From NCBI RefSeq assembly GCF_001194135.2, contig NC_068983.1, positions 45,553,065-45,586,929 of the forward strand: a stretch of DNA of 33,865 bases, in the 5' to 3' direction. The stretch comes from Octopus bimaculoides (taxonomy: Eukaryota). Of the stretch, positions 1 through 33,865 are shown piece after piece (the first letter of the stretch is position 1; every line of letters starts with the position of its first letter). Position numbers and translations under genes: made by a program. The notes under the pieces are model-generated. The model saw only the letters and a program-made list of their open reading frames with translations, did not search any database and was not told the DNA's origin.

Positions 1-241
1 ATATATATATGTATGTATGTGTGTGTATATGTTTGTGTGTCTGTGTTTGTCCCCCCAACATCGCTTGACAACCGATGCTGGTGTGTTTACGTCCCCGTAA
101 CTTAACGGTTCGGCAAAAGAGACCGATAGAATAAGTACTAGGCTTACAAAGAATAAGTCTTGGGGTCGATTTGCTCGACTAAAGGCGGTGCTCCAGCATG
201 GCCGCAGTCAAATGACTGAAACAAGTAAAAGAGTAAAAGAG
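1..241 (+). mobile_element. SINE family D, 3' half (internal TA/TG microsatellite followed by tail)
   Basis: GTTTGTCCCCCCAACATCGCTTGACAACCGATG...GGCGGTGCTCCAGCATGGCC is nearly identical to the 3' half of the fuller copy at 24192-24544, which carries a tRNA-like head. Confidence 0.85.
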
Positions 242-307
242 TATACATGCATACACACATGCATACATACATACAAACATACAAACAAACATACATACAT
301 ACATACA

Positions 308-339
<32 letters not shown>

Positions 340-340
340 G
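242..340. repeat. (CATA)n/(CAAA)n tetranucleotide microsatellite
   Basis: Directly visible; source of the spurious MYVC ORFs. Confidence 0.95.
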
Positions 341-1231
341 GTGTAGATTTATAGCAACGAAGCACATACGAATTGGTATGGGTTAGAAATTGACGTTAAA
401 ATGGTAAAAGGTATGTGAAATCATTTTGTATCGCCGTTAGATTGTCGTCATACCAGATAAAGCAAAAATGTCCTAGACGTGAAAAGGGTTCCGTTTAACG
501 TAGCTCAAGTGCACATATTTCTCAATTCAATGGTTAACTCGAAGCTAAAAGATTTTTGATAAAAAGTAAAAGGTATCATAGAATTCCAGTACGACAAAAC
601 AGGGATCCATATGGTAACTAAAAAAACTTGTTCATCAAACGGTCATGCTTTAATTACTTTTATCACGAATCAATCATCTGCAAATAGCTGGAACGCTTTG
701 ATTGTAAGTCTATTCAAGCAGGTCTCACTTAAAGTTAAACAGTAACACACGATGAATTGTTGTAATATTCCTTTATATTCACAATTCAAATACCACCCAA
801 GACCATTTTGTTATTATTTTCAGGACATTGAAGTGAGTGGCTGGTTCATTGTAACAGTCTATACCTTAAAAGGCGGTGCCCGAGGAGGTCACGGTCCAGT
901 GACTGTAATTAAATATCAAGAACATACACCCAGTCTGTCTCTATAGAAAGGTTTTGTAATATAATCGTATAGAGAATTAATTATTAATTGTTTGATCTGT
1001 TCCACATTGTATTACATGTGTAGATATACACATGCAATCTACATGCAATGAACATGTATGTATGTATGTGCGTACGTACATACGTACGTACGTATGTCTG
1101 TTTGTATGTATGTATGTATGTATGTATGCTGCATGTATGTTCTAACAGAATTCCCGGATTAAAGAATTAAAAGCAGAATGAAATTTCATTCTAAACTTGA
1201 TATATATTCTTAACACTTATTGTGATTAATG

Positions 1232-1614
1232 TGGAGGCGCAATGGCCCAGTGGTTAGGGCTGCGGACTCGCGGTCATAGGATTGCGGTTTCGATTCCCAG
1301 ACCGGGCGTTGTGAGTGTTTATTGAGCGAAAACACCTAAAGCCCCACGAGGCACCGACAGGGGATGGTGGCGAACCCTGTTGTACTCTTCCACCACAACT
1401 TTCTCTCACTCTTACTTCCTGTTTCTGTTGTGCCTGTAATTCAAAGGGTCAGCCTTGTCACACTATGTCACGCTGAATATTCCCGAGAACTACGTTAAGG
1501 GTACACGTGTCTGTGGAGTGCTCATCCACTTGCACGTTAATTTCACGAGCAGGCTGTTCCGTTGATCGCATTAACTGGAGCCCTCGACGTCGTAAGCGAC
1601 GGAGTGCCAACAAC
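1232..1614 (+). mobile_element. Full-length tRNA-derived SINE, family A, with 13-bp TSD
   Basis: A-box TGGCCCAGTGG (1243-1253), B-box-like GGTTTCGATTCCC (1286-1298), (CAA)-type tail. ATTGTGATTAATG flanks it at 1219-1231 and 1615-1627. Aligns end-to-end with 18344-18731. Resembles published octopus tRNA-SINEs (OK/OR1/OR2 group); exact family not assigned. Confidence 0.93.
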
Positions 1615-1744
1615 ATTGTGATTAATGATTCTAACATTACTGGCATTACTACAAATTGTTAACTTAGAAAAAGAAAAAGAACATAAAGTAAATTATGATA
1701 AAACTTATCATATGATAAGACATCTTTATATAAATTTTCCCAAT

Positions 1745-2190
1745 GGAGTGTAATTGAGCATCCAACATACACCTGTCCATGAGAGACGTTAGTCTCCTCT
1801 AAATGCAAGCCATTTACTTATAATGTCTGTTCCTGAGATTCATTGATGGACTTTGCATAACTTAATCTAACTGGAAACTTTACACTTTTAAGCTGCACTG
1901 GTAGATCTATAGGTATAAACGGAATTCTTGAAATGAATACATTATCACCTGCTCCTCGCCCAAAGAATATAGTAGCTTCTATAAAATACAGATTCATTTT
2001 CTTCCCAATTAGTGTTGTTCCGGTACACAATTTTGGAAGATGCAAATTTCTTAGAAACATAATAAGCTCTCCAAAATCAGGCCAAATTTACAGGAGGTAA
2101 ACTTGATAGTTCCAATGAGTTTAAAGACTCGACTGGATAATTTACTGTTTCTGATTGATCAACAACAGTATTTGTAACTTTTTCATTGTG
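1745..2190 (-). pseudogene. Helitron RepHel PIF1-like helicase C-terminal fragment (frameshift and stop)
   Basis: Minus strand reads TVVDQSETVNYPVESLNSLELSSLPPVNL, frameshift, MFLRNLHLPKLCTGTTL...FISRIPFIP...FPVRLSYAKSINESQEQTL*, then VSHGQVYVGCS (SHGQVYVGCS at 1755-1784). These match the Helitron/PIF1 motifs YPxEFLNS, MLLRN, LCNGT, QFPxRLAFAxTINKSQGQTL and FSHGQLYVAxSR. Confidence 0.88.
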
Positions 2191-2268
2191 CCAAAGACGT
2201 GACCACCACTCAACTGGTTTTTGAGTACAAAGGAAACAGGTACACAAACATACCAATTGTGTGTGTGT

Positions 2269-2313
<45 letters not shown>

Positions 2314-2779
2314 NNNNNNNNNNNNNNNNNNNNNNNNNNNNNNNNNNNNNNNNNNNNNNNNNNNNNNNNNNNNNNNNNNNNNNNNNNNNNNNNNNNNNNN
2401 NNNNNNNNNNNNNNNNNNNNNNNNNNNNNNNNNNNNNNNNNNNNNNNNNNNNNNNNNNNNNNNNNNNNNNNNNNNNNNNNNNNNNNNNNNNNNNNNNNNN
2501 NNNNNNNNNNNNNNNNNNNNNNNNNNNNNNNNNNNNNNNNNNNNNNNNNNNNNNNNNNNNNNNNNNNNNNNNNNNNNNNNNNNNNNNNNNNNNNNNNNNN
2601 NNNNNNNNNNNNNNNNNNNNNNNNNNNNNNNNNNNNNNNNNNNNNNNNNNNNNNNNNNNNNNNNNNNNNNNNNNNNNNNNNNNNNNNNNNNNNNNNNNNN
2701 NNNNNNNNNNNNNNNNNNNNNNNNNNNNNNNNNNNNNNNNNNNNNNNNNNNNNNNNNNNNNGATGTAAACAACAAAAGG

Positions 2780-3170
2780 ATGTATTAGTTTAACGTTCGG
2801 GAATAGAGAAAGTCTTTAACGTTTCGAGCTACGATCTTCAACAGAAAGAATACGGAGAAAACAAGGAGAAAAACACGGAGAAAAAAAATTGAATGTTTTG
2901 GTCAGCGATCTATCATATTTGTATGTATATATATATGTATATAAAAAATACAAAAATGGGACAAGAACACAAACCATCCAGACAGTTAGGTGATACGAAA
3001 AAGGGACAACAATACATCCAGACAGACGATACAAAGAAAACATGGACGGGTCATTCGGAGTTTTCTATCCTCAGTCGTGTTCCGGATTATCTTTGCAATT
3101 TCGGCTGGTTATACTCGAGATTGCTCCAGCCTGGCCAGCTCCAAGGAAAAAACTATGCTAAGGAGATGAC
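2780..3170 (-). mobile_element. Probable Penelope-like element terminal-repeat remnant with degenerate minimal hammerhead motif
   Basis: Minus strand 2849-2813 reads UCUUU-CUGUUGA-A-GAUC-GUA-GCUC-GAAAC-GUU-AAAGA. PLE assignment is inferred from this motif; boundaries are approximate. Confidence 0.45.
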
Positions 3171-3766
3171 ACCAGTGGTTTTAAGGTTAGGAGGAGTCTA
3201 GCAGTAAGATTCAGTTTAAACGAAGTAACCACGCAACTAAACTGTTACGATGTATTCTTTGTAACATAAACTTATACAATTACATTTGCCTATACGACTT
3301 ACCACGCAGATCATTATCTACGTATGCAATTATCAATGCATGTATCATTATTATTTTATGTATGTTTGATTAAATATATCCTCGCTCTTTTTCGCCAGAC
3401 ATTATTCATCTTGGTCTTCTCATATTACATCGTCAAGAAATATCTATTCATTTGGATATTGAATCGACAAATAAAAGCGAATATATTGGTTACCACGAAG
3501 ATGTCGATCCCAAAGGTTGCTTTCACGGTGCTATTGGTGCTGTTACTGCTACTGGGACTGCTGATGCTGTTATTGAAGTTGTGGGTGATGATGATAATGA
3601 TGGAAATTTCTGATGAGAGCGGAACACAGCGTTAGTCATCGGTTTCTTAGGGTATTGCCAACAAACTCTAGTTTGAATCGTAACAGGAAAGCAAATGTCA
3701 ATTTGTGGCATTATAAACCCGAGTAAAAGCACCAGTTAAAAATAACAAGAGTCGTTGTATTAGCTG

Positions 3767-3768
<2 letters not shown>

Positions 3769-3802
<34 letters not shown>

Positions 3803-4000
3803 TGATGATGATGATGATTATGATGATGATGATGATGATGATGATGAAGAAGAAGAAGAAGAAGAAGAAGAAGAAGAAGAAGAAGAAGAAGAAGAAGAAG
3901 AAGAAGAAGAAGAAGAAGAAGAAGAAGAAGAAGAGCAACAACAACAACAGCAGCAACAGCAGCAACAGCAGTAACAGCAGCAGCAGCAGCAGCAACAACA
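3769..4000. repeat. Compound trinucleotide array (AAT)n-(GAT)n-(GAA)29-(CAA)n-(CAG)n
   Basis: Directly visible; GAA run 3846-3932. Confidence 0.97.
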
Positions 4001-4124
4001 TTAATGTACCAACGCCCGTTGATTCAGAAAGGCAACATCAACGCCCTTTCTTTCGTTTAATCGCCCCCTAAATTTCTGGAAAGCTCTTAATTATATCTAA
4101 ACAGAATGATTTCGTCTGTGAAGT

Positions 4125-4375
4125 GGCCGCGATGATGATAATTATAATGATGATTCTGATGATGATGATGATGACAATGATGATGATGATGAAGCTAATG
4201 GTAATGATGACGATGTCCACGACGGCAATGATGATGATGATGATGATGATGAAGACGGCGACGATGGAGATGATGGTGGTTATGGTGGTGGTGGTGGTGG
4301 TGGTGGTGGTGTAGGTGGTGGTGGCGGTGATGATGATAATGTAAACGACTGGAAGTGAGATAATGATGATGGTCG
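4125..4375. repeat. Degenerate (GAT)n/(GGT)n trinucleotide array
   Basis: Directly visible. Confidence 0.9.
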
Positions 4376-4493
4376 TGATAAAGGGAGTGTAACATTTTCC
4401 CTCTCGAAATGATGAGTAAGAAATGTGAATGACAGATAAATGTTGGATATACATACATATCTGTGTGTATATGTGTGCGCGTGCGTGTGAGTG

Positions 4494-4804
4494 TTTGCAT
4501 GGAAAACAAACCTCACCCAGCTATTCTGATTATATGTCTGTGCACACGTTTGAATGTGGTGTGTGCCAGAGGGTTTGCAAATCCAATGGGGGTCTTAAAA
4601 GACATGTTAGGATCCACAATGAGCAGAACTTACTTGCAGGTATTGGTAGTGCAAATCAGAGGTGCAATCTGTGTGGGTGTTTTTTCAAAACACTGTCTGG
4701 TTTAAAAAGCCACATCAGACGCCATGAAAGGGCTAAGGTGTAGGTGCAGGAGGTGGTCAAACTCTGTTTAAGGAGTAGACAACCACGATATATATATATA
4801 TATA
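4494..4804 (+). mobile_element. 5'-truncated LINE 3' end (RTE-like) encoding two C2H2 zinc fingers, short 3' UTR and (AT)n tail
   Basis: Open frame FECGVCQRVCKSNGGLKRHVRIH...RCNLCGCFFKTLSGLKSHIRRHERAKV* has two C-x2-C-x12-H-x3-H fingers (4555-4617, 4663-4725). Stop at 4741-4743, ~45-nt UTR, then (AT)n; the 5' side abuts a (TG)n tract. LINE origin and clade are inferred. Confidence 0.65.
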
Positions 4805-6739
4805 NNNNNNNNNNNNNNNNNNNNNNNNNNNNNNNNNNNNNNNNNNNNNNNNNNNNNNNNNNNNNNNNNNNNNNNNNNNNNNNNNNNNNNNNNNNNNNNN
4901 NNNNNNNNNNNNNNNNNNNNNNNNNNNNNNNNNNNNNNNNNNNNNNNNNNNNNNNNNNNNNNNNNNNNNNNNNNNNNNNNNNNNNNNNNNNNNNNNNNNN
5001 NNNNNNNNNNNNNNNNNNNNNNNNNNNNNNNNNNNNNNNNNNNNNNNNNNNNNNNNNNNNNNNNNNNNNNNNNNNNNNNNNNNNNNNNNNNNNNNNNNNN
5101 NNNNNNNNNNNNNNNNNNNNNNNNNNNNNNNNNNNNNNNNNNNNNNNNNNNNNNNNNNNNNNNNNNNNNNNNNNNNNNNNNNNNNNNNNNNNNNNNNNNN
5201 NNNNNNNNNNNNNNNNNNNNNNNNNNNNNNNNNNNNNNNNNNNNNNNNNNNNNNNNNNNNNNNNNNNNNNNNNNNNNNNNNNNNNNNNNNNNNNNNNNNN
5301 NNNNNNNNNNNNNNNNNNNNNNNNNNNNNNNNNNNNNNNNNNNNNNNNNNNNNNNNNNNNNNNNNNNNNNNNNNNNNNNNNNNNNNNNNNNNNNNNNNNN
5401 NNNNNNNNNNNNNNNNNNNNNNNNNNNNNNNNNNNNNNNNNNNNNNNNNNNNNNNNNNNNNNNNNNNNNNNNNNNNNNNNNNNNNNNNNNNNNNNNNNNN
5501 NNNNNNNNNNNNNNNNNNNNNNNNNNNNNNNNNNNNNNNNNNNNNNNNNNNNNNNNNNNNNNNNNNNNNNNNNNNNNNNNNNNNNNNNNNNNNNNNNNNN
5601 NNNNNNNNNNNNNNNNNNNNNNNNNNNNNNNNNNNNNNNNNNNNNNNNNNNNNNNNNNNNNNNNNNNNNNNNNNNNNNNNNNNNNNNNNNNNNNNNNNNN
5701 NNNNNNNNNNNNNNNNNNNNNNNNNNNNNNNNNNNNNNNNNNNNNNNNNNNNATATATGTATGTATGTATGTATGTATGTATATACACACACGTGTGTGT
5801 GTGTGCTTTGCTAAAACTTTTACTTGAAGATTCCCTACGAGAATTTTATTGATTTAATGTAAAAAAAAATTCAAACAGGACACGCTACTCCTCAATGTAT
5901 AATTATTAACTTATAATAAAGAATAGACAATATTTATGTCCTGTCCTGACAATTTCACTGGCGTTTATTTTGTCGTGATAATAGTGATAGTATAGAATTA
6001 CATTATTATTTCAGTGCATTTCGTTATTTCGTTGTCCATTAAAATGAGATTTTATTGCATTTATAGTTCAGTGGGATGTACGTTTGGCACGTGACTAAAG
6101 AGATACGCCAAGAGAGCATGAACTATCATTAGATATAGGACTAATAAACTCTTAATACATAAACATATATGTCCACAGAGGCAAATATGTGTACAGAAAA
6201 CCTACTATATTTCTGTTAAAATATAGTTATTACTGCGAACGTCACTGACGGCTAATAACGGTAAATTTTGACGGTTTAAAAAAATTCTAGCAGCATCACC
6301 GTGTATGAAAGCAGCAGCGCTCTCATACTGCATGGACATCTAAGAAATTCCGGGTTTGAGTCTGGAATGCTGGAAGACCACTGGGAAACTTCTCAGCTTT
6401 TGTTAAAGCATCTCTAGGATGTCATATTGATATAAAATCATCGTAATGCAAGGAAAGGCTTTGAACATTTTAGTGATCGTTTTGTTTGAGCTTGAGATTA
6501 TGGCGATTCTGCACTCCTGAGCCTGAGACCCATATTCGCACTGGATATCTTGCCCGGGTTTATCTCTGGATTATGTTAGTTTTTGGAGAGGATATGCGAG
6601 GAGCTCTGCAAGCCTTATTGGACCTAAAATTTTAGGTTGTGAAATTGCCAGCGAAGTGAACTTCTGACGCCCAGTGGAGTAGGTGGGCTTCGTCGCGGGC
6701 GAGAACTCAGTTGAAGTGGACGGTAGGTGCAATAAACTC

Positions 6740-6823
6740 ATGCACTGGCATTTCTGGCATTTTGCATAGGTGATGGTCTGTGATGGTCTTCCGTCGCGAG
6801 TGGACAGCCATCACACACACACA

Positions 6824-6875
<52 letters not shown>
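6740..6875 (+). mobile_element. Possible second RTE-like LINE 3' terminus with (CA)n tail
   Basis: TGGTCTTCCGTCGCGAGTGGACAGCCATCA followed by (CA)n resembles TGGTCAAACTCTGTTTAAGGAGTAGACAACCACG followed by (AT)n at ~4750-4790. No upstream reading frame was recovered. Confidence 0.35.
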
Positions 6876-6877
<2 letters not shown>

Positions 6878-7764
6878 CGCACATACGTATGTGCGTGTGT
6901 GTGCTTGCATCTCTACTTCCTCTAGAGGAATTTAAAACTTTAATTAGTCTTAATTAGTAATGAACTGCTTCGATTTATACGTGCATAACAGAGAAAATTC
7001 TCTTTGTCCATAGATCAGTCTGATCAACCGTCCATCGATCCAACCACGCGAACATACATCCACTCATTTATCCATCTACTAATATACATCTGTTCCTCTC
7101 TCTCTCCCTTTCTTTCTCCTCTCTCCATTGCTCTCTCTTTCTCTATTCATCGCCCCATTTGCTTACTTACCTATTAATTTTGTTTATCCGTCTACCTAGA
7201 TATTAATCTACGAGTATATGCATTTATATTTACGCTAGAATATTGCCCCCTTTTAATTCACAGGTTCTACATTAATAAATATACGAAACGGTCTCTTGTT
7301 GGTGCACTTACTCGCGTAATCACACACAAACATATGTATGTGTGCTTAGAAAGTGAGAGCGAGAAAGAATTGGAAGGGAGAAATAACCTCGTTTAGAAAG
7401 ACCATCAAATAGTCATGCATATACCCTCACGCATACAGTCACAATATAAATGCACACACGCACACAAATACACAAACACCCACAATACATAACGGGCAAA
7501 CGAACGAAAGCAGTTTTTCCACGAGAAAAAGATTAATTAATGAGCAGAAAAGTTATTTGTTTTTCTAAAGTGTCAAAGATAACTTCACGAAATGTACACT
7601 ATTTTAATAATATTTTTCAGAGGTACACTGCGGATAATTACATGGTCCTAAACGGCGTTTAATGCGTCTGGAGAGAAAAAAAAATATTAAAAGATAAAGC
7701 AGACTGATAATGAGTATATATGTACATACATATATACATATATAGGTACATATACATATATATA

Positions 7765-7818
<54 letters not shown>

Positions 7819-8020
7819 AATGCATAAATACAAGCTCACATGCATATACACAGGATTACATACGGGTATTCATACATATACGTGTGTGTGTGTGTGTATA
7901 AACAAGGGTACAAAATAGTACTGGCAATTGCTAGAAATAGGAGTCAATTCGACATCGGCGGAATTTGAATACACGAAGTGTTTTGTCCGCCGCCGCTTTA
8001 ATAATAATGTCAATAATAAT

Positions 8021-8195
8021 CCTTTCTACTATAGACACAAGGTCTGAAATTTACTGGAAGATGATTAATCGTTTACATCCACGCCAGTGTTTCACTTGTA
8101 GCTAATTTATCGACCCCGAAAAGATAAAAGGCAAAGTTGACCTCGGTGGAATTTGAACTCAGAACCTCCAGCTGTCTAACGATACTGCTAGCCTG
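8021..8195 (-). mobile_element. SINE family B, degenerate
   Basis: ATCGACCCCGAAAAGATAAAAGGCAAAGTTGACCTCGGTGGAATTTGAACTCAGAA is the reverse complement of the family B core at 15345-15560. Confidence 0.8.
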
Positions 8196-8221
8196 CAGCA
8201 ATGATAATAATAATAATAATA

Positions 8222-8254
<33 letters not shown>

Positions 8255-8517
8255 ACAATAATGATATATTGTTTACGTCATTATAGCTTTGAACTTGAAG
8301 AATAAGAACGAATTTCACACGCACACACACACACACACACATATGTATGTATGTTTGTATGTATATATGTTTGCATGTATGTATGTTTGTATGTATGTAT
8401 GTATGTTTGTATGTACGTATATATATAAATGCAGAGACAGGCAGACAAGCAAACAGACAGACAGACAGGCAGACAGGCAGGCAGACAGGCAGACAGGCAG
8501 ACAGACCGATAGATAGC

Positions 8518-8549
<32 letters not shown>

Positions 8550-8900
8550 CAGATGCGTGTATGTATACGAATATATGGGATGATGGAATGTAGGACGCCT
8601 TTGAGCATAATTCTGGTAAACTCTTAGGAGATGAGATACCCTGTCTTCTAGAACGAGATGAAATAAAGCAACAGAATGCACCAGAACGACTGCGGTGTAT
8701 TTAATTTGTGCTTAAATGCAAATGGAATTCGTTGTCCAATGTATTGCTACATCCCCATCAGTAATAAAGGAAATACACGTGATTGTAGACATATATCACA
8801 CATTCAGGATTCATACACAAATACACAAACTCACATAGATTATAAATACATGAATATACATGTACATATGTATATATGCTTATATGAGTGTCTATCTAGC

Positions 8901-8937
<37 letters not shown>

Positions 8938-9716
8938 NNNNNNNNNNNNNNNNNNNNNNNNNNNNNNNNNNNNNNNNNNNNNNNNNNNNNNNNNNNNNNN
9001 NNNNNNNNNNNNNNNNNNNNNNNNNNNNNNNNNNNNNNNNNNNNNNNNNNNNNNNNNNNNNNNNNNNNNNNNNNNNNNNNNNNNNNNNNNNNNNNNNNNN
9101 NNNNNNNNNNNNNNNNNNNNNNNNNNNNNNNNNNNNNNNNNNNNNNNNNNNNNNNNNNNNNNNNNNNNNNNNNNNNNNNNNNNNNNNNNNNNNNNNNNNN
9201 NNNNNNNNNNNNNNNNNNNNNNNNNNNNNNNNNNNNNNNNNNNNNNNNNNNNNNNNNNNNNNNNNNNNNNNNNNNNNNNNNNNNNNNNNNNNNNNNNNNN
9301 NNNNNNNNNNNNNNNNNNNNNNNNNNNNNNNNNNNNNNNNNNNNNNNNNNNNNNNNNNNNNNNNNNNNNNNNNNNNNNNNNNNNNNNNNNNNNNNNNNNN
9401 NNNNNNNNNNNNNNNNNNNNNNNNNNNNNNNNNNNNNNNNNNNNNNNNNNNNNNNNNNNNNNNNNNNNNNNNNNNNNNNNNNNNNNNNNNNNNNNNNNNN
9501 NNNNNNNNNNNNNNNNNNNNNNNNNNNNNNNNNNNNNNNNNNNNNNNNNNNNNNNNNNNNNNNNNNNNNNNNNNNNNNNNNNNNNNNNNNNNNNNNNNNN
9601 NNNNNNNNNNNNNNNNNNNNNNNNNNNNNNNNNNNNNNNNNNNNNNNNNNNNNNNNNNNNNNNNNNNNNNNNNNNNNNNNNNNNNNNNNNNNNNNNNNNN
9701 NNNNNNNNNNNNNNNN

Positions 9717-9754
<38 letters not shown>

Positions 9755-10659
9755 GTGTGTGTGTGTGGTATGTATTTATGTATATGTACATATGTGTGGA
9801 TGTGTGAATATATATATACACATAATATATTTGTATATAAATATATAGACTGAAAGATAGATAGATAGATAGATAGATAGACGAAATATATTTATGCTTA
9901 CATGTATGTACATGCATATTCGCATATGTGTATGTGTGCGCGTGAGGTTTGTGTGTGTGTGTATTTGTGTTTGTGTGTGTGTATGTGTGTGTGTGTGTGC
10001 GTGCGCGCGCGCGCGTGTGTGTCTGCAGGGGCATAATATCTTTGATGAAGACGAGTGAAAGCAAATACGTCCAGAGACATAACCAACATATTTTATCTCC
10101 CTTTCTTCCCGCACTTTAACGACCTGCATGTTAGTGCTTATTCTTGGGTGAGAGGGTACATTCAACGTTAAGAGGAATCAAAGTCAACATAAATACATCC
10201 ACAAACACGCACACACACACACACACATAGATGTACCAACAAATCTCTCCAAGTAAATCGTAATATGCTTGTGATATTATTCAAAACATCTCATGTGACG
10301 AACTGAATTCGTTAAAGAATCTTACAACGAGAAATCCTTGCTACTGTGCTAAATTTGGCAGCATCATATAATAGGGAGAGAAATTAGGCTCCATGTAATC
10401 GAACCTAGTATTTAATTTATATTTATTGTTTCTATATTAGACCGGAGGTAAGCTCGCTTGTCTAAAGTTTCTTAAATATATCGGTAGGTTTGTGGTCTCT
10501 TGGGTCCGAAAAAGGTTCTGCAGTTTCCTGCTGAACACAACTACACTGATGATTTGTTTATAGAGATCAAATGTATGAGCTCCACATTAGCTTACTTCCT
10601 CCATCAAATGGACTTTGCCTGAACAAGTGCACGGTGTACCACGCGTCAGGTGTCAAAGT

Positions 10660-10786
10660 GATCGAAGAGCAACTTGAAGTTAAGTGTTTTGCTCGAGAAC
10701 ACAAGGCGCCGATCGGCCCGGGAAACGAACCCACTATCTCTCAATCGCGATTGCAACACTTTAACCATTATGTCATGCGCATTCAC
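10660..10786 (-). mobile_element. SINE family C 5' part, degenerate
   Basis: Reverse complement resembles the head and TGTGTCCTTGAGCAAGACACTT core of 29596-29905. Confidence 0.6.
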
Positions 10787-11399
10787 CGAAACTATATTTT
10801 TTATATTTCTTTGTATTTATTTTAATGGTTTCGAACGTTATTTTAATTAGCACGGAAAATATTCCTATCGTAGTGTTTTAATTCTTCAGCTACAACTTTT
10901 GTTTATCGTCATTGAAACTTAAATTAATTTTACCTTTTTTTTTTAACATAAAAGGATGGATTGCTAAATGGAAGGAAAAAAATGACTTTATCAATACATT
11001 AAATTTAGGGAATTTCCATATTCAGTTACATACAGAGACTGTGATGCATACAGACGAATATATACACAAAGAGACACCAAAAAGCCAAACTGAAAATCTG
11101 CAATTGCTCTTAGTGAACCTCACTGAAATAACCAATTAATATATTCCCAAAGGAATGTGCTGAACGACTAGTAGTGTCATAGAAGCGTGACGGGGTACAT
11201 GTCAGAGCTTACTTACTATGTGTGTGTACGTCACTTCCGTCAATTATACTATACACCACTGATATCACACTACTCTACTAAAGGAAGAAAAATATGAGAA
11301 TAATATAGAACAAAAATTACTTAGAAAAATAATATGGACTCTCCCTCTCTCTCACCCACGCACATGCATAAAACAAGCACGTGCACTCACACATACATA

Positions 11400-11472
11400 T
11401 GAAAGTATCATAAATACATATGTATGTATATTGAAAAATAAACCTAGGTATATGTGTATGCATAACTTGAAC

Positions 11473-11547
<75 letters not shown>

Positions 11548-11715
11548 CATATGCATACATATATATATATACATATACATATACATACATATATATATAT
11601 ATATATATACATATGCATACATATATATATATACATATACATATACATATATATATATACACACACACATATATATACACACATATATACATACACACAC
11701 ACACATATATACACG
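11400..11715. repeat. (TA)n/(TACA)n compound microsatellite
   Basis: Directly visible; source of the YIYI ORFs. Confidence 0.95.
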
Positions 11716-12700
11716 CACTATTTTACGTACGCTTGTACGTATCATTTGAAAGGTAACGTATGACTTATTTTACAACCGGAGCCCAGTCATTAAAAGTAAA
11801 CAAACTGGTAACACCATAGACATTACCAATTCATTTGATCTGATCGATCTGAGGTGGGAGTTCTTCAGATCTGTTTAAAACGTCCATTAGAGAAGTCAAA
11901 CCCATGTTCTACCCATTGAGTGATGAATAACATAGTTATTGACAGTAAATATAAACCATGATTCAGTCAAACCTCTTGATCTATTTTGCATAATAGTTCA
12001 CGAGGTCACCATGCGGTTTGATTTGTTAGCAGGACGCAAAACACCGTTTTGAAATATTTTCTTAATGTTAATAAAATGATATGCTTATGAAAAAAGACAT
12101 TACTTACAAAAATATTAATATTAATGTATACCGCACGTTGAATTAAAAAATGTTGGCAAAAATCTGTCTTTCTCTCCATTTAGCTATATTTATTGTTCTG
12201 TGTACACAAATTTATCTATCTATCTATCTATCTAACAGTCAGTCACTTTGTTTTGCCTACCAAGTTTAATAAGTGTGCGATGTACATATATATATATATA
12301 TANNNNNNNNNNNNNNNNNNNNNNNNNNNNNNNNNNNNNNNNNNNNNNNNNNNNNNNNNNNNNNNNNNNNNNNNNNNNNNNNNNNNNNNNNNNNNNNNNN
12401 NNNNNNNNNNNNNNNNNNNNNNNNNNNNNNNNNNNNNNNNNNNNNNNNNNNNNNNNNNNNNNNNNNNNNNNNNNNNNNNNNNNNNNNNNNNNNNNNNNNN
12501 NNNNNNNNNNNNNNNNNNNNNNNNNNNNNNNNNNNNNNNNNNNNNNNNNNNNNNNNNNNNNNNNNNNNNNNNNNNNNNNNNNNNNNNNNNNNNNNNNNNN
12601 NNNNNNNNNNNNNNNNNNNNNNNNNNNNNNNNNNNNNNNNNNNNNNNNNNNNNNNNNNNNNNNNNNNNNNNNNNNNNNNNNNNNNNNNNNNNNNNNNNNN

Positions 12701-12732
<32 letters not shown>

Positions 12733-13227
12733 GTCATAGAAATACTTAATGACATTAATACCGTGCGGAAGTGGATTGAATAGCTAAGAGTATATGCCGA
12801 CCTAGCTGTAAAAATAAAAATAATATGAAAAGAATGTGTTCAACATCCCATGTGTAACCGGTGAGCTGACAGATGTATTGGCATCTTGGACAAAATACTG
12901 AGTGGCATACCATCAGACTCTGAGGTCAAATTCCACCGGCGTCTACTTTATCCCTCACTGTCTGGGAGTCTGTAAAATATGCACTTGCTCTGCACTGCAC
13001 TGAGATCCATGTCATTGACTATCTCCTTTTCGAAAGATTTCATAGCTGATATATATACATGTGTGTTCTTTTTCCGAACTTTTAGTCAACGTAGGCTTAA
13101 ACAAGCTAACACCGGTTGTCAAGCGGTAGTGGGTGATAAAGAGACAAGACACAACAAATACACACACACACACATACACACACACATATATATGTATGTG
13201 TGTGTGTGTGTTATTGAGTAGGTGCAT

Positions 13228-13320
13228 GCATGGACTTCGCGCAAGTATCTTCTACTATAGCTTCGAGCGACCAAAATCTTGTCAGTGGTTTTGATAAACG
13301 GAAACTAAAAGAAGCCTGTC

Positions 13321-13370
<50 letters not shown>

Positions 13371-13450
13371 GTATCAGTGTATATATGTCTGCATACATGT
13401 TTGTATACATAGGCGCAGCAGTGGCTATGTGGTAAAAATCTTGCTTCCGG
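13228..13450 (+). mobile_element. SINE family D fragments: core plus (TA)n (13228-13370) and a separate head (13403-13450)
   Basis: CAAGTATCTTCTACTATAGC...ACGGAAACTAAAAGAAGCCTGTCG and AGTGGCTATGTGGTAAAAATCTTGCTT match 24192-24330. Confidence 0.75.
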
Positions 13451-14115
13451 TAGAGCGTTTTGTTTAGTTCGACTGCTGTCTTTGTGAATAACGCACGTGG
13501 TCTTTGGTTGTCTTGGCGGCGCGACGTTTTCCCTCTGCTTTAATGGAGGGGCGTCGTGTGATAACTTGTGAGGATTTGAATTATTCTTCTTCAGACTTTG
13601 TGTCGTCTGACGAAGAAATGGTGAGCTGTTTGAAGAAGATTGACATAGTAATAGAAACAAGGAATTTAGTTGTAGCAGCAAAGGGAAAAATTGAAGACAT
13701 AAGTCTGGAAGAGCTGATCGAGTTCAAGGAAATACTTAAAAGTGAGGAGAACGCCGTGAAAGTGCCCCTCCGCTAAGAAGTGTTAAAGGATAAGGAAGAG
13801 AGAACGGTTGTTTACAGGACATACGCGGTGACAACAAGAAAAATAGAAGTGGTGAAGGAGGCACAAGTTGAAAAGGCGTTGAGGCCATTCGGGCAAGGAT
13901 TTCCTACCTTGCCAGAGGAAAAGGTTTGGAACAGTGGAGGTGCAATTCCGGGAGGTAGCTACCACCAGGCTGCACTCAGCAACACCGCTGAGAACTGATG
14001 AAATGGTTCTTCTACCCGTATACCTTAGGAGACGTGCTTCCAGGGTTAGGGTAGAAGACATACCCACCAGAAGTGGATGCAGCCCGGCTGGTGGCTGCCA
14101 TACTGCTAGGTATGG
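13451..14115 (+). pseudogene. 5' fragment of a non-LTR retroelement: 5' UTR plus disrupted gag/ORF1-like N-terminal half
   Basis: ORFs 13504-13776, 13780-13998, 13934-14134 and 14073+ splice together across a stop and two frameshifts into EERTVVYRTYAVTTRKIEV...FGTVEVQF...VLLPVYLRRRASRVRVEDIP/VDAARLVAAILLG. This is homologous to the ORF at 28580-28270 on the minus strand. Confidence 0.8.
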
Positions 14116-14385
14116 TTCTAATTCCACTGCTTAACTTGCTGTGTTCTTTTTCCAGTCTCTCTCTTTGTTCAAGGGCTTATTTCCTCCTAGTAGTATTCAT
14201 TTCAAAGAACAATTACATAATCAGAGTTATCTTTCGTAATACGGTCAAACCCTTTTACCAAAAACACCACCAATACTCATCACTTCTCTGAATATTTAGC
14301 TCTATTTATTTTCCAAGGGTTTCGCATGTAAATTTCAACTCGAGATTCAAGCATAACACTACTGAACATAGTGCCTCTATTTGGC

Positions 14386-14595
14386 TTCAAATTTTGGCAC
14401 AAAGCCAACTATTTCGGGAAAGGGATAAATCGGTTACATCGACCTCCATTGCTCAAGTGGTACGTATTTTATCGACTCCGAAAGGATGAAATGCAAAGAC
14501 TACCACGGCAGAATTTCAACTCAGAACGTAAAGCCGGACGAAATGTCACTAAGCATTTGGCACAGCTTGGTGGCGATTCTGCCGGTTCACTGCCT
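14386..14595 (-). mobile_element. SINE family B copy 1 of cluster
   Basis: TTTATCGACTCCGAAAGGATGAAATGCAAAG...GAATTTCAACTCAGAACGTAAAG...GATTCTGCC is the reverse complement of the family core. Confidence 0.85.
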
Positions 14596-14856
14596 AAATA
14601 TTTTTACTTTGACCAATTTTTTCCAAGTGTTTTCTGCAAGCGCATTGCAATTTGGCCTTTTATTTCACTAAAAATTTCAACTGTTTCAAACAGGAAACGA
14701 AAAGCGATTTACGCAAATGACTCCGTATAAGAAAATGACTATCATGAAATAATCTGTAACTTTAACATTAAGAGAGACCACCACCTAATAAATCTTACGT
14801 CATATTTCAAGATTAGAATTATAATTGCATACTGTCACTAGTCACAGTAATTATAA

Positions 14857-15068
14857 TTTCAAATTTTGGCACTAGGCCAGCAATTTGGAGGAGGGGATAA
14901 GTTGATTGCCTCAGCTCCAGTGTTCAAGTGGTACTTATTTTATCGACCCCGAAGGGATGAAAGATAAAGTAGACCACGACAGAATTTGAACTCAGAACAT
15001 CAAGACGGACGAAATGCCGCTGAGCATTTAGTCCGGTGTTCAAGCGATTCTATCAGCTCTCCGCCTTG
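14857..15068 (-). mobile_element. SINE family B copy 2 of cluster
   Basis: TTTATCGACCCCGAAGGGATGAAAG...GAATTTGAACTCAGAAC...GATTCTATCAGCTC. Confidence 0.87.
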
Positions 15069-15103
15069 CTCGTGAAGGGAACGATAAATTTCTTTAATAA
15101 AAG

Positions 15104-15320
15104 TAAGGCAGCGAGTTAGCACAATCGTTACCGCGCCAGAAAACAAAAAAGAATACTTCCGACCTTACGTTCTGAGTTCAAATGCCGCCAGAGTCGACTT
15201 TGCCTTTCATCCTTCCGCGTCGATAAAATCTGTGTCAGTCGAGCACTGGAGTCGAAGTAATTGACTTACACCCCCATCCTCCTGAACTTGCTGACCGTGT
15301 GACAAAATTTGAAATCATTA
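15104..15320 (+). mobile_element. SINE family B copy 3 of cluster
   Basis: ACGTTCTGAGTTCAAATGCCGCCAGAGTCGACTTTGCCTTTCATCC...GTCGATAAAA. Confidence 0.87.
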
Positions 15321-15344
15321 TTATCATTACTAAGACGGCGAAAG

Positions 15345-15560
15345 TCGCTGAGCTGGTAGAATCGTTAGCACGCCGGGTGAAATGCTTAGCGTATTTCGTC
15401 TGCTACTACGTTCTCAGTTCAAATTCCGCTGAGGTCGACTTTTCTTTTCATCCTTTCGGCTTCGATAAAATAAGTAGCAGTGAAACATTGGCGGTCGATT
15501 TTATCGACTAGTCCTTTCCCCCAAATGTCAGGCTTTGTGCCTATAGTAGAAGGATAATTA
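15345..15560 (+). mobile_element. SINE family B copy 4 of cluster
   Basis: GAGCTGGTAGAATCGTTAGCACGCCGGGTGAAATGCTTAGC...GTTCAAATTCC (B-box)...TTGTGCCTATAGTAGAAAGG. Confidence 0.9.
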
Positions 15561-15564
15561 ATAT

Positions 15565-15775
15565 GGTGAGCTGGCAGAATCGTTTCGGCACCTGACCAGA
15601 TGCTGAGCAGCATTTCTTTGGATTTGTCGGTTTGAGTTCATATACCGCAAGAATCGACTTTGACCTTCATCCGAATGGGAGCGATAGAATATATCCCATT
15701 TGAGCACTGGGGTCAAAGTAATCGACTTACATCCTCTTCCATAATTGCTGGCCTTCTTCCAAAATTTAAAACCAA
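15565..15775 (+). mobile_element. SINE family B copy 5 of cluster, degenerate
   Basis: GGTGAGCTGGCAGAATCGTT...GAGTTCATATACC...GAGCACTGGGGTCAAAGTAATCGACTTAC. Confidence 0.8.
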
Positions 15776-16114
15776 TATTGTGCAGATGTTAGCTGAGTTT
15801 AGAAAATACACAGACCTAACTGTAGAATTAAAAAAATATGGCAGTCAAGGAATGCCACTATTATCCCATTTGTAATTAACATACCTAAAATTATACACAC
15901 CTATAACTCTAACAACACTGGCAAATTTTCTAGAAAGATAGAGAAAGGTATGTTTAAAAATAGCTATACGATAGGACATTCCCCCGTAGCTTTTGTTAAA
16001 CTTCAACATACTTCTATCTTGAAAATTTGTGTGAACTGTGTACATTTACATTAATATACGTTCATGTATTTGTTCTGCAAGATTCTTGATGTGACATCAT
16101 GATTTGAAACAGAC

Positions 16115-16380
16115 ATTGTTATATTTGGGGACGGTCATTTCACCAATAAACACACACGCTAGTTACTCATTTTCACTTTAGCTTTATTGTCATCTGTTGT
16201 TTATTTGTCAGAGTTCTTTTTTCACACATTCCGTAACCTCTTCGGTGACATCCTGCCCTCGTATCTCCTCTTCCCTCTGGTCTTGTATTCTCTGTTCTAT
16301 TTTGTCTTTCGGTGGGAAAGTGAAAATCAAATAAATAGTATGTGCTTACTGACAAAATGACCGTCCAAGAATATAACAAT
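16115..16380. mobile_element. MITE-like non-autonomous DNA transposon (266 bp)
   Basis: 26-bp imperfect terminal inverted repeats: ATTGTTATATTTGGGGACGGTCATTT (16115-16140) versus the reverse complement of 16355-16380, ATTGTTATATTCTTGGACGGTCATTT (3 mismatches). Interior is non-coding; TSD not clean. Confidence 0.7.
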
Positions 16381-17446
16381 AGTTAGCTTAATTTTTATTT
16401 TCTTATTATTCTAGAGAAGACAGTGCCTATGACCCTTTATATATATATATATATATATATATGTCAATCTGTTGTCAGCTCATGAAGTTGGTATAATGCT
16501 CGAATGAGGTGACATATCTCCAGAATAATTAATGAAGTATATTTCTGCTGCTATTATTTCTAATATACATTTTCTTTATCATTTGTATATGCTAAACATT
16601 TTATAGAAAAATCTCCGTTTCTATACCATATATTTTTTTGTTGTTGTTTCGTGTATGTATGTGTGTGCTCGTTCCGGTTTACAGTTTTTCAAATGTTTGA
16701 TTTAAAGGAAGCGGCACAATGATATACATATATGGAAAAATATTCGCAGAGCATCGAATTACGAATAGTTAACACAAAAAGTTTTATTGGTTATTGAAAG
16801 CTTATTAAAAATACGACACATACTCATCAATTCATCCAACGTGATATTTTACGTGTTCAGGACCATGGGGAAGGTTTCACAAGCACGGCATTTGGCTCTT
16901 GTTTTTGTTTTAATGTTTTTAACTCACTGTTGGTCCTCGGTCTTTTGAAAGAGGCATTTAATATTAGCTCTTGTTAATTCGTGAAGCATATTTTGTTTAG
17001 CTAACATTTCAATTTTTTCTTTTTTCTGTTTTTTTTTTCTTTGCTCCTCTGTAGAGAATGCTCGACAAACTAAGAAGTATTTTATAGATTCGCCACTATG
17101 TGACGTTAGTACGAAATAAATGAAAAATTAATAGCAAACGGAATAAATAACCGCATAAAAATAGGCAATAAAGTAGACATTTTTGTCTATACGGGAAACA
17201 TACATAATATTTAAAGATCATAATGGTATTTTGTTTTCTGTTGTTTTTTTTTTGTTGTTTTTTTTTTGCTAATCGCACTTGCATAATGATTTACCCGAAA
17301 ATGAAACATGTGTACTTAGAAAAAATAATTCGGATTTCTCTATTTTTAACATTAAGTAAATCACTTCTCTTCCGTTATGGAATAATAGTGTATCTGTTAT
17401 CAAGTAGTTTTCCTCACATTTGAACGTCATGTAGGTTAATGAATTA

Positions 17447-17514
17447 GAAGCCTCACTGTCTATACCGAAGCCTCACTGTCTATACCGAAGCTTCATTGTC
17501 TATACTGAAGCCTC
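17447..17514. repeat. 20-bp minisatellite, ~3.4 units
   Basis: GAAGCCTCACTGTCTATACC twice, GAAGCTTCATTGTCTATACT, then GAAGCCTC. Confidence 0.95.
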
Positions 17515-18343
17515 TTCTTCCAAAACCTCAAGAATTTCGTTCAGGTACTAGTCCAAAATGTAATTTGGACATTAATATTATAATGCAGTCTAGGAAATAT
17601 TTATTTTATGATACTTCTTTTGGGTCAGACACAACAGTTAGTTTTGATGAAAAGCTGAGGAAGGAGTTGAATTTCATGATTTAATAGGATGAATCATTAT
17701 TAAAAAATGACTTATTAAATTATAGTGACTCTGACAAGAGAATATTGCATGCGTTACCTACAAAACAGTAATATTGTTAACCGCATAAATAAGAAACGAA
17801 ATATTAAAACCTGCAAACAACTTATGGTTTTAATACTCGTTCTGAAGCTGGATGTTGGGTCTTTTTAAAACCTTATGATCAACCTTTGAGGACCATAAAT
17901 ATCAGTAGATTTTTAATAATAAACTTATGCTGACTACATTTGCACCAAAAGTTTTGCTGCTTCCACAGACGATAAACTATTGGAAAGAAATCTTTCCAAT
18001 ATGAACAAGCAAATCCCATAATTCTTCTCAGTAAACATCGAATCTAACGCTGTTTTAAAATATTATTTCATCGGTTATATGAATAGTTTGTAGATAACAT
18101 AGAACAGTACATGTGCCTATATTGATTCTCGTAGTATGTGCACGTACATACGAACAATAAATGGTTATCGCAGTAAATACACAAAACTATACATTACTAC
18201 TTTAACTTCCCAATATATGATGACATTAAGATTTTAAGTTCTCCTAGTCCATTATAGAAAATATATACCCTGTCCTACATTAACGGTTCCCGAAGGTGTT
18301 AGACCAGTCGTTCGGAGAAAGACAACATTAGATTACAATTATT

Positions 18344-18731
18344 GTGGAGGCGCAATGGCCCAGTGGTTAGGACAGCGGACTCGCGGTCGTAGGATCGCGG
18401 TTTCGATTCCCAGACTGGGCGTTGTGAGTGTTTATTCAGCGAAAATACCCAAAGCTCCACGAGGCTCCGGCAGGGGATGGTGGCGAACCCTGCTGTACTC
18501 TTCCACCACAACTTTCTCTCACTCTTACTTCCTGTTTCTGTTGTGCCCGTAATTCAAAAGGGTCAGCCTTGTCACAATGTGTCACGCTGAATATCCCTGA
18601 GAACTACATTAAGGGTGCACGTATCTGTGGAGAGCTCAGCCACTTGCACGTTAATTTCACGAGCAGGCTGTTCCGTTGATCGGATCAACTGGAACCCTAG
18701 ATGTCGTAAGCGACGGAATGCCAACAACAAC
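18344..18731 (+). mobile_element. Full-length SINE family A with 12-bp TSD
   Basis: Same head, body and (CAA)n tail as 1232-1614; ATTACAATTATT at 18332-18343 and 18732-18743. Confidence 0.93.
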
Positions 18732-19594
18732 ATTACAATTATTAGTAATAAATCAGAATTGCTATATTCTTTAACTTCACCCAGACAGCTTTATACCGAG
18801 AAATTTTTAATTCCCTGCTGTCTAAAGTATTTTCTTTAAAAAAATGTTCTAATCTCACTTAAGTCTTAACATGGTTCTTCTGAGGGATGCATGGCATTTT
18901 TATCCATTCTTTGTATAGTTGATATCTGTTATTTAATATTTGCATATAAAAAAAAAACAATCTGAAAATATTATAAATAGTATTAGAATAGAAAGGCTGT
19001 TTTAAAATATATAATATTTTATTTCTAGCGTAATTGATTTGCCATACCATGAAATGTCATAAAAAAAACATTCGTTTATTAACACTAAAACTTCAGTAAA
19101 AGTTGTTTCGTCTGTTTGTAGTAACTGAAGATAAAAATATCAAGTTTTAACACCTGACATCATGGATAGATGGCGCATTATATAACGTTTCTGTATGTGT
19201 TTATTTATATATACGTCACACTCCTACACACAGAAATACACGCACAAGCACACCCATCCACACACATACACGTGTATACATACAAACATACAATGTGAGA
19301 GGATAAAAGGAAAGACAGGGAAAGGGAGAGGATAGTGTGTAGACAAACAGCAGAAATATAAATTTCATATTAGTTTAACGCTCCAAGGAAAACAAGAACA
19401 AAGAAATAAAAGAAGTGTTAAACTCTTATAAACTTTGCATTTCCGTTGTAGGATTTTACCCCTGACATACTTCCCTGCTTTTTCTGTTTCTTTTTTCTTC
19501 TTTCTTTTTTTTTTTTACCATGATGACGCAGTAATTAAACCGTCCTTTAGTACTCCGTTTATTCTAGTGGGATTACACTGGCTCTACAAATCCG

Positions 19595-19599
<5 letters not shown>

Positions 19600-19626
<27 letters not shown>

Positions 19627-19809
19627 CCTACCTACCTACCTATTTATCTGTCTGTCTGTCTGTCTGTTTGCATGTATGTATATATGTGCGTGTGTGTATA
19701 TGTGCATGTATGTGCGTGTGTGTGTATATAAAGACAGTTTGTATATACATACATGTGTGTGTGTTTGTGTGTGTGAGTACAGACAGGCATATATATATAT
19801 ATGTATGTA

Positions 19810-19858
<49 letters not shown>

Positions 19859-19993
19859 CTGTCTGTCTGTCGGTCTACATTTCTGGTTGTCCTGTCTATC
19901 TATATATCTAGGTGTGCGTGTGTGTGGGTTTGTGTGCACATAATAACAGTCTGTATACATATATGTGTGTTTGTGTGTGTGTGTGTATGTACA

Positions 19994-20035
<42 letters not shown>

Positions 20036-20112
20036 TGTCTCTCTACCTTTCTATTTGTCTGTCTGTTTATCTACCTATCTATCTACCTGTCTATCTATCT
20101 ATCTATCTATCT
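19600..20112. repeat. Compound (ATCT)/(GTCT)/(TG)/(TA) microsatellite block
   Basis: Directly visible. Confidence 0.92.
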
Positions 20113-20295
20113 AAGTAAAAGTTTGAGAAAGTTATGGTGAAAGAGTACAGCAGGGTTCGCCACCACCCCCTGCCGGAGCCTCGTGGAGCTTTAGGTGTTT
20201 TCGCTCAATAAACACTCACAACGCCCAATCTGGGAATCGAAACCGCGATCCTACGACCGCGAGTCCGCTACCTTAACCACTGGGCCATTGCGCCT

Positions 20296-20299
<4 letters not shown>
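20113..20299 (-). mobile_element. SINE family A, 5' half only
   Basis: Ends in ...GGGAATCGAAACCGCGATCCTACGACCGCGAGTCCGCTACCTTAACCACTGGGCCATTGCGCCTCCAC, the reverse complement of the family A head. Confidence 0.92.
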
Positions 20300-20327
<28 letters not shown>

Positions 20328-20704
20328 NNNNNNNNNNNNNNNNNNNNNNNNNNNNNNNNNNNNNNNNNNNNNNNNNNNNNNNNNNNNNNNNNNNNNNNNN
20401 NNNNNNNNNNNNNNNNNNNNNNNNNNNNNNNNNNNNNNNNNNNNNNNNNNNNNNNNNNNNNNNNNNNNNNNNNNNNNNNNNNNNNNNNNNNNNNNNNNNN
20501 NNNNNNNNNNNNNNNNNNNNNNNNNNNNNNNNNNNNNNNNNNNNNNNNNNNNNNNNNNNNNNNNNNNNNNNNNNNNNNNNNNNNNNNNNNNNNNNNNNNN
20601 NNNNNNNNNNNNNNNNNNNNNNNNNNNNNNNNNNNNNNNNNNNNNNNNNNNNNNNNNNNNNNNNNNNNNNNNNNNNNNNNNNNNNNNNNNNNNNNNNNNN
20701 NNNN

Positions 20705-20775
<71 letters not shown>

Positions 20776-21327
20776 TGTATGCACGTATACACAGAGATAG
20801 ATATAGGAGGAAGATAATCAGAAAGACATTTATAAATATGCGTGCGTGTGTGCGTGCGCTTTCTTGCGTACACTATGCCGTTGTATGGTACAAACCCCAC
20901 GTGTACCACTTGGGTAGGAGATAATGATATTTACTCGCCCGTACTTTAACTCATAATGCTACCGTACCGCCTACCGTTTTTACCAATCGGACTCAATGAT
21001 CCAGTAACAGAATAACATTTGATCAAAACGAGGTCATAGACCTGTCAATATAATCCTGGTCATTATTTCATCGGCGCCATAACGGCTAACACATCAAATT
21101 TCACCTCACCTAACTAGTTTCATCCGGACATGGTATAAGTCAGGAATGAAGCTCATTTAAAAAGACGGTTTTATAAGAAGAAAAAAAGAAGTGTCCGCAC
21201 CTACTGACTTTTAAAGAGTATCCACAAATGCAACAGCTAGATACTGTGGGTCAGTAAGTGTGACACCCGCAGATGCTCTATCGAATGAGTGTGGGCAGTA
21301 CATAGAACTGCTTGGCATGAAGGAAAT

Positions 21328-21361
21328 ACTCACCTAAAACAGGAAAGGTAAAAATGGCAAA
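21328..21361 (-). promoter_or_regulatory. Candidate recursive splice site (3'ss immediately followed by 5'ss)
   Basis: Minus strand TTTGCCATTTTTACCTTTCCTGTTTT-AG|GTGAGTA: 22/26 pyrimidines, AG at 21335-21334, GTGAGT at 21333-21328. Function is inferred. Confidence 0.4.
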
Positions 21362-21379
21362 TGTTCTTATCTAGTTCTA

Positions 21380-21606
21380 TTGGGTTGTCCGGAAAGTTCG
21401 TGCCGATTTTTAAAGGAAAGAAAAAGGTTGATAAATACTTGCCATTACTTTTTAATCAACCAAATATGAACCATTTTGTTGCACAATGCGTCTCCATCTT
21501 TCCTTTAACTTGAAAATACCCGCTTCCCAGAATTGAGGTGGTTTCATGGCAAATAAGTCGAAAGGTAAGCTACTATAAATCGGCATGAACTTTCCGGACA
21601 ATTCAA
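21380..21606 (-). mobile_element. Internally deleted mariner (227 bp) with both TIRs, TA TSD and transposase C-terminus
   Basis: 30-bp TIRs TTGGGTTGTCCGGAAAGTTCGTGCCGATTT (21380-21409) and the reverse complement of 21577-21606 (3 mismatches), with TA on both sides. Minus strand 21553-21452 reads FAMKPPQFWEAGIFKLKERWRRIVQQNGSYLVD*, the typical mariner GIxKLxERW...NGxY tail. Confidence 0.92.
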
Positions 21607-24191
21607 TATTTTGTAGAGCCGTTGACAGAGGCGAAGCGATTATACGCCACCATTTCTCTAGTAGTTAGCATGTTATTTTGCAATGCCTAGATCTGAGAAA
21701 CTGAAAATTTGTTCAGTTTTGATGGTACTATTGGAGGAACATTACAATGTTATCTATTTTTTACTTCAACCAAAGCATGAAACTAAATTTATTCAATATA
21801 ACGTCCACTAATGTATAAATTATTGTGCAGCTGTACGATGAGGCAGCAGCTCACACAGAATATTTTATGAACTTTATGCCAAACTGGAAGCTTATTTCTA
21901 CAGATATTTCCATTATTCTCTCACTTCAAAATCTTTATTTCTCAATCGTGCGAAATGAAATTACTTTTTCAACAAAAAACAAACAAACATTTAAAAAATC
22001 ATATTGTTCCTTATAAGATAATTCTGGTGTTCTTTTTAATCACCAACTGCTCAGCACATTATGGTAATATCGAATTAATTCGAATTAATTCGAATTAATT
22101 TCAAAATAAATTCGAGTTAATTTCAAAATAAGCCGTGGTACACAATTCATATGGAAAGTATTAAAATTAAGTCGTTTCATAAATGTAAGAAAACGTGTAA
22201 GATAAATCTCCGCATTGCTAGAACAAATATATGAGGACACTATAAAAATTGATGACAATCATAAGAGACCTGTGTTTATTTCTCAGTTCCAAAACATTAA
22301 TCTGAAATATTGTTAATCATCCAGAATTGCATAAGTTTCTATGTTATATACATATTTTACAACACAATAACTGTAAAGGTGAGCAACGTCAATATTCACT
22401 AATATATTGAGAGTAAGTAACGTTGATGTATGAATCACTTTGGGTTTTTACAGATTAAGTCATTCTAGTAGATTTATAAATAAAACAAGAGATAACACGT
22501 ATATGAAAAGCTACATAATAATAATAGGAATAAATATATTAATACAAAGAAGAGCAAAAGTATTACAGCTATAAAGATTTCTAATATAAATCTATACAAA
22601 AAAAAACTAGGGGAATAATCAATACAATGAAATCTAGTCCAAATCGAGTTCTAGCAAATCTACAGTATACTAAGAATATCTGAAACACAGCTAGACTAAT
22701 GAACATATGGGTAAAAGTGACCGTAATTAAAAGAATTAAGTCGATAGAAGTTTTCTATCTCGATTAACGAAACGTAAAACGTAATTATCAAACATCAGTT
22801 GATAATAGAGGAGAAAGATGTCTCTGAACATAGTTTCATTCAAGAGGCTTCTAATACCCTCTCTTCTGGATTGTGTAAATATTAGCCAAGAACTAAGTCA
22901 CTGAGTAACATGCAGGTATTTTAAATATATTATGAATATAGGTAAATATAAGTTTACAAATCAAAACAAATGAAGGAATTGTGGAAAGAAAATCAATTCT
23001 CATCAGAAATAAATTTATCCAAGAAATGATAACTTTATTTTTGGTAAGTACTGGATGTTCCTTCTCTGTTTCTTTACTCTGTGGTTCAAAAACCTTTAAC
23101 TTTAACACGAAATAAGGGCGAAACTGTGATGCATATATAAAGCAACTGGTAACTCTCTTACAAGCATTGATTTATATTCAGTAGAAAACGAAAATAACTT
23201 GGCATGAAATTAGGTTAGGGAATTACGTCAAGTCCACTTTGAAGACAGGAAAATTAATAAAAACCAGAATATTAAACCAGAATCAGAGATAAGAGAATTA
23301 AACAAAAAGCACACTTACAAATTCTGAGGATTTAATTAACTAGAACGTGTATTACATATACAAATAAAATTACAAATCTTGAAAATCTAAAAACCAAACA
23401 TAAGGCATTAAGTGCAAATAGTCTAGCTGTTCCAGTAATAAGTTGCGATATATATTCAGAACAAGAGTTAAGTAGATTGGTAAAACTAGATGTGAAAACA
23501 TGGAAAGAAATGACTGCGTTTAGAATACCACCCAAACCTAGATAATGGGTGGTAGATGTCTTCTGGAACCAGAAAACTATTTTAAAATAATTACTGCAGA
23601 AGCTAGAAAAACATTAAAACTATAAAATAGGAAAAACAAAACAATAAGTTCTGTTTTCAGGGAAACAAACGAATATAAAACAGAGGGTGCAATTACAGAC
23701 AGCTGTGATAAGAATGAAAGAAAAAATATAACAGAAAATATTTTTAAACTTAAACCTAAATTAAAAATGGAGCTATCAAGCTTCATGCTAAAAGTTTGAC
23801 AAAAAAAAAAAGCCTCGAAGAACACGGAAATCCACCGACAAACCATGACAAAGCAGAAACTACAAGAAATAACAAAACAAATCAAGGAAAAACATTAGCA
23901 TTGTCAGAAAATTCCCGTATTCAAAACTGAGGGCAAAGGTTTTGAATGGTTTAGGAAAAAAAGCAAACATTCTTCTCATAGGAAAATTCAGACGAAGAAG
24001 CAAAGTATAGAATTCTGCAGAATATTTGGTGATTGTGTAGAAACAAACATTGTTTTTTAGTTATCACAGTCTGTCATGTAACTACTCACTCATTAAGAAA
24101 GGATATGATTCGAAAAATCACGAGGAGATTTCACAGAAAATTGGTAAATTACCCATGTTCAGTGAATTGCTGATAGTGAAAAACGCGTCGA

Positions 24192-24544
24192 AGTGGCTAT
24201 GTGGTAAGTAGCTTGCTTACGAACCGCATGGTTCCGGGTTCAGTCCCACTTGGGCAAGTGACTTCTACTATAGCCTCGGGCCGACCAAAGCCCTATCAGT
24301 GGATTTGGTAGACGGAAACTGAAAGAAAACCGTAGTATATATGTATGTATATGTGTATGTGTGTGTGTGTATGTTTGTGTGTCTGTGTTTGTCCCCCCAA
24401 CATCGCTTGACAACCGATGGTGGTGTGTTTACGTCCCCTAACTTAGCGGTTCGGCCAAATTGAACGATAGAATAAGTACTAGGCTTACAAAGAATAAGTC
24501 TTGGGGTCGATTTGTTCGATTAAAGGTGGTGCTCCAGCATGGCC
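24192..24544 (+). mobile_element. SINE family D, near full length, with internal (TA)/(TG) microsatellite
   Basis: tRNA-like head AGTGGCTATGTGGTAAG...GGTTCCGGGTTCAGTCCC, core TTGGGCAAGTGACTTCTACTATAGCC, and a tail matching 1-241. Confidence 0.9.
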
Positions 24545-24609
24545 AAGATATTTATGAATGTATGTGTGTGTACTTTATGCAAGTGTGCGTATCTCTTTAT
24601 GTATATTTG

Positions 24610-24812
24610 TTTGTGTTTGTCTCACTACATCCGCTTCACAACAGGTGCTCGTTTGTTTGCGTCCCAGTAACCTAACGGTTCAGCAAGACAGACCCATAAA
24701 ATAAGTACCAGGCTGAAAAAATAAGAATTTGAGTCGACCTGTTCGACTACACCCATCAAGGCGGTGCTCCAGAATGGCCACAGTGTTATGACTGGAACAC
24801 GTAAAAGATAAT
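24610..24812 (+). mobile_element. SINE family D-related 3' half, older
   Basis: GTCCCAGTAACCTAACGGTTCAGCAAGACAGACC...AAGGCGGTGCTCCAGAATGGCCACAG...TGACTGGAACACGTAAAAG. Confidence 0.8.
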
Positions 24813-25215
24813 GGTTAGAAGATATCCTATTTGACGTATCGATTTCAAAGAAAGACAAACATTCTCTGAAAGAACTGGAGAAACTACGGATATAAATAAA
24901 TACCTCTAAAATACAGACCGTGGGGATGGAAAGCAGAAGCAATTATCATAATGTTAGGTGTATTTTCAAAGATAGAAATGAACGCAAACGAATATATAAG
25001 CAAACCTCAGAAGGTTTATCCAAAGACAACTTACAGGAAATAACACTAGCAGATACAGCACGTAGATTGCTCACATTACTTAAAACAAAAGTCTTTGATT
25101 CTCTTTTCTGTTCACAGCATGAGAAAACTTGTGATATTAGCAAGGTCTTTGATTAGTATTCACATCGACATTAAAATGTATGTTTATTAAAAAGGCGTTA
25201 CTTGCATTTTAAGAT

Positions 25216-25303
<88 letters not shown>

Positions 25304-26651
25304 ACGCATTCATTTATGTATGCAAGCATGTATATATATATATGTATATATGTTTGTGCATGTGTGTGTGTGAATATGTGCGTGTTTGCAGGCGTCTTTA
25401 TGTTGCCTATTTCTGAAATAGCGAGCTCTTACACACATACGCGCACACGCGCATACGCATACACACATGTATGCATGCATGCATGTTTGTATATGTATAT
25501 ATATATTTGTGCATGTCTGTGTGTATGTATGTGCGTGCTTTCAAGTCTCTTTATGTCGCCGATTTCTGGAATAGCAAGCTCTTACCCGTTCGAATATGGG
25601 AAGAGGCATTACTTTAGAAACATTTAAATCACGAGCTAAGAGTTACAGTTTTTGGCGCTGGTATTGGCATTTATCTTTGGTAACTCGTTGGACGCGCACA
25701 AAATTGTTTGATTGGAATGAGTTCTATCCAGGACAAAACGCTTCTTACGGAAATACTATACATATTATACAAATGAATTTGGTTTTGATAAAGTTTTAAT
25801 CACTAAACAAATCATTCTTTGGAGTATGATAGATTTGATTATTGGTTCTAGACGGTTGTTCTAAATTGCAGCCAGCATCAATCTGTTTGAATTTCATTAT
25901 CAGCAGAGATTATGCCAAACAGGAAACGTGTCTGCTAGTATTCTAGGACAATGTCTATTTGGAAATAATCCAAAACATTTAAAGCAAATATTAATGCGGA
26001 CACTGAATTTATTCTCGGTCGACGCTACTCTGATGAAAGCTACTCAGTTAGAAATTTGAAGTGAGGGAGTTCCTATTTGATAAAAAAAAAAAAAAGAAAG
26101 CGACTTTTGTTCACCATTTTGGGAATGATACAGCTGACAAAATATCAGCGCAGGCCTTAATTTTATATTAGCCTCATCCCGTGTTAGAAGAAGAAAAAGC
26201 ATCGAAGATTAATAAGATGGTTGTCAATTACCATTGCATCATCAGGGTGGTATTTGCTTTCTCCACTTTTATCCATTACTTTAACAGACAACTTCTCAAA
26301 TATCATCTTTATATGCAGAAACATTGTCTTGGTTGTGTCTCATCATTTGTTTCAATTGCAATGCGATGACCATTGGTAAAGTCACTTTTTCCATAGCATC
26401 TCACGAAGCAGGCAAAACGTTCAGAACCTGTGAGAAGGGGCAATCATGACGTAAGAAGCACATTTGTTAAATGCCTTCATGGTGTTCATGTTCTCCGAAC
26501 TTCAAGAGTGGTATCACAGTATAACACTGGGTTTCATCACCTGGAGATATTGTTAATAATAGAAATGTCCATGTTTTGTCTCTCGGCCTCCGATGACTAA
26601 AGACAACGCTCGTTACTCACAAGCGAGTTGAAGTCAGTGCTAGGAACTATG

Positions 26652-26944
26652 AGTTGTGTTTATTCCTTCTCGAGCCATGCCTGGCTCATAAGAGCCGGTT
26701 TCTCGGTTTCATTGGCGTATAGGTTCCCCACGTGGATGAGACGCCAGTCCGTCACAGGTGAGCTGCTAGATGAAAGAGGAAAGAGTGAGTGAAAGTTGTG
26801 GTGGAAGAGTCAGCAGAGGTTCTCCATTACCTTCTGCCGGATCCGGGTGGAGCTTAGGTGCTCCACGCCCGGTCTGAGATTCGAACCCGGGATCCCTCGA
26901 CCGCGCGTCCGCTGCTCTAACCATTAAGCCATGAGCCTCCACAT
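26652..26944 (-). mobile_element. SINE family A' (family A-like head, different 3' tail) with 11-bp TSD
   Basis: Head on the minus strand is GTGGAGGCTCATGGCTTAATGGTTAGAGCAGCGGACGCGCGGTC...GGTTCGAATCTC. TAGGAACTATG flanks it at 26641-26651 and 26945-26955. Confidence 0.88.
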
Positions 26945-27267
26945 TAGGAACTATGCTTTCACTAATTGCTTTGTGTTATGTCCCGCATTATGACGACGTA
27001 TTTTGCCATCTCTGCGGGATTGGCCCGAACAGCGTACCTCGGTGACTGTATTTCGTTCATTGCCTATAAAGGGTATACAGAGAGAGGACGAACAAGGACA
27101 GACAAGACAGCACAAGTGGGGACTAAAGACATAAACAGATAAATGAAATGAAATTATATAAAAATGAAGATGTAATGGCTACTACTCGTCCCCACTTCCG
27201 AGTAGCACCATTTTAACTATATTTTTACATTATTTTAAATCTAACTTTTATCCGAATAATTATCTTA

Positions 27268-28873
27268 TTAAATGTAAAGCGGTTTCAGTTTTTCGAATTC
27301 TACCACGGGTGGCAGATGATAGTATCTTATTTCTACTCCTAATGGGTTTACTTCGTCCCCAAAGTTTACTTTTAATTTTTTATAGTTTTTTCATGTCAAT
27401 TAAAATGGGACTCTTATGTTTTCTTCTATAACTGTAATTACTGCCTTCATCTTTCCTATTTTTTCTTCAATTGCTGCATTCGTCCAATAGCGTGTTATAT
27501 ATGCTCTGTTTTTATAATTGTTTTGTGTTTCTTATGCGTCTGCTTGTGTGTAATCAATTAGTGAATCTGTGCTGTCAGAATTTGTTCGTATACGTGAAGT
27601 GTTTGTGAGTGCTTGTGCATATTTCATTGGTGTTACTGGACTGTATCTACGTGGTGGTGTATATTTGGTTGGGATTTCTGGACTGTCTGGTATATTCTTG
27701 CGTGTTAGTTGCTGTGTGGGCGTTTGTGTGTCACTCAGTTCTCTTTTCTTCTTTTTTTTTTAGAGTTCTTAAGGCGGTGGGGAGTTCTTGATGTCATTTC
27801 TCTTCCTATTCTGTGTTTCTTGGACTTCATCTGTGTCTACCTCCTCTGTACCTTTCTTCAACTTCTCGCTGCCACTGCTTTCCTTCTTGCATATTGGCTT
27901 GGTGACGGTGGAGAACAGTAGAAGTTTGTTGGAAGGAGGCGCTGGACTGGGGTTGACACCGCCGGTAGAGGTGCTTGGTTATCGAGAAGGGGATGTATGG
28001 TTATCGAGAAGGGGCTGTTTGGTTATCGAGAAGGGAGCAATTTGTCTTAATATGGCCCTTCTCACTCCAATGATAGCATGTGGAAGGTCTTCTCTCCACT
28101 ACCACAGGCAGCCTCACACCCTATGGTAGCTCAACCTCCTCCGTCATCTCTTGGAGATCAAGTGTGGTGGCCCGAACCACGACTTCTAGGCCACATCCCC
28201 ACCAATCTAGCGGCTTTGCCCGGCCCACCTGTAACGCTTGCGGGTCATCCCCGGCGTCCATCAGGACAGCTGCCAGCAGCCACATTTCACTGATATCCGG
28301 GGACACCCCGCCAACTCCCACTCCTGCCATTCGCCCTCCGAGGCAAGTTGGCAGCAGTACCCACCTTTCCGATTTCAAGGCTATAGCGGAGCGTTCCGCT
28401 GCCCTATCCACAGTCGGGAAGCGCACCTCCATCATACCAAACATCCCGCGTCCACAGTAGAACTCAACACCATCACCCGGCTCCCTCAAACATTCCTCCA
28501 GCCCCTACCCCCTGGCCACGTCAACCCTCCTGGTTTCTAATGAGAGAGTTCTGCCAACTACCGTTTCTCCCTCCCTGCTTCTTGCTACCTCTCCCAGCGG
28601 CGTCAGACCCAGTCCCGCTCCTCCTTCTAACAACCTTATACTGTTCTTCACCGTCTCCAAGCCAACATTCAGCTCTCCGACTTCCAGCTGTTCAACAGTT
28701 GCAACAATACTATCGCGGCCCGCCACCGAAGCGCATCTCCCGGCGCGCGCCTGCACCTCTTCCACACTCTCCGCAATTCTCGCCCCTACCGGGGAAAAAA
28801 TGCAACAAAAGCAAACAATATCACAAGCCAAAACAATCGTCCTCAACAGGTAACCCCACCAAGGACATCCCAT
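27268..28873 (-). pseudogene. Disrupted gag/ORF1-like protein (~520 aa) with CCHC-type zinc knuckle
   Basis: ORFs 28903-28505 and 28489-28121 continue past a TAG into GVRLPVVVERRPST-CYHWSEKGHIKTNC (28078-28037; Cx2Cx4Hx4C with the second C changed to W). A S/T/P/K-rich linker follows, then a C-terminal block ending ...VVEFEKLKPLYI* (stop 27270-27268). Several frameshifts; homologous to 13504-14115. Confidence 0.78.
27977..28036. repeat. 22-bp-period triplication inside ORF1
   Basis: GGTTATCGAGAAGGG at 27977, 27999 and 28021. Confidence 0.95.
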
Positions 28874-29112
28874 CTGCAACGATACAAAATACAAAAGAAC
28901 CAAAAAATAGCTCGCAGACTGACACTATTGACTGTATCAGTCCACTATTTATTGGTAGTGGACCAGCCCACGTCTCACTTGGGGGCGTCTGCCACAACAC
29001 TTCGCCTACCTAAATAGTTGCAAGCAGACCCAGAAACTCTCTCGGTGCTCCGGCTTAAAACTATCAGATCGTGCAGAATGTGTCAGTTACAGTAGTGAGC
29101 TGCTACTTTTTG

Positions 29113-29235
29113 TTTTGACCTTGAGAATATGAAAGGCAAAGCTAATACCGGTGGGATTTGAACTCGATAAAGAGAGCTAAAACAAATATCGTTATACATT
29201 ATTGACGACACCCTTTCGACTCTGCAAATCGCCCG
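29113..29235 (-). mobile_element. SINE family B, very degenerate
   Basis: TGAAAGGCAAAGCTAATACCGGTGGGATTTGAACTCG resembles the family B core (reverse complement). Confidence 0.55.
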
Positions 29236-29595
29236 CATAAACTCGAATATCTGTGTAGATGTTTTAACCTAAATATTGTTTTCAGTTAAAGTTAAGCATT
29301 TTTAAACAGTATTAATTCTTAGGATCAGTTTTGTGTTACATAATTTTCCCAGAGCACTAAACGATAATCATTCACATTAGAGAATTTATGTTTGATATTA
29401 AGCAACATAGTCTGATTGAGAAAACATGCGTATTCCTAACTCAGCTGAAGTTAATAAAACACAACTAGCGTGAACTCGCCATACTTTGTTAAATACTCAT
29501 ACGCCATCGTGGGCTTTTAATCTCTCAATTGTTTGAGAGCAAAATAGAAATCCCATCTTACATATATTCTATTTAGTTTATTCACATCTTCTAAC

Positions 29596-29905
29596 GTGTG
29601 AAGACGCGTGACTTAATGGTTAGAGTATTCGGCATACGATTGTGAGTTGTGTCTTCGATCGCGTTGTGTCCTTGAGCAAGACACTTTATTTCATGTTGCT
29701 CCAGTCCATTCAGCTATCAAAAATGAGTTGTCCCTGTAATTCAAAGGACCAACCTTGTTACATTCTGTGTCACGCTGAATCACCCTGCTAAATACGTTTA
29801 AGGTACCCGTGTATGTGGAGTGCTCAGCCATTTGCACGTTAATTTCACAACCAGGCCGTTTTGTTGATCGGATCAAACAAAATCCTGGTCGTCGTAACCG
29901 ACAGA
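29596..29905 (+). mobile_element. SINE family C (distinct head and core, 3' tail shared with family A)
   Basis: Core TGTGTCCTTGAGCAAGACACTTTATTTCA. Tail TGTAATTCAAAGG...GTCACGCTGAAT...GCACGTTAATTTCAC...TTGATCGGATCAA...GTCGTAACCGAC matches the 3' part of family A. Confidence 0.85.
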
Positions 29906-30954
29906 TTGAAGTTATCTTCTGAAGTTAGTCACGTAGTTTTTCTCGAAATTTACTTTGCATATGGATTATTTTTACTTCTTTTGTTTTTTTCATGTTCGAT
30001 GTTGTCCCAAACAATATTTCAGGTCACTGTAGCCTAAACAAACACAAAGACAGAAAAGGTCTACTAATTCAAAAGTTGTCGATTGACAGAAAGCTTGTTT
30101 CAGAAACACTGAACATCATACGTCAGAGGAAAGCAAAACGATGGTAGTCACTTTCAGAGAGTAGTAGTTAGAGGAAAGAAACTATTAGAATAAAAGGACT
30201 TATGACTAACAGGAAGTTCCGCAGAGAAACAACGCGCCTGGGAAGAGAAACGGGTGACATGTTTAAAGGTCTTGACATATTAAATAACATTTGCCAATTA
30301 TATAGAGGTTGGATAAGATTGCTATTTTCCCTAAGATAAGAGAAAATCAGTTTTCATCACCTTGTAAAAATAATAAAGTATAAATATTATTTATGTAATT
30401 AAATTATAATAATGGTTTAGAATATAATATTATTTTGGTATTATGTGTAGTTAAGTTTCACCAGTAAGGATCAAGAGATAGTTAAGCGTAAATACCGAAG
30501 GAATGATATCGACAGAGCGATTTACCAATTGATATATAATTATTAATTGATATTATCATTACTGTCCATACTAGTAATTAATTATAGTTTAAAAATAAAG
30601 AATTCAGGAGTGACTGAATTAATGCGAGTTTTTAGGAAATTAGAAAAGGAAACAATTAATTGTACACAGAAAATATCACACCCAAATGAAAACATTTAAA
30701 AACCGTCCTTATCAGGACAGAAATCTATGTAAATTACTCACAATAAACAAAACAAATTAATGCAGTTCGCTGAGTCACACGATAAAGAAGTAAAAATGTT
30801 TTATTATCAAACAGGCTGAAAAAGACAAAATTAAAACATAGAAGTAGAGTACCATTTAGTACCACAAACTGAATGAGTATACGCTGTTTGATGAATAAGT
30901 ATGAGATAAATGTATTATAAACATTACGATCTTAAAGGTGTGTGACCATCCTCT

Positions 30955-31129
30955 ACTTAAGCGTAGACCAACCGAAAACCTTCTTCTTGGAGGGAATACA
31001 CAAGCTTGTGTACCGCTAGACCAAGTGCATCGAAAAGGAAGGATTACAATATAGAAAAATTACGTACTTGCTTATGAGTAAATACACTGAAAAAACAAGA
31101 GTGCAGATAATTTTTGACTCACCCTCGAA
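30955..31129 (+). mobile_element. Mariner 3' end: transposase C-terminus plus one TIR
   Basis: QPKTFFLEGIHKLVYR*TKCIEKEG from 30968, then GTGCAGATAATTTTTGACTCACCCTCGAA (31101-31129), whose reverse complement resembles TACGAGGG-type mariner TIRs. Confidence 0.72.
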
Positions 31130-31564
31130 CAAATTAGGTTCGTTCATAAAAACACCAATTATTGATGAAAACTGCTAATTATTATAAGTGTTTTGTACCA
31201 ACGTAAAACTACGACAGTTACCCAATACAGCTGCGATAGACAGTTGCGGCATTAACCTGGTCGATATATCAACAATTATGAAAAGCACTTGTTCTAATAA
31301 TGTAAACTTATTTCATCCATGGAAATGGAAATGTCATTAAACTGTTTATAAGCAAAAGAGTCAGAGCTAAATTTAATGAATTACTTGAATGAGTCTCAAT
31401 TTCAATAAAATGACATATTTCAACAGATCCCAACACTGTCTTCATTTCTAGGAAGTTTATGGCACATCTGATGGATTTAAATAGTATATCTGGGCCATAT
31501 TCACGAGTGGTGGGAAGCAAGAGGCTCAGCTGGATCTTACAATTGCAGGTATTAGCACAGTAAT

Positions 31565-32070
31565 GCACAAGCTCCAGGGTTCGATCCTCAGAAGAAGTGG
31601 GGGGGGGGTTGAAAAAAGCCAAACCTGTAACTTTCATGCTGGTTTTCATGCCTCTTCTCACCCATGGTCATGAATGTTAGGTAACGACCAAAATAGTGCG
31701 ATCGCAAACGCAAGCAGCAGAAATAGGCCTCTTGTAAGGGATCTCTGATCTAACGTTACTCGACAGAGTGTGTAGCTTAGAGATAAGGGAACAACTATTT
31801 CTCCGCATAAAGAGGTCACAGTTCCTATACCACGGACATGCTATTAGAACATCACAAGAAATAACCACAAAATAGATTCTTCAAACTGAGACAACTAGCC
31901 GGAGATATGGGGCACACCAAGTNNNNNNNNNNGAGATATGGGGCACACCAAGTTTCAGATGGTTGGATTATATCCATTTTCTGGATCGTGTTTGGGAATC
32001 CAAACGGAAAGTTTAATGACGATTGCTCGCTATAGAACCCCTCGGAGGAGGTAACTGAGGATTCTGTTCT
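31565..32070 (+). pseudogene. RTE-clade (Rex3/Expander/BovB-like) LINE ORF C-terminal remnant
   Basis: From 31615: KAKPVTFMLVFMPLLTHGHEC*VTTKIVRSQTQAAEIGLL*GISDLTLLDRVCSLEIREQLFLRIKRSQFLYHGHAIR. This matches the RTE post-RT region (KAKL..PTLTYGHE.W..RSRIQAAEM.FLRR..DRVRSS.IRE..RSQLRW.GH). Confidence 0.85.
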
Positions 32071-32711
32071 CTTGTTTGAAATTGGATGAATCCTTCGAGA
32101 AAAGAGTAAGACACCTTCTTTGCAATACCACTACCTCATCGGTTTCTCAGTGTAGAACTTGACTGGGTATAGAAGTTGCTTATAGGAGCTGTTGTTGTTG
32201 TTGTTGTTGTTGTTGTTGTGTTGCACATGGCGATTGTTGAAATTTGATTTAGTTCTAAAAGGTTCGTGACGACTTTGTCTTTGTTGTTGTTGTTTTGATG
32301 TTGTCGATGATGATGATGAAGACAACGACAACGACGGCGACGGTGGTGGCGGCGTCGGTGGCGGTATCNNNNNNNNNNNNNNNNNNNNNNNNNNNNNNNN
32401 NNNNNNNNNNNNNNNNNNNNNNNNNNNNNNNNNNNNNNNNNNNNNNNNNNNNNNNNNNNNNNNNNNNNNNNNNNNNNNNNNNNNNNNNNNNNNNNNNNNN
32501 NNNNNNNNNNNNNNNNNNNNNNNNNNNNNNNNNNNNNNNNNNNNNNNNNNNNNNNNNNNNNNNNNNNNNNNNNNNNNNNNNNNNNNNNNNNNNNNNNNNN
32601 NNNNNNNNNNNNNNNNNNNNNNNNNNNNNNNNNNNNNNNNNNNNNNNNNNNNNNNNNNNNNNNNNNNNNNNNNNNNNNNNNNNNNNNNNNCTCAGTATTA
32701 TAATTGCTGTT

Positions 32712-32835
32712 TTACTTTAAAGATTTCCAACGGGATGAACGGAGAATTTGACCTCGATAGAATTTCAACACGGAAAGCAGAGAGCTAGAAGAAATGATGC
32801 TAAGTATATTTTCCGATGCCCTAACAATTCTACCA
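32712..32835 (-). mobile_element. SINE family B, very degenerate
   Basis: GGATGAACGGAGAATTTGACCTCGATAGAATTTCAACAC...GCTAAG...CTAACAATTCTACCA. Confidence 0.5.
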
Positions 32836-33460
32836 CAAATCTGCCATTTCGCTGCTGGATATTTTTCTGAGATTGGACTTGTATTTACGAGTTCTTTATT
32901 GGAAACGATATTAACCAGCTTATATTGTTGTTGTGGTTGTTGAGGTTGTCTTTATCGTTGGCGTTGTTGCTGTTGTCGTTATTTTTGTTTTTGCTATCGT
33001 CATTACTTATTGCTATTGTTGATTTTTCAGTGGTCAAAATCCTCTTTCATTCGTAATAAAAACACCGGATATATCAATATTGGTTTTGTTTCAACGTATT
33101 AGCGCTTTGTTGTACAATATCTTTTTTCTATTTTCTTTTTGAGATATTTGTGTGTTTCCTATGCAGCTGTCACAACTTACGCTTGTTTGGCGGAGCGTAT
33201 CTTGCGACACGTAGCTGAATGTTAACAAAAAAATAATAAAATGAAAAGAGAAACAGAAAAACATGCTTTCAAAAGCATATTCTTCCATACTCAGCGGGAG
33301 ATTAAAAAAAGTGTCAGTAATGTTCATTTCTCTTTGAATCAGTTCAAACGAATTTACACACGAAAAGTAATCCAATTTTGAATATAAATCACAAAATGTC
33401 TCCAGAAATGGAAGTGCTATGAAAGACGACTGACCGCGACGACAACAACACTAATAATAA

Positions 33461-33643
33461 CCATTTCTGCTATAGGCACAAGGCCTAGAATTTATGGGGA
33501 GGGGATAGTCATTTATCTTGACTTCAGCATTTGACTGGTACTTAATTTATTGACCCCTCGGTGGAATTTGAACTCAGAATGTAAAGACAGACGAAGTACC
33601 ACTAAGCATTTCACCCGGCGTGCTAACGATTCTGCCAGCTCGC
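33461..33643 (-). mobile_element. SINE family B with an internal ~25-bp deletion
   Basis: CTCGGTGGAATTTGAACTCAGAATGTAAAGACAGACGAA...CCCGGCGTGCTAACGATTCTGCCAGCTCGC; the GAAAGGATGAAAGGCAAAG segment found in other copies is missing. Confidence 0.88.
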
Positions 33644-33649
33644 AGCTTT

Positions 33650-33853
<204 letters not shown>

Positions 33854-33865
33854 AAATGCCCTGAT

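What the first reader, a model, noticed from the sequence alone, without database searches (positions are those of the whole stretch)
27052..28928. Complete TSD-flanked retroelement encoding only a gag/ORF1-like zinc-knuckle protein: a candidate cephalopod 'half-LINE'
Seen: 1,877 bp bounded by a perfect 9-bp direct repeat (TGACTGTAT). It has a ~55-nt leader, one ~520-codon disrupted ORF with a Cx2Cx4Hx4C-type knuckle, and a 216-nt 3' UTR, with no room or motifs for endonuclease or RT. Established: mammalian HAL1 elements are ORF1-only non-autonomous L1 derivatives, and L1/Tx1-type ORF1s often carry CCHC knuckles. Inference: a non-autonomous family that makes its own RNA-binding or packaging protein and borrows RT in trans. 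With the divergent homologue at 13.5 kb, this points to a family radiation that I am not aware of being described in molluscs. It is also raw material for gag-like gene domestication.
Basis: partly seen in the sequence, partly recalled or inferred. Interest (0 to 1): 0.82.

Follow-up and report, generated by a model that had tools for sequence, protein, structure and literature searches.

The report
Dead ORF1-only LINE copy in octopus
This 1.9-kb stretch is a decayed copy of an octopus jumping gene that kept only the RNA-binding (ORF1) half of a LINE and lost the copying enzyme; such elements are known in mammals, flies and mosquitoes but, in the literature I could search, not in cephalopods.

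Summary
A 1,877-bp unit (27052-28928, sense strand minus) lies between perfect 9-bp repeats. It carries one disrupted ORF of about 495 codons and a 213-nt 3' UTR, and has no endonuclease or reverse transcriptase.

An exhaustive HMMER search found 164 related protein clusters; all 21 looked up with a named source are from octopods. In three loci (O. sinensis, O. vulgaris, Argonauta hians) the homologous ORF1 is followed by an APE+RT ORF2, so the protein is a LINE ORF1. Its predicted core is two RRM-like domains plus a CCHC knuckle.

In five other loci (O. vulgaris, O. bimaculoides, one sequencing-run contig) ORF1 runs straight into a homologous 3' UTR with no ORF2. A profile of those 3' UTRs hits the window once, ending at the 9-bp repeat (E=5e-8). 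The ORF1-only structure is therefore a family trait, not a one-off deletion.

Not shown: mobilisation in trans, the identity of the autonomous partner, an empty site, and genome-wide copy number.

Verdict: a new member of a known kind (HAL1, HeT-A, Ag-Sponge). Interest is moderate.

The parts
27052..28928 (-). Whole ORF1-only element (5' end at 28928, 3' end at 27052), 1,877 bp
   Evidence: Bounded by the 9-bp repeats. Colinear with the 1,894-nt L004/L008 composite ORF1-only unit.
28929..28937 (.). Direct repeat TGACTGTAT, copy next to the element's 5' end (putative TSD)
   Evidence: The true TSD may be 7-9 bp, because the element ends show microhomology with it.
27043..27051 (.). Direct repeat TGACTGTAT, copy next to the element's 3' end (putative TSD)
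   Evidence: It abuts the homology-defined 3' terminus.
28748..28928 (-). Probable 5' UTR (about 180 nt); starts AATAGTGTCAGT, resembling the family 5' ends CCGACAGGTCAGT (L004) and CCGAYAGGACGT (L007)
   Evidence: Family N-termini map to about 28747-28718. The 5' UTR profile search was not significant, so this boundary is inferred.
27265..28747 (-). Disrupted ORF1 (about 495 codons including the inserted duplication); frame -1, then frame -2
28079..28600 (-). ORF1 core: N-terminal helical segment and two RRM-like domains
   Evidence: tblastn with P0001, P0003 and others. AlphaFold model pLDDT 80; Foldseek top hits are all tandem-RRM proteins.
28037..28078 (-). Degenerate CCHC zinc knuckle CYHWSEKGHIKTNC (second Cys replaced by Trp)
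27874..28041 (-). Copy-specific insertion: 3x22-bp tandem repeat (27976-28041) plus an inverted copy (27888-27972) of the N-terminal coding segment 28587-28671
   Evidence: Absent from the other copies examined.
28587..28671 (-). Source arm of the 85-nt inverted repeat (84% complementary to 27888-27972)
27277..27513 (-). Conserved ORF1 C-terminal domain (...KNYKKLKVNFGDEVNPLG...PPVVEFEKLKPLYI)
   Evidence: tblastn with the P0028 C-terminus, E=5e-10. Alignment A5.
27052..27264 (-). 3' UTR, homologous to the 3' UTRs of other ORF1-only copies; ends CCCTTTATAGGCAATGAACGAA
   Evidence: nhmmer profiles give E=8.9e-6 and 4.9e-8, each with a single hit in the window. 78% identity to the L008 3' UTR, z=11.
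27175..27211 (-). 3' UTR hairpin (stem GCTACTCG / CGAGTAGTAGC, loop GAAGTGGGGA)
   Evidence: Stem sequence differs but stays complementary in L008, and the G-rich loop is kept. 6 of 8 pairs show compensatory change among 6 copies. Suggestive only.
13699..14105 (+). Second, fragmentary family member (N-terminal half of ORF1, a different subfamily)
   Evidence: tblastn hits of P0001, P0003, P0004, P0021, P0022 and P0033; sequence.

Best explanation
The region is an old, inactivated insertion of a non-autonomous LINE that encodes only ORF1.

SHOWN:
- The element has a 5' UTR and a full-length but broken ORF1. That ORF1 comprises two RRM-like domains, a CCHC knuckle, a K/E-rich linker and a conserved C-terminal domain.
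- It is followed immediately by a roughly 213-nt 3' UTR.
- ORF2 (APE endonuclease plus reverse transcriptase) follows the homologous ORF1 in autonomous octopod LINEs but is absent here.
- The same ORF1-to-3'UTR architecture recurs in divergent copies in at least two Octopus species.

INFERRED:
- The element's RNA was bound by its own ORF1 protein and reverse-transcribed at a nicked target by the ORF2 protein of a related autonomous LINE.
- That ORF2 protein would recognise the shared 3' end, that is, the conserved hairpin, the sequence boxes and the terminal ...GC.AATAAAGAA motif.
- Target-primed reverse transcription would then have left the 7-9-bp target-site duplication.
- After insertion the copy decayed: it lost its start codon, gained seven in-frame stops and a frameshift, lost a knuckle cysteine and acquired an internal inverted duplication.
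For: 1. ORF1 identity.
- phmmer against 1.84 billion representatives gave 164 hits at E<=1e-3, the best at 1.9e-26. All 21 looked up with a named source are octopod.
- Homologous ORF1s are followed by APE+RT ORF2 in L001, L005 and L007. Pfam finds Exo_endo_phos, RVT_1 and zf-RVT. The ORF2 is colinear with human L1 ORF2p at E=4e-42.

2. Fold.
- The AlphaFold model has pLDDT 80, and the Foldseek top hits are all tandem-RRM proteins.
- The knuckle matches retroviral NC and zf-CCHC.

3. No ORF2.
- There is no tblastn hit in the window or in L002, L003, L004, L006, L008 or L009.

4. A family, not a one-off.
- The window, L003A, L003B and L004 are colinear from the ORF1 C-terminus through the stop codon into the 3' UTR.
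- A 3' UTR profile built from ORF1-only copies hits the window once, at 27227-27092, E=4.9e-8. The mixed profile aligns as far as 27054.
- The window 3' UTR is 78% identical to that of L008.
- Unit lengths agree: 1,877 nt here against 1,894 nt for the composite.

5. Link to autonomous LINEs.
- The terminal motif CCTTGTGGC..AATAAAGAAA occurs only at 3' ends of LINE copies, including ORF1-only L002.
- Autonomous L005 has a clear 16-bp TSD.

6. Selection on ORF1.
- dN/dS between two ORF1-only copies (L004 and L009c) is 0.41 over 404 codons, binomial p=8e-6.
- ORF1-only ORF1s group apart from autonomous ones in an NJ tree without bootstrap support.
Against: - A profile built from the three sampled autonomous 3' UTRs alone does not hit the window. 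It hits ORF1-only L008 and L002 only marginally (E=0.08 and 0.11). The true partner is therefore unidentified.
- 5' UTR homology is not statistically significant.
- No empty site was found, orthologous or paralogous.
- 9-bp repeats at this spacing are not rare in the window.
- Most other ORF1-only copies sit in head-to-tail arrays without visible TSDs. Part of the family's copy number may therefore come from DNA-level duplication rather than retrotransposition.
- The window copy has no close relative (more than 50% amino-acid identity) in the protein collections. Its own subfamily is therefore unsampled.
Confidence: 0.8

Rival explanations
1. ORF1-only copies are made again and again from autonomous LINEs, and do not propagate as an ORF1-only lineage. 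The cause would be RT template switching or a recurrent RNA-processing event that removes ORF2.
For: A conserved splice-donor-like GGTAAGT sits at the ORF1 stop of autonomous L001, L005 and L007, and NCBI's gene model for P0003 splices there. P0028, which has the ORF1-only type of C-terminus, groups with autonomous ORF1s in the NJ tree.
Against: ORF1-only copies L002, L006 and L003A retain the GTAAGT, so they were not spliced at that donor. The junction and 3' UTR are shared by copies whose ORF1 cores are only 35-40% identical. No sampled autonomous element has this 3' UTR. dN/dS below 1 between ORF1-only copies fits a propagating lineage.
Confidence: 0.1
2. A one-off event: an autonomous LINE copy lost ORF2 by an internal deletion at this locus, during or after insertion.
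For: Internal deletions and rearrangements do occur in these elements. This copy has its own inverted duplication, and L001 has a 177-nt inverted duplication in ORF2.
Against: The same ORF1-stop-to-3'UTR arrangement is present in at least five other loci in two or more species.
Confidence: 0.03
3. A host multigene family of gag-like RNA-binding proteins (domesticated ORF1) spread by tandem or segmental duplication. The window copy would be a pseudogene, and the 9-bp repeat a chance match.
For: Many copies lie in head-to-tail clusters at chromosome-internal sites. Some members are intact ORFs annotated as genes, for example P0009 (404 aa) and P0001. 9-bp repeats are common by chance.
Against: The 3' end defined by homology coincides with the repeat. 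The unit length matches that of other copies. The terminal motif is shared with bona fide LINEs. Most copies are decayed, and there are 164 divergent clusters, as expected of a transposable element.
Confidence: 0.05

Closest known systems
HAL1 ('half-L1') of mammals
   Same: A non-autonomous LINE derivative that keeps the 5' UTR, ORF1 and 3' UTR and lacks ORF2. HAL1 arose several times and depends on an autonomous relative (PMC5753468, citing Smit 1999 and Bao & Jurka 2010).
   Different: HAL1 derives from mammalian L1, whose ORF1p is the coiled-coil/RRM/CTD type (Pfam Transposase_22). The octopod ORF1 has two RRM-like domains plus a CCHC knuckle and a different C-terminal domain, with no Transposase_22 match. 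It has no poly(A) tail: copies end a few bases after AATAAA.
Ag-Sponge (Anopheles gambiae, CR1-derived) and the 'ORF1-present bipartite non-autonomous LINEs' of Kojima 2018 (PMC5786205)
   Same: An ORF1-only derivative of an APE-type LINE in an invertebrate. The ORF1 protein is proposed to act together with the autonomous partner's proteins.
   Different: Different host phylum. The clade of the octopod partner is undetermined: its ORF2 has zf-RVT and aligns end to end with L1 ORF2p, which does not establish a CR1 origin.
HeT-A of Drosophila telomeres (Jockey clade)
   Same: Encodes only a Gag/ORF1 protein with CCHC knuckles, relies on another element's RT, and occurs in head-to-tail arrays. 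Related octopod copies also form head-to-tail arrays with direct 3'-to-5' junctions.
   Different: The octopod arrays examined are chromosome-internal: 28 Mb of 58 Mb, 72 Mb of 127 Mb and 32 Mb of 40 Mb. The window copy is a solitary interstitial insertion with a putative TSD. There is no evidence of a telomeric role.
Type I LINE ORF1 proteins (RRM plus CCHC knuckle; Khazina & Weichenrieder 2009, from my own knowledge)
   Same: RRM-like domain(s) followed by a CCHC knuckle.
   Different: It has an added long K/E-rich linker and a conserved C-terminal domain of about 85 aa whose fold is unresolved.

Membership tests
ORF1-only non-autonomous LINE (HAL1 / HeT-A / Ag-Sponge kind) | Encoded protein is homologous to the ORF1 of autonomous LINEs | tested here: met
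   Homologous ORF1s are followed by APE+RT ORF2 in L001, L005 and L007.
ORF1-only non-autonomous LINE (HAL1 / HeT-A / Ag-Sponge kind) | No endonuclease or RT coding sequence between ORF1 and the 3' end | tested here: met
   Only 213 nt follow the stop codon. There is no tblastn hit to the family ORF2 anywhere in the window.
ORF1-only non-autonomous LINE (HAL1 / HeT-A / Ag-Sponge kind) | The structure recurs in independent copies (a family, not a single deletion) | tested here: met
   L002, L006, L003 (A and B), L008 and L009 lack ORF2. The junction and 3' UTR are shared.
ORF1-only non-autonomous LINE (HAL1 / HeT-A / Ag-Sponge kind) | 3' (and 5') ends shared with an autonomous partner | tested here: inconclusive
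   The terminal motif is shared with autonomous copies. However, the autonomous-only 3' UTR profile gives no hit on the window and E=0.08-0.11 on L008 and L002. The 5' UTR result is not significant.
ORF1-only non-autonomous LINE (HAL1 / HeT-A / Ag-Sponge kind) | Insertion by target-primed reverse transcription (TSD, empty site) | tested here: inconclusive
   A perfect 9-bp repeat abuts the homology-defined 3' end. No empty site is available. 9-mers repeat by chance fairly often.
ORF1-only non-autonomous LINE (HAL1 / HeT-A / Ag-Sponge kind) | Mobilised in trans by another element's ORF2 protein | not testable with these tools
   Needs a retrotransposition assay or polymorphic insertions.
HAL1 proper (L1-derived) | ORF1p of the L1 type (Transposase_22: coiled coil, RRM, CTD) | tested here: not met
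   No Pfam Transposase_22 hit for the window protein or ten relatives. zf-CCHC hits were found instead.
Type I LINE ORF1p (RRM + CCHC) | RRM fold | tested here: met
   AlphaFold model pLDDT 80. All top Foldseek hits are tandem-RRM proteins (probability up to 1.0, but TM only about 0.3 because of domain orientation).
Type I LINE ORF1p (RRM + CCHC) | CX2CX4HX4C zinc knuckle | tested here: met
   Canonical in relatives (Pfam zf-CCHC in P0001, P0016 and P0021; alignment). In the window copy the second Cys is Trp, so the feature is met for the family and decayed in this copy.
HeT-A-like telomeric retrotransposon | Head-to-tail arrays at chromosome ends | tested here: not met
   Arrays exist but lie far from the ends of chromosome-scale records. 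The window copy is solitary.

The most novel reading that the evidence does not exclude
Octopods harbour a long-lived, diversifying lineage of ORF1-only LINEs whose ORF1 is kept under purifying selection. Its 3' UTR, with a covarying hairpin, would be conserved far better than the protein (78% nucleotide identity against about 35-39% amino-acid identity). It spreads both by TSD-flanked insertion and as head-to-tail arrays, and so would be a cephalopod counterpart of HeT-A/HAL1. Some intact members (for example P0009) could be host-recruited gag-like genes.
Probability: 0.25. Interest if true: 0.65.

Novelty: new member of a known kind. Interest (0 to 1): 0.45.

Why it matters
ORF1-only LINEs are rare. 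The review I read (PMC5786205) names three cases: HAL1, HeT-A and Ag-Sponge. They bear on an open question, namely what ORF1 proteins contribute to retrotransposition and whether a parasite of a parasite gains by bringing its own RNA chaperone.

A cephalopod example would add a fourth, independent case. It has many divergent ORF1s, a conserved 3' UTR hairpin and both autonomous and ORF1-only relatives in chromosome-level assemblies, and its host genomes are famously rich in repeats.

It also flags about 160 'uncharacterized CCHC-type' octopus proteins in UniProt and RefSeq as transposable-element ORF1s rather than host genes. The window copy itself is dead and has no functional importance.

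Tried and rejected
- Pfam scan of the window protein: no hit. Rfam and tRNA scans of the window: nothing.
- Word-indexed homologue searches found nothing for the window protein. They found almost nothing for P0001 or for the A1 profile. Only the exhaustive HMMER search worked.
- Exact-protein look-ups for the window ORF, P0028 and P0009: not on record.
- BLASTN of the element against the first loci found no significant UTR similarity. My early by-eye UTR matches were only marginal on shuffling. They became convincing only with profiles and with locus L008.
- 5' UTR profile: not significant.
- A profile of the autonomous 3' UTRs alone does not reach the window.
- Paralogous empty site: none.
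- Twin priming as the origin of the internal inverted repeat was considered and set aside. Neither arm touches an element end, and both flanking ORF parts keep the same orientation.
- C-terminal domain: the model is poor (pLDDT 68) and there is no fold match below E=0.1.
- L004's 3' UTR lies in a 2.1-kb assembly gap, so that copy is uninformative for ORF2 absence.
Full report
**What is in the window**

The 9-mer TGACTGTAT lies at 27043-27051 and 28929-28937 and brackets 1,877 bp. The sense strand is minus. On that strand the 5' half is G-rich and the 3' half A-rich, and all protein similarity is on that strand.

Reading 28928 to 27052, the element contains the following.
- A T-rich leader.
- An ORF in frame -1 that runs through a core region to a degenerate knuckle, CYHWSEKGHIKTNC (28078-28037).
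- A segment at 27874-28041 made of three 22-bp tandem repeats plus an 85-nt inverted copy (84%) of the upstream coding segment 28587-28671.
- A K/E-rich linker and a conserved C-terminal domain in frame -2, ending in TAA TAA at 27270-27265.
- A 213-nt 3' UTR.

Seven in-frame stops and at least one frameshift interrupt the ORF.
- The knuckle has Trp in place of its second Cys.
- The '55-nt leader' runs only to a probably fortuitous ATG. Family N-termini (M.SYA.AA) align near 28747-28718, giving a leader of about 180 nt like that of L004. This is an inference.
- About 165 nt of the 'ORF' is a duplication private to this copy.

**Is the protein real, and what is it?**

Pfam and the word-indexed search found nothing. 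The exhaustive phmmer search found 164 cluster representatives at E<=1e-3, of which 30 are at E<=1e-10. All 21 looked up with a named source come from Octopus bimaculoides, O. sinensis, O. vulgaris or Argonauta hians, and they are annotated as uncharacterized or CCHC-type proteins.

The alignment of 28 cores shows a conserved pattern: RG..YGTVEV.F, then LLP.Y.GRR, IPPE....WLVAA, NW.G, and V.VEGR.P.C..CG..GH....C. An AlphaFold model of the window's core has mean pLDDT 80. Its best PDB fold matches are all tandem-RRM proteins such as hnRNP A1 UP1, HuR RRM1-2 and NONO/SFPQ. By sequence, only the knuckle matches solved structures. The C-terminal domain of the window (27513-27277) matches that of P0028 at E=5e-10.

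**It is a LINE ORF1**

- In L001 (O. sinensis) the homologous ORF1 is followed 40 nt later by a degenerate ORF2 with APE and RT motifs.
- In L005 (Argonauta hians) an intact 527-aa ORF1 is followed by an ORF2 with Exo_endo_phos, RVT_1 and zf-RVT. That ORF2 is colinear with human L1 ORF2p at E=4e-42. The element is flanked by a 16-bp TSD.
- L007 (O. vulgaris) holds three head-to-tail autonomous copies with a 5.28-kb period.

**The ORF1-only structure is a family trait**

tblastn with the family ORF2 finds nothing in the window, L002, L003, L004, L006, L008 or L009.
- L003, a Logan contig, holds tandem units in which the ORF1 C-terminus and stop codon are followed by about 80 nt, a hairpin and conserved boxes.
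- L008 (O. bimaculoides) shows ORF1 C-terminus, then a 330-nt 3' UTR, then the 5' end of the next unit.
- The window, L003A, L003B and L004 are colinear from the C-terminal codons through the stop codon into the 3' UTR.

Further support comes from the 3' UTR and from unit length.
- A 3' UTR profile built only from ORF1-only copies of other loci hits the 33.9-kb window exactly once, at 27227-27092 (-), E=4.9e-8.
- A mixed profile aligns to 27054, two bases from the proposed end.
- The window's 3' UTR is 78% identical to that of L008 over 130 columns (z=11-15 against shuffles). Yet the ORF1 cores of these two copies are only about 39% identical.
- The composite L004/L008 unit is 1,894 nt, against 1,877 nt here, and all HSPs are colinear.

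**Link to autonomous elements, and its limits**

The motif CCTTGTGGC..AATAAAGAAA occurs only at the 3' ends of LINE copies in 211 kb of fetched sequence. It is found on autonomous L001, L005 and L007 and on ORF1-only L002. L008 and the window carry degenerate versions.

However, a profile of the three autonomous 3' UTRs alone does not reach the window. It reaches L008 and L002 only at E about 0.1. The partner that supplied RT is therefore not among the sampled elements. Trans-mobilisation is inferred from the architecture and from what is known for HAL1, HeT-A and Ag-Sponge (PMC5786205).

**Signs of function in the lineage**

- The 3' UTR hairpin has different but complementary stems in the window and in L008, with a shared G-rich loop. 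Among six copies, 6 of 8 pairs show compensatory change. With so few, decayed sequences this is suggestive only.
- dN/dS between two ORF1-only copies of one O. bimaculoides subfamily is 0.41 over 404 codons (binomial p=8e-6). Other pairs give 0.51 and 1.05.
- In an unbootstrapped NJ tree the ORF1-only ORF1s (window, P0002, P0009, P0016, P0037, P0007) group apart from the autonomous ones (P0003, P0033, P0022). P0028 is an exception.

**The TSD**

A 9-bp repeat at this spacing is unremarkable by itself, since there are 201 such complexity-filtered pairs in the window. It does abut a 3' end fixed independently by homology, and the unit length matches that of relatives. My rough chance estimate is about 1e-2 to 1e-3.

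The repeat shows microhomology with both element ends, so the true TSD may be 7-9 bp. No empty site could be found.

**Comparison with the known, and verdict**

ORF1-only non-autonomous LINEs are an established kind: HAL1 from L1, HeT-A from Jockey and Ag-Sponge from CR1 (PMC5786205, PMC5753468). This element works like them but is not HAL1 by descent, because it has no L1-type ORF1p. It is not HeT-A-like in location either, because the arrays examined are chromosome-internal.

Searches of the held literature found no description of such elements in cephalopods. The octopus LINE paper deals with RTE and Dong elements. I could not consult Repbase or Dfam.

I rate it a new member of a known kind and of moderate interest. 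The copy in the window is dead.

Noticed in passing
window 27874-28041 and 28587-28671: An 85-nt inverted repeat (84%) plus a 3x22-bp tandem repeat sits just after the knuckle. It is an inverted duplication of N-terminal coding sequence, private to this copy among those examined, and its origin is unexplained. L001 has a different 177-nt, 98% inverted duplication inside ORF2 (L001 13307-13483 and 13918-14094).
   Followed up: partly
L007 4440-19170; L008 8447-10400; L009 9929-14589; L003 1-3539: Head-to-tail tandem arrays occur for both autonomous (5.28-kb period, 99.6-100% aa identity in ORF1) and ORF1-only units. They have direct 3'-end-to-5'-end junctions and no TSD between units, and they lie at chromosome-internal positions. 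End-to-end template jumping or unequal crossing-over could produce them; I did not distinguish the two.
   Followed up: partly
L001 ~11803; L005 ~11570-11590; L007 ~11330; L002 ~11150; L006 ~11168; L003 ~1913: A consensus 5' splice-donor-like GGTAAGT is conserved at or just after the ORF1 stop in both autonomous and ORF1-only elements. It is lost in the window copy. NCBI's gene model for P0003 splices at it. Its function is unknown.
   Followed up: no
window 27052-27264 vs L008 9405-9742: The 3' UTR is far better conserved (78% nt) than the ORF1 core (about 39% aa) between the window copy and the L004/L008 subfamily. This suggests either strong constraint on the 3' UTR or modular (recombinant) evolution.
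   Followed up: partly
window 26772-26946 (also 1227-1425, 18340-18538, 20127-20300): A tRNA-derived SINE-like repeat lies next to the insertion. Copies at 71-72% identity occur in the window, and others in L006 and L009. ARAGORN and Rfam call nothing.
   Followed up: partly
window 4429-4743 (+): A 104-aa ORF contains two C2H2 zinc fingers (FECGVCQRVCKSNGGLKRHVRIH; CNLCGCFFKTLSGLKSHIRRH). It could be a fragment of a ZNF gene or of a transposable element.
   Followed up: no
window 14371-14600 and 14860-15000: Two copies of an AAATTTTGGCAC.AGGCCA...TTTCGGG..GGG repeat, apparently an abundant octopus SINE-like element.
   Followed up: no
window ~2300-2750, 4790-5750, 8950-9720, 12300-12720, 20330-20720, 32370-32690: Runs of N next to microsatellites show that the window comes from a gapped draft assembly. 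The related O. bimaculoides loci (GCA_001194135.2) have gaps exactly in the 3' UTRs of several family copies.
   Followed up: no
L004 13156-13900: After the assembly gap lies another ORF1-like C-terminal motif (FDLNKLHPNDIGILKE), with no ORF2 hit nearby. It may be a further family member.
   Followed up: no
UniProt/RefSeq entries behind P0001, P0003, P0007, P0009, P0022, P0028 and others: About 160 octopod proteins annotated as 'uncharacterized', 'CCHC-type domain-containing' or even 'EPM2A-interacting 1-like' are LINE ORF1 proteins. P0052 (1,041 aa) fuses an ORF1 fragment to a WD40 protein, probably a gene-model artefact.
   Followed up: partly
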